From positions 370-64,369 of IMG/VR virus record IMGVR_UViG_3300032332_001463: 64,000 nucleotides of DNA. One strand, given 5' to 3'. Below, one piece after another: positions 1 to 64,000 of the stretch; within the stretch, counting starts at the first letter, position 1; each line of letters opens with the position of its first letter. This DNA comes from a virus. The notes under the pieces were generated by a model. That model had not been told where the DNA came from. It saw only the letters and a program-made list of their open reading frames with translations, and ran no database searches. The translations under genes and the position numbers were made by a program.

Positions 1-1
1 A

Positions 2-262
2 GTCAAAAGTGTAAAGAAATCCGATGTCCCAGTCAACGTACTGGATAGTATATCAGTACACATGATTGATGGCACTAGAGTTGATATCAGCATTGCTGAA
101 ATGACCGCTAGTGGTGTCAGTCATGATGACATCCAAGACTACATCAATGACAAATTGATAACACTGGATTCTTATATAGAGAATGTAGATTTTTATGTCA
201 GCGTAGACGAAGTAGCTCGATTGGTGCAACCCATGACAGACCTATTACTTAAAGATTTATGA
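2..262 (+). CDS. conserved phage hypothetical protein (5' truncated by window edge)
   Basis: Frame is open from base 2 (VKSVKKSDVPVNVLDSISVH-MIDGT...), upstream of the track start at 62; stop overlaps thyA start (ATGA). Confidence 0.6.
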   Translation, partial: VKSVKKSDVPVNVLDSISVHMIDGTRVDISIAEMTASGVSHDDIQDYINDKLITLDSYIENVDFYVSVDEVARLVQPMTDLLLKDL

Positions 263-1170
263 AGCCGTATTTAGACTTACTTGAAGATGTTTTAACAAAT
301 GGGCAGGTGCGAGAAGATCGCACCGGCACAGGTACCATTGGTGTATTTGGTCGTCAAGTTAGATATGATTTGACCGAATCATTTCCGCTGGTCACTACCA
401 AAAAAATGGCATGGCAGAGTATAGTCAGTGAGTTGCTGTGGTTTATCGAAGGTTCGGGGGATGAAAGGCGTCTTGCTGAACTTCTCCATGGTACGCGAGA
501 TGAAGACAAGAAAACCATCTGGACTGATAATGCCACAGCACCCCATTGGCAGTCACAGGCCGAGTATCCCGGCGACTTGGGTAGAGTATATGGTGTGCAG
601 TGGCGTCACTGGCGCACACCAGTGATCCACCGGAGCGATACATTCAAGGACAGCTTTGGCAATAGTTACAATCGCCAAGGTGGGATCCACATTGAAGAAG
701 TTGACCAAGTAAAGTCCTTGGTTGAGGGTATTAGAGCAGACCCATACGGACGACGACATATGTTAACAGCGTGGAACCCAGGAGAGTTAAAATCTATGGC
801 CCTGCCACCGTGTCACTGCTTTGCACAATTTTATGTAGCCGATAATCGGCTGTCCTGTCAGATGTATCAAAGGTCTTGCGATATGTTTTTGGGTGTACCC
901 TTCAACATTGCTAGCTACAGTTTGCTCACGGCCATGATCGCGCAAGTGTGTGATCTTGATGTAGGCGAGTTCGTTCACGTACTCGGCGACGCACATATAT
1001 ATCTGAACCACATAGAGCAGGTAAAAGAACAGCTAAGGCGTGAACCCTTACCAGCCCCAGGACTTGAGCTGAACACCGGCATTAGAGACATCACAAAATT
1101 TACCATGAAAGATATTAGGCTGATTGGGCATGCATCGCATCCTGCCATATCGGCCAAAATGGCTGTATGA
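259..1170 (+). CDS. thyA: thymidylate synthase
   Basis: DRTGTGT, FPLVTTKK, ELLWF, MALPPCH catalytic Cys, YQRSCDMFLGVPFNIASY, GDAHIY. Confidence 0.97.
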   Translation: MKPYLDLLEDVLTNGQVREDRTGTGTIGVFGRQVRYDLTESFPLVTTKKMAWQSIVSELLWFIEGSGDERRLAELLHGTRDEDKKTIWTDNATAPHWQSQAEYPGDLGRVYGVQWRHWRTPVIHRSDTFKDSFGNSYNRQGGIHIEEVDQVKSLVEGIRADPYGRRHMLTAWNPGELKSMALPPCHCFAQFYVADNRLSCQMYQRSCDMFLGVPFNIASYSLLTAMIAQVCDLDVGEFVHVLGDAHIYLNHIEQVKEQLRREPLPAPGLELNTGIRDITKFTMKDIRLIGHASHPAISAKMAV

Positions 1171-2150
1171 AAATATTAGTAACAGGCGGACTAGGACTCA
1201 TTGGACACAATGTGGTTGCACGGCTTGAGAGCTTGGGCCACAAAGTAGTGATAACAGACAATCAAACCAACTACGGTATCATCCCCCGACACGAGCTGGA
1301 TTATCTGCTGGCGGAACGCAGAAAGAAAATCCGACAGGCCAGCCAGTATAGATACAACATTGCAGACAAACTCAACATAAACTACCTGTTTACATTTGAA
1401 CGGTTTGACATGGTCATACACATGGCCAGCTTCCCTAGACAGAAAGTGGTCAATGCTGATCCAGCAGGTGGCGCACGTGTCATGATGGAAGGCCTGATAA
1501 ATCTACTAGAAGCCAGTAAACGCACCGGTGTAAAGAAATTCCTGTATATCAGCAGCAGTATGGTGTATGGAGACTTCGTAGATGATGTCACAGAAGATGC
1601 TGTGTGCTGTCCACAGGGACAATACGGTATTATGAAATTAGCAGGAGAACACCTTGTCAAAGATTATGCTCGTCGTGATTGTTTTAGTTATACTGTTATT
1701 CGTCCCAGTGCTGTTTATGGCCCCTTGGATGTCGAAGACCGAGTGGTCTCCAAATTCATGCTTGCAGCAATGCAGGGCCGAGTGCTCCGTATCAATGGAG
1801 AACGGGAAACACTAGATTTTACCTATGTGGATGATGCTGCTGATGGTATTGTAGCAGCAGCACTGAGTGGGAATACTGCCAACAAGACCTACAACATCAC
1901 CAAGAGCCATAGTGTCACACTGGCACAGGCAGCACAGATGGCTGTGGAACTGGCTGGCAGTGGCGAGATACATGTAGGCGATCGGGACCCTGATTTTCCT
2001 AGTCGTGGCGCCTTGAACATTGACGCAGCTAGACAGGACTTTGGATACAACCCGCAAGTGGACGTTGCAGAAGGCTTTGCGCGATATCACCAATGGTTTT
2101 TACAGAGCGAATACTGGCAAAGGAGACTCAATGCAGATAGAGTTCAATGA
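1167..2150 (+). CDS. NAD-dependent nucleotide-sugar epimerase/dehydratase (extended SDR)
   Basis: N-terminal ILVTGGLGLIG (GxxGxxG), ISSSMVYG, YGIMK (YxxxK), DFTYVDD. Confidence 0.93.
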   Translation: MKILVTGGLGLIGHNVVARLESLGHKVVITDNQTNYGIIPRHELDYLLAERRKKIRQASQYRYNIADKLNINYLFTFERFDMVIHMASFPRQKVVNADPAGGARVMMEGLINLLEASKRTGVKKFLYISSSMVYGDFVDDVTEDAVCCPQGQYGIMKLAGEHLVKDYARRDCFSYTVIRPSAVYGPLDVEDRVVSKFMLAAMQGRVLRINGERETLDFTYVDDAADGIVAAALSGNTANKTYNITKSHSVTLAQAAQMAVELAGSGEIHVGDRDPDFPSRGALNIDAARQDFGYNPQVDVAEGFARYHQWFLQSEYWQRRLNADRVQ

Positions 2151-3027
2151 TGAATTGCCCTTGGTATTTGATTTCCCCAACTATAAAATACCCAGTTGGG
2201 ATTTAAAATACGACCTCATATGGTATCTTGATCCCGACTTTGCTGCACCTGTGGGTGCTAAAATTTGGGTCTGGCGAATCAAATCATCCGAAGCGTATGC
2301 AGGCGACAAAGATATGGGTCGTATCACACCCAATCTCCCCAAACAATTAGATATCGTTTTCCTAAGTTATCACGAAGACAATGCTGAAGAAAACTGGCAG
2401 CGGCTCTTGAAGATGCAGCCCACAGCCAAACGAGTTGATGGTGTAGTGGGCATACTGGAGGCACACAAGGCAGCAGCAAGAACTGCCACCACAGACATGT
2501 TCTACGTGGTTGATGCTGATGCTTACATACTTGACGAGTTCAAATTTAACTATATCCCTAACATTTTTGATAGAGACTGCGTGTTTGTATTCCAGTCTCA
2601 AAATCCCATCAATAGGTTAAGTTATGGTCACGGCGGAGTCAAGATATTTCCTAGAGAAATATTATTAGATGCCTACACTGATAGACCAGATGTTACCACA
2701 TCCATATCCAACAAATTCAAAGTGATTGAAGAAGTCAGCAACGTTGGAACATTTAATACCAGTGAATTTAATACCTGGCGTACTGCATTTAGAGAGTGTG
2801 CAAAAATAGCAGCCGGCAGTATTAACAATGCTGATTATAAAGAAAATCAATTGAGGTTACAGGTTTGGAAAACTACCGGACATGGTAAGCTGTACGGCGA
2901 TAATGCCACAGCCGGTGCCAAGGATGGTGAAATATTTGGCACTGCCAACAAAGACAATAGTGAACGTCTCAATTTAATAAACGACCACGAGTGGTTAAGA
3001 AAGGTTTTTGATGCCCGTAGTAAATAA
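2131..3027 (+). CDS. glycosyltransferase-like protein (GT-A fold, DxD)
   Basis: SD AAGGAG 2120-2125 before ATG 2131 (in frame with track ORF 2020); DIVFLSY, AHKAAA, FYVVDADA; paralog of 5553-6458. Confidence 0.65.
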   Translation: MQIEFNDELPLVFDFPNYKIPSWDLKYDLIWYLDPDFAAPVGAKIWVWRIKSSEAYAGDKDMGRITPNLPKQLDIVFLSYHEDNAEENWQRLLKMQPTAKRVDGVVGILEAHKAAARTATTDMFYVVDADAYILDEFKFNYIPNIFDRDCVFVFQSQNPINRLSYGHGGVKIFPREILLDAYTDRPDVTTSISNKFKVIEEVSNVGTFNTSEFNTWRTAFRECAKIAAGSINNADYKENQLRLQVWKTTGHGKLYGDNATAGAKDGEIFGTANKDNSERLNLINDHEWLRKVFDARSK

Positions 3028-3559
3028 TGATGCTTTCAGTAGCGGACAACTTGGTAGTAAAATCTGGCTCTGTGAAGAACTGGAACGATTGGGATGGCAG
3101 TCTGATCGCACCTATGTCTATGCGGGCTGGTACGGAATAATAGGATTTTTATTACTGAGCAGGGGTCGCTTTGATGTCAAGACCATACGCAGCGTAGATA
3201 TTGATCCCACATGTGAGCGCATAGCTGACATGTTCAACGAGTACTGGGTGTGGCAAGATTGGCGCTTTAAAGCAGTCACAGCAGATTGCAACAATTTCAA
3301 AGCACCAGACATGGATCTAGTGATCAATACCAGCACAGAACATTTTCAAAGTCGTGCCTGGTGGAACAATATACCACGAGGCACCAGAGTTGTATTACAA
3401 GGCAATAATATGCCACATGATGATCACTTTACTCACTCGCATAGCGTGACTGATTTTGTCAGCGACTATGATTTCACCAGTATAGACTTTATGGGGTCTA
3501 AAGACTTTGTCTATCCCGATTGGTCGTTTACTAGATTCATGGTGATCGGTACCAAGTAA
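3011..3559 (+). CDS. class I SAM-dependent methyltransferase-like protein
   Basis: YVYAGWYG glycine loop, SVDID acidic motif, DLVINTSTEH. Confidence 0.55.
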   Translation: MPVVNNDAFSSGQLGSKIWLCEELERLGWQSDRTYVYAGWYGIIGFLLLSRGRFDVKTIRSVDIDPTCERIADMFNEYWVWQDWRFKAVTADCNNFKAPDMDLVINTSTEHFQSRAWWNNIPRGTRVVLQGNNMPHDDHFTHSHSVTDFVSDYDFTSIDFMGSKDFVYPDWSFTRFMVIGTK

Positions 3560-4609
3560 TCATCGGCTGTTGAACTTGCCTACCTGTACCAATTCGTGCT
3601 CGGTATAGTCTTTGTGCAGTTGGCTACCATCTGAAATATCACGTAAGGGTACCATGTCAAATCCCAATTGATTTCTCAAACTATCGCTGAGATTATTGTA
3701 ATCCACTGTGGCTTTTAGATTCTCAACAAAGTCGATGCTGTTTTGTATTTCACCAGGTTTAGTCATGAGCTTGACAATGAATGTATTCAGTCGTTTGGCA
3801 CCTGCAGACATGACACCAACTATGCTAGCATAGTTTTTAGCAAACAATTCAGGTTTCATAAACTCAAAGTGAGCACTGAAAATCAAGGTATTGTAGTTGT
3901 CGGCATTCTTGCGCCAGTAAGCAGGACCTTGGCTTCCGTTGCTGACCAGCATGACCCACTGTCCTCGACTGGACAGGTAATCAACAAAAGGTTCAAAGTC
4001 AGGATTCAGTGTGGGTTCGCCGCCGCCAAAATACCAGTGTATCTTGTGGCCATGGCTCCAATTATCAATCACATAATTTGCGGTCTGCTTGAATAGGCTC
4101 AATGGCTTGTGGGCATCTGTAGTATTGTGTACCCCGGGCCAGCAGTAGCTACAACTGTAATTGCAGAATCTACCAATATCCCATAATATCTGCTTGGGCA
4201 AAGGTAGATGGCTACGCACCGCCGACAATGTTGTTGCCGACTGAATTGGTATGGTGACCTTATGATACTGTTGCTGTACAAACGGCACTGCATCTGCACA
4301 GTCTTGACGATATTTGGTTATAACGATATCCGATCCACACCCGCAGTTGTTGTACATGCAGGTGAGCCCAGTGGTGGGTAACTCAAAATCATCTCCTAGC
4401 CGTCCCAAGAGTCCCCACTTCTTGGGTTGATTCTTGGTCATGGCGCTGGCACAGTTGGCTACCCATACTTGTCCATCAAAGTCTATGTATAGGTTCTGTA
4501 CACCAGCATCACAATGCCAGCCTTTGAATTGATTCAACTTTAATGCCACCAAATCTTCAAGGCTAGCATCTGCTTTGCCGTTGTCTGCCAGCACTATCAA
4601 CTGTTTCAT
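3560..4609 (-). CDS. radical SAM protein with N-terminal SPASM/twitch-like Cys cluster
   Basis: CNYSCSYC (CxxxCxxC), FGGGEPT, SNGS; N-terminal CDAG..IDFDG..C..CxxxxCGC. Confidence 0.88.
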   Translation of the reverse strand: MKQLIVLADNGKADASLEDLVALKLNQFKGWHCDAGVQNLYIDFDGQVWVANCASAMTKNQPKKWGLLGRLGDDFELPTTGLTCMYNNCGCGSDIVITKYRQDCADAVPFVQQQYHKVTIPIQSATTLSAVRSHLPLPKQILWDIGRFCNYSCSYCWPGVHNTTDAHKPLSLFKQTANYVIDNWSHGHKIHWYFGGGEPTLNPDFEPFVDYLSSRGQWVMLVSNGSQGPAYWRKNADNYNTLIFSAHFEFMKPELFAKNYASIVGVMSAGAKRLNTFIVKLMTKPGEIQNSIDFVENLKATVDYNNLSDSLRNQLGFDMVPLRDISDGSQLHKDYTEHELVQVGKFNSR

Positions 4610-5556
4610 ACTCGTTCCTTGGTGCTCATGATGTCATAGTTGCAATGACACATGATTTTGTTGCATCTAACTGGTGCTGTGGGCAAGCGTAAATTTTCAT
4701 CCCAGATGTATCCAATCTTGTCGCCCACTTTGCACCAACCACGATGTATGCTGCCATCCATGTCCACAATCAGCTGTTCAACACCTGCATAGCAGTCCCA
4801 CCCAAACCAATTGTTGGTACTGTTGGCGATAAACGAGTGAGCAGACAATACCTTGCTGACTTCACCCACTGTGCGCATACTGCCACGATAGACCTTTTGC
4901 CGTTTAGTGTGTTTGATTTTGCTGCCCAATAAGGCGTACTGCCGATCAAAAATACTCTTTTGTTCGTCAGTGTAATCGTACAGCTGGTCTCCAAAATCGT
5001 GTATCAAGGGCTGTAGTGCTAGGCTGATATTGGATAATGTCACTGCCCGTTCGGCCAATGCATAGCACTCATCAAACTTTTCTGGGCTCATCATTACATT
5101 GACATGAACTTTAACGATATCATGTAGTATACCCGCCACTGCTAAAAAGTGGTCCGCGTTTGCCTCTTCGGGGTGGAAACTGAGGCATACATGGTCGAAA
5201 AAGTGCTTGTTTTCCTCCCACCAACGCAGGGTTCTACTGCCGTTGCTAATCATGCCTACTTTGACATCGTGTTCGCGACAAAACTCACACAAGGCGATAA
5301 AATGCTTGTACATGGTGACTTCACCGCCTGTGAACTCAAAATACAATTTTTTACTTGGGTGCTGTTCTTTTACTTTGAGTATAAATCGTTTGATATCTTC
5401 AAATTCAGGCCAGCGTTTGCTGCCGTCGTGCAATATGGCAGGACAATAGCTGCAACTGAAATTACAGGTGTTGCCTAGGCACCAGTTTACCACAAACCAC
5501 TCGGTGTTGGCAGGGTCTGCATGTTCTAGTCTGGTGTATTCTTGTTTGGTTGTCAT
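4606..5556 (-). CDS. radical SAM protein with C-terminal SPASM/twitch-like domain
   Basis: CNFSCSYC, FTGGEVT, SNGSR; C-terminal CYAG..VDMDG..WC..CNKIMCHC. Confidence 0.9.
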   Translation of the reverse strand: MTTKQEYTRLEHADPANTEWFVVNWCLGNTCNFSCSYCPAILHDGSKRWPEFEDIKRFILKVKEQHPSKKLYFEFTGGEVTMYKHFIALCEFCREHDVKVGMISNGSRTLRWWEENKHFFDHVCLSFHPEEANADHFLAVAGILHDIVKVHVNVMMSPEKFDECYALAERAVTLSNISLALQPLIHDFGDQLYDYTDEQKSIFDRQYALLGSKIKHTKRQKVYRGSMRTVGEVSKVLSAHSFIANSTNNWFGWDCYAGVEQLIVDMDGSIHRGWCKVGDKIGYIWDENLRLPTAPVRCNKIMCHCNYDIMSTKERV

Positions 5557-6458
5557 GATGACATTATGTCCTTGTTTCTGTGTAGTCGCTTGTAAAATTT
5601 CTTAAAAAATGCGCTCTGTTCCGACCCCATCTCCAGCACATGCAGACCTAGCTTGTCTTTGAGCTCTTTAGATATAGCCCGATAGTGTCTGCGTTGATCA
5701 TCAAACGTCTGGGAATCAATAGCCGTAAACAGTCGATCCAATTTGGTGAAATCCTGTACTTCGGTATAATCCCAATCTGGTTCCAGCATGACCTTGTATG
5801 TTCCCAATCTGGCGCCATATATGGCATAGCGCCCATTTTCAACATCGGCACCAATGCTGTGCCATATATTTAAGTATTCTAAGTTCTGATAATTCTGCAT
5901 GTTCAAGAACTCCTCAATTGATACTCTGCGACCACGGTCCAGGCACATTTTTACCCCTTCACGGAACCCGGCCCGCCAGGCCTGGAGGCCACTGTGATTT
6001 GGATAGGTAACTGAGTAACAATTCCACAAGGGCAAGTACCTGCGATCAAAACAGAATTCAACTTGTGTTTCTGATCTGCCGTCGGTGTTCTCATGTGTAC
6101 GCATGTTGTTGACAAATTCTTTTGTCCAGCAGCTGATTCCGCCGTTACCGTACACCAGTCCATTTATGTTGTTCCTGGCGCGCCACCGCAGCACACAATC
6201 CACGTTGTTGTTGTCAAATGTGAGAGTTTGATCAAAAAATGAGGGTTCGGGCAAGTTATCGCCGTCAATTAATATAAAACGGTCAGTATCACTTGCGGCT
6301 GCTGCGGCCTTGTGTGCAGCATCACTGCCCAGTACGCCATCAACACGTTTGGCCTCGGGCAGCATTCTTTGGATAGTTTGCCAGAATTCTTCGCGCCTGG
6401 GTTCGTTGTAGGTAAGAAAAATACAACTGAGATCTTTTATTTTTACACTCAGCTGCAT
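5553..6458 (-). CDS. glycosyltransferase-like protein (GT-A fold, DxD)
   Basis: CIFLTYNEP, AKRVDGVLG, AHKAAA, FILIDGDN, NGLVYGNGG; start could be 6458 or 6470. Confidence 0.65.
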   Translation of the reverse strand: MQLSVKIKDLSCIFLTYNEPRREEFWQTIQRMLPEAKRVDGVLGSDAAHKAAAAASDTDRFILIDGDNLPEPSFFDQTLTFDNNNVDCVLRWRARNNINGLVYGNGGISCWTKEFVNNMRTHENTDGRSETQVEFCFDRRYLPLWNCYSVTYPNHSGLQAWRAGFREGVKMCLDRGRRVSIEEFLNMQNYQNLEYLNIWHSIGADVENGRYAIYGARLGTYKVMLEPDWDYTEVQDFTKLDRLFTAIDSQTFDDQRRHYRAISKELKDKLGLHVLEMGSEQSAFFKKFYKRLHRNKDIMSS

Positions 6459-6808
6459 CGGTAACCCCATCGATCAGTTTCTCCGGTATGGAGGGAATCT
6501 ACTACAAATATCATATTATTTTTTATTGTTAAGTACCTACCAGCATCGTCCGGTATTAGATTTTTATATCCGTTTCCCGCTGCCTCGACCCGTTCTATTT
6601 TGTCGTCAATTACTTGATAATTTGAGCATATATCTATAGAGTTGTACAATTCTGGATTGGTAACTATGTAATTATCATCAGACAGGACCACTGCTGTAGT
6701 TTTATGAGTGCAAATTTTTGTTATTGGGTCGTAGTAAACCCGTAGTTCTACTGGTCTGGGTTTTATTGTGACCTCAGGGCGTATATTAGTTTGAAAGTAA
6801 CTGCTCAT
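6449..6808 (-). CDS. hypothetical protein
   Basis: ORF overlapping both neighbours in the operon; start uncertain (6808 or 6817). Confidence 0.55.
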   Translation of the reverse strand: MSSYFQTNIRPEVTIKPRPVELRVYYDPITKICTHKTTAVVLSDDNYIVTNPELYNSIDICSNYQVIDDKIERVEAAGNGYKNLIPDDAGRYLTIKNNMIFVVDSLHTGETDRWGYRCS

Positions 6809-7628
6809 AGTGATCAATTAAATTGGGTGTTGCAAAATTTTTGTAGTGATAGTGAAACGGTACCTGTTGGCGGGTGAATCCCACAGTCAGTGTTGACTGA
6901 TCAAATTGGTGATGCACCACAGTGCGCCAATCCCGGTTGGGTTCCCAGCCATTGATTGCACCTTTCATATGTGCAAATCTAGGTACCGGCGCGGCTGCAT
7001 TATATAGTCCACGGTCTCCGCATAGTTTAGCAGCAATGGCAAAAACCAAATCGGTATCGGGACCTTGCTCTTTATGGCCTTTTAATATTTCTTTGCTGAA
7101 CAGCGACCAATTGGCATAAACTAATCTGGCATAGTCAAATAATCGAGCAGCTCGTTGGCTGCGCTTGAAATAATAAAAACCAGTGTAAACATTTAACAAA
7201 CCGTTTTGATCAAATATTCTACGATATGCCCGGTTACTGGCAACCGCGCCACGATAATCCACCACATCGGTAGTGAAGCAAACATCCTGTTGTGCCATTA
7301 TGTCCCACCAGTGATCAACACTACTGGTGAACAGCATGTCTGCTTCTACTTTTACAGTTTCGTCATATGGGGTTGCTGCCAGTGCTTTCCATTCGTTTTT
7401 CAATTTCCAGCTGTCCATGGCAGCATCGTCACCTCCAGGTATGGCAACCACATGATCAAATACTTTTAAATGTTTTTCTGTAACAAGACTACCAGTATAC
7501 TCATCAACAACCACTGTATAGTTGTTGATTTGCTGTGTGGCTTTTATACTCATGGCCTGCAAGTAGGCCAGATTTAGATAATCTGTCTGACCGTTATTTT
7601 GTGCAAATGTTAGATATCCTCGGGTCAT
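6786..7628 (-). CDS. glycosyltransferase (GT8-like GT-A fold)
   Basis: RGYLTFA..YLNLAY, TPYDETVKVEADMLF, VYTGFYYF, TDLVFAIA, FAHMK. Confidence 0.65.
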   Translation of the reverse strand: MTRGYLTFAQNNGQTDYLNLAYLQAMSIKATQQINNYTVVVDEYTGSLVTEKHLKVFDHVVAIPGGDDAAMDSWKLKNEWKALAATPYDETVKVEADMLFTSSVDHWWDIMAQQDVCFTTDVVDYRGAVASNRAYRRIFDQNGLLNVYTGFYYFKRSQRAARLFDYARLVYANWSLFSKEILKGHKEQGPDTDLVFAIAAKLCGDRGLYNAAAPVPRFAHMKGAINGWEPNRDWRTVVHHQFDQSTLTVGFTRQQVPFHYHYKNFATPNLIDHYEQLLSN

Positions 7629-8473
7629 AGTGCTAGCTCGGTCAATTGATTTATAATATCAATATCGGTTATTGTTCTTTTATTCATTATGTGTATACTG
7701 GTATCTTTTAATACTGTAAAAGATTTACCAGCTGGTACAGTTTCTGTTTCTTTATGATTCCATGAAAAAACGATCTCCCCGGACTTGCAGACTTCCGCGA
7801 TATCAATACCGGTATTGGCAGTCAATAGCGGTCCCGGAATTGATCTAAAATTTTTATCGTTGTATCCGGTCAGGGCCTGAAGTGCAATACTCAATGCATA
7901 GTCATTTCTATAGAGCTGTGCTGTAAAATTATAGGCAGCAGCATAATAAAGATAATTTTCTTTGATGCCTTGCATGAATTCAAACACAGACTGGGCCAAT
8001 TGATTTTTGGTAAAGTAGACCACAGTGGCCCATTGCATGGGAATTCCAGGATTTCCGACTCGAGCTCCGCGTTGCAATCCCCGACTGCCGTTTATATCTA
8101 TTACATAGTTAAAGCAGGCAATCTTGTTATCAGTGTCAAATAGATATTTCAATCCCGAGTCAAATATCAAATAGTCTGCATCAATTAACAGAGTTTGATC
8201 GTATGGACTGAGATCGTATGCGCTGGATCGATTTTGATTATGCCATACCACTCGCTCTTTGCCGGATCCAAATTTGAATACTCGTTCGTATTCTTTATCC
8301 ACCAGTCCTAGAATTATTATTTGATCAAATACCCCAGCTTCTACTGCTGTTGAATTTGTTATCAGCGTAACAGGAATATCTAGATGTTTTCGAACCAATT
8401 TGGCCGCTAGGGTTGCCATTGACACATAATCAATAGTACTGTTATAGGCAAATATAACTGCGCCTTTAGACAT
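7625..8473 (-). CDS. glycosyltransferase (GT8-like GT-A fold)
   Basis: Likely start MSKGAVIFAYN at 8473, coupled to upstream stop; SPYDQTLLIDADY, RNDYALSIA, IHIMNK. Confidence 0.68.
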   Translation of the reverse strand: MSKGAVIFAYNSTIDYVSMATLAAKLVRKHLDIPVTLITNSTAVEAGVFDQIIILGLVDKEYERVFKFGSGKERVVWHNQNRSSAYDLSPYDQTLLIDADYLIFDSGLKYLFDTDNKIACFNYVIDINGSRGLQRGARVGNPGIPMQWATVVYFTKNQLAQSVFEFMQGIKENYLYYAAAYNFTAQLYRNDYALSIALQALTGYNDKNFRSIPGPLLTANTGIDIAEVCKSGEIVFSWNHKETETVPAGKSFTVLKDTSIHIMNKRTITDIDIINQLTELAL

Positions 8474-8786
8474 CGGTCTCTCTGCCAATCGTGTTTGCTC
8501 GTTGAACTTCTGTCGCCCAGTAAACTGATGCCATGCGATAGGCAATTTTGGCTGCATCTATCAGCGCAGTCCTATCTACTAGGATTGGGGTATTGTAGAT
8601 ATCTTCTACGTGAACTTCGGGTTCGTGCCAGCTGTTTAAAAATGCAATCAACTCAGGACGTGCAACAAACGTGCCTCCCCGGTGTGTGATTGTTAATTTA
8701 GCGTCGTAGATTTCTTTGAGGTTAGTCAAGAAAGCGGATTTTGCAAACTGCGCGTCGGCGAGTTCTTTGAGTTTACTGCTGTCCAT
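8466..8786 (-). CDS. hypothetical protein
   Basis: First ORF after late-promoter motif 8816-8821; AGGA upstream; coupled to the GT gene. Confidence 0.65.
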   Translation of the reverse strand: MDSSKLKELADAQFAKSAFLTNLKEIYDAKLTITHRGGTFVARPELIAFLNSWHEPEVHVEDIYNTPILVDRTALIDAAKIAYRMASVYWATEVQRANTIGRETDV

Positions 8787-8822
8787 GTTGATTATATCCT
8801 AAACTAGATGTCTAGTATTTAA

Positions 8823-9959
8823 TCAGATCATCGACACCAGTCCATTAAAATCAATGTAGTCCCATGTTGGGTCCTTGGTGTCAAGGAATTCAGTTCCCGG
8901 GGTCAATGGCACTAGACTCAGACTGGTAGTACCATCGATCACATCTGATGAATCCGGTGTGATTGTCCTGCCATTGACCAGATTCACTGTGATAGTCAGT
9001 ACATTACCCAATCCACCAAGCATGCCGGTGGGACCGGATGTGTCTACTAGAATTTGTATATAGTCCTGGGTATCCTGATAATAGTACCCGTAGTTGTAGT
9101 TGTAGTTGTAATTTGGATCAGGCATCACAACTTTGGTCTTTACAGTTTGCGAATTTTTATAGTTATAGTTATAGTAATATCCATACTGTTGTGCCGGATA
9201 CTGTTTATAGTGTTCTAATTCTTGTCCAGGGTTACCGGCCCAATATCCGCCATTGGTATTATCTAGGATGGTGTAGTCTGTGCCCTTGATACCGGCACCG
9301 CCAATTTTACGAGTGTTTCTATACTCTAGTGATATGGTACCCATGTCGGCAACCATGTTGTTCCAGAAACCATCACGTGCGCTGGTGCCACCTGTGTGCG
9401 TTAGGGCCAATCTTATTTTTCCGCCTGCATTGAAAAAATATCTAGCAGAGTCAGCAGTTTCAAATGTCAGTGTTTGTGTAAAACGTAGTGTACGCTGCCC
9501 GACATGTCCCCACAGGCCACGATAACTAGTGACATGTGATTTTGTTGGTTGTCCAACTCCGTTGATGCCATGGGCAAACGGTGCCTGCGTGGTTGCGTAG
9601 ACGTTGCCTACATTGTTGTAACCTTGTAGAGTATACGGTTCAAAGTGTTGATATGTCCTAATAGGGGTGCCAGCTACTACACTGACATACCCAGGATCGT
9701 ATACCGTAGGATCATACACAGCACCCTGGTGTCCTATTATTTTTGACAGGATATAATCAAGGTTGTTCCATTCCTGTGTACGCATAAGATCGCCCACAGC
9801 CACCGGTGCTATATATGTGAGGTCTTGTCCGTAGCCAAACCTACCGTAACCTTCGCCCCATACTATCCCTGCGTTTGCACCCGAGGGCGGTAGTCCCGGT
9901 GTGGTAACTAGTTTATCGTAATCAACTGCTTCGGCTATGCCGCCGGTCACATAGGCCAT
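8823..9959 (-). CDS. putative virion structural protein
   Basis: In tail block; Gly/Thr-rich; ARYFFNAGGKI motif; Tyr/Asn low-complexity insert. Confidence 0.6.
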   Translation of the reverse strand: MAYVTGGIAEAVDYDKLVTTPGLPPSGANAGIVWGEGYGRFGYGQDLTYIAPVAVGDLMRTQEWNNLDYILSKIIGHQGAVYDPTVYDPGYVSVVAGTPIRTYQHFEPYTLQGYNNVGNVYATTQAPFAHGINGVGQPTKSHVTSYRGLWGHVGQRTLRFTQTLTFETADSARYFFNAGGKIRLALTHTGGTSARDGFWNNMVADMGTISLEYRNTRKIGGAGIKGTDYTILDNTNGGYWAGNPGQELEHYKQYPAQQYGYYYNYNYKNSQTVKTKVVMPDPNYNYNYNYGYYYQDTQDYIQILVDTSGPTGMLGGLGNVLTITVNLVNGRTITPDSSDVIDGTTSLSLVPLTPGTEFLDTKDPTWDYIDFNGLVSMI

Positions 9960-9968
9960 GTGTAGTCC

Positions 9969-11189
9969 TTAAGAATTTATTTTGACAATTGCTTCGACCA
10001 TGCCGACGCCCAAATCCATTTTATCAGCCAGCGCTCTGCCAATCACATTCCATGGAGTAATTTCATTTCTAGTGCCTTTGCGAGCCATGCCATTTCCGGC
10101 GCTGACCAGGCGATCGCCCTTTTGAATCAAACCAACTGCTCGCACCGGTACTCGCCCTGCCAAAGCAATTGCTGGATTGGTGGCAGTGTCATGCGTATTG
10201 TTCATCAAGTATGCCGGATTGGTACTGACTACCCCGAATACATCTTCGCTTAATTCATTGACTACCATGGTGACTTCGTGTAGTCCGCCCAAGGACACCA
10301 CAGTGCCGGGTGTGTATACTGCGTCTGCTGCAAATCTTTCTGCCAAGTCAGCGTACAATGCACTGGTAGCAGTTCCATGGAAAGTGACTGCATAGACGTT
10401 GGCAAAGCGATACTCAGCTGACCCTATGTCATGCATGTTGTCGTCGGTGGTAGTCAAATCACTGCCAAGTTCAATTGGGCCAATTATGGTCTGTAGATCC
10501 AATGTGTCGTTGCGCACATAGCTGGCAGCTGGATGACCACCAAGAGCCAATGCATTGTCGGCTGTACCGTGTATAGTTTGTAATAGTGGATTTAAGTCTG
10601 CCAGTGTTAGACCCGTGCGTATAGGTCCAGTAAAGCCAGCCACCAGAGATTCTGTATTTGGTGTAAACGCAGCATCTTTGCTCCAAATTCCGGTGACAAT
10701 GTCATTTACATAAAACTTGATGACCACATGTGATATGCTGTTGACGTCAGTAAGGGTGTCGGGTATTGAGCCAGTAATGCCCTGCTGCAACGAATATTGC
10801 GGACCGATCAATTTCCAGTTACTGGGAGCACCTGCCCAAATGTATAACTGTTCGCGGAATGTGTCAAACCATTGATCACCGATGGCGGGATTTGGTGGGG
10901 CTGCTCTAGATGCTGTTGCTGCACTGATGGTTTTCCATGTACCACTATCAGTGTAGACCTTCATCTGACGATTGCCTGCGTCAAACCAAAGTTGACCCAC
11001 TAATGCGTTGACCGGCGGTGCCGAATTTGAAAAATTTTCTAATAGTCCAACTAAATTATTGTTCATGAACTGACCGTAGCCAGCAAAATTCTTACCTACT
11101 AGGGTCAAACTGGTGTAGTTTACATCAGCGGTACCGTCGGCTATGGTCACCAGCGAGTCACCGTTTGTCAATGTAATATTGTATGCCAT
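9969..11189 (-). CDS. tail fibre-like protein with C-terminal intramolecular chaperone/peptidase-like domain
   Basis: N-terminal LLENF..PP..GQLWFD anchor repeats; C-terminal YADLAERF...GVVSTNPAYLMN...LAGRVPV...GDRLVS. Confidence 0.72.
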   Translation of the reverse strand: MAYNITLTNGDSLVTIADGTADVNYTSLTLVGKNFAGYGQFMNNNLVGLLENFSNSAPPVNALVGQLWFDAGNRQMKVYTDSGTWKTISAATASRAAPPNPAIGDQWFDTFREQLYIWAGAPSNWKLIGPQYSLQQGITGSIPDTLTDVNSISHVVIKFYVNDIVTGIWSKDAAFTPNTESLVAGFTGPIRTGLTLADLNPLLQTIHGTADNALALGGHPAASYVRNDTLDLQTIIGPIELGSDLTTTDDNMHDIGSAEYRFANVYAVTFHGTATSALYADLAERFAADAVYTPGTVVSLGGLHEVTMVVNELSEDVFGVVSTNPAYLMNNTHDTATNPAIALAGRVPVRAVGLIQKGDRLVSAGNGMARKGTRNEITPWNVIGRALADKMDLGVGMVEAIVKINS

Positions 11190-11219
11190 TCTAATTTACT
11201 CCAGATTTAATGTTATTTA

Positions 11220-12846
<1,627 letters not shown>

Positions 12847-12863
12847 GTTATTATTTATCATGA

Positions 12864-15800
12864 TTAATAGTAGGGGTTATTCTTCAAAAAGATTGATATT
12901 GATGACATTGAATCTGCTAGCATACCTTCCTGGAATTGTGCATATCTAGTGTACACAGCCTTGATTGATACACCATTTGTGATGCGATCAATTGCCGATT
13001 GCGTGAATGTGACAATCACATGCCCGGCAGCACCCAGTGACAATCGATAATCGTTTGGGGTGTTGCCTGTGCCAAATTTTGTTTTGCCCAACAGTGAATT
13101 ACCAGTGTCCATCATCAGCTGGTTAGGGCCAATGTATAGAGCAAATTGATTTTTTACTGTGTCCAACGTTTCGTCTACCACAAATGTGGTAGCAAAATTG
13201 GGCTTAGACTTGTTAAATTTATATGTAGTAGTCTGGGTGTCAGCTGCTGCGGTAATCTTCAATGACTTGTCTAGAGATTCAACTGTGCTACCTGACGAGT
13301 GTACTGCTGGTGTTGGTGTTCCACCATTGCCGCGCACAAGTCCACTGAGTTGGTTAGTCACACTATCTACCCGATTGACTACTATTTTCTCACCATTGAT
13401 CAATATTGCAGTAGGCAATCCGGTTCTGATTATGGGCCCAATACCAGTAACATGTATCACTTTGTCGTCGTAATGCAAGTCCGCAGACAAATAAGTTTTA
13501 GTTGCACCGGCTACTGCATAAAAATCAGTGTTATCTTTGTTGTCCTTGAACAATCTGTATGCTGCTCGGTCAGTGGCATCAGTTGGATCGTTGTGATTCA
13601 GGTTGGTAATCACAGTCATGTCCAAGGTATCAAATGTGATTCCCGGCACCAGTTCTTCTGGAATACTGTTGATAGCGTTTTCTGCTATGTTGCCACCAGT
13701 GATATTGACGTCAGTGTTGGCCGTGCCAGTCACATCATCATAGTTGGGCGGAGATAATACAAATGTGTCCTTGGTAACATCAACAGTATTATCTACGCTA
13801 TTGGCCAAACTTGGATTTGGTACTATGCGACTTACATCAATTATACCGGTATTGCTGTCAAACTCGCGCGGTACTTGATATCTATTGGGACGATACCTTG
13901 CTGCAATCCTATCCAGTGCAGTTGTGTATTCTTTATCAGAGATTTCTGCAAACAACGAATAGTTAAACAAGCTGGTACTGGGCACCGCGGACTGAGCCAC
14001 ATAGCCCACGCCTTGATAACTTACTCTTGCACCTTCTTTGTACTGAGTATTTGGTAGCCATTCGGTTATATCAGTCTCGTATGTTACTCTATCAAATTTC
14101 AATAGGGTTTTGATACTGCGTATTTTATGGTTGGCCAATACTGCATATGCTGTGGAACCGGTGCCATTTCCTTGTATTATGACCACGGGTTCTCCCCGGA
14201 AGTATCGCCCCGGATTGACTATGTCGATCTGCTCAACGCGGCCCAACAACTCATTTATTGTAGCAACGGCAACGACTCCGGTTCCAACACCAGCCGAATC
14301 AATTACAGTCACTTTTGGTGGTGCTGTATAACCCGAACCTTTATTGACCAAGACTATGTTTTCAATTTGATTAAGGAAGTTGTCGTTCCAATCTCGATAT
14401 GCAGCACTGGAATACAGTGGGCCATCAATCGCTGGATATTCTCCGCTCGGGCTTCTGAACCTGCCCAGAGCAGAGTCATAGTATGCCGGCAGGTCAAAAT
14501 CACTCAGCGCAGTATTGGCCACGTCAACTCCGTTGTAGGCTATTTTGTACTCACGTATCTTGGTACGATAGGGTTTTACTTCATCAATATATTGTCGATA
14601 GTATGTTGTATTATCTTTAATGTACACTGGATATTGTTGCAGTTCTCTTATTTTGTGCAATACATTAATGAAACTGGTCTTGAACGCCCAGTCAACAGTT
14701 TTTTGTTCGCTAAGGATATATTCAATAGCAACAAACATCAATCGATTGTAGTTGTCCAGTAGATCATCAACAAATATATTTTTTTCCAGCCCGGTCAGTA
14801 TGTTTCTAGTTTCTTGCGAGTAGTCTTTATCAAACGTGGTGGCATCAAATGCAGCGTTATCAAATCCCACACCGTTGATGCTGGTGTCCCAAATTAAATC
14901 ATTTAGTTTAAGTGTACCGCGCTCAACTGCAACCAACACTGCCGCATCAACTGCGGCAAATTGATATATTTCAAATCCGCGGGCCGAGTCATTCAATACC
15001 TTGACTGTGTCACCATACTGGATATTTAATTTTTCAATATCTTTGTATTCTGCAACAACGTAACTGGGCACAGTGCCAATTGAGTAATTGCTGCTGTACC
15101 AGGTATCAAATCCCCAAAGTTGTGTGGTATCATAGGTTTGATTCCTGACCAATTGGTAATTTCCGTCAATGTCCAAGACACGTATGGTCCAAATATCAAA
15201 ATAGTCAGCGTCGTAACCGACCAATACACGCAGCCCCGCCAGCAAGTTACCATTGGTATCATGCTTGTTGACATAGGCCAATTGATCTAGGTTGTCTACG
15301 CGATAATCGTATTCACTATGTGCCGGCTCTGGATCAGCACAGAACCAATCAGCTGAAACAAATTTACGTGTATTTTGTAATTTGGTAGCAGCGGTGGTTG
15401 TTGTGAAAACTGAGTTGGCATACTGTACCATATTGCGTATGGCAGCATTTCTATTCAATACCAGGGTCTGACAAGGACGAACAGATAATCCAATTTGCTG
15501 TGCTCTTGGTAGTTTGATATCAGGCACTGACCTTCCTGCGGAGTCGGTGCCACTGAGACTGTCTACCAGTTTGTTCACGATCCTGGGCGGGAAGGGAAAT
15601 GCTCCGTTACCTTCTTGTACCAATTCAAATTCATTATGCATAATGTTGTTATTCATTACTGTTTCATAATTTACCTGTAGCACAGTGGTATTTGCTGAAA
15701 TGTAGTCTTGGCAATTGATCAATCCAATGCTGTTGTCTGACAGAATCGCAGCATAAGGTATATTTTGCGCTTTGGGATCTGATATCAATCCTTCAATAGC

Positions 15801-18800
15801 CAATACGCTCAGAGTCCTATCACCAGTTTGTGGTACTGTTGATATATCTCTTACCCAATAATAGTATGTGGTAGTGATTATTCCTGTAGTTGGATCTGCC
15901 CCGTTTATCATCACATAGGCACTGTCATCGGGATGTAGAGGTGTACCTTTGTATAGACTAGAGTATCTGCTGGGCAACACTATACTGGAAATCCACTCGT
16001 AGACAGAGATTGTACTGCCAGGGAACAACTTGCCCCAATTTTTTAATCGGTAGTTTAAATCCTGTTGTTCGTAATCGATAAATCTAGCAGTGTCTAGATT
16101 CCACCATGTTTTTCCAACTTGTGCGCTGTTCCAGTGGTAGTCATCGCTTAGGGTTTGATCAACTGTGGTCCCAGCATTGTAGCTGGCCGGATCTCTACTA
16201 GATTTATAATCGATTGCAGCTTCAGCAACACCTAAAATCTTACCCTTGATTGGATCAATATAATCCAATGGTGTCAATGTTTCTCGATTAACACGATTGT
16301 ACAAATGTACTCCGGTTATTCCAGCCACATCCACTGTGGGCATTTGATGTCTCAGCAATGTCCACCCTTTGCCGCCAGTGGCATTTTTAAATCGATATAC
16401 TTGGCCAGAGTTGTTCCCGTGCGGTAAGAAGACATCGTCATGTAGGGCAGATCCTATCAGCATGGTGTCTGAATTGAAATCTATTCCTGCGCCAAATTGA
16501 TCACCTGTTATCAAGTATGGTGCTGTGAATTCTTGACTGAAGCCAAAAGTACCAAATTGATCAGTATCAGCCGCAGTGGAAGACAAATAATCATACGAGT
16601 ACACCACCCCGGTTCCCATGGCATAATCTATAAATCTAGTGGCATCGCTATCAAACGTAGTGGTCTTGATGTCTAGGTATGCATATTGTATTGATGATCC
16701 ATTTAGTCCTGTGATCAGCAAAGTCTCGGAATTGTTGGCAATACGCAAGCGAGATCCAAATCGATCTCCCTGGGATGAAGTCAATGGTTTGACAATCTTT
16801 TGCGTTAATTGGAACATATCGGAATCTGAGTTGCTGTTTACAAACCTAAACACAACACCGCCGTTATATCCTAGATAGCTGTAGCCAGGCGCACCAACAT
16901 AGACACTGCTGGCGTCTGGGGATATCTCTACACTGACGCCGACCCTGCCACGATAGGTGGGATAGTCTGCTGTGAGTTCCTGTAACAGCACCGGGCCGGC
17001 TCCAATATTTTTATAAACGTATGCAGCACCTGCATACAGTACTTGATTTATTGTGGCATCCAAGGCGCCTACAACTAAAACTTTACCAGTGTTTTCAGTT
17101 TTAACACTACTGCCAAATGCTGACCCCAGTGTACCTTGCACAGTACTGGTATAGGCATAGTATGATCTCTGTGTTATAACCAAGAAGTCATTGAATCCCG
17201 GAGTTGACAATTCGGGCACTAGGTCATTTGCATATACCGAATTATGATTTAATATCACAGTATGGTTTAGCACAGTGTAATCAGTCCCCAACTGCAATAG
17301 TGCATCTTTATAATAGACTGCAATACTGTTGACATCTGTTAGATCGTAAGGAACTGCATAGTGCGACACACCAGGAGTCGCGCTAAACACCTTGGTTTTA
17401 AATTCATATGGACGCAGTTGGTAGGTATAGACTCGATCGGCGCCTGGGCTACCCACATATAACCACCGACCATCTCGGCTGGCTGATATGCTGTGGCCAA
17501 ATCGAGCAGACGGTGTTGCGTCCGGAGCAGTTATGTACTGTATTGGACGAACATATGCATCGCTGACTTGAGAATATATCAACACTGTTCCAGTTTTATT
17601 ATTGGAATTTGGTGCACCGGCTATGATATGCAAACTGGTAAAATCAACCGAGTGCCCCAAGGCAGCCACATTGATATTGGTTATTGACAGTACTGGTATT
17701 TCTTTTTTGGTTTCATCATTGTTGAATACATGCAGAGTGCCGCGGTGGCCAAACTCGCCGGGACTACCAACAACCATCATATCCCCAATTGGATTGATCC
17801 TAACTGATGTTCCATATAGAAAATTAGCGCCGTGTTGATAATTTTTTAGTTCCACAGTGTCGGTCAATTGCCATGGACTTTGTTTTTTATAAACTGCCCA
17901 ACGCCCTTGGCTGTCAGAATCGATCCAGGTCAAGTCTCCATCTTTCCACGTATGCAATGGAGTTGCGTCTGCAATATCTTTTGGCGATTTAAATCTCAGT
18001 GAGTGCAAAGCCATCAGTACTCCGGTACCAGTCAATGGTGCAGTGCGTAATAATTTAGTTATCTCAGCGGTAGTTGCAACGGTGAATGCCCTGCTGTCTG
18101 ATGATATACCAGTGACTATATGGAAGCCATCAATTTTAGAATCAAATTGTTTTATGATGACTGTGTCGCCGATTGCAAATCCATGGGCATTTTTCGTAGT
18201 CACTGTGGCAGACAAATCCAAAGAATACGCCACGCTGGTAACGGTGTTGTCGGTTTCATTTACACGATAGATATCCCAGTCGCGATTGGCGCTTTTGGCT
18301 ATCCATATGGTGTATCCGCTGTTGACGTTGTCTAGATTTGCCGATAAAGAACTATATGATTCACTATCAAATACTGTAGCATCAACATCATCTAGATTTA
18401 TATAGCCAGCCGTTTGTATGTCGTTTACTCGACTAGACTCTGCGTCACGGTTAATGAATCTAACCGGGCCCGGTTGGAAAGGCCTAGAATATAAATTTTT
18501 ATCTTTAACTGATACCATGCCCGGTATAGCCAGCTGGTCATTGTTGTCGACTATGGTTATACCCAATTGGCTGGTCAGTGCCCATGAATCGTTAAGTTGT
18601 ATTTCCACAGTCTGGTTGCTGTTCTGTGCGCCGTATTCGCCTACACGGAATCCCCACTCTTCAAAATAAGAAATATTATTTTGTAGATTGTTGAACGAAG
18701 TATTCTTTAACGCATTGATAGAATTTCTAGTACCTTTTTCTTTGATAAATCCTTGATAGAATTTGATTTGGCTGGCAGTGGTAACACCAAGATCATTGAG

Positions 18801-21800
18801 ATAATTTCTACTGCGGAATCCAATCAATCCAGAACTGAATTGCTGAGTTTGTTCGTCAATATTACCAGCATCCACATCGTATGCAGCAATTGATTTGGCT
18901 GCATTGGTAGCAAAATTGGGAAGCAGTCCGGTTTTGATAGACGTCTTGTCAATTGATCTCCATTCAGACACAGAAAATGTGCTGGATGCTATTAAATCTA
19001 TCAATGCAACATAGTAGGCATTTTTATGCAAAACAATATCGCCTTTGAGATAATCTTTACCGCTGCGCCATTCATCAACAGTTGATGAATTGTATATAAA
19101 TCCTGGCGCACTCAAAGAACCATCCCAATCATTTGTTTTATTGCCCACCAGTTTGATACGATATTGACGACTGCCCGACTCAGGCAAATAAATCACATCA
19201 TTGAATATGGTGTTGTTGTCAAATACTAATACATGCTCAAACTGTACCAGATCCAATTCGGCGTAGGCAATGGTTTGTGCGTCGGCTGTTTGTATTGTAA
19301 AATTTCCAGCTTGGCGCAAGATAACCAGATTGTTCTTTTTAATGACAGAAAAATTAGGATCTAATATCTTGCTGCCCAGTGGTTCGTTGGTAACTTCATC
19401 CACCACTGACAGTTCGCTTATTAAATTCAGCTTTGAATTGCATGGACTCAATATCAGCATGCTGCCGGTCTTCCATCCCTGCAAAGTCCAAGTAAGGAAT
19501 TCTCGGGCGCTCACTACCCAATCTTGAACAGCGCCTAGGTCTTGACTGTATTGATCAAATATAAATCCTTGGCTGTTTAGAAATCGTTGGTAGCTTACTA
19601 AAAAGTCCACCAGCTGTTGTCTAGATGTAAATTCGTAGCCATATGGCACTGTCAATTTACTCAATTGATATGATTTGTAAATGGTTGCACTTACTGTTTG
19701 CACAGATATCGCATAGCTTTCGCCACCAGTGTTGCTGGGAATAATAGTAAAGTACGGAGATGCGGTATCGTATCCGGTCACTGTATAACCGGTACCGGTT
19801 TTCTTGACTATGACTGCACTGTACACCACTCGATCAGTTGGCACACTTTTATTGAGGTGTACTTGATAATTCTGATCAGGAATTATGATAGATTCATTGA
19901 TACTGGTAGGACTGTACTGATCGGCCAACGCTGTCAAGTACTTCCTGTCAGTGAAGCCGGCCACGCGGTAGGCTAATTGTATGTCAAAATTTTCTAATAG
20001 AGTACGTATCTTGGTTGGTGCAGATATTCCCAAACTGATCAAATAGTCACTGATGTAATTGATATAACCTGCTGTGCGTGTTACCGAGTCATTGACTGTT
20101 TCGCCTGGTATTGTTATGCCTGCAGGAGTTACTCTACCACCTGTACTTGACATTTGATACTGATTTAATAATGTATTTTTTCCGTAGGCATTGGTGTCAA
20201 ATAGTTCGGCAAAATACATTGCCGGTTTCATTAGTGCAATTGCCTGCTGCAATGCAAACGGATACTCGCTGCTGCGGCGCCAAGCAGTTTCTGCTGGGCC
20301 ACCATCGCCAACAGCAAAATCGTCTGCCATGCGACTGCTATTGAATTGCTTGGCAATTTTGCCCAATGGTGGTAATAGATCACCATGGTCATCAACTGGT
20401 ATAATTGACGCCAATCCGGGGCGAGCATACCTGCTATAGGTGCCGGCGCGGGCGCCTTGTCGCACGGTGCCTGCTGCTAGATCCGCCCACAGCAATTGAT
20501 TTTCTGATGTGTATGGTGCTGGACCGTATGTGCTGGTCCACCAAGCCGGCTCATCAACAAACCCTAGCATTTCCCATGGGCACATATGTGGGCGGTCTGT
20601 GTCAAAGAAGTATTGGTAAATTCCTCTCCAGTAACCGGGCAAGGGTTGGTCATACACCACATCCGTGCTGTTTTTATAATTGTAGCTGAAAGGATCGCCG
20701 GAATTAAAATAGCTGTTGGATGCAATATCTACCTGGTTGGTTCCGGCCCATTTTAATAGAGCAGCCTGTATAATATTATTGAATTCACTGAGTGAATAAT
20801 CGGTTGACCTAAATCTTCCGGGCACATAATCGCGTACATCAACTGCCAACCGATCATGATCTACCTTGATATTGTTGTATATCCTGGTTTCCAATTCCAG
20901 TAAAAATAAATCTCTAAAGTCGCCGAATGCTGGTGTGATACTGCCATCATGTCCACGTATCACTTGTACCGGATTGATATAGGTATCATCAATATATAAT
21001 TTTGGTATAAATTTAGGATACAGGCCCAACTTGGTAGGGGTCTCGGGTATGTAGTTGCCATCAGTATTGTATTCCCGGATTTCAATTACAGATCCAGTTA
21101 TTAGATACACAGTGTCGTTAATAATAATAGATGGCCTGTTGGTGGAAAATTCATAATCAACACCGTGGGTCAACAGTTGCTTTCCGTTATAAACCAGTAC
21201 TGCGCGACTTTGCAATTGTGTAATATCAAATATGCTATCAATTTTAAACTGACGGTCGCGTGGATTTATAACCGAGTAATGAGTAGAAGTGTATATGCCA
21301 TATGGCACCATGTCACTGATATACCAGGGAAATGACGGATTCTTCGCTGCGTTTACTGTTTCTAGAATCTTATCAACTGCACTAGAGGGATCATTAAAAT
21401 TCAAACCCGGTAGATTCACTGCGGTTTCTAAAAATTTATTTTTAAATTTAGTGTATTCGCTTCGAGCATAGTCAATTCCGTTTATGAAATTGACCTGTTT
21501 TGATATTAAAAATAGGCTGGCATATATTGTAGGCGCTGCCGATTGCAAGATGTTGCCACCAGAGTGCTTGATATCAATGTCTCTTAGATTGCTGTCACCC
21601 GGCAATTGGCCGGTCAGGTCCAGTGAATTTTGTCCAGTCAGTGTCACGTGGTTTCTAATTTGTCCTAACGACATTGCTGTGACATTGACATTTTTACTAT
21701 TGTAATTTAAATTGTCAGGGATCTGATAATAACCAACCGAACTGATTTCTTTTCTGTTATAGATCAGTATATCAATGTTGTCACCGGCTGCCACTAGTGA

Positions 21801-24800
21801 TTTAATATAAACAGTATTGACTGCTCCAATCTTTACTATTTCGTAGGCAGAAATATCCAGCAGTACATTGTTTACATAAACTTTCAATGTAGGAACAGTG
21901 GTTGCAGCATCTGGTAAGATATCTATGGCAAAATAATTGGTATCACCGGCTGCTATGGTGTTGATGATTTGATATTGTTTACTGGGCTCACTGCAGGTGG
22001 TCCATGCCGAGCGCTGAGTAAAATCTGTGTGTGACTTGTTTTCACGCAGGTAACCTAGATTGATATTTCTAGTGACAAAAGCACCATTTACTAGATACTC
22101 AAATTGATCCAGATCAAAATTGTTGTTGAACAAGATGTCAGCTATGGAATTGAAATTCCTATAGGCCAGCGGGAATCCCAGTACTGTGTCTGCTGTGCCA
22201 GATCCGGTCCTGTAAGAAAATATGTTGGTGCCTGCAAATTTGCTGCTGGGGTATGCAACATCGCTGAGTGATCGACCTTGCATGTCAAATACATCAAATT
22301 TTGGTGGCTGATTGATACCACGCTTTTGCTGCCCACGTTGCCATGCTGTGCCATCATACCAAAAAGTCACACCTTGATTTGGGCCACTGACCGACACCAC
22401 GGTGTCATATTCAACTAGTACATCGTCAGGATCATCGGAAACAATCAATTGTATCCTAGGGTCTCTGTAGTAAAACTCAGCGTTGATCACGGGCTCTGCT
22501 GCTTCTGCTGCCAGGCGCAATTTGGTGTTGTTGATGATGAATGCCACGGTGCCTAGATACTTTCCATCTAGATCATATACTGCTCCGCCAACTTTCAAGT
22601 CAGTGGTAAATGCGGTGTTGATACCAAATACATAATTACTACCAGTGGATGCCAGCAATCTAACATCAAAGTTATTGAACTCTGTTGGCGTATATGGGGT
22701 GGTAAAATGTATCAGGTAGTGGCGAGATCCTAGATCATCAATTTGTGTTATCTGCCCGACAGCGCCCGATCCGGGATAATCTAATCCAGCAACTTCAACA
22801 GCAGTCAATATCTTTGGCGACCCAAGTACTTCCCAAGTATATCTAGTGGCAGCAGTGGGGTCGGTATCCAGTGAATTTTTTACTGGATCACTCACGCTGG
22901 CAAAATTGATTGTGGACGGCTCGATAGATATCTGACCCAGGCCTTTGCCGTCATAATAGGATTCCTTGGCAGAGTTATCTTGTAGCGCATACTGTACACG
23001 ATATATCTGAGTACGAACCAACGGATCAAGACTCGCAGCAAACAGTACACGCTGGCCTTCCTTGAACTCTGTGCCATTTACTGTCAGAGATCTACTGTGC
23101 TGTACTGCATCACGACGGCTGCGAGCTTCTACTCTGATATCAAATCCCATTTGATGTGATGCCAGTGTCAGTACTTTGCCAAAAATGCTGTACTGGCTTG
23201 GAGGTACCAGCACACCACCAGCAGTGACAGTGACTGTGTCTGTAGCATCAGGTGTGAAGTTTAGTGTATATGTTAGGCCTTGATTGACAAAATCAACCGA
23301 TCGGGTGCGCAGATCACCAAAAGCATCCAGCGTGGTGGTGTCAACAATGTCTGCAGGCGATTTTCCAACTCGACCATTATTGAACAATTGTATGCTGGGT
23401 TCAAATTCAATTATGGGACGCTGTGCTCTAGTGGCCTGCTCAAATGTAGCAATGGTGTTGTTGTATGCTGCCGCTGCTGTGATCACATCGCCATGGAACC
23501 AACGATTTTGGCGTGCCCATGCATTCAAATCAAGTGATCCGCGATTGCAGACCACATAGTCCGGTGCGGGCGGACCCTTGAAAGGTTCGTCCCAATTGCC
23601 GCTGGCATAGGGAACATGATCCCAAGGCACTTGACCTGCTTCTGCTAGACCCGGCTCAGGAAAAGCCAAGTCATCAAATTTAACCAGGCGTATACTGCGT
23701 CCAACACCTTCAATTACATACACAACGTCGGCATATTTTGCCGGGGCGACTGAGTTATCAAATTTGATCATGAGTCCATTTGTGAACACCACACCGGTAG
23801 GACTGGTATAAGTGGCACGACCCAGTATGTCCTCGTCAACGTTGATTGATTTTACTGCATTATTTACTAGGTCAATTATGCCATGTGCATTTGGATTTGA
23901 TTCGTCCTGATAGTACAGTCGATCTAGATTACTGGTCAGTGGTGGTATCTGCTCCAATCGGCCAGCATTGTTGTAAAACTCTGTGCCAATGTTGGTTTCG
24001 CCTGATCTAATATAGACTCTAGTGTCCACCGGAATTGTGCGTACAACTTCTAACTGGATAAAGTCAGTGTCATCCCCGTTGGTGACCAATTGTATTCTAT
24101 AAATTGTAGTATCGTTACTTGACAAAAATATTATAGTTTTGTAGTTGGGACCAGTGATGCTGCCATCAATACCAGCAGGCAAGCTGCTGAATCTATGCCC
24201 TCTGATGTCATCAATTGATTGCGTAGTTGCATAGTCAACTGATCCTATGATAGGCATTGTTAGAAAATTGTCTTGTGCAGTATCCAAGGGAACACTGAAT
24301 TCAATGGTGCCATGGTCGGTGCCATTATTACTGACTCCCAACACATCTCTGGTGCTGACTGCCGGCTGAGCTCTTTTAAAACCAGTTACGCCCGGTTCGG
24401 TCTGAATCCAGATTCTGGCCCCGGGACGATTGGTATAAAATTTATACAGGCCGCCGCGCACTATGGTCAACTCGGGATTGTTTCCTGCTTGTTTTTCAAT
24501 ATTGATTAGATTGGTATTGACATCAGCAGATAGAATAAATGTCTGCTGACTGCTGACCACTGTGGATGTTATGACAACTGGATCAACGCCGTTGGGCAAC
24601 CAATAGTATTGACTGTAATTGATAAATTTGTCAAAGTCAAACAGCCCGTCGTATGTGTACATTTCAGACTGAAACAGTCTGTCATGGTTTGATGTTTCGG
24701 CATTGTAGTATTTTAATTTATTGATGAGATCTGTGTAACCACTGTATTGATCTATAGATCCGTTGACAGCCTTGGTGATTACGCTGGGCTCAAGTTGATA

Positions 24801-25001
24801 ATTTGTTCTATCTGCTGTGGATTCGGGGATATAATTATCACGAAATTGATAGGTTGGTGCAAACTTGCGACCAACATAGCCATTGAATCTAACAAGATTG
24901 GGTTCAGATACCAATTGGTCCAGTGTGGCCGAAAGGAACTTCTTATTGGTGTCTGATTGAAATATTTCGGGTAGAAATTGTAACGTTCTGCTGGTGGCCA
25001 T
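12864..25001 (-). CDS. giant 4045-aa virion/baseplate protein (positional gp7-like) with FG-GAP-like propeller repeats
   Basis: Uninterrupted 12.1-kb ORF directly downstream of gp6; repeated FGxSVxI...VGAP motifs; two W..Y..G..V.Y modules; GSGYTAPP motif. Confidence 0.7.
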   Translation of the reverse strand: MATSRTLQFLPEIFQSDTNKKFLSATLDQLVSEPNLVRFNGYVGRKFAPTYQFRDNYIPESTADRTNYQLEPSVITKAVNGSIDQYSGYTDLINKLKYYNAETSNHDRLFQSEMYTYDGLFDFDKFINYSQYYWLPNGVDPVVITSTVVSSQQTFILSADVNTNLINIEKQAGNNPELTIVRGGLYKFYTNRPGARIWIQTEPGVTGFKRAQPAVSTRDVLGVSNNGTDHGTIEFSVPLDTAQDNFLTMPIIGSVDYATTQSIDDIRGHRFSSLPAGIDGSITGPNYKTIIFLSSNDTTIYRIQLVTNGDDTDFIQLEVVRTIPVDTRVYIRSGETNIGTEFYNNAGRLEQIPPLTSNLDRLYYQDESNPNAHGIIDLVNNAVKSINVDEDILGRATYTSPTGVVFTNGLMIKFDNSVAPAKYADVVYVIEGVGRSIRLVKFDDLAFPEPGLAEAGQVPWDHVPYASGNWDEPFKGPPAPDYVVCNRGSLDLNAWARQNRWFHGDVITAAAAYNNTIATFEQATRAQRPIIEFEPSIQLFNNGRVGKSPADIVDTTTLDAFGDLRTRSVDFVNQGLTYTLNFTPDATDTVTVTAGGVLVPPSQYSIFGKVLTLASHQMGFDIRVEARSRRDAVQHSRSLTVNGTEFKEGQRVLFAASLDPLVRTQIYRVQYALQDNSAKESYYDGKGLGQISIEPSTINFASVSDPVKNSLDTDPTAATRYTWEVLGSPKILTAVEVAGLDYPGSGAVGQITQIDDLGSRHYLIHFTTPYTPTEFNNFDVRLLASTGSNYVFGINTAFTTDLKVGGAVYDLDGKYLGTVAFIINNTKLRLAAEAAEPVINAEFYYRDPRIQLIVSDDPDDVLVEYDTVVSVSGPNQGVTFWYDGTAWQRGQQKRGINQPPKFDVFDMQGRSLSDVAYPSSKFAGTNIFSYRTGSGTADTVLGFPLAYRNFNSIADILFNNNFDLDQFEYLVNGAFVTRNINLGYLRENKSHTDFTQRSAWTTCSEPSKQYQIINTIAAGDTNYFAIDILPDAATTVPTLKVYVNNVLLDISAYEIVKIGAVNTVYIKSLVAAGDNIDILIYNRKEISSVGYYQIPDNLNYNSKNVNVTAMSLGQIRNHVTLTGQNSLDLTGQLPGDSNLRDIDIKHSGGNILQSAAPTIYASLFLISKQVNFINGIDYARSEYTKFKNKFLETAVNLPGLNFNDPSSAVDKILETVNAAKNPSFPWYISDMVPYGIYTSTHYSVINPRDRQFKIDSIFDITQLQSRAVLVYNGKQLLTHGVDYEFSTNRPSIIINDTVYLITGSVIEIREYNTDGNYIPETPTKLGLYPKFIPKLYIDDTYINPVQVIRGHDGSITPAFGDFRDLFLLELETRIYNNIKVDHDRLAVDVRDYVPGRFRSTDYSLSEFNNIIQAALLKWAGTNQVDIASNSYFNSGDPFSYNYKNSTDVVYDQPLPGYWRGIYQYFFDTDRPHMCPWEMLGFVDEPAWWTSTYGPAPYTSENQLLWADLAAGTVRQGARAGTYSRYARPGLASIIPVDDHGDLLPPLGKIAKQFNSSRMADDFAVGDGGPAETAWRRSSEYPFALQQAIALMKPAMYFAELFDTNAYGKNTLLNQYQMSSTGGRVTPAGITIPGETVNDSVTRTAGYINYISDYLISLGISAPTKIRTLLENFDIQLAYRVAGFTDRKYLTALADQYSPTSINESIIIPDQNYQVHLNKSVPTDRVVYSAVIVKKTGTGYTVTGYDTASPYFTIIPSNTGGESYAISVQTVSATIYKSYQLSKLTVPYGYEFTSRQQLVDFLVSYQRFLNSQGFIFDQYSQDLGAVQDWVVSAREFLTWTLQGWKTGSMLILSPCNSKLNLISELSVVDEVTNEPLGSKILDPNFSVIKKNNLVILRQAGNFTIQTADAQTIAYAELDLVQFEHVLVFDNNTIFNDVIYLPESGSRQYRIKLVGNKTNDWDGSLSAPGFIYNSSTVDEWRSGKDYLKGDIVLHKNAYYVALIDLIASSTFSVSEWRSIDKTSIKTGLLPNFATNAAKSIAAYDVDAGNIDEQTQQFSSGLIGFRSRNYLNDLGVTTASQIKFYQGFIKEKGTRNSINALKNTSFNNLQNNISYFEEWGFRVGEYGAQNSNQTVEIQLNDSWALTSQLGITIVDNNDQLAIPGMVSVKDKNLYSRPFQPGPVRFINRDAESSRVNDIQTAGYINLDDVDATVFDSESYSSLSANLDNVNSGYTIWIAKSANRDWDIYRVNETDNTVTSVAYSLDLSATVTTKNAHGFAIGDTVIIKQFDSKIDGFHIVTGISSDSRAFTVATTAEITKLLRTAPLTGTGVLMALHSLRFKSPKDIADATPLHTWKDGDLTWIDSDSQGRWAVYKKQSPWQLTDTVELKNYQHGANFLYGTSVRINPIGDMMVVGSPGEFGHRGTLHVFNNDETKKEIPVLSITNINVAALGHSVDFTSLHIIAGAPNSNNKTGTVLIYSQVSDAYVRPIQYITAPDATPSARFGHSISASRDGRWLYVGSPGADRVYTYQLRPYEFKTKVFSATPGVSHYAVPYDLTDVNSIAVYYKDALLQLGTDYTVLNHTVILNHNSVYANDLVPELSTPGFNDFLVITQRSYYAYTSTVQGTLGSAFGSSVKTENTGKVLVVGALDATINQVLYAGAAYVYKNIGAGPVLLQELTADYPTYRGRVGVSVEISPDASSVYVGAPGYSYLGYNGGVVFRFVNSNSDSDMFQLTQKIVKPLTSSQGDRFGSRLRIANNSETLLITGLNGSSIQYAYLDIKTTTFDSDATRFIDYAMGTGVVYSYDYLSSTAADTDQFGTFGFSQEFTAPYLITGDQFGAGIDFNSDTMLIGSALHDDVFLPHGNNSGQVYRFKNATGGKGWTLLRHQMPTVDVAGITGVHLYNRVNRETLTPLDYIDPIKGKILGVAEAAIDYKSSRDPASYNAGTTVDQTLSDDYHWNSAQVGKTWWNLDTARFIDYEQQDLNYRLKNWGKLFPGSTISVYEWISSIVLPSRYSSLYKGTPLHPDDSAYVMINGADPTTGIITTTYYYWVRDISTVPQTGDRTLSVLAIEGLISDPKAQNIPYAAILSDNSIGLINCQDYISANTTVLQVNYETVMNNNIMHNEFELVQEGNGAFPFPPRIVNKLVDSLSGTDSAGRSVPDIKLPRAQQIGLSVRPCQTLVLNRNAAIRNMVQYANSVFTTTTAATKLQNTRKFVSADWFCADPEPAHSEYDYRVDNLDQLAYVNKHDTNGNLLAGLRVLVGYDADYFDIWTIRVLDIDGNYQLVRNQTYDTTQLWGFDTWYSSNYSIGTVPSYVVAEYKDIEKLNIQYGDTVKVLNDSARGFEIYQFAAVDAAVLVAVERGTLKLNDLIWDTSINGVGFDNAAFDATTFDKDYSQETRNILTGLEKNIFVDDLLDNYNRLMFVAIEYILSEQKTVDWAFKTSFINVLHKIRELQQYPVYIKDNTTYYRQYIDEVKPYRTKIREYKIAYNGVDVANTALSDFDLPAYYDSALGRFRSPSGEYPAIDGPLYSSAAYRDWNDNFLNQIENIVLVNKGSGYTAPPKVTVIDSAGVGTGVVAVATINELLGRVEQIDIVNPGRYFRGEPVVIIQGNGTGSTAYAVLANHKIRSIKTLLKFDRVTYETDITEWLPNTQYKEGARVSYQGVGYVAQSAVPSTSLFNYSLFAEISDKEYTTALDRIAARYRPNRYQVPREFDSNTGIIDVSRIVPNPSLANSVDNTVDVTKDTFVLSPPNYDDVTGTANTDVNITGGNIAENAINSIPEELVPGITFDTLDMTVITNLNHNDPTDATDRAAYRLFKDNKDNTDFYAVAGATKTYLSADLHYDDKVIHVTGIGPIIRTGLPTAILINGEKIVVNRVDSVTNQLSGLVRGNGGTPTPAVHSSGSTVESLDKSLKITAAADTQTTTYKFNKSKPNFATTFVVDETLDTVKNQFALYIGPNQLMMDTGNSLLGKTKFGTGNTPNDYRLSLGAAGHVIVTFTQSAIDRITNGVSIKAVYTRYAQFQEGMLADSMSSISIFLKNNPYY

Positions 25002-25004
25002 ATA

Positions 25005-28000
25005 TTAATTTAGTCCCATGTTGAGTTGGGATGCAGATATTGATGTGATGATTTCCACATTTTCAACTGTGGCCGCACTGATGATGATTTCATAGGGATC
25101 GGCATTGATTTGATATAAATTTCCAAAGCTGACATTGGCATTTGCTGGCACTATCACGATGGACGCGATATTTGGTGTCAGGACTTGGTGCAGGTACGCG
25201 CTCAACTCACTGAAATAGAATGTTTCTCCAAAGTCCCAGTTGCTGATATCAAAATAATTATTGATAGCATTGATAACACTGGATTTGATATCGTTGTCGC
25301 TGGTGGCAATGGATGGATTTTTTACCACTTTGAATATTGCCTGCAGACTGCTGTCGGCTTTCTTACCAAATATTGGTTTAAAAATTGCGCTGTTAAAAAT
25401 GATAGTGTCGCTGATACTGCGTTGATCGTTTAACGAATCAAAGCTGGACGATAATTCTTGTGTGGTCGGAGCTCGTGGCCGGGTGACTTTGTTACTGGTA
25501 TCTTGTATCCAATTTTTGTAATCAGTCCAGTATGCCGATGTCAATAGATAGAGATCATTGATATTACTGCTGCTAGGATCAATCCTTCTATTGCTGGGAC
25601 TGTTGTGCCGGTATTGGAATGATAGACCTTGGCGCCCAACACGTGCCACATAATCGGTGCGAACGTCCAACATCATGGCATCGTTCAATTGATAGAATAC
25701 CATGTCAGTGGTGGCATAAAAAACTTGTCCGGGCTGGAACATGCTGACATTTGCCTGTATGTTGGCCAGTGTGGCATACCTACTGAATACAAACTTGGTG
25801 TCAACTGCAACAGTGTCTTGGAATCTATCGTACCCAGGCACCACCCGGAAGTAGACAAATTTAGCAGTGGGATTCACAGTGGGTGCCACAATGGACTCAA
25901 ACAAGCCAGGGTCGGTTGGTATGTTGTCACCGTTTTCGTCTTGATAAGTTACTAGTATTTTATCTCTGCTGGAGAATCCATCACTGCCGATAACGGGCTT
26001 GTCGATGTACCAAGTAAAATCATGTCCCAGTGGAGCAGCACTGTCTGCTTGCTGATTAACTTTTAGCACTGTGATTTGATCATGTAACACTGTGCCAGTT
26101 TTTGTATCGTATACTTTATTTTTCTTATCAAAAAAGAATGTGGTTTCTCCGGCGCTCTGGAACACATACTCTAATCCACGATGGTATATGGTATAGGCAT
26201 TGTCAGAAAATCTAGCCTTGATCACCCAACTGTCGTCTAAGCCGGTGGCGCTGGTATCGCCTTGATGAGCTAGATCAAAGTCACCACTGCCAAGATTTTC
26301 TTCGGCAATCACTGCCCAATACTGTTTTACGCTGTCATACCGAATACCAAATGTTTTGAATCCCTGCATCAGGGCCACAACAGAGTTGGTAAAAGTACTG
26401 GTGAAATTGTTTTTGAATATTGGATATACTGCACCCACTAGACAACCGGTGGGAATCCTGATATTCAGTGTCACTGGACCAATACCTGAGGTAAAGTTAC
26501 CCAGGCCGTTGTTGGTACCATCTCCAAATACTTCACTGATACCGGCATAGACAAACAGGTGATCTGTGGTCAACTGTGGTATGCCGGGCAATAGGTTATT
26601 GTTGACATCAAGGTAGTAGCCGGTGGGAGCATCAAATCTAATGATAGCACCTTTTCTTATATACCCAGCTGGGTCGCCGCCGACTCGACCAGCAATGGGC
26701 AAGGGTTTTAAATTTCTTGTAAAGTATCCAGTGGCACTGTTTGATCCTGTGGTACTCAGTTTCCATTTGCAATTGGGCACTGCATATGCGGGATAGTTTG
26801 CATAGTACATGTGCATCATTTCTGTGGATGCAATAATTTCGGCCACCAGCTGTTGATTGATCATGTTGACAATGTCAGCATTGGAAAACAACATGGATTT
26901 AAAATTGCGCACAAACGGATTTGCGTAGACTATGCCGTCAGTGGCAACAACATTGGTGCTTGAGAACTTACCTGTGGTATCCAGTGTGTCCAAGAACCTG
27001 CTCAGTCCCGAGCTGGTACGATTAATACTTTTGACCTTGATGATATTGGTAAAGCTAGTGAAAGGAACTATGTTGTAGTCCTCGCCTGTTATCATGCGAT
27101 TTTGTGTATAGTATGTTTGCGGCGCACGTTGGCGTATCTGTTCCAGTGTTTCGCGACTGGTTGCATTGGCTACTGAATACTGCAAGCTGGCACGTATGGT
27201 CAGCGTTTCTGCTCTACCGGTTCGGCTCACGTACTGCATGGGCACTGTGATGTTTTGCATTTCATCAGGTGTAATCTTATAGCTTAGACCTGTGCCGCTG
27301 CGATAGTAAATTCTAAAGTTGCCTTGCGGAATATTGGCAAAGCTGCCGTCGCCAAATACCAGATCAATTTGATCTCCCACACGGCTATTGACTTGATATA
27401 GATTGCGCTGAGATTGTTTTGTATAGATCACGTTTACCCCGGCCACAGCCGGTACACTGTTCCATAGGTTATTCAACTCACCGGTACTGTTTAAATCGTA
27501 GACCCATACGTCGGTATTATTAACATTGCCATTGGCAAAACTCTGCACCCGGTTGGGGATTGCTGTGCCAAATGCAAAATCTTGCATGGCCAGCGTACCT
27601 TGTTTGAAATAAACAAAAAATCCAGTGTCGTTTGACCCGTTGCCGTAATTGTCATTGCGGTACAAGATATTGAAAAAATTCTTATTTTTTGGTGGTGCTT
27701 CGTAAATGTAGCTTTTGCCCAGGCTAGTAGCACTGACAGCCTCAAAAGTCATGTTCATACTCTCAATTGGCTGCTCAAATTGAAATACATTCATTGCTGT
27801 TGGTATTACATTGACACTGTACTCTTCTGTACGAACGCCATCGATTGTTTGTGTATTACCCGGCTTGCCAATGACTTGACTGGTTGATAGGGCAGCGTTC
27901 AGCACTGAGTTAAATTGCTCTAGCCAGCTGGCGTTGGTACCGTCATTCCAGTTTATAACTGCTCCGGTGAGATTGAGACCATTGCTGTCATACACTGATT

Positions 28001-28379
28001 CGGTTGTGCTCACGCTGTCAATTTTAAGTAGGCCGCTGGCTGATATATTGCGCTTGGGATTGTAGCTGACCAAGCGTGCCAGTTTGAGTATGCTGTCCCT
28101 GCGTTCGGCTGTGTCTATGTAGTTTTCGCGAGCGTTGAGATCTGTTCTAAACGCTAGGCTTTGTCCCAAGAATGCTATCAAGTCAATCAATGCAACAAAT
28201 TCACTGCTTTCGGTGAAGTCGTTAAAGTCCTCAGGATAATAGGTCCTGAGGTAATCAATCATGCTCTTGCGCAGAGTCTCAAAGTCGTAACTAGTAAAGT
28301 CTGCTTCTTGGAAGGTTTGATAGATTTTCTTCCAATTTTCAGCTACTAATAAACTATTTTGTCTTGTGTTGATTGCCAT
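25005..28379 (-). CDS. gp6: baseplate wedge subunit (T4 gp6-like)
   Basis: YDFETLR..YYPEDFNDF.ESSE, TAERRDSILKLARLVSYNPKR, FGDG, QNRMITGEDY; next to gp25. Confidence 0.85.
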   Translation of the reverse strand: MAINTRQNSLLVAENWKKIYQTFQEADFTSYDFETLRKSMIDYLRTYYPEDFNDFTESSEFVALIDLIAFLGQSLAFRTDLNARENYIDTAERRDSILKLARLVSYNPKRNISASGLLKIDSVSTTESVYDSNGLNLTGAVINWNDGTNASWLEQFNSVLNAALSTSQVIGKPGNTQTIDGVRTEEYSVNVIPTAMNVFQFEQPIESMNMTFEAVSATSLGKSYIYEAPPKNKNFFNILYRNDNYGNGSNDTGFFVYFKQGTLAMQDFAFGTAIPNRVQSFANGNVNNTDVWVYDLNSTGELNNLWNSVPAVAGVNVIYTKQSQRNLYQVNSRVGDQIDLVFGDGSFANIPQGNFRIYYRSGTGLSYKITPDEMQNITVPMQYVSRTGRAETLTIRASLQYSVANATSRETLEQIRQRAPQTYYTQNRMITGEDYNIVPFTSFTNIIKVKSINRTSSGLSRFLDTLDTTGKFSSTNVVATDGIVYANPFVRNFKSMLFSNADIVNMINQQLVAEIIASTEMMHMYYANYPAYAVPNCKWKLSTTGSNSATGYFTRNLKPLPIAGRVGGDPAGYIRKGAIIRFDAPTGYYLDVNNNLLPGIPQLTTDHLFVYAGISEVFGDGTNNGLGNFTSGIGPVTLNIRIPTGCLVGAVYPIFKNNFTSTFTNSVVALMQGFKTFGIRYDSVKQYWAVIAEENLGSGDFDLAHQGDTSATGLDDSWVIKARFSDNAYTIYHRGLEYVFQSAGETTFFFDKKNKVYDTKTGTVLHDQITVLKVNQQADSAAPLGHDFTWYIDKPVIGSDGFSSRDKILVTYQDENGDNIPTDPGLFESIVAPTVNPTAKFVYFRVVPGYDRFQDTVAVDTKFVFSRYATLANIQANVSMFQPGQVFYATTDMVFYQLNDAMMLDVRTDYVARVGRQGLSFQYRHNSPSNRRIDPSSSNINDLYLLTSAYWTDYKNWIQDTSNKVTRPRAPTTQELSSSFDSLNDQRSISDTIIFNSAIFKPIFGKKADSSLQAIFKVVKNPSIATSDNDIKSSVINAINNYFDISNWDFGETFYFSELSAYLHQVLTPNIASIVIVPANANVSFGNLYQINADPYEIIISAATVENVEIITSISASQLNMGLN

Positions 28380-28424
28380 TCTAAGTCCAGTATCTAATAT
28401 TTATGGTGCGTATAATACACACAG

Positions 28425-28802
28425 TTAATTGGACCTAGTGGCTGAATTGGTGCCTTGATTAAAGCTAATAAACATCTGCTCGGTCTGATTTGTGGGAATG
28501 TATGTCAGTTCCAAGGCCAATTGTATTCCATATTCGTACTGGGTCACAGTGACTTCTGCCAATGCCAATCTTGGATCATACTGGGCTATGCGTTTTATAT
28601 CATCGACAATTTGCTGTTTAGTTTCCGAAGTGAACGGGTCAAACAACACATCCCATATTATGGTGCCAAACCCAGGGTTCATTAGCTTTTCCCCTTTGCG
28701 GATGTTAAAGATATTAAAGAGATCCTGTTTGGCCAATTCAAAATCGGTCAGCCGAAACTTTTTAAATCTATTATAGGTACTGAATCCGCGGTAAGTGCTC
28801 AT
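28425..28802 (-). CDS. gp25: baseplate wedge subunit (gp25-like)
   Basis: Likely start MSTYRGFST at 28802; DLFNIFNIRKGEKLMNPGFGTIIWDVLFDP, YDPRL. Confidence 0.88.
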   Translation of the reverse strand: MSTYRGFSTYNRFKKFRLTDFELAKQDLFNIFNIRKGEKLMNPGFGTIIWDVLFDPFTSETKQQIVDDIKRIAQYDPRLALAEVTVTQYEYGIQLALELTYIPTNQTEQMFISFNQGTNSATRSN

Positions 28803-28815
28803 AATGTATTTAACC

Positions 28816-31047
28816 TTATGCTGTTTTAGGTGCAGCCAGCACATCCACAGCATAGCGTCCCATGTTAAAGTAGGTGGTACCTGTGGTGCCGTTGGCATCT
28901 GATCCGCCTCCGGTGCTGCGCCATGTTTTAGATCCACCTGCCCCTAATAGGTGTGCAGCAGCCAATGCTCCTGCTACTGTACACTGATCGTCACCGGATT
29001 TGATGCCACCGGTGCGATTCAATTGGTTATAGTTTGCCTGTAAAAGATTGTACATGGCTTTTTCTTGGAAGGCACCATTTTTCAAGAATGCCTGCTTGGA
29101 ATCAATACCTTCGTTTTGTGCCTTGGTGGTCCAGCTGCTGGGATTGTCAAGACACTTATTACCGGCTAGTTTAAATGCATCCGGTTTAACATAACCTTGA
29201 TCTACTAGGGCTGCGGCGCCAATTTGGTATTTGCCCATAAAGTTGTATTGATTTACTGATGTATAATTGAAGCTGCTCTCATTCCAGCCCAACTGTGTCA
29301 TCAAGGCCTTGGTCTGCGTCTGCGTTAGCGGCCCAACCCCGCCCGGTGGGTTTGGGTTATCTGCCCTATTGATATAAGACTTATTGACTGGGTTTTTTAC
29401 TCCTGCATTTGCAGCAGCCACTGGTCCTGGGTCCGTTGGTTTGGATCCGCCCTTGCATTCTACCACCGGTAGATTTTTTGCAGGTGGTGCACCTGATGTT
29501 ACGCCTGCGCCCGGCACCTGTGGTATCACAGATCCGGCTCCGGTAGCTGCGGTACCGCCACCCACCGTGCCACCAGCTCCACCAGCCGGAACTTGATCTG
29601 GGGGAGGTTTCCTATAGGGATCCGATGTACTGACAGTGTAACCAGCCAATACAGTTTCCATGTGCAACTTCCACGGTTCGTGTGTGGGTGCTATTGGTAC
29701 TATGGTAGATAGTGCCCCATCAACACTTTTCCAGATATTGCCTTCTTGGCCAGTGTCGGGTAATTTATTTGGAGTTATTTCGTCGGGTCGCCGTATGCCA
29801 ACTGCACCACCTTCGTTTAACGTCAGCTGAGTGCCGGTTAGATACAGCCCGGTGGTCCCATTGAATGTGCCGGTACCGGTTGCATTCAAGTTCAGTGCTC
29901 CACTGCTGCCGATACCAACTGTGCTGCCAAACATGGTGAGTGTTTGTCCTGCATTGATGTTCATGTCAGTGGCCTGTAGATTAAATGCTTTTCCAGCACT
30001 GATGTTTAGGTTGTTTCCTGCATTGATATTGATGTCGTTGTCGGCATGTAGATTTATATCTTGTTGTGCTCGTACATTTACACTGCTGGTAGTATAGATA
30101 TTCATGTGGCCCGGGCCAGTCAGTTCGATCCAGGCGCTGCCATCACTGTTGCCAATGTATAAGATATGCTCACTGTCGTTCATCAGAATCTGATGTCCAC
30201 CGCTGGTGCGCAAACGAATCAATCGGTCTTTATCTTGCCAATTGCCGTCGTCCATGACAAATTGGTGCCCACCTTTTCTGCCACGTATGGCATAGTCTTT
30301 TGCGTATAGTGTGCCCTGTTCAATGTCTGCCAGCAATGCCGGTGTCACTTCGGGATCTTTGATGGGACGACCTGGTGTGCTGACACCAAACACCGCACTG
30401 GGCATTTCGCGCTGGCTGCTGCTGGATATTATTCCGCGAACATAGTCTTCATGCAGTCCTTGAGCAATCAATACCTTGACATGCTCTTCATGAATGGGTT
30501 TTTTAAGATTAACGAAATTGGCCCAGTCAACATCTTGATTTTCATTGAACTCAGCAACCACAGTGTCATTGGGGCTCTTGGGATACACCGATGCCACAAT
30601 TGGGTCATCAATTTTACTGGTATCAACTTTTGGACTTCCGGCCATACCGGGTACCATGTGATGCCCTATCATGTTTGGCACACAGGCAAACCAAAAACCG
30701 CGGTTGGGATCTCCAGCAACAAACGTACACAACACAAAGTTATCTATGTCGGGCGGCACCATCCAAAAACCATAGGTATGTCGCACTTTCTGGAATGCAT
30801 TTTGCTGATTATCGTCTTGCCATGTACTGCCAAAAAATGGACTAGCGTAGCTGACTGTGCGCCAGTTTTCTACTTTTTCCTCTTGACCAGCGCCTAGATC
30901 TGGGATCCATACCTGCAGTCGACCTGACCTAGTGGGGTCAAGATTGTTTTTTACCTTGGCCAGGAACGGACCTGGATCCAATCGCAATGACGATTCTTCC
31001 CGGCGAAAATGATTTGGTGGTTTATTACCTACTCTACGATCTCTCAT
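28816..31047 (-). CDS. gp5: baseplate hub/spike protein (gp5/VgrG-like) with C-terminal lysozyme-like domain
   Basis: DPTRSGRLQVWIP OB-fold, YGFWMVPPD, GHQFVMDD, beta-helix repeats (INLHA/ININA/LNISA), PTHEPW, then ESSFNY..N..GKYQIG..AAHLLG. Confidence 0.8.
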   Translation of the reverse strand: MRDRRVGNKPPNHFRREESSLRLDPGPFLAKVKNNLDPTRSGRLQVWIPDLGAGQEEKVENWRTVSYASPFFGSTWQDDNQQNAFQKVRHTYGFWMVPPDIDNFVLCTFVAGDPNRGFWFACVPNMIGHHMVPGMAGSPKVDTSKIDDPIVASVYPKSPNDTVVAEFNENQDVDWANFVNLKKPIHEEHVKVLIAQGLHEDYVRGIISSSSQREMPSAVFGVSTPGRPIKDPEVTPALLADIEQGTLYAKDYAIRGRKGGHQFVMDDGNWQDKDRLIRLRTSGGHQILMNDSEHILYIGNSDGSAWIELTGPGHMNIYTTSSVNVRAQQDINLHADNDININAGNNLNISAGKAFNLQATDMNINAGQTLTMFGSTVGIGSSGALNLNATGTGTFNGTTGLYLTGTQLTLNEGGAVGIRRPDEITPNKLPDTGQEGNIWKSVDGALSTIVPIAPTHEPWKLHMETVLAGYTVSTSDPYRKPPPDQVPAGGAGGTVGGGTAATGAGSVIPQVPGAGVTSGAPPAKNLPVVECKGGSKPTDPGPVAAANAGVKNPVNKSYINRADNPNPPGGVGPLTQTQTKALMTQLGWNESSFNYTSVNQYNFMGKYQIGAAALVDQGYVKPDAFKLAGNKCLDNPSSWTTKAQNEGIDSKQAFLKNGAFQEKAMYNLLQANYNQLNRTGGIKSGDDQCTVAGALAAAHLLGAGGSKTWRSTGGGSDANGTTGTTYFNMGRYAVDVLAAPKTA

Positions 31048-33521
31048 GGTGTATTCCCATTAATAGGGGTGGCAGGCACATTGGCCAACGAATCCTTTAG
31101 TTGTGCCACCATGGCCCTGCTGCCCGCTGTTGCATCTGCCGCAGCAACACTAGCGGTATATGTTTTACCGGGGTTGACTTCCCCGTCGCTGTCAGCTGAT
31201 TTTTGGTTGTCGGACATTACCCCGCTTGACGGCCCGTTGACTTTGCTGTACACAGGCGGAGCAAGTTGAACTGCTTTTGATTCTGGTATATCTGCCGGCG
31301 CCTCGGCCCTTACCGCGATTTCGCCGCCTGCCAAATTTGGACCTTCGGGATCTTCAAGATTATCAAATATGCGAATCAATTGCAGTGTTTGCGTAAATTG
31401 TCCCCCACGAAATTCGTTGTCCACTATCAGAATTTTATAAATCCCACTGAATGCTGCTGTGGTATATTTGGTGTCTGTGATCATAAACCCAGTTGATTGA
31501 TCAAAATCCACTGGAGTTTTAAAAGTCACTTTGGCATACCTATCTGTATTGTCAAACATGATACTGTTGTTGTCGTCCAGCACTCGTGACCGGTCAGAGC
31601 CGGTTGTGGTTACATTAAAGAAAATATCATCTTGCTTGATCAGCTCAGGATCTCCAATAATTTTTAAACTTATTGATATCATATCGCCATTCTGGCTGCT
31701 CAAACTGGACCTATAAAGATCATTGACCAGCATAGCCTTGGTATCAGGGTTATTGGCATTGGGTATGTCTGCTTGCCCGGCGACTAATTTTATTTGTTTG
31801 TTTTGAAAGAAGATACGATTGTTGCTGTTATTTTTGTTTATTGGTTTTTTCTTTTTCTTTTGTGGTTGTACTACCAATTGTGCAGCATTGCCGCGGTCCA
31901 CACTCACCGTGGTAAAAAATATCGCATCAAACGTAATGTCAAAATTAATTATACTGTCATTTTTTCCAGTATAGATATAATCGTATTGCTTGACAATTTC
32001 CTTGGGTTGTGACTGTCTGGCATGCGGAAATTTTGAATTATACATTGCAGTTGGATATACGTGATATGTGATTTTTTTGCTGTATACATCTCTTACCATG
32101 TCAAAATCTGAAATTTCCACAGTACTGGTAATCCTATACCAGTTGAGTGGATTGCTGGTATCGCTGGTTGGGTCAATTGGCGGATCTTCGTCCGGATCTG
32201 TGACTTGATCTCTTATATATTTGCTACTACGCATGACCAAATTAATAACCTCTACTAGATTGGTGCCGGCGGCAATACTAAAAGTAGATTCCTTAAAATC
32301 AATTCCCAGACCAGTGATACCTGCTTTGGCCCTGATGGCTTTCACTGGATCGATTAACTCGGTCCTGGAAGTTGGATTTTTTTTAGGATTTACTATTTCA
32401 GAATCCAATATATCGGGATGTATGTCAAATGCATAACTTTCTTCATGGTCTTGGTATTTGTTTTTTACCAGCTGCTTTTGATAGCTGTTCATTGCTGCTG
32501 TGTAACTACCCACCACGTATGGTGAATCTTTAACTGCTTTGCTGACTGCGGCATTGGTTTTGGCCAATGCCGCAACCCGGGTAGCATCGGGCTTTGTTTT
32601 TTTATTTTCTTCGCTGATTTCTTTTTTGGTAGCTTCTTCCCGCTCGGCCAGCTCTTTGTTTACTCCCGTTATGCCCGCAGCTTCACCCGCCGATCCGCTT
32701 GCATCAAAAAATTCCTTTATGGTTTTTGCGCTGACTTCAAAATTTGCAGGTGTGCTGGCATTGCCTTCATCAAATGCACTTTGGTTAAATGGCACTGCAT
32801 GAATGTCATATTCGGCCCCTTTGCTGGTAACTTTTACTTTGCAATTGATTAATTTAATGGGTATGTATTTGGTTTGTCCAACAATTGGCGACAGCGGTTT
32901 ACCTGCGTCGTCATTGCCAACAAAATCTATCTGTATCATATAGGGTATTTGTGACCAACTGTGTGCTCTACACCGAGCAGCTGCCAACCAAAGACGATCT
33001 AAGAATGTGACTCCATAGGGCTCTATCAGGGTAAAATGCAATTCAATTGCATTGCTGTTTTTAGAAGCATTGTTCAATCCATTGACAGTCTTCATGGTCA
33101 AAGAATCAAAGTAGAAATCTTCATTGAAGTAGGGATTTCTATTATAGGTGCCGGCATTGCGTTTGCCACCGCTGGCTACCAATACCAGCCCTATGTTGTT
33201 TGCTGGATTTGGGTTTGTTTTGGCATTTGTAGAAGACCTAGGATCAGTTGATGAATCCATCCTACCAGTGCTGTCCCATCCCGACGAATCGGGTGCGTTC
33301 ACGGTGGGGGAATACGGAGCCCCGTTCATGATCTCATTCCATTTTTCCGGGGGTACAATATGTAAACTCAGACTGTAAGTATAATCCGGATACTCAAACA
33401 GTGGGTTGGGTCTCGCAGAATTATTGTCGACAATCTTGATTTTAGACAACTCCATCGAATGGTCTGCTGAGGATTGTTCGTTTGATTTCGCGGCTGATTT
33501 GATCGGCGTGGTGTCGGCCAT
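31044..33521 (-). CDS. putative baseplate hub protein (gp27-like position)
   Basis: Between gp53-like and gp5; FTLIEPYG, IIGDP, FSGIYKI...F.GGQFTQTLQLIR. Confidence 0.6.
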   Translation of the reverse strand: MADTTPIKSAAKSNEQSSADHSMELSKIKIVDNNSARPNPLFEYPDYTYSLSLHIVPPEKWNEIMNGAPYSPTVNAPDSSGWDSTGRMDSSTDPRSSTNAKTNPNPANNIGLVLVASGGKRNAGTYNRNPYFNEDFYFDSLTMKTVNGLNNASKNSNAIELHFTLIEPYGVTFLDRLWLAAARCRAHSWSQIPYMIQIDFVGNDDAGKPLSPIVGQTKYIPIKLINCKVKVTSKGAEYDIHAVPFNQSAFDEGNASTPANFEVSAKTIKEFFDASGSAGEAAGITGVNKELAEREEATKKEISEENKKTKPDATRVAALAKTNAAVSKAVKDSPYVVGSYTAAMNSYQKQLVKNKYQDHEESYAFDIHPDILDSEIVNPKKNPTSRTELIDPVKAIRAKAGITGLGIDFKESTFSIAAGTNLVEVINLVMRSSKYIRDQVTDPDEDPPIDPTSDTSNPLNWYRITSTVEISDFDMVRDVYSKKITYHVYPTAMYNSKFPHARQSQPKEIVKQYDYIYTGKNDSIINFDITFDAIFFTTVSVDRGNAAQLVVQPQKKKKKPINKNNSNNRIFFQNKQIKLVAGQADIPNANNPDTKAMLVNDLYRSSLSSQNGDMISISLKIIGDPELIKQDDIFFNVTTTGSDRSRVLDDNNSIMFDNTDRYAKVTFKTPVDFDQSTGFMITDTKYTTAAFSGIYKILIVDNEFRGGQFTQTLQLIRIFDNLEDPEGPNLAGGEIAVRAEAPADIPESKAVQLAPPVYSKVNGPSSGVMSDNQKSADSDGEVNPGKTYTASVAAADATAGSRAMVAQLKDSLANVPATPINGNTP

Positions 33522-33536
33522 GTGTTTTCTCGATGT

Positions 33537-33836
33537 TTAAAGGCCCAGGGCCGATATTATTGTGCTTTTTGTGGGCAGGAAGATGCTGGTTCCTGTGGTA
33601 AAATCAAACAAGGGATCTACCAGTACATTGGGATTACGGCTGGCAAACACCCACCACAGTGTGGCATCGTTATATAAATCGTATGCCAGCAGTTGTGGTT
33701 TATATTGGTATATGGAATCAATTACATAGGTAACGTCGCTGGTATTCTTTGGTATGGGCCTGGGTACCATGACATCCAAGAATCGTCCAAATTGCTGTGT
33801 GTTGTAGTAAGGACTGGTTTTTGAGAATGTGGGCAT
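33537..33836 (-). CDS. gp53: baseplate wedge subunit (gp53-like, LysM-like)
   Basis: YQYKPQLLAYDLYNDATLWWVFA.RN. Confidence 0.75.
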   Translation of the reverse strand: MPTFSKTSPYYNTQQFGRFLDVMVPRPIPKNTSDVTYVIDSIYQYKPQLLAYDLYNDATLWWVFASRNPNVLVDPLFDFTTGTSIFLPTKSTIISALGL

Positions 33837-34633
33837 TAGATAAATCCTTTATCCAACAGTTTGCCTTTGGCAAAGTTCTCAAGGTCAAATCCACTGACTG
33901 TTCTACGACTGTAGACTGGTTGTAGTGTTATCTGTATTTGGCTTGATGTAGGCAAACGTGTGGTTCCCTGTGTGGTGTTTGCTGTGCTGCCTTTGCCTGA
34001 GCTGTCGGCACTGGGTCCTGTGATACCTGGTATCTGTACATAATCCACATCAGCGCCCATGGTATGGGAGAATGCAGTACACACACAGGGTATGTGCGGA
34101 AGATAGTACTTGCCATATCCATCTAGAAACAGCAGGGGCGGAGGGTTGCCCATGTGTGTGCTGGCTCCATAGAACATCTTTGTGGCAGCCCTAAAGAAAT
34201 AAATACATGCTAACAAGTAGTACCCATCATCTACACTTTGCACAGTGAAATCACCAGTTATCGATATTCCGGCAACTTCGCTGCTGTCATAAAAATGCGA
34301 TGCATAGTTGCTGTGTGTGAGTTTTTGTGAGGAGTACCCAGCACTGAAGCTGGTGGTGATGCTGGGAGTATACGGGAATATCACCCCATTTGTTTCCCGC
34401 AATGGATCTAAGACACCGCCCGAATTTTGATAAAGTATGCCAGCACTGGGACCTACACTGACTTTTACACGCCAATCATCTTGCTGTGTGATCCCACCGT
34501 CAAAGTTGACCCGGGTTTCTGTGGTGGTCATGGCCAGCTTTAAATTCAGAGTGGCATCTTCTGTGATCCGTGACACTTTGAGTCGTGCATCTCGAGCTGC
34601 ATCCCCCTGTGCTGAACTTGTGGAATCTGACAT
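33836..34633 (-). CDS. tail tube initiator / baseplate-tube junction protein (gp48/gp54-like)
   Basis: GVIFPYTPSI, HSNY, PPPLLFLDGYG, VDYV; first gene of the baseplate block. Confidence 0.55.
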   Translation of the reverse strand: MSDSTSSAQGDAARDARLKVSRITEDATLNLKLAMTTTETRVNFDGGITQQDDWRVKVSVGPSAGILYQNSGGVLDPLRETNGVIFPYTPSITTSFSAGYSSQKLTHSNYASHFYDSSEVAGISITGDFTVQSVDDGYYLLACIYFFRAATKMFYGASTHMGNPPPLLFLDGYGKYYLPHIPCVCTAFSHTMGADVDYVQIPGITGPSADSSGKGSTANTTQGTTRLPTSSQIQITLQPVYSRRTVSGFDLENFAKGKLLDKGFI

Positions 34634-34642
34634 AAAAACCTC

Positions 34643-34671
34643 TTGTGTTTAATATTTATTCAATGTAAAAT
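34643..34671 (+). promoter_or_regulatory. sigma70-type promoter candidate for gp55
   Basis: TTGTGT-17 nt-TAAAAT upstream of SD AAGGAG. Confidence 0.45.
34653..34660 (-). promoter_or_regulatory. T4-like late promoter (AATAAATA) for the baseplate block
   Basis: Match to TATAAATA-type consensus about 20 nt before ATG 34633. Confidence 0.65.
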
Positions 34672-34697
34672 GTACACATATTATAAGGAGAACTACC

Positions 34698-35573
34698 ATC
34701 AAACATAATTATCTCAACAACAAAGACATCCTAAAAGAGATCCACAAGAGCAAAAGTACCTATTGTGTATTCTTGCAACCAGTGGACGCCGATTACGATA
34801 TGATCCTACAGGATATTTCGGGTATTACTCCAGCAACCATACTGGAAGCTAGGCAATCAAGAAGCGAGCGCCTGGCCAAACTGGCACACGAAGCAGCAGT
34901 ACTGGCATCTGGAGAAAAACGCAGACTGGACGAGTTTGAGATTGATGTTGCTACTATTGCAGACACCGATGTGGTTTTTCGAGTCATGACCTGGGATCAT
35001 ATTCCTGTGGACGAAATCAAAAGCGCCAAGGCCCGGGCCAAATTGGACCTAGAGGACGAAGAAGAAGATATCGTGCGCACCGAGTACGACGAAGATGTCT
35101 TGGCCACTACCAAGTATACCAAATGCAATTTTCCCCCATTCCAACACTATAGACTGGACACCGTAGCCGGGCAACCACAATGCATTGGCAAGAGCCACTG
35201 GCGCGGCGACTTGATCACTGGCGAGTTCAGCAGGGACCATGGTACCATGACCAAGAAGCTGGCCTTGATGTTCATGAAGCTGTGTGAACGCTATGCCACA
35301 AGAAGTAACTGGAGAGGGTACACCTACAATGACGAGATGCGCAGCCAGGCGCTGTTACAACTGAGCCAGATTGGACTACAATTCGATGAGAGCAAATCCC
35401 AGAATCCTTTTGCGTACTATACTGCCGCTATCACTAATAGCTTTACTCGCGTCCTAAATATTGAAAAACGCAATCAGAACCTGCGCGACGATATTTTAGA
35501 AATGAATGGGATGAACCCCAGCTACTCAAGACAGATGATGAGCAGTGGCGGAGGTGGGGGCGGAGACGAGTAA
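34698..35573 (+). CDS. gp55: late transcription sigma factor (T4 gp55-like); probable ATC start
   Basis: NYLNNKDILKEI N-terminus, NWRGYTYNDEM, FDESKSQNPFAYYTAAITNSF.R.LNIEK; upstream of gp47/gp46. Confidence 0.85.
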   Translation: MKHNYLNNKDILKEIHKSKSTYCVFLQPVDADYDMILQDISGITPATILEARQSRSERLAKLAHEAAVLASGEKRRLDEFEIDVATIADTDVVFRVMTWDHIPVDEIKSAKARAKLDLEDEEEDIVRTEYDEDVLATTKYTKCNFPPFQHYRLDTVAGQPQCIGKSHWRGDLITGEFSRDHGTMTKKLALMFMKLCERYATRSNWRGYTYNDEMRSQALLQLSQIGLQFDESKSQNPFAYYTAAITNSFTRVLNIEKRNQNLRDDILEMNGMNPSYSRQMMSSGGGGGGDE

Positions 35574-35602
35574 ATTGCCCGTCGCTTCTAGCCACTGTTT
35601 TC

Positions 35603-35611
35603 TGCTATACT
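35603..35611 (+). promoter_or_regulatory. extended -10 promoter candidate (TGcTATACT) for gp47
   Basis: TGn+TATACT ending 7 nt before ATG 35619; no SD seen. Confidence 0.5.
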
Positions 35612-35618
35612 TGTATCA

Positions 35619-36635
35619 ATGACTAATCTATTTAAAAAAGCCGCGATATTCACGGACATACATTTTGGATTGAAATCCAACAGTCAAGTTCATAACGACG
35701 ACTGTTTGAATTTTGTCAAATGGGCCACTGCCCGGGCCAAGTTGGAGGGTTGTGAAACTGCCATGTTTCTTGGAGACTGGCACAACAATAGAGCCAGCAT
35801 CAATATTGTAACACTGAATTACAGCCTTAGGGCACTAGAGCACTTAAATGATAACTTTGATCGTGTTTATTTTATTCCCGGCAACCATGATCTGTATTAT
35901 CGCGATAAACGCGATATCCAATCAGTTGACTGGGCTCGTCACCTCCCGAACATTCAAATTGTTAACGATTGGTTTGCTAGTGGGGATGTGGTTATCGCTC
36001 CTTGGCTTGTTGGGGACGATCACAAGCGAATACCCCGACTATCAGCCAAGTACATGTTTGGGCACTTTGAACTGCCAGGATACCTGATGAACGCCATGGT
36101 GGCCATGCCAGACCATGGCGAAGTGCGCAGAGAACACTTCAACAACTTTGATCATGTGTTTACTGGGCACTTTCACAAGCGACAAACACAGAAAAATATC
36201 ACCTACATTGGCAACTGCTTTCCGCACAACTATGCCGATGCTGGTGACGACGATCGAGGACTTACAATTTTAGAATGGGGTAAAGACCCTGTGTATCATG
36301 CATGGCCTGATCAACCGCGCTATCGTGTGTTCAAGTTAAGTGATGTATTGAATCACACCGAAGCCATGCTGCTGCCAGGTATGCATTGTAGGGTCAACAT
36401 TGATATTGACATCAGCTACGAAGAAGCCACATTTATCAAAGAAACTTTTATTGACACTTATCGTCTTAGAGAGATCAGTTTGATTCCGCAGAAGGAAATT
36501 GATCTTGGCGAGAACATCATGCTGGGCAACATACAGTTTGAAAGTGTTGATCAGATTGTCACCAGCCAGATAACCAACATCACCAGCGACAAGTTCAACT
36601 CAAACCTGCTGCTGGATATCTATAGAAATCTATGA
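35619..36635 (+). CDS. gp47: recombination endonuclease subunit (gp47, Mre11/SbcD-like)
   Basis: DIHFG, GDWH, GNHD, GHFE, GHFH metallophosphoesterase motifs. Confidence 0.92.
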   Translation: MTNLFKKAAIFTDIHFGLKSNSQVHNDDCLNFVKWATARAKLEGCETAMFLGDWHNNRASINIVTLNYSLRALEHLNDNFDRVYFIPGNHDLYYRDKRDIQSVDWARHLPNIQIVNDWFASGDVVIAPWLVGDDHKRIPRLSAKYMFGHFELPGYLMNAMVAMPDHGEVRREHFNNFDHVFTGHFHKRQTQKNITYIGNCFPHNYADAGDDDRGLTILEWGKDPVYHAWPDQPRYRVFKLSDVLNHTEAMLLPGMHCRVNIDIDISYEEATFIKETFIDTYRLREISLIPQKEIDLGENIMLGNIQFESVDQIVTSQITNITSDKFNSNLLLDIYRNL

Positions 36636-38401
36636 TCCGTATCAAGAATTTGACTGTTAAAAATTTCATGAGCGTGGGCAATGTCACGCAGGCTGTGGAC
36701 TTTGACCGCAAGGATCTCACACTGGTACTAGGCGAAAACATTGACCTAGGCGGTGACGATACCGGCAGCAGGAACGGTACTGGCAAGACCACTATCATCA
36801 ATGCACTCAGCTATGCCCTGTATGGTGCTGCACTGACCAACATACGCAAAGACAACTTGATCAACAAAACCAACGGCAAGGGCATGATTGTCACTGTTGA
36901 GTTTGAAAAGGATGGTACCGAATATAGAATTGAGCGTGGTCGCAAGCCCAACACCATGGCCTTTTACGTGGGCAATGTTGAGCGTGAGATTACCGATGAG
37001 AGTCAGGGTGACAGTAGAGAAACGCAAGCAGACATCGAGCGCATGCTGGGCATGAGCTGGGATATGTTCCGGCATATCGTGGCCTTAAACACCTATACCG
37101 AGCCGTTTCTCAGCTTGAAAGCCAACGATCAACGCACTATCATTGAACAACTGCTGGGCATCACAGTACTGAGCGAAAAAGCCGAACGTCTTAAAGAACT
37201 GAATAAGGCCACCAAAGATGCCATACAACAAGAAGAATTCCGCATCAAGGCAGTGACAGATGCCAACAGTCGCATACAAGAGCAAATTGAAAGTTTCAAG
37301 CGCAGACAAGTGCTGTGGCAGAAAAAGCACGACAGCGACCTGGCCTACTTGCAAAAAGGCTACGATGAGTTGAGTCTAATAGATATCGAAGCCGAACTAG
37401 CAGCACACAAGGCCTTGACTGAATACAATCAGCGGGTCAAAGATATATCTGACCTAACCAAGGCCGTTAAACGTGCTGAACTGGACGAGGATCGCGAAGG
37501 CAAAGCAGTCGACCGACTCAAACGCGAGATTGCAGCACTAGAGAATCACCGATGTCATGCATGTGGGCAAGACTTGCACGACGACAATCACGAAGCTGCA
37601 CTGGCCAAGAAACAAAAAGAACTACAAGAAGCTGCACTACAGGTATTAGCCACCGGCAGTCAGTTAATGGAATTGCAAGATGCCTTGACTGAAGTAGGGT
37701 CAGTGGGTGTGCAGCCCCGAGTCTATTACAATCGCGAAAGCGATGCGTTCGAACATCGCAGCAGCATGGCCAATATATTGAGCCAGATTGCCAGCAAGAA
37801 CGCAGAAACAGATCCCTATGCAGAACAGATAGAAGAAATGAGCACACAGGCCCTGGAGGCGGTGACTTACGACACCATTAACGAGTTGGGCAATGTTAAG
37901 GACCATCAAGAATTCCTATTGAAGCTGCTGACCAACAAAGACAGTTTCATACGTAAACGCATTATTGATCAGAATTTGAGTTACTTGAATGCCAGACTGG
38001 GGCAGTACTTGGATCGTATCGGCTTGCCACATGTGGTCAAGTTCAATAACGATCTCAGTGTGAGCATAACTGAATTAGGTAGGGAGTTGGACTTTGACAA
38101 CCTCAGCAGGGGCGAGCGCAATAGACTGATACTAAGTCTGTCGTGGGCGTTCCGTGATGTTTGGGAAAGTTTGTATCAACCTGTTAATCTTTTATTCATT
38201 GATGAGCTGGTAGATTCGGGTATGGATGCATCGGGCGTGGAAAACAGCCTAGCGATCCTAAAACGCATGAGCAGGGAAGCTCATAAGAGCATTTGGCTGG
38301 TTAGCCATAAAGACGAGTTAGCCGGGCGTGTTAACAACATCCTAACTGTGGTTAAAGAAAATGGGTTCACCACCTACAATACCGATGTTGAAACTGTATA
38401 A
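36632..38401 (+). CDS. gp46: recombination ATPase subunit (gp46, Rad50/SbcC-like)
   Basis: NGTGKTT Walker A, coiled coil with CHAC zinc hook, LSRGE signature, LLFIDE Walker B, VSH. Confidence 0.93.
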   Translation: MIRIKNLTVKNFMSVGNVTQAVDFDRKDLTLVLGENIDLGGDDTGSRNGTGKTTIINALSYALYGAALTNIRKDNLINKTNGKGMIVTVEFEKDGTEYRIERGRKPNTMAFYVGNVEREITDESQGDSRETQADIERMLGMSWDMFRHIVALNTYTEPFLSLKANDQRTIIEQLLGITVLSEKAERLKELNKATKDAIQQEEFRIKAVTDANSRIQEQIESFKRRQVLWQKKHDSDLAYLQKGYDELSLIDIEAELAAHKALTEYNQRVKDISDLTKAVKRAELDEDREGKAVDRLKREIAALENHRCHACGQDLHDDNHEAALAKKQKELQEAALQVLATGSQLMELQDALTEVGSVGVQPRVYYNRESDAFEHRSSMANILSQIASKNAETDPYAEQIEEMSTQALEAVTYDTINELGNVKDHQEFLLKLLTNKDSFIRKRIIDQNLSYLNARLGQYLDRIGLPHVVKFNNDLSVSITELGRELDFDNLSRGERNRLILSLSWAFRDVWESLYQPVNLLFIDELVDSGMDASGVENSLAILKRMSREAHKSIWLVSHKDELAGRVNNILTVVKENGFTTYNTDVETV

Positions 38402-38422
38402 ATTTAGCAGGTTAGACTGCAT

Positions 38423-38467
38423 GAGTCATAACTATAATACAGCCTCTTGCTGTATCAATTATGACTT
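38423..38467 (+). promoter_or_regulatory. hairpin sequestering the GIY-YIG start codon, overlapping a late-promoter-like ATAACTA
   Basis: AGTCATAA 38424-31 pairs with TTATGACT 38459-66 (contains the ATG); inner stem ACAGC/GCTGT. Confidence 0.6.
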
Positions 38468-38919
38468 GGTTCTATCAGAATATGCCCGTTGAACAATTAC
38501 CCGAAGACTGTGTGGGTTTTGTGTATCTTATCACAAACGCCGTCACAGATCGCAAGTACGTGGGCAAAAAGCTAGCTAAATTTGCCAAGACCACATATCG
38601 TGTGGTCAAGCAAAAGAACGGGATCAAGAAGAAAAAGAAGATACGCAGCAAGATCGACAGTGACTGGCAAGAATACTACGGCAGCAACGACGAGTTGCGG
38701 CGGGATGTAGAACTGCTAGGGGCAGACAAGTTCCAGAGAGAGATCTTGTACTACTGCTCATCAAAAGCCCTGTGCTCTTACATTGAAGCACGTGAACAAT
38801 TTGACCGCAAGGTCTTAGAGTCACAAAATTACTATAACGGACAAATTAGCGTCCGTGTGCATGGCTCACACATAATAAACAGAATCAATCTCCCACAGAC
38901 ACAAAGTCCAACAAGTTAA
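38461..38919 (+). CDS. GIY-YIG family endonuclease (Seg/EndoII-like, small)
   Basis: GFVYLITN...RKYVGKK, SDWQEYYGS, FQREIL, E..EQ, YYN. Confidence 0.85.
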   Translation: MTWFYQNMPVEQLPEDCVGFVYLITNAVTDRKYVGKKLAKFAKTTYRVVKQKNGIKKKKKIRSKIDSDWQEYYGSNDELRRDVELLGADKFQREILYYCSSKALCSYIEAREQFDRKVLESQNYYNGQISVRVHGSHIINRINLPQTQSPTS

Positions 38920-38940
38920 TACATCATAGGCGCTGTGCAT

Positions 38941-39250
38941 GGCTAGGTCATGCTCCATTGAGGAACGGTGAGATACCCGGTCCGGATCTTGGATGCCAAA
39001 GAAAATTACTAACTTAAGGTAATAAATGATTGAGGCCATGCGAAAAAGATGCAACCTCAGCCTATAGGATTTGGGTCTATTCCGGATCACTAGGGTTCCG
39101 TTGATATGTGAAGCTTGAGTAGGGGGTACCGGTCAACCGCCTCCGCGCCGCAAGGCAATCTCATTAGAATAGATGACTGGGCTACTCGGATGATGCCTTT
39201 TCAATTCACCGTGCATACGGTGAATTATGACCAGTTAATCTGGATGATAC
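38941..39250 (+). ncRNA. candidate large structured non-coding RNA (family not identified)
   Basis: No credible ORF; at least 10 hand-identified helices with G-U pairs on the + strand, a GCAA tetraloop and two crossing long-range pairings. Confidence 0.65.
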
Positions 39251-39275
39251 TAATCCATTAAAGATAAAGAAAACA

Positions 39276-39317
39276 GTTGTGAGCGATAGCGAAACAACAG
39301 ACTTCTGTAAGAAGTCT
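39276..39317. other. twin hairpins at the convergence of + and - transcription units
   Basis: GTTGT-GAGCGATAGCGAA-ACAAC and AGACTTC-TGTAA-GAAGTCT. Confidence 0.5.
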
Positions 39318-39345
39318 TATACAGATACACATTAAATGCAATGGA

Positions 39346-39564
39346 TCAGAAGAAAGGAAGACCGCTTTTCTTTGTGGTATCCATGTTGTCATCGATGATC
39401 TTGGATATCATTTCTCTTTCGCTATTGCTTAGATACATGGTTTCTTCGTAAGAGAGTCCGCCGCGCATGTACCATGCCATCCTGAGTGAGTCTCGTTTTA
39501 GGGCTTTTGATTCTTTATCATAGCCTTCGACCAGGGCCATGATCTCCTCATTGGATAAAGTCAA
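39346..39564 (-). CDS. baseplate hub assembly protein (gp51-like)
   Basis: WYMRGGLSYEE.M.LS..ERE.I; directly downstream of gp26-like gene. Confidence 0.6.
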   Translation of the reverse strand: MTLSNEEIMALVEGYDKESKALKRDSLRMAWYMRGGLSYEETMYLSNSEREMISKIIDDNMDTTKKSGLPFF

Positions 39565-40421
39565 AAGCCGCGCACGAAAAAATTAGCGTAGTCAAATACC
39601 AGTGGTACTTTGTAGTCTGATGTGCATTCATGACACACAGCTGGTTGTGGTGGTACCCCGCCTTCGATGTTGGCTTCGTTGATTCTGTCTCTTACCAATT
39701 GCACTACATTGCTTTTTGCATTTCTATAGAATTCATTGATGTGATTTTTGTCGCTTACCTGCACTCCATCTGCAACTTCAATGTAGTCTGTGGAATCGGT
39801 TACTGTCATCAAGTTGATGTCAATTAATCGGTTCATGCTTTCGGTTATGGCTTGTGACTTGGCTACATCGGTAAGATCGGCATTTTCCAATGCCTGCATC
39901 ATTTTTTGTTCTTCAAAATTCACAGCATTGACCTTGTTTACACCAAAATATGGATTTGGTTTGAGTTTGATTTTTAATCCATCAATTTCCAATACTTTAT
40001 TGTAGTCTGGACTTTTGATAGCAACCAAGCATGTAGATAAATCCATTGCGTGTGTATTGCTTTCGTTGCATGCCGGACACTTGGTTTCAATGTCCATGGT
40101 CTGCCCGTAGCTGGCAATACGTATAGCAATCAACACAGCATCAACATCAATACTGGGCATGTTCCATGCATTTTTGATATTGGGGCAGCAGCTTTGGATA
40201 ACATCAACTACCCCGCTTCCGTTCATGAGTGCGTCCGGAGTTCTAAGAGTGATCTCATCTCGTGTGGTCAAGGGATACACTGGTATTTCGCCATTGGCTG
40301 GTAATTCTAGTGCATTTTCTTCCCAGTATTTCCCGCTACTGGGTAATTTGATATAAATTGCTGGTTGTCTAAAATATTTGGCTAACGGATTAACCGAGTT
40401 TGGTGCAGTAGTGTTTTCCAT
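39561..40421 (-). CDS. gp26: baseplate hub subunit (gp26-like)
   Basis: YFRQPAIYIKLPSSG, DVDAVLIAIRIASYG, CPAC and CHEC zinc motifs. Confidence 0.78.
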   Translation of the reverse strand: MENTTAPNSVNPLAKYFRQPAIYIKLPSSGKYWEENALELPANGEIPVYPLTTRDEITLRTPDALMNGSGVVDVIQSCCPNIKNAWNMPSIDVDAVLIAIRIASYGQTMDIETKCPACNESNTHAMDLSTCLVAIKSPDYNKVLEIDGLKIKLKPNPYFGVNKVNAVNFEEQKMMQALENADLTDVAKSQAITESMNRLIDINLMTVTDSTDYIEVADGVQVSDKNHINEFYRNAKSNVVQLVRDRINEANIEGGVPPQPAVCHECTSDYKVPLVFDYANFFVRGF

Positions 40422-40434
40422 GTATAGTCTCCGG

Positions 40435-40459
40435 ATAAATAGAATATGTAGTATTTATA
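40435..40459. promoter_or_regulatory. pair of opposed late promoters (ATAAATA +, TATAAATA -)
   Basis: ATAAATA 40435-41 on +, exact TATAAATA 40452-59 on -, in a 64-nt divergent gap. Confidence 0.7.
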
Positions 40460-40485
40460 TACGCACATTTTATGGATTTTAATTT

Positions 40486-43400
40486 ATGGCTACCGGACGT
40501 ACTGTTGAAGAACTCCTAGAACAACTCATAGAAATCACCGCCGGCGGACGTGGGCCCGGCGGTGGCGGCGGGATTGATCCCGGTCTAGACCTAGATAAAT
40601 TTAGAGAACAGGTTAAAAACTCAACTGAGTCGATGAAAAAATCATTCACTGAGGATAAAAAATTTGCCAACTTTCTCAAAGGAAATCATCGAGATGTGCA
40701 GGCCATATCAAAGCAGTGGAAAGACACCGCAGAGGGCCTGGACCATCAACTTGAGGAGCTTGAAAAAAGAGTAGTAGAAGCCAGGGGTACTGTTGGCGAA
40801 GCAGATGCAAGAAATAAAAAAGTAGCAGTAGAAGAACAAAAACAAGCACTTCAAAAGCACATGGTACACGAAGCTACCTTGGGCGTAATGAATAATTTTG
40901 GATTGGGTGTAGGAAAAATAGCAGAAGCCATGACCATGGGCGCAGTTAATTTTGCTAAAAATCTACAGAGTGGCGCAAGCGGAGTTGATACTGGATCCCA
41001 ACTGCTGCTTGATGGAGTAGCAACTACAAAAGAAGCAACCGGCATGGTTGGTACTCTGATTGGCGGATTTGGATCAATACTTACTCTTTTTACTGGAAAA
41101 TTTAAAATACTAGGGTATGGATTAGAACTTCTTGGCATTGGCGTTGGCATGGTTGGGGACAAGCTGGCGAAAATTAGTGAAGAGGGTATAAAATATCTCC
41201 AAACTGAACTTAAAAATACTGTAGAAACTTTTACTGCTGCTAATCGAGCCGGAGCACTGTATGCAGATGGCATGACTGGTGTGCGCAATGCAGCGTTTAG
41301 TGCTGGCATGACCATGAAGCAGTTTGGTGCTGTGATCACTGAAAATTCAGCCACTCTGGCTGGTATGGGATTGAGTGTAGCCGAAGGCGCCAAAAAAATG
41401 GGCCAGATAATGAAAGCTGGCGGCGCAGAGTTTACAAAAAATCTACGTAACCTAGGCTACAGCGTTGAAGAGCAGGCCACCATGGTCGCAGAAACCATGA
41501 AAATCATGCGTGGCTCTGGCGGCGGACAGTTAAAGGCCAGTGATGCAAAAGTAGCAGAACAAACAGAAAAATATGCAGAAAATCTGCGAGTGATTGCTGC
41601 AATCACAGGTGAGGACGCTAAAAAGAAAGCTGAAATAGTCAAAGAACAAGCTAGCCAATTGGCATTCCAACAGAAGCTGGCACAAAAATCTCCAGAGCAG
41701 CGGGCGCAGATTGATCGCGCCATGCAAAATATGACCGAGGTAGAGCGTAAAAACTTTATGGACATGGTCAACTTTGGTACAGTAATCAATACACAAGGTG
41801 CAATCATGGAAGCGGCCAGTCCTGCACTAGGTAAATCTGTGCGGGAGATGAAGAAGTCATTTGACGAAGGTACTCTAGACGAAAACAAAACCAGGCAGAT
41901 ACAAGGACAATATAATCCCCAGCAACAAAAGGAACTACTGGGCAATACCGGGATTGCACAGGCTCAGGCAGCAGGTGTAGGCGGTGTTGTTGGTGAGGTA
42001 GGTGTGGGTATGGGCAAACAACTGCAAGAAGTAAATGCTCGCACACCCGAAGCAATAAAAGCCGCAGAAGAAGCAGCTAAAAACCAAAAAACAACAAGTG
42101 ATACACTGACAAAATCGGTAACTGATTTAGAAACAGCAAATCAAAATCTAGCAGTTGCATTGGGTCAAGTCACTACCGGTGCATTGACTGATTTTGCAAA
42201 CGGATTACAAGCGGCATTGAGAACAGTTGAACAAACACTTGATGAGATGGGACTTGGCAATATAAAAAAGAGCAAAACAGAAAAAGATGCAGAAACTGGT
42301 GGGCAAGTTGCTGGTGGTATAGCCGGAGGTGCGATAGGCTTAGGTTTTGGTGCAGCACTTGGCGGGCCAATTGGTGCAGTGATTGGAACCGCAGCAGGCA
42401 CTTATATAGGTGAAAAACTTGGCGGTGTAATTGGCGGAACATTGGGCAAATTTGCAAATTGGCTCAGTCCGGGTGATGATAAAAAATCAAAATCACCTCC
42501 AAAGATGGCTGCTGGTGGTATCACACAAGGCCAGAGTATTGTGGGCGAAGCTGGTCCAGAAGCTGTGGTTCCGCTGCCAAATCAAAAGGCAATTCCGGTA
42601 ATATTAAATGCTGGCAACCTGGCAGATCAGTTGACTGAATCTCTCGCGAGAAGTCAGTCTAAGCAGGGTCAACAAGGTTACGGGGCCAATAATACCAGCT
42701 ACGACGATCTTCCTCGGGAAATGCAGAGTTGGATCAAGACTCGTATGCAGTACGATTCTTATAAGAAGATGACAGAGGAGTCGGCGGACAGCAAGACTCA
42801 TATCAGTGTGGATCCGGCCCACAAAGCCAAAATGGATTCTACTCCCAAGTATCTTGACGATCAGAGCACTGCACTTAAAGAAAAATATGGTAGAGACATT
42901 GCTCAAGAATATCGGGATATGCAGGCCAAACGCACTGCTGAACTGAATGAACAGCAAAAAAAGATCTACGGCAATGATATAAATGCCTACTACAGCAAGC
43001 TGGATGGCATGACCAAAATGGCCAAAGGTGGCATAACCAAAGGGCCAAGCATTGCTGGCGAAGCTGGGCCAGAAGCTGTTATACCATTGGTAGGCGGCGC
43101 AGTACCGGTCACCCTGATTGATAAATCGTTCTTGTTGGACAGTAAGAAACCCGATGCCAGCTTTGAAGAAATCAAAAGTATAATAAAAACTACAATACCA
43201 CCAGTGGGCATGATCAGCCGAGCAGTTGATTTTTTTATTAAGACCGACAACAAAAAACAAGATGGGCTGAATGTGCAAAACATAGCCGATATCAGTCGGG
43301 CATTGAATGCCAATATAAATGACAGAATGTTCCAAGTGGGACAAGATGGGCTTGCTGGGCAGTCACAAGATACAGCTGGTCAGGTACAGGGCATGGCCCA

Positions 43401-44289
43401 GCTCACCCGTGCATTGAATGACAAATCGTTCCAAGTGGGCCAAGGTGGACTGGCTGGTCAGGCACAAGATACAGCCGGTCAGGCACAGGGCATGGCTGAA
43501 CTTAGTCGTTCATTGAATGCCAATATAAATGACAAAATGTTCCAGGTAGGCAAAGATGGGCTTGCTGGTCAAGCGCAGGGTATGTCTGATCTCAGTCGTT
43601 CATTGGATAACAATATAAATGACAAAATGTTCCGGATGAGCAAAGATGGGCTTGCTGATCAGACACGAGACCCTGAAACCAATTTCAGAGACATCAAACG
43701 CATAGTAGAGATTGCAATACCACCAGTGGGCATGATCAGCCGAGCAGTTGATTTTTTTACTAAACCAGCAGAAAAACAACAAGATCCACTGAGTGGGCCA
43801 GACTTGGTCAAGGCGTTGAATGACAAATCGTTTTTGGTGGGCAATGGCGGGCTTGCTGGAGGCATTGCCGGGGGTAAGGATGGGCTTGCTGGGCAAATGC
43901 CGACCACAATGCCAGATTCTGCAAAATATCAAGCTGGTGGCTTTGAAGCTGATAGATCCATGCCAAAATCTGGCCTGTCTGATACAAACTTTGATACCAG
44001 CAAACTACTGGATGCAGCATCTCCAATGTTAGGCATGCTGTCTAAAGCAATATCAACTATAGTAGATAACAAAAACACACCAAACAGGACCACCAACGCT
44101 GATGGTATTGACCCCGGAACAGACATGGGCCTGGGCATGGGCACCAAAGCAAATACCGCGTCTGAAGCGACGGATGCGATGAAACAATTACCAGGTTTGC
44201 TCAAAGCCATGATAAGTCGCAGCGACGACCAACTGCAAGAGCTGCGAGCCACTAGAAACATACAGCAACAAATAGCTAACAACCATTAG
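40486..44289 (+). CDS. tape measure-like tail protein
   Basis: 1267 aa, helical Ala/Gln/Lys-rich, glycine-zipper segments, two MAxGG..GEAGPEAV.PL motifs; next to gp26. Confidence 0.7.
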   Translation: MATGRTVEELLEQLIEITAGGRGPGGGGGIDPGLDLDKFREQVKNSTESMKKSFTEDKKFANFLKGNHRDVQAISKQWKDTAEGLDHQLEELEKRVVEARGTVGEADARNKKVAVEEQKQALQKHMVHEATLGVMNNFGLGVGKIAEAMTMGAVNFAKNLQSGASGVDTGSQLLLDGVATTKEATGMVGTLIGGFGSILTLFTGKFKILGYGLELLGIGVGMVGDKLAKISEEGIKYLQTELKNTVETFTAANRAGALYADGMTGVRNAAFSAGMTMKQFGAVITENSATLAGMGLSVAEGAKKMGQIMKAGGAEFTKNLRNLGYSVEEQATMVAETMKIMRGSGGGQLKASDAKVAEQTEKYAENLRVIAAITGEDAKKKAEIVKEQASQLAFQQKLAQKSPEQRAQIDRAMQNMTEVERKNFMDMVNFGTVINTQGAIMEAASPALGKSVREMKKSFDEGTLDENKTRQIQGQYNPQQQKELLGNTGIAQAQAAGVGGVVGEVGVGMGKQLQEVNARTPEAIKAAEEAAKNQKTTSDTLTKSVTDLETANQNLAVALGQVTTGALTDFANGLQAALRTVEQTLDEMGLGNIKKSKTEKDAETGGQVAGGIAGGAIGLGFGAALGGPIGAVIGTAAGTYIGEKLGGVIGGTLGKFANWLSPGDDKKSKSPPKMAAGGITQGQSIVGEAGPEAVVPLPNQKAIPVILNAGNLADQLTESLARSQSKQGQQGYGANNTSYDDLPREMQSWIKTRMQYDSYKKMTEESADSKTHISVDPAHKAKMDSTPKYLDDQSTALKEKYGRDIAQEYRDMQAKRTAELNEQQKKIYGNDINAYYSKLDGMTKMAKGGITKGPSIAGEAGPEAVIPLVGGAVPVTLIDKSFLLDSKKPDASFEEIKSIIKTTIPPVGMISRAVDFFIKTDNKKQDGLNVQNIADISRALNANINDRMFQVGQDGLAGQSQDTAGQVQGMAQLTRALNDKSFQVGQGGLAGQAQDTAGQAQGMAELSRSLNANINDKMFQVGKDGLAGQAQGMSDLSRSLDNNINDKMFRMSKDGLADQTRDPETNFRDIKRIVEIAIPPVGMISRAVDFFTKPAEKQQDPLSGPDLVKALNDKSFLVGNGGLAGGIAGGKDGLAGQMPTTMPDSAKYQAGGFEADRSMPKSGLSDTNFDTSKLLDAASPMLGMLSKAISTIVDNKNTPNRTTNADGIDPGTDMGLGMGTKANTASEATDAMKQLPGLLKAMISRSDDQLQELRATRNIQQQIANNH
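43193..43890 (+). repeat. intragenic duplications in the tape-measure-like gene
   Basis: Exact 45-bp copy at 43193-43237 and 43715-43759; five LN...DK.F.V..GLAG units. Confidence 0.85.
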
Positions 44290-44296
44290 AATATAT

Positions 44297-44304
44297 TATA
44301 AATA
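44297..44304 (+). promoter_or_regulatory. T4-like late promoter TATAAATA (portal)
   Basis: Exact consensus 22 nt before the portal ATG. Confidence 0.8.
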
Positions 44305-44326
44305 CGTGTTAACATAGAAATTTCAC

Positions 44327-46075
44327 ATGGCAGAACCCAAAACACAATCAGGCGGCAGTTGGAAAAAGTATTTCCGTACAGCCAATGGCAATAGTGTGAG
44401 TCCAATTGGCAGTGGTGGTAACCCTACCATGGGCGGTGACATGAAGTACAGCAACTACCAAAGTCAGCTGCCAGAAATCTATATTGGACATCCCAACCGA
44501 TTAGAACGCTACAATCAGTACGAGCAAATGGACATGGACAGCGAAGTCAATGCTGCACTGGACATTTTGGCTGAGTTCAGCACACAGCCACATGAAGAAA
44601 CCAATCTGCCATTTGATGTACACTACAAGGAAGATCCCACTGATAACGAAATCAAGATCATCAAAGAGCAGCTACAGCAGTGGGTGACCTTGAACGAATT
44701 CAACAAGCGCATGTTCAAAATCATGCGCAACACCATCAAGTATGGCGATCAGGTGTTTATCCGTGATCCAGAAACATTCAAACTGTTCTGGACTGAAATG
44801 AGCAAAGTGGTCAAGATCATCGTAAACGAAGCAGACGGTAAAAAACCCGAGCAGTATGTGATCAAAGACCTACAGCCCAACTTTCAAAACATGACTGCCA
44901 CAGCACTCAGCACCACAGATACCTATACCAACAGCCCACAAACTGGCGGGGGCGGTGGCAGCTATGCACAACCAAAATCTCCCTACACCGGCGGCAGCAG
45001 ATTCAGTCATGCACAGAACGAAGCTGTGATCAATGCCGAGCATGTGATACACGTGGGACTGACCGAGGGCTTGGACACATTCTGGCCATTTGGTAACAGC
45101 GCACTGGAAAATGTGTTCAAAGTATTCAAGCAGAAAGAATTGCTAGAAGATTCGATCATTATCTATCGTGTGCAACGTGCGCCGGAGCGCAGAGCATTTT
45201 ACATTGACGTGGGCAACATGCCCAGTCACATGGCCATGGCCTTTGTTGAACGTGTGAAAAACGAAATTGCACAGCGCAGGATTCCCACACAGACCGGCAA
45301 TGGCACCACCAACATGATGGATGCTACATACAATCCACTAAGCACCAACGAAGACTTCTTTTTCCCACAAACAGCAGATGGTCGTGGTAGCAAAGTTGAA
45401 GTGCTACAGGGCGGACAGAATCTAGGTGAGATCACAGACTTGCGCTTTTTCACCAACAAGTTGTTCCGTGGCCTGCGTATTCCCAGCAGCTATTTGCCCA
45501 CAGGCACAGACGACGGCAGTCAAACCTATAACGATGGCAAAGTGGGCACAGCCTTGATCCAGGAATGGCGTTTTAACCAGTACTGCAAACGCCTGCAGAA
45601 AATGGTTATTGAAAAATTTGATACAGAATTCAAGATGTTCATGCGTTGGCGTGGCATCAATATTGACGGGCAGTTGTTTGATCTAGTATTCAACGACCCG
45701 CAAAACTTTGCACAGTATCGCCAGGCTGAAGTTGATGGTGCCAGAATTGGTACCTTTACACAGCTAGAAGCTTTCCCTTACTTCAGCAAGCGTTTCTTGA
45801 TGAAGCGTTACCTGGGCATGAGTGAGCAGGAAATGAGCGAAAATGAAAACATGTGGTTGGAAGAGCGCGGCGATGCAGAAAATGCTCCAACAGAAGATTT
45901 AGGCCTACGCAGCGTGGGAGTGACTCCGGGTGGACTGGATACTGATCTAGGTGCCATAACACCACCCGAGGGCGGAGAAGAAGGTGCAGCAGGCGCAGCA
46001 GGCGCAGCAGGTGCAGCAGCACCTGGCGGTGCCGCCGGTGATATGGGCGCAGCACCTGCTCCGGCACCAACTTAA
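44327..46075 (+). CDS. gp20: portal vertex protein (gp20-like)
   Basis: LLEDSIIIYRVQRAPERRAFYIDVGNMP, EDFFFP, LPGG-like LQGGQNLGEI.D, LRIPSS. Confidence 0.95.
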   Translation: MAEPKTQSGGSWKKYFRTANGNSVSPIGSGGNPTMGGDMKYSNYQSQLPEIYIGHPNRLERYNQYEQMDMDSEVNAALDILAEFSTQPHEETNLPFDVHYKEDPTDNEIKIIKEQLQQWVTLNEFNKRMFKIMRNTIKYGDQVFIRDPETFKLFWTEMSKVVKIIVNEADGKKPEQYVIKDLQPNFQNMTATALSTTDTYTNSPQTGGGGGSYAQPKSPYTGGSRFSHAQNEAVINAEHVIHVGLTEGLDTFWPFGNSALENVFKVFKQKELLEDSIIIYRVQRAPERRAFYIDVGNMPSHMAMAFVERVKNEIAQRRIPTQTGNGTTNMMDATYNPLSTNEDFFFPQTADGRGSKVEVLQGGQNLGEITDLRFFTNKLFRGLRIPSSYLPTGTDDGSQTYNDGKVGTALIQEWRFNQYCKRLQKMVIEKFDTEFKMFMRWRGINIDGQLFDLVFNDPQNFAQYRQAEVDGARIGTFTQLEAFPYFSKRFLMKRYLGMSEQEMSENENMWLEERGDAENAPTEDLGLRSVGVTPGGLDTDLGAITPPEGGEEGAAGAAGAAGAAAPGGAAGDMGAAPAPAPT

Positions 46076-46098
46076 TTGGAATTCGGTTAAATAACATT

Positions 46099-46320
46099 AT
46101 GTATGTAACCGAACTATTCTCGCCCACACCAACTGGCTATTCTACAGAAAAAGACGACAATACGGTTCTCAAACTGAGTGATCTACGTAAAAGTAGACTC
46201 AGTCTAGAGCAGCTGAATCGTCTTAGAATCATGAATGATGTGCGCAAACTTGAGCACGAACAAAAGCTAAAAACAGTGGCCACACAGTATAAACCGCCTG
46301 CTGAAGCCCCAGCTTTGTAG
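46099..46320 (+). CDS. small conserved head-module hypothetical protein
   Basis: Between portal and prohead core; own TAAATA motif; RKSRLSLEQLNRLR. Confidence 0.65.
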   Translation: MYVTELFSPTPTGYSTEKDDNTVLKLSDLRKSRLSLEQLNRLRIMNDVRKLEHEQKLKTVATQYKPPAEAPAL

Positions 46321-46431
46321 GTTTTTCGGCATAGCCCGTAAAAACCACTAAAAAACACCCATTATAACCGAAATATTTGTATATTATGTAAATAATGTAC
46401 AAGCTTCATTATTAACCTAAAAGGAGTTCTC

Positions 46432-47340
46432 ATGAACAAGTATGAACAATTAATTGAATTTATTATCAATGAACAAGAAGACAAAGCACGTGATCTTTTT
46501 CACCAACTAGTGGTTGAAAAAAGTCGTGACATCTACGAGAGTCTCATTGACGAAAACGATTTTGACGAAGACGTCGGTGGAAACCAAGTCCAAGGTCTTA
46601 TGAATGACGTTACTGCTGATGAAGGCGGTATGCACGAAGAAGACGACGAAATTGGTGCCGACAGTGATACCGACCTAGGCGGTGACGAAGAACTAGGTGG
46701 TGACGACATGGGCGACATGGATGACATGGGCGGCGAAGAAGGTACACCAGAAGAAAAGATTGAAAACACCATTATGGATCTTGAGTCTGCACTTGATGAT
46801 CTCAAAGCTGAATTTGACCAGTTGATGGGCAAAGACGGTGGCGACGACATGGGCGGAATGGATGACATGGGCGGTATGGACGACATGGGCGGTGACGACA
46901 TGGGCGGAGAATTTGATGCTCCTGGCGCCGAAGACGAAAGCATCATGCGCGAGTATGTTGAAGACCACGGACAAGTATACAAGCAAGCCCCAGCCACTGG
47001 CGAAGGCAAGACTGTTGGTAAAGGTGGCGATGCCCCGGCACTGAACAAGCAAAGCATTGTAGCCAAGCCAAACAGAATGAGCAACTCTAACGATTTGCTT
47101 AAAGGCGGTACTGAGCAAGCTGCTGATGGTAAGCCAACACCAACACCTAGCAACCAGTACACCAAAGGTCGTGGCGAGTTGAAGGGCGCAGGTTCTTTTG
47201 AGAATACCCCTAATGCACACACCAAAGGTTACACAAATCGTGCTACCAGCTATGAAAAAGCCAAAGGCAAAGAAGGCGAAACTACTGACGGTAAACTGCC
47301 AGTAACTAGCAAGAGCGTGGTTGGCGGAAAAGTTCGTTAA
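46432..47340 (+). CDS. acidic prohead core/scaffold-associated protein
   Basis: SD AAGGAG; very Asp/Glu-rich with GGDDMG repeats; position before protease. Confidence 0.6.
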   Translation: MNKYEQLIEFIINEQEDKARDLFHQLVVEKSRDIYESLIDENDFDEDVGGNQVQGLMNDVTADEGGMHEEDDEIGADSDTDLGGDEELGGDDMGDMDDMGGEEGTPEEKIENTIMDLESALDDLKAEFDQLMGKDGGDDMGGMDDMGGMDDMGGDDMGGEFDAPGAEDESIMREYVEDHGQVYKQAPATGEGKTVGKGGDAPALNKQSIVAKPNRMSNSNDLLKGGTEQAADGKPTPTPSNQYTKGRGELKGAGSFENTPNAHTKGYTNRATSYEKAKGKEGETTDGKLPVTSKSVVGGKVR

Positions 47341-47349
47341 TAGGCCAGT

Positions 47350-47991
47350 ATGGTAGCTTATCTAAGAGAACATCTTACATTTGACAACGCCAGGATGGAA
47401 GTCCTGGCAGAGTCGTCTGGCGATGGCGGCACAGGTAAGAACTACTACATGAAAGGCATTTTCATCCAAGGTGGTGTTAAGAACGCTAACCAGCGTGTTT
47501 ATCCAACTGATGAAATTGCTCGTGCAGTGGGCACAATTGACAAGCAGATCAAAGAAGGTTACAGTGTACTGGGTGAGTTAGATCATCCCGAAGACTTGAA
47601 GATCAACTTGGATCGTGTTTGCCATATGATCACTGACATGTGGATGGACGGCCCCAACGGCTTTGGTAAGTTAAAGATTTTGCCGACTCCAATGGGACAA
47701 CTGGTTATTACCATGTTGCAAAGCGGAGTTAAATTAGGCGTTAGCAGTCGTGGTAGCGGCAACGTGAACGAAGGCAACGGACAGGTTAGCGATTTTGAGA
47801 TAGTTACTGTAGATATTGTAGCACAACCCAGTGCCCCTAATGCATACCCAAAAGCCATCTATGAAGGCTTGATGAATATGTCGGGTGGCAATAGGATTTT
47901 AGAAATGGCAGGAGATGCCCGGACTGATCCAAAAGTGCAACGATATTTAAAACAAGAAGTATTAAAAGTAATTGCTGATTTAAAATTATAA
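47350..47991 (+). CDS. gp21: prohead protease (gp21-like)
   Basis: KNANQRVYP, GELDHP, LGVSSRGSG, DIVAQPSAPNA. Confidence 0.93.
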   Translation: MVAYLREHLTFDNARMEVLAESSGDGGTGKNYYMKGIFIQGGVKNANQRVYPTDEIARAVGTIDKQIKEGYSVLGELDHPEDLKINLDRVCHMITDMWMDGPNGFGKLKILPTPMGQLVITMLQSGVKLGVSSRGSGNVNEGNGQVSDFEIVTVDIVAQPSAPNAYPKAIYEGLMNMSGGNRILEMAGDARTDPKVQRYLKQEVLKVIADLKL

Positions 47992-48090
47992 AGTAGAAAA
48001 TTTCCGATAACCCAGTTGGGTTATTTGAAACCTTGCCAAACTGCAAGATGATTACTGAAAAAGTAAACAGTTTAGAACAGGAGAACCACA

Positions 48091-49185
48091 ATGTTCGATA
48101 CATTGAAACCATTGTTAGATGCCAGCATTGTCAACGAGGAAACTCGTACAGCAATCAGCGAAGCTTGGGATACCAAGCTAGTTGAGGCACGGGAGCATAT
48201 TCGCGCAGAACTGCGTGAGGAAATGGCTAGCCGATATGAACATGACAAAAAAGTAATGGTCGAAGCTTTGGACAAAATGGTAACAGAAGGCTTGACCGCT
48301 GAAATTGCAGAATTTGCAGGGGAAAAACAAGCCATGGTCGAAGATCGTGTGAAATTTAAAAATCACATGATGGAAAGTGCTGGACGCTTTGAAAGCTTCT
48401 TGGTTAAGAAGTTGAGCGAAGAAATCCAAGAACTACGTAGTGATCGCAAGCGTCAAACTGAAAACTTTAAACGCCTAGAAAAATTCGTAGTACATGCACT
48501 TGCAGAGGAAATTAAAGAATTCGCTGCCGACAAGAAGCAAGTAGTAGAAACCAAAGTTCGCTTGATCTCTACTGCCCGTGCTAAACTAGATGAATTGCAA
48601 GGACGTTTTATCGCCCGTAGCAGCAAGCTAGTTAAAGAAGCTGTTGCCGCTAATCTAAAGACTGAATTGACCCAGCTTAAAGAAGACATCCAAACTGCTC
48701 GTGAGAACATGTTTGGTCGTAGATTGTTTGAAGCATTTGTAAGCGAATACAGCGTTACTCACTTGAATGAGAACAAAGAAATCCGCAAACTACATGAAAC
48801 AATCCAACAACAAAAGCAAGCGATTACCGCAATCTCTAGTACCGTTACTGCAAAGGAACGTGTAGTTGAGAGCAAGGATCGTGAGCTGCGTATTATTAAG
48901 GAATCAATGGAGCGCCGTGCAGCAATGTCCAGCTTGTTGAAACCCCTTAATCAAGAAAAAGCTACTGTGATGACAGAGCTTCTGGAAAATGTACAGACTG
49001 ATAAGTTGCAGTCTGCATTTGAAAAGTATCTACCAGCAGTGCTGAACAATGCACCTGTTAAGCGTTCTGAAAAGACCGCATTGACAGAAAGCAGAAGTGA
49101 AGTTACTGGAGATAAATCTGCTAAATCTGCACAGAACTCTGACACCAATGTCATTGATTTGAAGCGTTTAGCAGGGCTAAAATAA
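48091..49185 (+). CDS. gp22: prohead core scaffold protein (gp22-like)
   Basis: Coiled-coil Glu/Lys-rich ORF between protease and major capsid; SD AGGAG. Confidence 0.8.
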   Translation: MFDTLKPLLDASIVNEETRTAISEAWDTKLVEAREHIRAELREEMASRYEHDKKVMVEALDKMVTEGLTAEIAEFAGEKQAMVEDRVKFKNHMMESAGRFESFLVKKLSEEIQELRSDRKRQTENFKRLEKFVVHALAEEIKEFAADKKQVVETKVRLISTARAKLDELQGRFIARSSKLVKEAVAANLKTELTQLKEDIQTARENMFGRRLFEAFVSEYSVTHLNENKEIRKLHETIQQQKQAITAISSTVTAKERVVESKDRELRIIKESMERRAAMSSLLKPLNQEKATVMTELLENVQTDKLQSAFEKYLPAVLNNAPVKRSEKTALTESRSEVTGDKSAKSAQNSDTNVIDLKRLAGLK

Positions 49186-49212
49186 AATAGTTAACCTTAA
49201 AGGAAAAGAAAA

Positions 49213-50391
49213 ATGACACAACAACTATTGGAAAGCCGTTGGGGCGAAACTAAAGATGCCCTGCTGGAAGGCCTACAAGGGTCACGCCGCACATCAATGG
49301 CAGTGGTATTAGAAAACACACGCAAGCACTTGCAAGAAAATGCAACTCTAGGCGCAACACAAGCTAGCAACGTAGCAACACTTAACCGTGTTATTCTACC
49401 AGTTATCCGTCGTGTAATGCCAACAGTTATCGCTAACGAAATCATCGGCGTTCAGCCAATGACAGGACCTGTTGCACAGATCCACACTCTACGTGTTCGT
49501 TATGCTGAAAGCATGAATGACGGCAGCAGCTATGGCACCAACACAACAGCTGGTGACGAAGCACTGAGCCCATTCAAGATTGCAGTTGCTTACTCTGGCG
49601 ACTCTAGCACTGGTCGTGCAACTAGCACCAGCAGTCTAGAAGGCGTACCAGGTCGTAAGATCAACGTACAGATCATGAAACAAGTCGTCGAAGCCAAGAC
49701 ACGTAAAATGTCTGCTCGTTGGACTTTTGAAGCTGCTCAAGACGCACAAGCCATGCACGGTTTGGATGTTGAGGCAGAAATCATGGCTGCACTTGCACAA
49801 GAAATCACAGTTGAAATTGATCAAGAGATCCTAGGTTCTTTACGTGCCTTGGCTGCTCAAGAGTTCACTTATGACCAAGCCAATGTCAGCGGTACAGCTA
49901 CATTTGTTGGTGATGAGCATGCTGCTCTTGCAGTATTGATCAATCGTAGTGCCAACTTGATCGCACAACGTACACGTCGTGGCGCTGGTAACTGGGCTAT
50001 TGTAAGTCCAGCTGCATTGACAGTTCTACAAAGTGCTACTACCAGTGCCTTTGCACGTACCACAGAAGGTACATTCGAAGCACCTACAAACACCAAGTTT
50101 GTTGGTACATTGAACGGTGCAATGCGTATCTATGTTGACAGCTATGCCAATGACAGCACACCAGTATTGGTTGGCTACAAAGGTTCTAGCGAAGCAGACG
50201 CAGCAGCATTCTATTGCCCATACATTCCGTTGATGAGCAGTGGTGTTGTATTGGATCCAAACACATTTGAACCAGTCGTGGGCTTCATGACTCGTTATGG
50301 ATATGTTGAGTTGACCAACACAGCAAGTTCTCTAGGCAACGCAGGCGACTACGTTTCTGAGATCGCTGTTAGCAATCTATCGTTCTATTAA
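49213..50391 (+). CDS. gp23: major capsid protein (gp23-like)
   Basis: IGVQPMTGP, AKTRKMSARWT.EAAQD, EIDQEI, FYCPYIPL, FEP..GFMTRYG. Confidence 0.96.
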   Translation: MTQQLLESRWGETKDALLEGLQGSRRTSMAVVLENTRKHLQENATLGATQASNVATLNRVILPVIRRVMPTVIANEIIGVQPMTGPVAQIHTLRVRYAESMNDGSSYGTNTTAGDEALSPFKIAVAYSGDSSTGRATSTSSLEGVPGRKINVQIMKQVVEAKTRKMSARWTFEAAQDAQAMHGLDVEAEIMAALAQEITVEIDQEILGSLRALAAQEFTYDQANVSGTATFVGDEHAALAVLINRSANLIAQRTRRGAGNWAIVSPAALTVLQSATTSAFARTTEGTFEAPTNTKFVGTLNGAMRIYVDSYANDSTPVLVGYKGSSEADAAAFYCPYIPLMSSGVVLDPNTFEPVVGFMTRYGYVELTNTASSLGNAGDYVSEIAVSNLSFY

Positions 50392-50433
50392 TAGTAGGAC
50401 CAACTTTTTACCCTCGGGATGGGAAGTTACATT

Positions 50434-50456
50434 AAAGCGCCTTAGGGCGCTTTTTT
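50434..50456 (+). terminator. intrinsic terminator after major capsid gene
   Basis: AAAGCGCC-TTAG-GGCGCTTT followed by T run. Confidence 0.85.
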
Positions 50457-50500
50457 GTTGAAATTGAATAAATAATATTATAAACTTTAAAGGATTTATT

Positions 50501-50905
50501 ATGCCAGATTTAACAGGAACAGACTTCGCTAGAAACTACGAAAAAGCACAACCATCATCACAGTTTGGTACACGTGAACTATCGTATTTCCAGGTTGATA
50601 TGCGGACTAACGTTGAAAACAACTATCTAAATTCGGGTAGCTTATACGAGCAAGCGGTTAAAGCATTGCAACAACGCATTGAGCTTTATGCAGTTGGCGC
50701 TCCAGACGGAAATTGGTTTACAGTAATTGCGTCAGCAAACACTGCACCGTTTAACATTGATGCAGTAACCAAGCAACAAAATCAACACAATCAAGACCAA
50801 GATCGTGTAGCTGCTCTTGAAGAGATTGTTGATGCTGCATGCGGTTCTAGCTGTCGCGTATGGAATGGTGAACTAGTTGGCTACAGTATCGTTAACGATT
50901 GTTAA
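50501..50905 (+). CDS. hypothetical protein (possible capsid-associated)
   Basis: Own late motif ATAAATA 50468-74, SD AAGGA and terminator. Confidence 0.65.
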   Translation: MPDLTGTDFARNYEKAQPSSQFGTRELSYFQVDMRTNVENNYLNSGSLYEQAVKALQQRIELYAVGAPDGNWFTVIASANTAPFNIDAVTKQQNQHNQDQDRVAALEEIVDAACGSSCRVWNGELVGYSIVNDC

Positions 50906-50925
50906 TTGATAGTTATTCAAAAATC

Positions 50926-50952
50926 AAGCCTACTTTTATAGTAGGCTTTTTT
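50926..50952 (+). terminator. intrinsic terminator
   Basis: AAGCCTACT-TTTAT-AGTAGGCTT-TTTT. Confidence 0.85.
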
Positions 50953-50972
50953 ACGGCTGTTAAATACTGTAT

Positions 50973-51626
50973 ATGAAAATTAGACCAGCTGCCACTAGAG
51001 GATTTGTACCAACCAATCGGTTAGGCGAAGACAATTATCAAAGTTATCGTAGTTTTAGTTGCATGAATTATCGTGATCCCAAATATACCAATTGGGGCCC
51101 GGTGACAACAATTAATGATGATCGCACTCAACCGGGATTTATTACCAGCTGGCACGAACATCGTGGACTAGACATAATTAATTATGTCATTGCCGGTCAA
51201 TGTAGACATCGGGATAACATTGGCAATGACAACACAGCCTGTGCCGGGCAAATACAACATTTCTGGTGCGGCAACAGCATATGGCACGAGCTATCTAACG
51301 AAGGCACTGAGCCTAATAGATATCTACAGATATGGGTATATCCCAATACGATAGATTGGGATAGAACTCCCAAATACGATTTTATTGATCGCCAGCCTGG
51401 CTTTGCTCAGCTGCCAATTGTATTCAAAAACACTAGATTCAGTTGTTGGGCCGGTGTATTGGATCAAAATCTAAGAACAAATGATTTTAGTTACTTGTTG
51501 GTACTAGAAGGTAGTTGTACTGTTAACGATACAGTATTAAACGAGGGCGATGCAATAGAAATAGATCAGGTAAGTTTGGTAGTACCAATTGGTACGCCTC
51601 ATTTGCTGCTATTTGAATTAAATTAA
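50973..51626 (+). CDS. pirin-family bicupin protein
   Basis: SYRSFS...YRDP, INDD, WHEHRGLDIINYV..G...HRDNIGN, GQIQ, LQIW, LNEGDA. Confidence 0.85.
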   Translation: MKIRPAATRGFVPTNRLGEDNYQSYRSFSCMNYRDPKYTNWGPVTTINDDRTQPGFITSWHEHRGLDIINYVIAGQCRHRDNIGNDNTACAGQIQHFWCGNSIWHELSNEGTEPNRYLQIWVYPNTIDWDRTPKYDFIDRQPGFAQLPIVFKNTRFSCWAGVLDQNLRTNDFSYLLVLEGSCTVNDTVLNEGDAIEIDQVSLVVPIGTPHLLLFELN

Positions 51627-51640
51627 TAAATATCTAGTAC

Positions 51641-51699
51641 GACTCACATGGTGTGAGTTTTATGCGGAAATCCAACCGCGTACGGCCTAGAACGCCGTG
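51641..51699 (+). ncRNA. candidate cis-regulatory three-hairpin 5' leader
   Basis: Three adjacent stems between late motif 51626-32 and SD 51706-11. Confidence 0.55.
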
Positions 51700-51719
51700 T
51701 TTCACAAGGAGAAAATAAA

Positions 51720-53348
51720 ATGGGACGTCCTTTAAGTAAGAAATATTTTGGTAATCGCAATCCAGGCCTAGATGGTGACTTTGGCGCGCAAAATCAAGCA
51801 GGTGATGCAGGCCTAGGCGGTACCGGCATTGCCAGTATTGATGTGACATATCCAGGCGATGGATGGACAACACAGCCTACATACACTGTAGCAATTCCAA
51901 CTTTGCCCGATGGTATTCGTGCTGAAGTAGTACCACACTACCAGGCACTATCAGCAGCAACACTTACCAACGGTAAAGGTTACAACTATCACGACACATT
52001 TGCACTGCTGGGCACATATGGTCCAAACGGCCATGGCAATGGCCAACCAGGTTATGCAAATGCTACAGTGTCAGCTATCACAGCAGTTGGTGTGACCATG
52101 GTCACTGCTGGCGATCATTATGCTGATGGTGACATCTTGGAATATTGTACAGGCCAAGGCGCTAACGTAACTATTCGTGTTAATACTGTTGCCAGTGGCG
52201 TTGACGCACCTGCTGCAAGTTTGACCATCGTAAGTGGCGGTACACGTACAAGTGCAAAGCCAACCGGCACACTGGGATATCAAAATACCCTGGGCGGAAC
52301 TGGTGTTACATTTACACTTGATTGGGGTGTGTACAGCGTTGATGTTGCAGACCCAGGTACCGAAACTGGTGACTATACCACTTTCCCAACTAACCCAGTT
52401 ACGGCATATGGTACAGCGACCGCGTTCTTTACACCTGCAACATTTACATTGACATCGGGGCTAAGAAGTATTACTGTTACCAATCCCGGTACTGGATATG
52501 TTGTTGGATGGGATAGTAACTACATCTGGACTGCTGCAGAACCATTTGTTAACTTTTCTGGCACTGCTTATCAAGCACCTAACTATGATGTTCGTGCTCA
52601 GAGAAATAGTTATGCTGACGTTAATCGCGGCATTTTTGCCTATGGTTACCAAGCCGGAATGGGTCTTGACGACTCTGATGTAGTACTGCCAGTTGATATT
52701 ATCAAACAGCAGTCAAGTCGTCGCTACAAAGTGCGCGAGCGCAAGTGGAAACTATTGACAGCAGCCAATTATGGCACACTGACTGCAAACAATACCAGTG
52801 GTGCTTTTACAATTAGCACACCGCAACCGGCTGGTACATTTGTTGTGGGCGAACTGCTGGTAATCAATGGCACATTGGGTGGTATTGGCAGTTTTAACAA
52901 CTACTATCCTGGCAATGGGTTCCAAATTACAGCCACCAATGGAACCAGCACATTCACGCTAGAGCGCAATGGCAATCCAATCATTACAACAGCTGGGGCT
53001 ATCACTGGCGCAACACTAGCAAGCCAAACCGCGCACGATACTGTAATCGAGCGTTCGGCTCAATTGGTGGGACGTTGGCCTGCTGCACATGATGAAATTG
53101 CTATCATTGCAACAGATAGTAGCTATTCGTTGTACTTTGTTACCAAGCTGACTGCACGTCGTGCCTTGTTGGTACCAGTTGACTACTTCAACGACGAGTG
53201 GCATTTCCCTGCAAATGAACCCGGTGTATGGCCAGAGGGAGTATATCGTTCAGCAGGATGGACAATGAACCCGGCAGTGGTATTTGAAGCACACAATGGC
53301 GAAGAGAAGGTGTTGATTGGCAACTACGACATTTTCAGTGGACCTTAA
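51720..53348 (+). CDS. putative virion structural protein (Gly/Thr-rich)
   Basis: Starts MGRPLSKKYFG; NPGTGY-type beta motifs; late motif upstream, terminator downstream. Confidence 0.65.
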   Translation: MGRPLSKKYFGNRNPGLDGDFGAQNQAGDAGLGGTGIASIDVTYPGDGWTTQPTYTVAIPTLPDGIRAEVVPHYQALSAATLTNGKGYNYHDTFALLGTYGPNGHGNGQPGYANATVSAITAVGVTMVTAGDHYADGDILEYCTGQGANVTIRVNTVASGVDAPAASLTIVSGGTRTSAKPTGTLGYQNTLGGTGVTFTLDWGVYSVDVADPGTETGDYTTFPTNPVTAYGTATAFFTPATFTLTSGLRSITVTNPGTGYVVGWDSNYIWTAAEPFVNFSGTAYQAPNYDVRAQRNSYADVNRGIFAYGYQAGMGLDDSDVVLPVDIIKQQSSRRYKVRERKWKLLTAANYGTLTANNTSGAFTISTPQPAGTFVVGELLVINGTLGGIGSFNNYYPGNGFQITATNGTSTFTLERNGNPIITTAGAITGATLASQTAHDTVIERSAQLVGRWPAAHDEIAIIATDSSYSLYFVTKLTARRALLVPVDYFNDEWHFPANEPGVWPEGVYRSAGWTMNPAVVFEAHNGEEKVLIGNYDIFSGP

Positions 53349-53365
53349 CAGGCTCTAGCCCAACC

Positions 53366-53395
53366 AAAAATAGCTGCCGAGGCAGCTATTTTTTT
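53366..53395 (+). terminator. intrinsic terminator (possibly bidirectional)
   Basis: AAAAATAGCTGC-CGAG-GCAGCTATTTTTTT. Confidence 0.88.
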
Positions 53396-53409
53396 ATCTT
53401 TTTCTTTTG

Positions 53410-53417
53410 TATAAATA
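53410..53417 (+). promoter_or_regulatory. T4-like late promoter TATAAATA
   Basis: Exact consensus between the terminator and ATG 53439. Confidence 0.8.
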
Positions 53418-53438
53418 CTGTATACTTCAGGATAACCA

Positions 53439-54029
53439 ATGAGCACCGTAAAACGCACAGCCGGGGACTATAATCTCATTACAGTAGATGGTAGTGTTTA
53501 CGTAAACACCCAAAACTTTATCATTGACGGAAATTTGGTCGTCAAGCACAGCATCGCCAACATAGATGCCATCAACAACTATGTCTACCAAGATTTCATT
53601 ACCCTGCAGGCCGGAGAACCTGGCGGTCCCATTATTGATGCCGGTCTCTACGTAGATCGTGGCGATCCAAATCCACCAGCTGGCTTTCGTTGGCACGAAG
53701 CAGATTTGGTATGGCAGGTGAATGACACTGCGGGCTGGAAAGATCTAGCAGGCACTGTGCTGTACCAAGACAAGCATCCCAAATTGGGAGCCAACTTGGA
53801 TGTAAATGGATTTAGTATTTGGGACAGTCAGCACAACACTGTCACATTTGACAGCGTTATACGCATAGAGCAGATCACAAGCGACCCCACAGCCACCACA
53901 GGATATAGCACAATTTATGCCCGAGCCGCTGCGGATGGAAATACTGGCGTCTATGTCAGTAACGAGAAAAAAGTTGGTGAGGAGTTGATCACCAAGAAGA
54001 AAGCATTTCTTTACTCACTGATATTATAG
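53439..54029 (+). CDS. putative virion structural protein
   Basis: IDGNLVV, AGLYVDRG, PKLGANLDVNG fibre-type motifs. Confidence 0.6.
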   Translation: MSTVKRTAGDYNLITVDGSVYVNTQNFIIDGNLVVKHSIANIDAINNYVYQDFITLQAGEPGGPIIDAGLYVDRGDPNPPAGFRWHEADLVWQVNDTAGWKDLAGTVLYQDKHPKLGANLDVNGFSIWDSQHNTVTFDSVIRIEQITSDPTATTGYSTIYARAAADGNTGVYVSNEKKVGEELITKKKAFLYSLIL

Positions 54030-54037
54030 GAATCACA

Positions 54038-54346
54038 ATGGCATTAACCAACACCACATTAGACGTAACACCAGCTGCATTGTTTACCAGCACAGGTACA
54101 AATGCAGTTATTGTCATGTATCTATGCAACACCGGTGCAACACCAGCAGAATTTAGTTTATATGCAGTACCAGCTGGTGCCACAGCCAACGCCAGTACGG
54201 TAATTTATAGCCAAGTCAGTCTCACTGGCAGCGACACATATGTGCTTGATACTGAAAGACTGTTACTGGACAACGGCGACAGCGTCTGGGGATCAGCATC
54301 TGTTGCTGCCAACATTGTGGCAACAGTAAACACTATCGCGGTGTAA
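54038..54346 (+). CDS. small putative structural protein
   Basis: Beta-rich; YLCN, ERLLLDNGD; SD AGGA. Confidence 0.6.
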   Translation: MALTNTTLDVTPAALFTSTGTNAVIVMYLCNTGATPAEFSLYAVPAGATANASTVIYSQVSLTGSDTYVLDTERLLLDNGDSVWGSASVAANIVATVNTIAV

Positions 54347-54349
54347 CAC

Positions 54350-54772
54350 ATGGGAAGATATCTTAAAAATACGGAATTGCATAGTGGTAGTTACAGTATC
54401 AGAGCACCATACGGCTACAGTGCCATAGGGCACACCAGTCCGGTCACTGGCCTGTTTAGGCTAAATGGCGACACTGGTAAACTGGAATACTACTCGGGCA
54501 ATCGGTGGCGCATACTGGCCATTGAGGGCGCAAGTACCATCGTCAAAGACACCTATACCGGCGACGGATCTGCCACACAGTTTGGACCCATGTCGGTCAC
54601 TTATACCGCAGGGCAAGAAACACAGTTACTGGTGTTTATTGGCAACGTTTTTCAAAATCCCGGAGTGGCATTCACAGTGGCCGGAACCAACATCAATTTC
54701 ACCAGCCCACCAAACAATCTACAGCCCATTGTGGTATTACACGGATATGCCAGCACAGTAGTGGGTTTATAA
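54350..54772 (+). CDS. putative structural protein
   Basis: FRLN...LEYY, GDGSATQF, VFIGNVFQNP, INFTSPP. Confidence 0.6.
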   Translation: MGRYLKNTELHSGSYSIRAPYGYSAIGHTSPVTGLFRLNGDTGKLEYYSGNRWRILAIEGASTIVKDTYTGDGSATQFGPMSVTYTAGQETQLLVFIGNVFQNPGVAFTVAGTNINFTSPPNNLQPIVVLHGYASTVVGL

Positions 54773-54786
54773 TATAAAATCGTAAC

Positions 54787-55593
54787 ATGGCAATAGGACG
54801 CATATCCGGACCCATGCTGGTCATGAACCTTGAAAGACAGGGTTTAGATCTAAGCATAGATGGTAATTTAATTTACTTTGATGTAAATCAGCGGTACGTT
54901 GGTATCAACACTGATACGCCTGAGCATGCATTGGATGTGCGCGGAGTTGCTCAAGTCAGTAACCTTACAGTTAAAAGTGCCACCACCGGTAATATATATT
55001 CCTTACCCGAGGAACCAGGTGATCAAGGATATGTAATAGTATCTGCGGGCGGCGGGGTCACATCATGGCAACCGGGTGGTGTTCCACAAATTGAGAGAAA
55101 AAAATTCTCTTACTACATCAATGATTTGCCATCAGGAGGATTTGCTGTATTTGATATGAAAATTGGCATTGCCAATATTGTATACAATCTCACTGTGTCT
55201 AGGCCCTGCTTGGTAGAAGTGTTCAGCAATAAATACTACAATGATGCCAATCCTTATGCATTTTTGGCCACAGCAGATCACCTAACTGATGACGGCTCAG
55301 TGTTGCTAGATGACGGCAGTGTGATACAGCAAAGGCAATACAGCATATTTGCAAATCTTGAAGAACCGGCTGAACCAACTGTGTATGCTCGTGTCAGCAA
55401 CATTGATGGACTAGCAGGCAATGTCACCATGAACATGATGTATTTCAGTGCCATAACCGACAACAGTGCTGGCCTGTACACCATGAATGTGGTACACGCT
55501 CTGCCTCTTTATGGCTATGATGGGCAGACTGTGCTGCTGGATACCGACGGAAAATTGCGTGTTTGGTACGGCGGAAACTGGAATATAGTATAA
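54787..55593 (+). CDS. putative tail fibre-associated protein
   Basis: MAIGRISGPML..NL.RQG.DL, VGINTDTP..ALDVRG. Confidence 0.6.
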   Translation: MAIGRISGPMLVMNLERQGLDLSIDGNLIYFDVNQRYVGINTDTPEHALDVRGVAQVSNLTVKSATTGNIYSLPEEPGDQGYVIVSAGGGVTSWQPGGVPQIERKKFSYYINDLPSGGFAVFDMKIGIANIVYNLTVSRPCLVEVFSNKYYNDANPYAFLATADHLTDDGSVLLDDGSVIQQRQYSIFANLEEPAEPTVYARVSNIDGLAGNVTMNMMYFSAITDNSAGLYTMNVVHALPLYGYDGQTVLLDTDGKLRVWYGGNWNIV

Positions 55594-55652
55594 GTACAAG
55601 ATATGATAAATAATTTTATGAGTGTACACTTTAAACAAATTGGAGAATATGT

Positions 55653-58142
55653 ATGGCGCTAACTGGTAAGTTTTTCTCAACTGAAAGATCTGGGTTTTTA
55701 ACAGTATCTGACATGTTTTTGTCGATATATGCAGACATGACTGCAAATGGATTTGATGTCATTAATCTGTCAAATCCGGCACCCAGTAATCCAGCATTGA
55801 CATTTGGCTATGATACTGTAGCTGAACGCTATACCTCTAACGGTGCACCTGACCCAACTCCGCCTATACCATGGGCCTGGAAAGCCAATGTTAGGGTAGC
55901 TACAGCAATAACTCACTTTCCTGGTGAAAAGTTATTTATTAATCCAGCAGACGCACCCCCAGTATTGATCAATGGAATAGCGCAAGCCGAATCCTATGTC
56001 ATAGTTACCAAGACCAAAGATCCAGTTACTGGGTTGATATACGCGTCTAAAACGACCAGCAGCGGCAATACAGTACCGGCTGGAATCGTGGTAGAAGTAT
56101 CGGATGTGATGAACGGTGTTATTGGATTTACTGGCACCGATTATCCAACCTTTGAGGGTAATCTATCAATCAGTGATCCAGCAAGTCTTACAACTCTTGT
56201 TGCAGATACTCTTGATCCCACTATATACAACTATACCTTGTATCCAGAAGATCCAGCAAAACTGGGACATGCTAAAGTTACCACTCAAAGCGACGTAAGT
56301 GTTTGTTTTAGAACAGGCACGCCTGATTACTTTTCGTTTACACTAGAGTGTGGACCGGACATTGACCCAAATAACAATTTTGGCTCAGGCAACGCAGCAA
56401 ACCAACCATGGCGTGTACAGTTTGTAGTCAGTGGACCTCAACAAGCCCTGGGATCGGTAGCAGCACCATTGCAGATGGCATTTGATCCTGCCCTTGGTAG
56501 AGTGTCTATCGCCAAAGTGACTGATTCCACAGGTGCCGTTGTTGACAATGTGGGTAGCCTGGGAGCATGGGAACCGCTTGGTGTGTTTACAGCATCCGAT
56601 TTCCGCCAGGGATTTGTCAACAGAACTCAACGTGTGGCAGATCAAGCTAGAACATATCCGCTTAGTTATATTCTAACCATTGCTGAAAGAGGATTCTTTT
56701 TGGGCATATGGGAAGGTAACTGGAGTACGCAGTCAGCCAATGCTGGATATCCAAGCGATTATGCCAGTAACTTCTTCAACTGGGTCTTGGTACAACGCCC
56801 AGTGGATCGTAATACAGGTCGTGCATTGCTCACAGGTAAGTCACCAGTTTTTGCACTAAACGGTGTTGATTATATCTATTACAAAGCGATTGTTAGAGAA
56901 GCAGATGTTCTGCATCCCAGTGGCGGCCCTTCACTGCAAGGTGGCACTGGAAAAATGATCATACAGACAAAACCACCATATCAAGTATTTGGTGGTATAG
57001 ATACTGCTACCAATTTGAGTAGCAATTTCTTACAGGAACTTGAAATTGGAACTTCAATTTGGGACATCGGTACCAATCAATTGGTGGGTGTAATTGGCAG
57101 CATCTTCAACGAAGATACTGCATTCTTGGCAGGAAAACCGCCACAGTCTGCAATCAACCAATTAGATCTGGCCAACAGCAAACTAAATTTGACATCAAGC
57201 ATACTTACTTCTGATACTTCATTGCCAACAATTTCCAGCGGCACAGCTGGAACAGCCCTGGTAAACTTTAGATACATTGGACCAAATCAAACACCATATC
57301 GTATCTATGCTGATCGCCACAGTGATGGAAGTCACATGTTGTTTAACAGTCAGAATCAGGTATCGTTGACCGAGGACAAGACTTATCTGTTGACATTCCC
57401 ACACAATCTCACTACGCCAAGATTCCGCTACACTGAAGAATTGGACCTAATGGGAACCACCAGTAGTGACGTGGTGCGTACTGGACAAGATGTACAATTT
57501 GTTACCTACGGTGAGTGGGGTCCTAGAACCTATAGAGCCCTGCCTGGCAGCAATGTCAACAACACAGGCCTGCGTGTAGCAACATTATTCAAGCCACAAG
57601 GTCCAAAGTTCAAAGGCGTCCAAACCGGCACCGCCCTAGGGCTACCCACTGGATCGTACGATCCAGTAGCCAAGAATTGGGGAGATAAAGATCCAGTTAC
57701 TGGGATAATTCAAATCACATCTCAAAGTATCGGGCCACTCAACGGAAACTTGAGTGCAGTCAATGACGACACAATTACCCCTACTGGCGTAGTTGGACCA
57801 GTAATTGCAGGCCTGCCATGGGCACCAACTGGTATTCAGTTTGTTGGTGCAGCAATACCGCTACTTACTTCGGCCGATCCAGTGCATGGTACTAATTTAA
57901 CTTACGCTATAACTAGAAATCTGGCTCAAGTCAGTGGCCTTGGTATCAGCATTGATCCAGTTACTGGTATACTGGCCCTAGATCCGGCGCTAACCTTAGT
58001 AACAGGGTTAGCTAACAGTACTGGATATACACAAGATACAGTTATACCATTTACCGTAACTATCGGGAATGACCCAACTGATAATGAATCGCCCCCGGGC
58101 CAGAACAGCATAGATGTATACTTGTTATACAAACCAGTGTAA
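55653..58142 (+). CDS. putative virion structural protein, paralog A
   Basis: Late motif 55606-12, SD GGAG; shares motif series with 58172-60259. Confidence 0.65.
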   Translation: MALTGKFFSTERSGFLTVSDMFLSIYADMTANGFDVINLSNPAPSNPALTFGYDTVAERYTSNGAPDPTPPIPWAWKANVRVATAITHFPGEKLFINPADAPPVLINGIAQAESYVIVTKTKDPVTGLIYASKTTSSGNTVPAGIVVEVSDVMNGVIGFTGTDYPTFEGNLSISDPASLTTLVADTLDPTIYNYTLYPEDPAKLGHAKVTTQSDVSVCFRTGTPDYFSFTLECGPDIDPNNNFGSGNAANQPWRVQFVVSGPQQALGSVAAPLQMAFDPALGRVSIAKVTDSTGAVVDNVGSLGAWEPLGVFTASDFRQGFVNRTQRVADQARTYPLSYILTIAERGFFLGIWEGNWSTQSANAGYPSDYASNFFNWVLVQRPVDRNTGRALLTGKSPVFALNGVDYIYYKAIVREADVLHPSGGPSLQGGTGKMIIQTKPPYQVFGGIDTATNLSSNFLQELEIGTSIWDIGTNQLVGVIGSIFNEDTAFLAGKPPQSAINQLDLANSKLNLTSSILTSDTSLPTISSGTAGTALVNFRYIGPNQTPYRIYADRHSDGSHMLFNSQNQVSLTEDKTYLLTFPHNLTTPRFRYTEELDLMGTTSSDVVRTGQDVQFVTYGEWGPRTYRALPGSNVNNTGLRVATLFKPQGPKFKGVQTGTALGLPTGSYDPVAKNWGDKDPVTGIIQITSQSIGPLNGNLSAVNDDTITPTGVVGPVIAGLPWAPTGIQFVGAAIPLLTSADPVHGTNLTYAITRNLAQVSGLGISIDPVTGILALDPALTLVTGLANSTGYTQDTVIPFTVTIGNDPTDNESPPGQNSIDVYLLYKPV

Positions 58143-58171
58143 TATTTTAAAAAAGAACTAAGGAATTAAAA

Positions 58172-60259
58172 ATGGCAAATACAGTTACCACATATGAGAA
58201 TCAAGGATTCCCTGATGTAAATTCACTGATGATCGATGTAGTATCAACACTGGTTGGTTTTCCATCAGTATTACCCACAGAAGGTAACGTCTTGAATGCA
58301 GGCGAAATGTACATGGTCCCTGTGCGCGGCGGCGATTACAACACAGTATTTTCTGGCTATGTAGCCGGCACTGCCACTGGTCCCGCCGCAATCCCAGATG
58401 ATCAGTCAGCGGTAATAGTGTTGGAAGCTACACAGCTAATTGACCCATTTGCAGCATTGGATCCAAAAGGTTATTACATACACACCGATACCACTACAAA
58501 ACTAGATGGTCCCACTGGTGCAGCAAATCCACCAATTGATACCAGTGTGTCCCCGTACCCAACCAACGCCACTAAAGATCCATGGAGAATGACTTTCCAA
58601 ACATATGACTGGAAAAACTATTCAAGTTTTACTGCTGCTGCACCGTTTGTCCCAAGTGGCGTTACTGGCGCTACTGGCGATCTTGGCAAGTGGACACCGG
58701 ATGGTGCTGCGCCACTGAGTATGGCGATTTATTTAGGTACTCCGGCAACCATGTCAACCGACGGCACCACTGGTGCCAGTGGACCAAATTTGACCTTGGG
58801 TTGGCACCAATCGTGGCCCAACAAGTATCCACAATGGGCCGATAGCACACTAAATGGTGGCTGCACCTATTACGATTGGCTTGGCCCAGCAGTTATAGCA
58901 CTGCCGTCGGCGAGTGATACCACTGTGACCGCTGATACAGCTAGACTACACTATGTAACATGTACATACGGGGTAGCAACCAATCAATTACGCAATCTAA
59001 GTACATTTTTAAAATCATATACTCTCAAGAAGAGTTACGATTTTGTGGAACCAATTGGCAACACTGGTGCAGAGTGGACACATGCATTTGATCCAGTCAA
59101 TGGATGGGACGAAACTGGTCGATTTGGTGCCACCCATCCTTACAGCACTGGTGTCACTGGGTACGCAGCCTCTGGCCCCATGGTGCCTGTATATGCGACC
59201 GGACCAATCGGCTGGCCAGACTGGGTGATTGACCGCAATACTGGCAGTGGCGCAACTGCACCGCCCGGGTTTGGAAAACAGTTCAAAGGTATAGATGGTA
59301 TAACAAGAATTCGGTTGGCACAGGATCCAAACAAGGTAAAATATCAAACCAGTGACAGAATAGGGCCAACTTCGCCCGGTGTAACTGACTATTTTCCGGG
59401 ATCTGACGGTGATGGTCCAGATGTACTTGACCCAGCACAATTGTTTATTAACCGATACCCTATTAGAGCTAGATTAAACGGTGGTGGTGCAACTGGTGCT
59501 ACTGGCGCAGGCTTGGGTATGTTTGGCAGCGTGGGCGGCAGAGCAGCCAGCTCAAACCCAATGAGCTATAGACTAGTACTGAGTGATCATGGTATGTTTT
59601 TTGCGGTGTGGGGCGAAAACCCAGAAGAAACTGCCAGCAACTACAGCTGGTTGTTGATCCAGAGACCGGTTAGCAAAAACGATGGTACCATACGCGGTGC
59701 TTACAGTGACTTCTATACAGCAACTGGTCCAAATGGTTATCCGGTACCAGACACTCTAAGAAACAACACCATTATCAACAGCACTGCCTTTGATCAAGCT
59801 GGTAATACTGTAAACTTTGGTAATCGACCACTGTTCTGTATCAACTCAACTTCCAACAAGTTCTACAAGTTTGTGGTTAGAGAACACGATTTGCCAATTC
59901 CCAGCGCACGCAAAGATGCCAGCAACAATTCAGAAGACAACGGTGCTGTGCTGAATGCATACAGACAACAAAGTCTCACTGAAAATGGTGAATATGTGAT
60001 CACATTCATCAACAACCTAAACAGCAGCAGATTTAAATATGCTGATGAACTGGACATGGTTGGCACAGTCAGTGCTGATATTGTTGGTGGTGGTACTGAT
60101 ATTGATGTTGCAGTTTATAACGAAATAGATCCTGCCAACGGTCAACCCAGCAAGCGTACATACCACGCATTATGGTCAAGTGGCGCATACGGTACCAAGA
60201 TGCGTATCGTGGTAGTCAAGCGAACACCAAATCCTAATGTACCACCAGCATACGCTTGA
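58172..60259 (+). CDS. putative virion structural protein, paralog B
   Basis: SD AAGGA; W..IQRPV, VVRE.D, SLTE...Y..TF..NL...RF.Y..ELD shared with paralog A. Confidence 0.65.
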   Translation: MANTVTTYENQGFPDVNSLMIDVVSTLVGFPSVLPTEGNVLNAGEMYMVPVRGGDYNTVFSGYVAGTATGPAAIPDDQSAVIVLEATQLIDPFAALDPKGYYIHTDTTTKLDGPTGAANPPIDTSVSPYPTNATKDPWRMTFQTYDWKNYSSFTAAAPFVPSGVTGATGDLGKWTPDGAAPLSMAIYLGTPATMSTDGTTGASGPNLTLGWHQSWPNKYPQWADSTLNGGCTYYDWLGPAVIALPSASDTTVTADTARLHYVTCTYGVATNQLRNLSTFLKSYTLKKSYDFVEPIGNTGAEWTHAFDPVNGWDETGRFGATHPYSTGVTGYAASGPMVPVYATGPIGWPDWVIDRNTGSGATAPPGFGKQFKGIDGITRIRLAQDPNKVKYQTSDRIGPTSPGVTDYFPGSDGDGPDVLDPAQLFINRYPIRARLNGGGATGATGAGLGMFGSVGGRAASSNPMSYRLVLSDHGMFFAVWGENPEETASNYSWLLIQRPVSKNDGTIRGAYSDFYTATGPNGYPVPDTLRNNTIINSTAFDQAGNTVNFGNRPLFCINSTSNKFYKFVVREHDLPIPSARKDASNNSEDNGAVLNAYRQQSLTENGEYVITFINNLNSSRFKYADELDMVGTVSADIVGGGTDIDVAVYNEIDPANGQPSKRTYHALWSSGAYGTKMRIVVVKRTPNPNVPPAYA

Positions 60260-60343
60260 GGTGATAGGTTAGAAATTTGGCAGATGTATCTGAGTACATT
60301 ATTGGAGGCCCTGCAGATAACATGTAGTGATTAGGAGTGATTA

Positions 60344-63300
60344 ATGTTCCCGTCGATATCAAGAGCACTCCCTAATACTCAAGTAACTACATCGTTTCGT
60401 GCAACAACATCTCTAGTACTGGTATTACCAGTACAAGATGCTAACGGCAATCCTTTCAACGTTACTGTAAACAATGGGGCAGTACAAACCGGACAAGTTC
60501 CGGGTGGTATTGCTACCACATGGACTGTATCTGCGGCTGCTGGAGATTTAATTACAGCAATAGTCACATCTCCATTTAACAATCTTGAGCATGTATTTTT
60601 TGAATACACAGCAGATGGTGTGTATCAAAATTTTGCAGTGGTTTGCGAAAGTCTCTACACCATCAAGGTCATACCTGCTGATGCTAGGAAACGCTGGTAT
60701 GATTACAGTTACACAACTGCACCAGCTTATAGTTTTCGGCAATCTAACGGAGCCATCACAGTACCGGTAGTATACAACAATAGAGGCCCCATAACTGTAA
60801 ACTCCCACGTGGTCATGAACCCGGTTACAAAATCTGTCTATTTCTATGACAGCATTACTGGAATACAAACATCAGTTATCGCATTCTCGTCACCACCTAT
60901 TGATTATCAAATACTAACTTCACGCAATAAAATAGTTGTACTGACCTATTCCGGAGACTGGTACGAAATTGATATGGTAAGTGTAGTTACACCGTTACCG
61001 GCATTGGATAGTACTGCCAGATGCCTGGGATACGATGATACTACTTCAACCATATGGGTTGGCGGTGCAACCATATGTTGGGCCTATACCCCAGGTCCAG
61101 CCGGCGGCATGTCATTGCTGGGAACCTGTGCAGTCACTGAGCAGATCGTGGGTATTGCTCCGGTACCAAATCTTGCAACATCTGCGGTGGCAGTATCGGT
61201 CAACAACAACGGATTTATATTAAGCACCGCTGTTCTTGCTGCGCCACTGTCATCGATACCATCCACGGCAATTGGTCAACCTGTGGCATTTGGCAATTAT
61301 ATATACATACCTGATAGCAACAATGCCCAGCTGTTGGCTTACAATTACAACACATCAATGTTTGAACCAGCTGTAGGAACCACTGGATACTCGCCCAAGT
61401 ATACTCTTGTGCGCAACGGCAATCTTTATGTCACCAACAATGACAGTCCAGATGTTCTGGTATTTGATTCTGCCATGCATATGACCAAGTTGGTTTTTAG
61501 AGACAAAGTTACCTTGATATCAGCATCAGGTGCGACCGCAGTAGCTAGCCATTTTTTAAATTCAAGGTCAACAACTCTCAGCGCCTACGGCTTACTGACT
61601 AGAATAGTAGATGTAACCTTTGATAACAGAAGCGGTCCTGTTACACATATTGGTAGCAATACAGTGAAAATAAAAACTGTGGGCTATCAGATTGTTACTG
61701 GATATACCGCAGGAAGTACTGTGCTATGGGTAAGTGGAGTCAAAACCGACAGTGCCGGAGTCCGAGGATACGATATCATCGACGGTTCAACAGTCAACAT
61801 AAGCTATAGAGTATCGACACCGGGTACTAGCCAAGTGGCTGCTGTGATTGGCGATTCAGCATTTGATTACCAAGTAACAGCATTTGTTGAAACCTACTAT
61901 CCAAGATACATAGATTTCTTGATCGGAGATTCAAACAACCCATCATATACTCAGACTCTCACCATGCCCAACAAAATGACTCCGGCCACGATGGCGATTG
62001 AGTACGGTGATTTAAAATTAAATGGTATTGTATACGACGGTAGTACAAAGGTTTATGCCAACGATGTGATAACCATAACCATTACCCTAGGCAATCCCTA
62101 TGGATACGGCAAAGGTATGCTGCCAATTTTCTCACTGGGTGCTAGACAATTTGCCATACCAATTTCAGCTGATCCAGTTCCAGTAGTTACCACAGTGATA
62201 TCGGACAATAATCTTTCACCCAATACTGCGCTGTCAAAGACCCAGACCATAACTGGAAATGTCAGCCTATACGATTTTATTTTACCAGACTACTACAATG
62301 TAAAAATATTAAAAAGGATGACGTCCTATACGATTCCGGGCGGCAATGCCATAGTGAGCAATGTTGACGTTTCAGGCAACTATTATCAACCATTTGGGTC
62401 CGGGGACATACTGGTAGTAAATTACAATTCCAGTGTAAAATTATATGATACCGAAGTGGTTTATATTTTAGGTCCCGTCAACTATAAATTTACAGCAAAT
62501 AATCGATTACCGTTTTTGATAAATTATCTAGACTACGGCACACTGTCAAATCCCTATACTAGGGATTTTGAGCCCTTGCGTTCGGGATTTGGCAATAGTA
62601 TAATGGGAGCAAGCGGCGCCATCACCTACGTGGCAGAAAGTGCTCATGCCACTGACATGCAAGTAGTCACAGCAAATGTACAAATAGTTGGATATATAAC
62701 AACGCTGGGAAATGCAGTATTAAAACTCACTGGAGGAGATGCTCAAATCATACTCAACGGAGATACTGCTATAGGATCAAATGTGACCTTGACAAATCCT
62801 ATAGGCAATACCCAAGTTATCACCAATGCCGTTACGGTTTACAATGGTGATCAAGTGGCTATTGGTAGAAATGTACAATCGTACTTTGACGGAAATATTC
62901 AAGTCATACAAAATATGCTGGACATAGAAAATGATTTTGTTTCAATCGAAGTAGGCAAATGGCGCATAGTTAATCAAACGGTAAAAGATGCAGTTTTTCA
63001 AACTCAAGAAACCTCTGCAATCATCAACGGGATACCTGTAGCTGATACCACAGACAGTACTGTATTTGGTGTAGAGTATGCAGCAGGCGCATCTACAACT
63101 AATTTGTCTAGTATGACCTACGCAGCAGATATGCATAATTCGATCGTCGGTACTCCTTACTTGGCATTACCGGAAAGTCCAACTACTGTTGTGGGAATAT
63201 CGGCATTGCAATGGCTGCAGGAAACTGTCATGATACCACAGGCGACCACGTTACAGTGGATGCAGGAGACAACAATGGTTCCTGCTTCTAGTATATTACA

Positions 63301-64000
63301 ATGGCTACAGGAAACCATGATGATACCCAAGATGACTACGTTACAGTGGATGCAGGAGACAACAATGGTTCCTGCCGCTGGGGTGTTGCAGTGGTTACAA
63401 GCAACAACCATGGTACCATCTTCTGGCGTGTTACAATGGTTACAAGAGATAACAATGGTTCCGGATTCTGGTATATTACAGTGGTTACAAGCAACAACCA
63501 TGGTACCTGCAGCTAGTGTACGTGAGTGGCTGCAAGAAACAACTATGGTACCTGATGCCAGTATACGTGAGTGGCTGCAAGAAACAACTATGACGCCTAA
63601 CTCCAGTGTACGTGAGTGGCTGCAAGAAACAACTATGGCGCCTGGGTCCAGCACACGCGAGTGGCTGCAAGAAACAACTATGGTACCTGATGCTAGTGTA
63701 CGTGAGTGGCTGCAAGAAACAACTATGGTACCTGATGCTAGTGTACGTGAGTGGCTGCAAGAAACAACCATGACGCCTAACTCCAGTGTACGTGAGTGGC
63801 TGCAAGAAACAACCATGACGCCTAACTCCAGTGTACGTGAGTGGCTGCAAGAAACAACAAAAACACCTGCTGCCAGTCACATGGAGCTCACACAGGCAAC
63901 AACAAAAACACCTGCTGCCAGTCACATGGAGCTCACACAGGCAACAACAAAAACACCTGCTGCCAGTCACATGGAGCTCACACAGGCAACAACAAAAACA
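60344..64000 (+). CDS. large putative virion protein (>1200 aa, runs off the window; not in ORF track)
   Basis: SD AGGAG 60333-37, ATG 60344 (MFPSISRALPNTQV...); the same frame reads through the 15-aa repeats at the window end; no closed ORF is listed in this frame. Confidence 0.8.
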   Translation, partial: MFPSISRALPNTQVTTSFRATTSLVLVLPVQDANGNPFNVTVNNGAVQTGQVPGGIATTWTVSAAAGDLITAIVTSPFNNLEHVFFEYTADGVYQNFAVVCESLYTIKVIPADARKRWYDYSYTTAPAYSFRQSNGAITVPVVYNNRGPITVNSHVVMNPVTKSVYFYDSITGIQTSVIAFSSPPIDYQILTSRNKIVVLTYSGDWYEIDMVSVVTPLPALDSTARCLGYDDTTSTIWVGGATICWAYTPGPAGGMSLLGTCAVTEQIVGIAPVPNLATSAVAVSVNNNGFILSTAVLAAPLSSIPSTAIGQPVAFGNYIYIPDSNNAQLLAYNYNTSMFEPAVGTTGYSPKYTLVRNGNLYVTNNDSPDVLVFDSAMHMTKLVFRDKVTLISASGATAVASHFLNSRSTTLSAYGLLTRIVDVTFDNRSGPVTHIGSNTVKIKTVGYQIVTGYTAGSTVLWVSGVKTDSAGVRGYDIIDGSTVNISYRVSTPGTSQVAAVIGDSAFDYQVTAFVETYYPRYIDFLIGDSNNPSYTQTLTMPNKMTPATMAIEYGDLKLNGIVYDGSTKVYANDVITITITLGNPYGYGKGMLPIFSLGARQFAIPISADPVPVVTTVISDNNLSPNTALSKTQTITGNVSLYDFILPDYYNVKILKRMTSYTIPGGNAIVSNVDVSGNYYQPFGSGDILVVNYNSSVKLYDTEVVYILGPVNYKFTANNRLPFLINYLDYGTLSNPYTRDFEPLRSGFGNSIMGASGAITYVAESAHATDMQVVTANVQIVGYITTLGNAVLKLTGGDAQIILNGDTAIGSNVTLTNPIGNTQVITNAVTVYNGDQVAIGRNVQSYFDGNIQVIQNMLDIENDFVSIEVGKWRIVNQTVKDAVFQTQETSAIINGIPVADTTDSTVFGVEYAAGASTTNLSSMTYAADMHNSIVGTPYLALPESPTTVVGISALQWLQETVMIPQATTLQWMQETTMVPASSILQWLQETMMIPKMTTLQWMQETTMVPAAGVLQWLQATTMVPSSGVLQWLQEITMVPDSGILQWLQATTMVPAASVREWLQETTMVPDASIREWLQETTMTPNSSVREWLQETTMAPGSSTREWLQETTMVPDASVREWLQETTMVPDASVREWLQETTMTPNSSVREWLQETTMTPNSSVREWLQETTKTPAASHMELTQATTKTPAASHMELTQATTKTPAASHMELTQATTKT
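63200..64000 (+). repeat. 45-bp (15-aa) coding tandem repeat, about 18 units, truncated by window end
   Basis: Trp codons every 45 nt from 63212 to 63842, then three TTKTPAASHMELTQA-type units. Confidence 0.93.

What the first reader, a model, noticed from the sequence alone, without database searches (positions are those of the whole stretch)
38920..39260. ~310-nt doubly pseudoknotted candidate RNA directly behind a GIY-YIG nuclease gene
Seen: this gene-dense phage leaves about 430 nt non-coding here, and nearly all of 38941-39250 can be paired on the + strand. Long-range helices are GGTCAT 38946-51/ATGACC 39227-32 and GTCCGGAT 38980-87/ATCTGGAT 39238-45, which cross to form a pseudoknot. 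TTGAGTAG 39115-22/CTACTCGG 39182-89 closes a junction with GGGG..CGG-TCAA-CCG..CTCC, GCC-GCAA-GGC and TCAT-loop-ATGA. The loop GTCTATT (39075-81) of hairpin GATTTGG/CCGGATC is complementary to AATAGAT (39168-74), a possible kissing interaction. Local hairpins are CTC-CATT-GAG, CGG-TGAGATAC-CCG (T-loop-like UGAGA), TTGG-ATG-CCAA, ATTAC/GTAAT, TGAGG/CCTCA, and a perfect 10-bp AATTCACCGT-GCAT-ACGGTGAATT. GGATGAT occurs at the 3' end of two long-range helices (39188-94, 39242-48). G-U pairs and the GNRA loop favour RNA on the nuclease strand. Inference: this is a compact ribozyme-sized ncRNA co-transcribed with a small, Lys-rich GIY-YIG protein, possibly a nuclease-RNA ribonucleoprotein or a phage ribozyme. 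I cannot assign it to a known family.
Basis: partly seen in the sequence, partly recalled or inferred. Interest (0 to 1): 0.9.

Follow-up and report, generated by a model that had tools for sequence, protein, structure and literature searches.

The report
Twin-box structured RNA of lake phages
The gene-free gap behind a small nuclease gene of this uncultured freshwater T4-like phage encodes a real, doubly knotted non-coding RNA of about 390 bases that carries one short word twice; its job is unknown, and the nuclease looks like a neighbour rather than a partner.

Summary
Real feature, partly as described. Window 38929-39317 (+) is a non-coding, highly structured RNA. 101 distinct full-length relatives from IMG/VR support 18 helices: 91.2% of cells paired against 83.0% in shuffles, and 56 of 87 pairs change on both sides. 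Two 7-nt boxes (39188-94, 39242-48) stay identical while changing at least 27 times on a tree. No reader for them was found in cis, in a complete 346-kb genome or in five neighbouring proteins. The window RNA matches no Rfam family. Sister loci share its 3' half, and their 5' third is the orphan motif Polynucleobacter-1, RF01718. The GIY-YIG gene belongs to a family that in three cultured phages stands without this RNA. In 2 loci an unrelated PD-(D/E)XK nuclease gene replaces it upstream of the RNA, directly in one. An RNA-nuclease particle is therefore unsupported, and ribozyme activity is untested. The scan has found this RNA before on other DNA.

The parts
38461..38919 (+). Neighbouring gene: stand-alone GIY-YIG nuclease, 152 aa (catalytic domain only, with a Lys-rich beta-hairpin insert)
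   Evidence: Pfam PF19835 SegE_GIY-YIG at E 8.5e-32, residues 3-129. phrog_447 at 7.6e-36. AlphaFold model with pLDDT 88.7; best PDB fold match is the I-TevI catalytic domain 1mk0/1ln0, prob 0.99, TM 0.66 on the target, E 0.05. Invariant G19, V21, Y22, Y33, G35, R93, E109, E112 and N126 in 29 homologues.
38929..38997 (+). 5' domain of the class A RNA: closing stem 38929-31/38995-97; variable hairpin 38937-41/38949-53; stem 38954-57/38990-93; hairpin 38962-64/81-83 plus 38966-68/77-79 with loop UGAGAUAC
   Evidence: helices 1-4: 100%, 74.6%, 100% and 98.5% of cells paired; 2 of 3, 4 of 5, 3 of 4 and 5 of 6 pairs change on both sides. Helix 2 is low because a subgroup of 26 rows is aligned out of register.
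39006..39022 (+). Hairpin with conserved loop UAACUUAAG
   Evidence: helix 5: 95.0% paired, 4 of 5 pairs change on both sides.
39032..39058 (+). Two-part hairpin 39032-35/55-58 and 39039-42/50-53, loop GAAAAAGA
   Evidence: helices 6 and 7: 99.3% and 97.1% paired. Pair 39032/39058 reads UA 49, GC 39, CG 8.
39068..39088 (+). Hairpin 39068-74/39082-88; its loop 39075-81 is the 5' strand of pseudoknot 1
   Evidence: helix 8: 99.7% paired, 3 pairs change on both sides, two near-invariant U-G pairs.
39089..39115 (+). Almost invariant joining strand; 39100-04 (GUUGA) is the 5' strand of pseudoknot 2
   Evidence: Invariant or nearly invariant columns in A1. Pseudoknot 2 pairing is shown.
39116..39163 (+). 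Three-way junction: stem 39116-19/39160-63 encloses hairpin 39122-26/39140-44 (its loop 39133-37 UCAAC is the 3' strand of pseudoknot 2) and hairpin 39147-49/39154-56
   Evidence: helices 11-13: 99.8%, 99.8% and 99.5% paired. Pair 39116/39163 reads UA 51, AU 48; pair 39122/39144 reads GC 76, AU 25. GUUGA/UCAAC, GUUGU/ACAAC, GUCAU/AUGAC, GUCAG/CUGAC and GUUGG/CCAAC all occur.
39168..39174 (+). 3' strand of pseudoknot 1 (pairs with loop 39075-81)
   Evidence: helix 9: 94.7% paired, 5 of 7 pairs change on both sides (39077/39172 reads CG 44, UA 43). My own alignment gave 9 stacked pairs.
39172..39196 (+). Repeat R1: RUGAC, variable stretch, ACUC, then box 1 (39188-94, GGAUGAU)
   Evidence: box 1 equals box 2 in 96 of 101 rows by column. 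Four of the 5 misses are a 3-nt alignment shift; one (L102) is real.
39203..39226 (+). Near-invariant 10-bp hairpin between the two repeats
   Evidence: helix 15: 93.2% paired. Class B carries a different hairpin sequence at the same place, with compensatory changes. L142 has CCCU/AGGG for CCGU/ACGG.
39226..39250 (+). Repeat R2: RUGAC, variable stretch, AUCU, then box 2 (39242-48, GGAUGAU)
   Evidence: A possible long-range helix 38980-86/39239-45 overlaps box letters 1-4 and is inconclusive.
39251..39275 (+). A-rich spacer, variable in length and sequence
   Evidence: Alignment A1, columns about 455-497.
39276..39298 (+). Tail hairpin with a YGA/GAA internal loop, a 2-bp inner stem and a GNRA-like loop
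   Evidence: My alignment: 6 stacked pairs, all varying. In A1 the outer stem is misaligned (31.7% paired) and the inner stem is 94.6% paired. The same hairpin follows class B RNAs and the unrelated RNA-like stretch of L012, so it may belong to the operon end rather than to the RNA core.
39299..39317 (+). Terminal 8-bp hairpin, terminator-like when read on the - strand
   Evidence: helix 18: 91.9% paired, 7 of 8 pairs change on both sides. The scan calls it a terminator-like site on the - strand only.

Best explanation
SHOWN: window 38929-39250, with a tail to 39317, encodes a free-standing structured non-coding RNA on the + strand. I call it the class A form of the 'twin-box' RNA of uncultured freshwater T4-like phages. 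It sits at a fixed syntenic place, at the end of the gp47-gp46-(small nuclease) block, facing the baseplate genes. It has a 5' domain, three hairpins, and a core in which a hairpin loop pairs with a distant strand (pseudoknot 1). A near-invariant joining strand pairs with the loop of a hairpin inside a three-way junction (pseudoknot 2). Two repeats then flank a near-invariant hairpin, and each repeat ends in the same 7-nt box. INFERRED: the knotted core is a rigid scaffold whose job is to present the two boxes side by side to a two-fold reader outside the RNA. I think the likeliest reader is a nucleic acid read by base pairing, with the boxes acting as two identical seed-like segments. The changes are mostly transitions (G/A at letters 1 and 5, U/C at letter 4). 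Both boxes follow each other through at least 27 changes, as expected if both track one fast-changing partner. The GIY-YIG nuclease is a neighbour in the same operon, not a subunit.
For: Conservation: nhmmer finds the element in 186 of 201 sources, 127 of them full length and 101 distinct, with median identity to the window of 74%. Structure: 87 pairs in 18 helices; 91.2% of cells paired against 83.0% in shuffles (0 of 500 reach it); 56 pairs change on both sides against 37.5; partners slid by 1-3 columns give 36-48%. Pseudoknot 2: 96 of 108 distinct local sequences pair at all 5 positions, with 5 different complementary letter sets across the two classes. Non-coding. Strand: G-U pairs and fold z-scores. 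Synteny is shown. Twin boxes: identical in 96 of 101 rows, effectively 100 of 101; on a FastTree built without those columns, letter 1 changes 19 or 20 times, letter 5 changes 8 or 9 times, letter 7 changes 4 times, and the whole word changes 27 times. The same flanking variable stretches occur with four different words. Separable from the nuclease. RNA-library contigs of 4 runs from 4 studies cover the GIY-YIG gene and the RNA.
Against: No reader was found. The complement of a locus's own box has no fixed place within 4 kb. It is not enriched in the 64-kb window (3 and 3 occurrences against about 4.6 and 4.2 expected). No twin complement exists in the complete 346,856-bp genome G001. No inverted pair of the word recurs in 1.58 Mb of held loci. 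If the partner carried U or G opposite the variable letters, wobble pairing would remove the need for the boxes to change together, so base pairing alone does not explain the identity. Recombination could inflate the count of independent changes. Letters 1-4 of box 2 may instead pair inside the RNA with 38980-83. All expression evidence is assembled contigs, which show neither ends nor strand. The function is inferred from anatomy only.
Confidence: 0.55

Rival explanations
1. The RNA is a partner or guide of the nuclease. A domain-only GIY-YIG enzyme would get its target specificity from the RNA, with the two identical boxes guiding a dimeric enzyme to a palindromic or repeated site.
For: The protein lacks the DNA-binding domain of Seg and I-TevI enzymes: 152 aa, with Pfam covering residues 3-129. 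In 89 of 120 RNA-selected loci the GIY-YIG gene ends within 110 nt upstream of the RNA. In the two loci without GIY-YIG, another small nuclease gene (PDDEXK_15, PF24608, E 1.1e-24 in L142) stands upstream. Two identical boxes would suit a symmetric enzyme.
Against: The family (phrog_447) is in 302 cultured-phage records. In the 3 I opened, the gap behind the gene is 148, 0 and 87 nt, and nhmmer finds no RNA. L039 and L054 have the gene followed directly by a coding gene. In 21 of 120 loci, 0.17-2.1 kb of other genes separate the gene and the RNA. Two unrelated nuclease folds can hardly bind one unchanged scaffold. No column of GIY-YIG, gp46, gp47, orf72 or the baseplate protein predicts a box letter better than 0.86. 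No target site was found.
Confidence: 0.06
2. The RNA is a ribozyme, self-cleaving or otherwise catalytic. It might, for example, process itself out of the operon transcript or cut at the two boxes.
For: Its size, its two pseudoknots around a junction and its long invariant strands (39089-39115; the loop 39127-39139) resemble catalytic cores.
Against: No Rfam ribozyme family matches, even at E up to 10. No back-joined or cut forms appear among the RNA contigs, although contigs cannot show them. Nothing was tested at the bench.
Confidence: 0.08
3. It is a purely cis-acting 3' element of the early operon, giving stability, termination or protection of the nuclease mRNA, with no action in trans.
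For: It lies at the 3' end of a + strand gene block, facing convergent genes. RNA contigs bridge the ORF and the RNA. The tail hairpins are shared with unrelated upstream RNAs.
Against: A 320-nt double pseudoknot with concerted twin boxes is far more than end protection needs. The element is kept unchanged whatever gene lies upstream: GIY-YIG, unannotated ORFs or a PD-(D/E)XK nuclease.
Confidence: 0.12
4. It is a DNA-level element, such as a replication origin or recombination site, with a hairpin flanked by direct repeats (iterons) bound by a protein.
For: The arrangement is direct repeats on both sides of a perfect inverted repeat, with repeats that differ between phages but match within a phage.
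Against: G-U pairs that would be A-C on the other strand are conserved throughout. The spacing of the boxes varies with the linker, which is 5 to 14 nt, so there is no fixed helical phase. The covariation is RNA-like across 18 helices.
Confidence: 0.03

Closest known systems
Polynucleobacter-1 RNA motif (Rfam RF01718). Weinberg et al. 2010, Genome Biol 11:R31, PMC2864571; I saw only its table row: 'Burkholderiales, fresh water/estuary'.
   Same: It occupies the same slot directly behind the same GIY-YIG gene in sister phages: 12 of 12 class B loci and 6 more, at 77-118 bits against a threshold of 37. Those RNAs continue into a 3' part that is homologous to the window's 3' half (positions 176/203-405 of the class A profile, E 1e-9 to 3e-26). 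That part has the same two pseudoknots, three-way junction, twin boxes and tail. Both are orphans without a known function; the only paper in the library naming the motif is the 2010 survey.
   Different: The window RNA does not match RF01718 at all: no hit at the gathering score or at E up to 10, and 0 of 8 class A loci match. Its 5' 140 nt have a different helix layout. The Rfam model covers only 141 nt and none of the shared twin-box part.
Large ornate orphan RNAs of bacteria and phages (GOLLD, ROOL, OLE, raiA). bioRxiv 10.1101/2024.12.08.627333; I saw only the search listing and the start of the abstract. Other details are recalled.
   Same: These are also large, intricately folded RNAs with multiple pseudoknots. 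They were found by comparative genomics, often in phage DNA, with no known function.
   Different: There is no sequence or model match. The window RNA is smaller. Nothing shows that it forms multimers. Those RNAs are not reported, to my recollection, to carry twin co-varying boxes.
Guide RNAs of transposon-encoded nucleases (OMEGA: TnpB/IscB omega RNA). PMC10055086 and PMC13565253; I saw only the search listings and starts of the abstracts.
   Same: Both are structured RNAs of a few hundred nt encoded next to a small nuclease gene, with a short variable segment.
   Different: Here the nuclease family lives without the RNA, and the RNA lives next to an unrelated nuclease. No target complementary to the boxes was found. 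The variable words lie inside the RNA and come in two identical copies, not at one end next to a transposon boundary.
Seed-pairing small RNAs of bacteria with several seed regions (recalled; no paper read).
   Same: Both have short single-stranded words of 7-10 nt, an A-rich stretch and terminal hairpins at the 3' end.
   Different: The scaffold here is much larger. There is no known target, and no evidence for a chaperone.

Membership tests
Polynucleobacter-1 (Rfam RF01718) | Covariance-model score at or above the gathering score (37 bits) | tested here: not met
   No match in the window at the gathering score or at E up to 10 in 38350-39450. 0 of 8 class A loci match, against 12 of 12 class B loci.
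Polynucleobacter-1 (Rfam RF01718), extended form | Shares the uncatalogued 3' part (pseudoknots, junction, twin boxes) with RNAs that begin with RF01718 | tested here: met
   40 loci match only positions 176/203-405 of the class A profile. The same pairings are kept through different letters.
   No RNase P family matches at E up to 10. 38981-83 pair locally with 38962-64 (98.5% paired). The long-range alternative is only marginally above shuffles.
Group I intron | Match to the intron model; interruption of a host gene with exons on both sides | tested here: not met
   No Rfam match. gp46 ends with its own stop at 38401, and the next gene downstream lies on the other strand.
tRNA / tmRNA | ARAGORN detection | tested here: not met
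   0 genes found in 38300-39500.
GIY-YIG nuclease superfamily (the neighbouring protein) | Profile match, GIY and YIG motifs, conserved Arg/Glu/Asn, and the alpha/beta catalytic fold | tested here: met
   PF19835 at E 8.5e-32. Motif residues are invariant in 29 homologues. The best PDB fold is the I-TevI catalytic domain, prob 0.99. Foldseek E is only 0.05, and a sequence search of the PDB gave nothing below E 0.1.
RNA-guided nuclease system (OMEGA-like) | Obligate pairing of the nuclease gene with the RNA | tested here: not met
   The gene occurs without the RNA in 3 of 3 cultured phages opened and in L039/L054. The RNA occurs without the gene in L142/L157.
RNA-guided nuclease system (OMEGA-like) | Variable segment complementary to a target | tested here: inconclusive
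   No target was found in cis, in the window, in one complete genome or as inverted pairs. Host genomes are unknown.
Type III toxin-antitoxin RNA (ToxI-like; features recalled) | Tandem repeats of a whole unit directly upstream of the toxin gene | tested here: not met
   Only two partial repeats with different middles are present, and they lie downstream of the gene.
Known self-cleaving ribozymes in Rfam | Model match | tested here: not met
   None matches at E up to 10. Catalysis itself cannot be tested here.

The most novel reading that the evidence does not exclude
The twin boxes are two identical guide segments. The knotted scaffold would recruit whichever small nuclease is encoded upstream, or a host enzyme, to a symmetric or repeated nucleic-acid target that evolves quickly, such as a competitor phage or a host defence locus. 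That would be an RNA-guided system built on GIY-YIG or PD-(D/E)XK nucleases, unrelated to CRISPR or OMEGA.
Probability: 0.04. Interest if true: 0.92.

Novelty: new variant of a known kind. Interest (0 to 1): 0.6.

Why it matters
This is one of the larger and better supported orphan RNA folds in phage DNA. It is about 390 nt long, has two pseudoknots and is present in well over a hundred uncultured lake phages. It shows that the orphan Rfam motif Polynucleobacter-1 is only the first third of a longer RNA, and that this longer RNA has a sibling with a different 5' domain. The two boxes stay identical while changing again and again. That is a clear, testable signature of a two-fold reader. For annotation, it replaces a 'hypothetical gap' with an RNA gene and warns against calling the small ORFs inside it.

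Tried and rejected
Known RNA families: Rfam at the gathering score on the whole window gave only freshwater-2, elsewhere in the window. At E up to 10 on 38350-39450 the only hit was a chance RybB-like match at 39361-39418. ARAGORN found nothing.

Cultured phages: blastn of 38400-39400 against 50,697 phage records gave no match.

Coding readings: the internal ORFs are not conserved. I also read R1 as a mini-ORF, AUG to a UGA/UAA inside the box. The variable stretch is 8-10 nt long, so the frame is not kept, and I dropped the idea.

Pairing of the two variable stretches, and hairpins that would put each box in a loop: in a matched-versus-shuffled test, the R1 stretch against the letters after box 1 scored z 3.7. 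The R2 equivalent scored z -1.6, and R1 stretch against R2 stretch scored z -0.1. Only the first is a possible stem, and my regex boundaries were uneven.

Partner for the boxes inside the RNA: no column shows Watson-Crick covariation with them.

Search of a 6.9-Mb MAG that holds two phage-like contigs with the RNA: my pattern was too degenerate (34 and 35 matches, mostly coding GAT-GAT) and tells nothing. The 19-mer scan of genome contigs gave 15 hits, about what chance gives. Only L206, L210 (full class A) and L203 (3' half) are real.

Literature: searches for GIY-YIG with structured RNA and phage (8 papers), for homing endonuclease with ncRNA terms (15 papers) and for 'Polynucleobacter-1' (1 paper) found no description of this RNA. 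Two catalogue papers do not mention GIY-YIG in their main text. Their supplements, which I could not see, might list the element.

RNA runs: no depth at 39218-39318 in any of the 4 runs, and whole contigs end at 39183, 39187 and 39220. I laid no DNA run for comparison, and contigs break at variable sites, so I draw nothing from this. PDB sequence search of the protein gave nothing below E 0.1.
Full report
WHAT IS THERE. The window is a 64-kb piece of an IMG/VR virus record of 64,369 bases, with estimated completeness 18%. Around the finding the + strand carries gp47-like (35619-36635) and gp46-like (36632-38401) recombination nuclease genes. A 152-aa GIY-YIG gene (38461-38919) follows. On the - strand lie a 72-aa ORF (39346-39564) and a T4 baseplate protein gene (39561-40421). 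Between 38919 and 39346 there are 426 nt without a conserved ORF.

IS IT MORE THAN CHANCE? The + strand of 38920-39260 folds to -105 kcal/mol, z -2.21 against dinucleotide shuffles. The - strand gives z -0.85. The decisive evidence is comparative.
- A search with the GIY-YIG protein found at least 599 relatives in IMG/VR, of which 80 were kept.
- A 24-nt motif of the RNA found at least 120 contigs.
- An nhmmer profile hits 186 of 201 sources. Of these, 127 are full length and 101 are distinct, with median identity to the window of 74%.

On the tool alignment A1 (101 rows) my model has 87 pairs in 18 helices. It shows 91.2% paired cells against 83.0% in column shuffles (0 of 500 reach it). 56 pairs change on both sides, against 37.5 in shuffles. 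Partners slid by 1 to 3 columns give 36-48%. Two helices score low in A1. The variable 5' hairpin gives 74.6% because 26 rows are out of register. The outer stem of the first tail hairpin gives 31.7% because it is misaligned. In my own MAFFT alignment that stem had six stacked, all-varying pairs.

ANATOMY. The parts list gives coordinates. Two pseudoknots stand out.
- Pseudoknot 2 joins the near-invariant strand 39100-04 to the loop 39133-37. It does not vary within class A, but across both classes five complementary letter sets occur. 96 of 108 distinct local sequences pair at all five positions, and 8 of the 12 misses are rows where my regex anchored on the wrong CCG.

Eight of 14 elements hold. 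Five fail. As a set they are no better than shuffles: 78.6 against 78.3% paired, and 4 pairs changed on both sides against 4.8. TGAG 39116-19 pairs with CUCA 39160-63 (UA 51, AU 48), not with 39184-87. GTCCGGAT/ATCTGGAT is inconclusive. It is 93.9% paired against 92.5% shuffled (1 of 500), with a covariation score of 0.250 against 0.220 (0 of 500). However, it has 22 C-A cells at 38983/39242 and competes with the local stem 38962-64/38981-83, which is 98.5% paired.

THE TWIN BOXES. Two repeats, R1 (39172-96) and R2 (39226-50), flank the 10-bp hairpin. Each has the form RUGAC, a variable stretch, four fixed letters, then a 7-nt box: GGAUGAU at 39188-94 and at 39242-48. Mutual information first showed the two boxes changing in parallel rather than complementarily (39188/39242: AA 55, GG 42).

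By column, the boxes are identical in 96 of 101 rows. Four of the five misses are a 3-nt alignment shift; the same loci show identical boxes. One miss, L102, is real. A regex that requires identity finds eight different words in 162 sources; being conditional on identity, that count says nothing about the rate of identity.

On a FastTree built without these columns, letter 1 changes 19 or 20 times, letter 5 changes 8 or 9 times, letter 7 changes 4 times, and the word changes 27 times. The same flanking variable stretches occur with four different words. Import of whole modules by recombination therefore cannot explain all of it, though it may inflate the count.

WHO READS THE BOXES? I found no answer.
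- No column inside the RNA covaries with them in the Watson-Crick sense.
- The complement of a locus's own word has no fixed place within 4 kb.
- The word and its complement are not enriched in the window.
- The complete 346,856-bp genome G001 has the twin arrangement once (the RNA itself) and no twin complement.
- Inverted pairs of the word do not recur in 1.58 Mb of loci.
- No column of GIY-YIG, gp46, gp47, orf72 or the baseplate protein predicts a box letter with accuracy above 0.86. For the fast-flipping letter 1 the best is 0.80. The best columns are hypervariable ones, which is what shared ancestry gives.

RELATION TO THE NUCLEASE. The protein is a true GIY-YIG catalytic domain. Its family (phrog_447) occurs in 302 cultured-phage records, mostly cyanophages, with the best match being Methylophilales phage Melnitz at 48.9% identity. 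I opened three of these records: Melnitz-3, Acidovorax phage ACP17 and Synechococcus phage S-SRM01. The next gene follows after 148, 0 and 87 nt, and neither RNA profile hits.

Among the 80 protein-selected loci the breakdown is as follows.
- 23 have class A hits.
- 42 have partial or class B hits.
- 15 have none. Of these, 4 carry RF01718, L039 and L054 have a coding gene directly behind GIY-YIG, and most of the others are cut by the contig end.

Among the 120 RNA-selected loci the breakdown is as follows.
- In 89 the GIY-YIG gene ends within 110 nt upstream.
- In 18 it ends 170-1100 nt upstream.
- In 3 it ends 1.1-2.1 kb upstream.
- 5 hold too little upstream sequence.
- 3 lack the RNA's 5' end.
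- 2 (L142, L157) have no GIY-YIG gene.

The inserted ORFs of L010 and L179 have no Pfam match. In L142 a PDDEXK_15 nuclease gene (PF24608, E 1.1e-24) ends 7 nt before an intact RNA. In L157 an ORF that by eye is its close homologue (I did not scan it against Pfam) lies one gene further upstream. A small nuclease gene therefore tends to precede the RNA, but two unrelated folds precede the same unchanged scaffold. I read this as shared operon position, not a complex.

KNOWN RELATIVES. Earlier notes of this scan named Polynucleobacter-1, and I tested that. RF01718 matches full length (77-118 bits, threshold 37) directly behind the GIY-YIG gene in 12 of 12 class B loci and in 6 further loci. It matches 0 of 8 class A loci and not the window. 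Class B RNAs then continue into a part homologous to the window's 3' half. The family is thus modular: a 5' domain of type A or of type Polynucleobacter-1, then a shared knotted core with twin boxes, then tail hairpins. The only paper in the library that names the motif lists it in a table as a candidate RNA from Burkholderiales and fresh water.

EXPRESSION AND HABITAT. Thirteen DNA runs other than the possible source hold 33-77% of the sampled words. Eleven of them, from nine studies other than the possible source's own, are all labelled aquatic, lake or freshwater metagenomes. Four metatranscriptome runs from four studies yield contigs of relatives over the GIY-YIG gene and the RNA. Two of those contigs bridge the ORF end and the RNA's 5' half. 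Contigs show neither strand nor ends, and DNA may be present in such libraries.

MECHANISM. Shown: a folded + strand RNA gene with a rigid double-pseudoknot core and two identical short words. Inferred: the core presents the words to a two-fold outside reader, most likely a nucleic acid read by base pairing, that changes quickly. Base pairing fits the excess of transitions but does not by itself explain why the boxes must stay identical. I put about 0.55 on the whole statement and above 0.95 on the 'real structured RNA' part.

NOVELTY. The class A RNA is absent from Rfam 15 and from the papers I could search. It is a sibling of an orphan motif, so I rate it a new variant of a known kind. The scan has reported this RNA before on other genomes (508 notes hold the search words).

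Noticed in passing
window 51642-51722 (+): Full-length match to the Rfam motif freshwater-2 (RF02980), 71.6 bits against a threshold of 49.9.
   Followed up: no
L012:3427-3840: In the same slot (behind the GIY-YIG gene, before the same two tail hairpins) this contig has a different gene-free stretch of about 400 nt. It has no twin boxes and no Rfam match. The slot may host several unrelated RNAs.
   Followed up: partly
L142:2293-2805 (-) and L157:1011-1517 (-): A PD-(D/E)XK nuclease gene replaces the GIY-YIG gene upstream of the RNA. The L142 protein matches PF24608 PDDEXK_15 at E 1.1e-24. The L157 protein resembles it by eye only. In L157 a 261-aa ORF lies between the nuclease gene and the RNA.
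   Followed up: partly
Class B loci L031, L029, L051, L023, L041, L048, inside the three-way junction (alignment): These loci carry an insertion of 30-60 nt made of tandem 10-11-nt units (ATTATAG-like) at the position where class A has the small GCC/GGC hairpin.
   Followed up: no
L206 and L210 (two contigs of 148 and 183 kb of one MAG labelled Haliscomenobacter sp.): Both contigs hold a full-length class A RNA (E 2e-123 and 1e-118). They are probably phage contigs binned into a bacterial MAG, or a hint to the host.
   Followed up: partly
L010:3440-4453, L179:2611-4443: ORFs of 264-337 aa without any Pfam match are inserted between the GIY-YIG gene and the RNA. By eye, two have a GDSL/SGNH-like N-terminal motif.
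   Followed up: partly
window 39276-39298: Tail hairpin with a conserved YGA/GAA internal loop, a 2-bp inner stem and a GNRA-like loop. It is shared by class A, class B and L012, and might be a protein-binding or docking module at the operon end.
   Followed up: partly
window 38500-38660 (residues about 40-66 of the GIY-YIG protein): The Lys-rich segment (KQKNGIKKKKKIRSK) forms a long beta-hairpin in the model (strands 40-50 and 56-66). By eye, the much shorter I-TevI catalytic domain (94-97 residues) seems to lack it. The conserved K and N residues in it are invariant in the 29 homologues.
   Followed up: no
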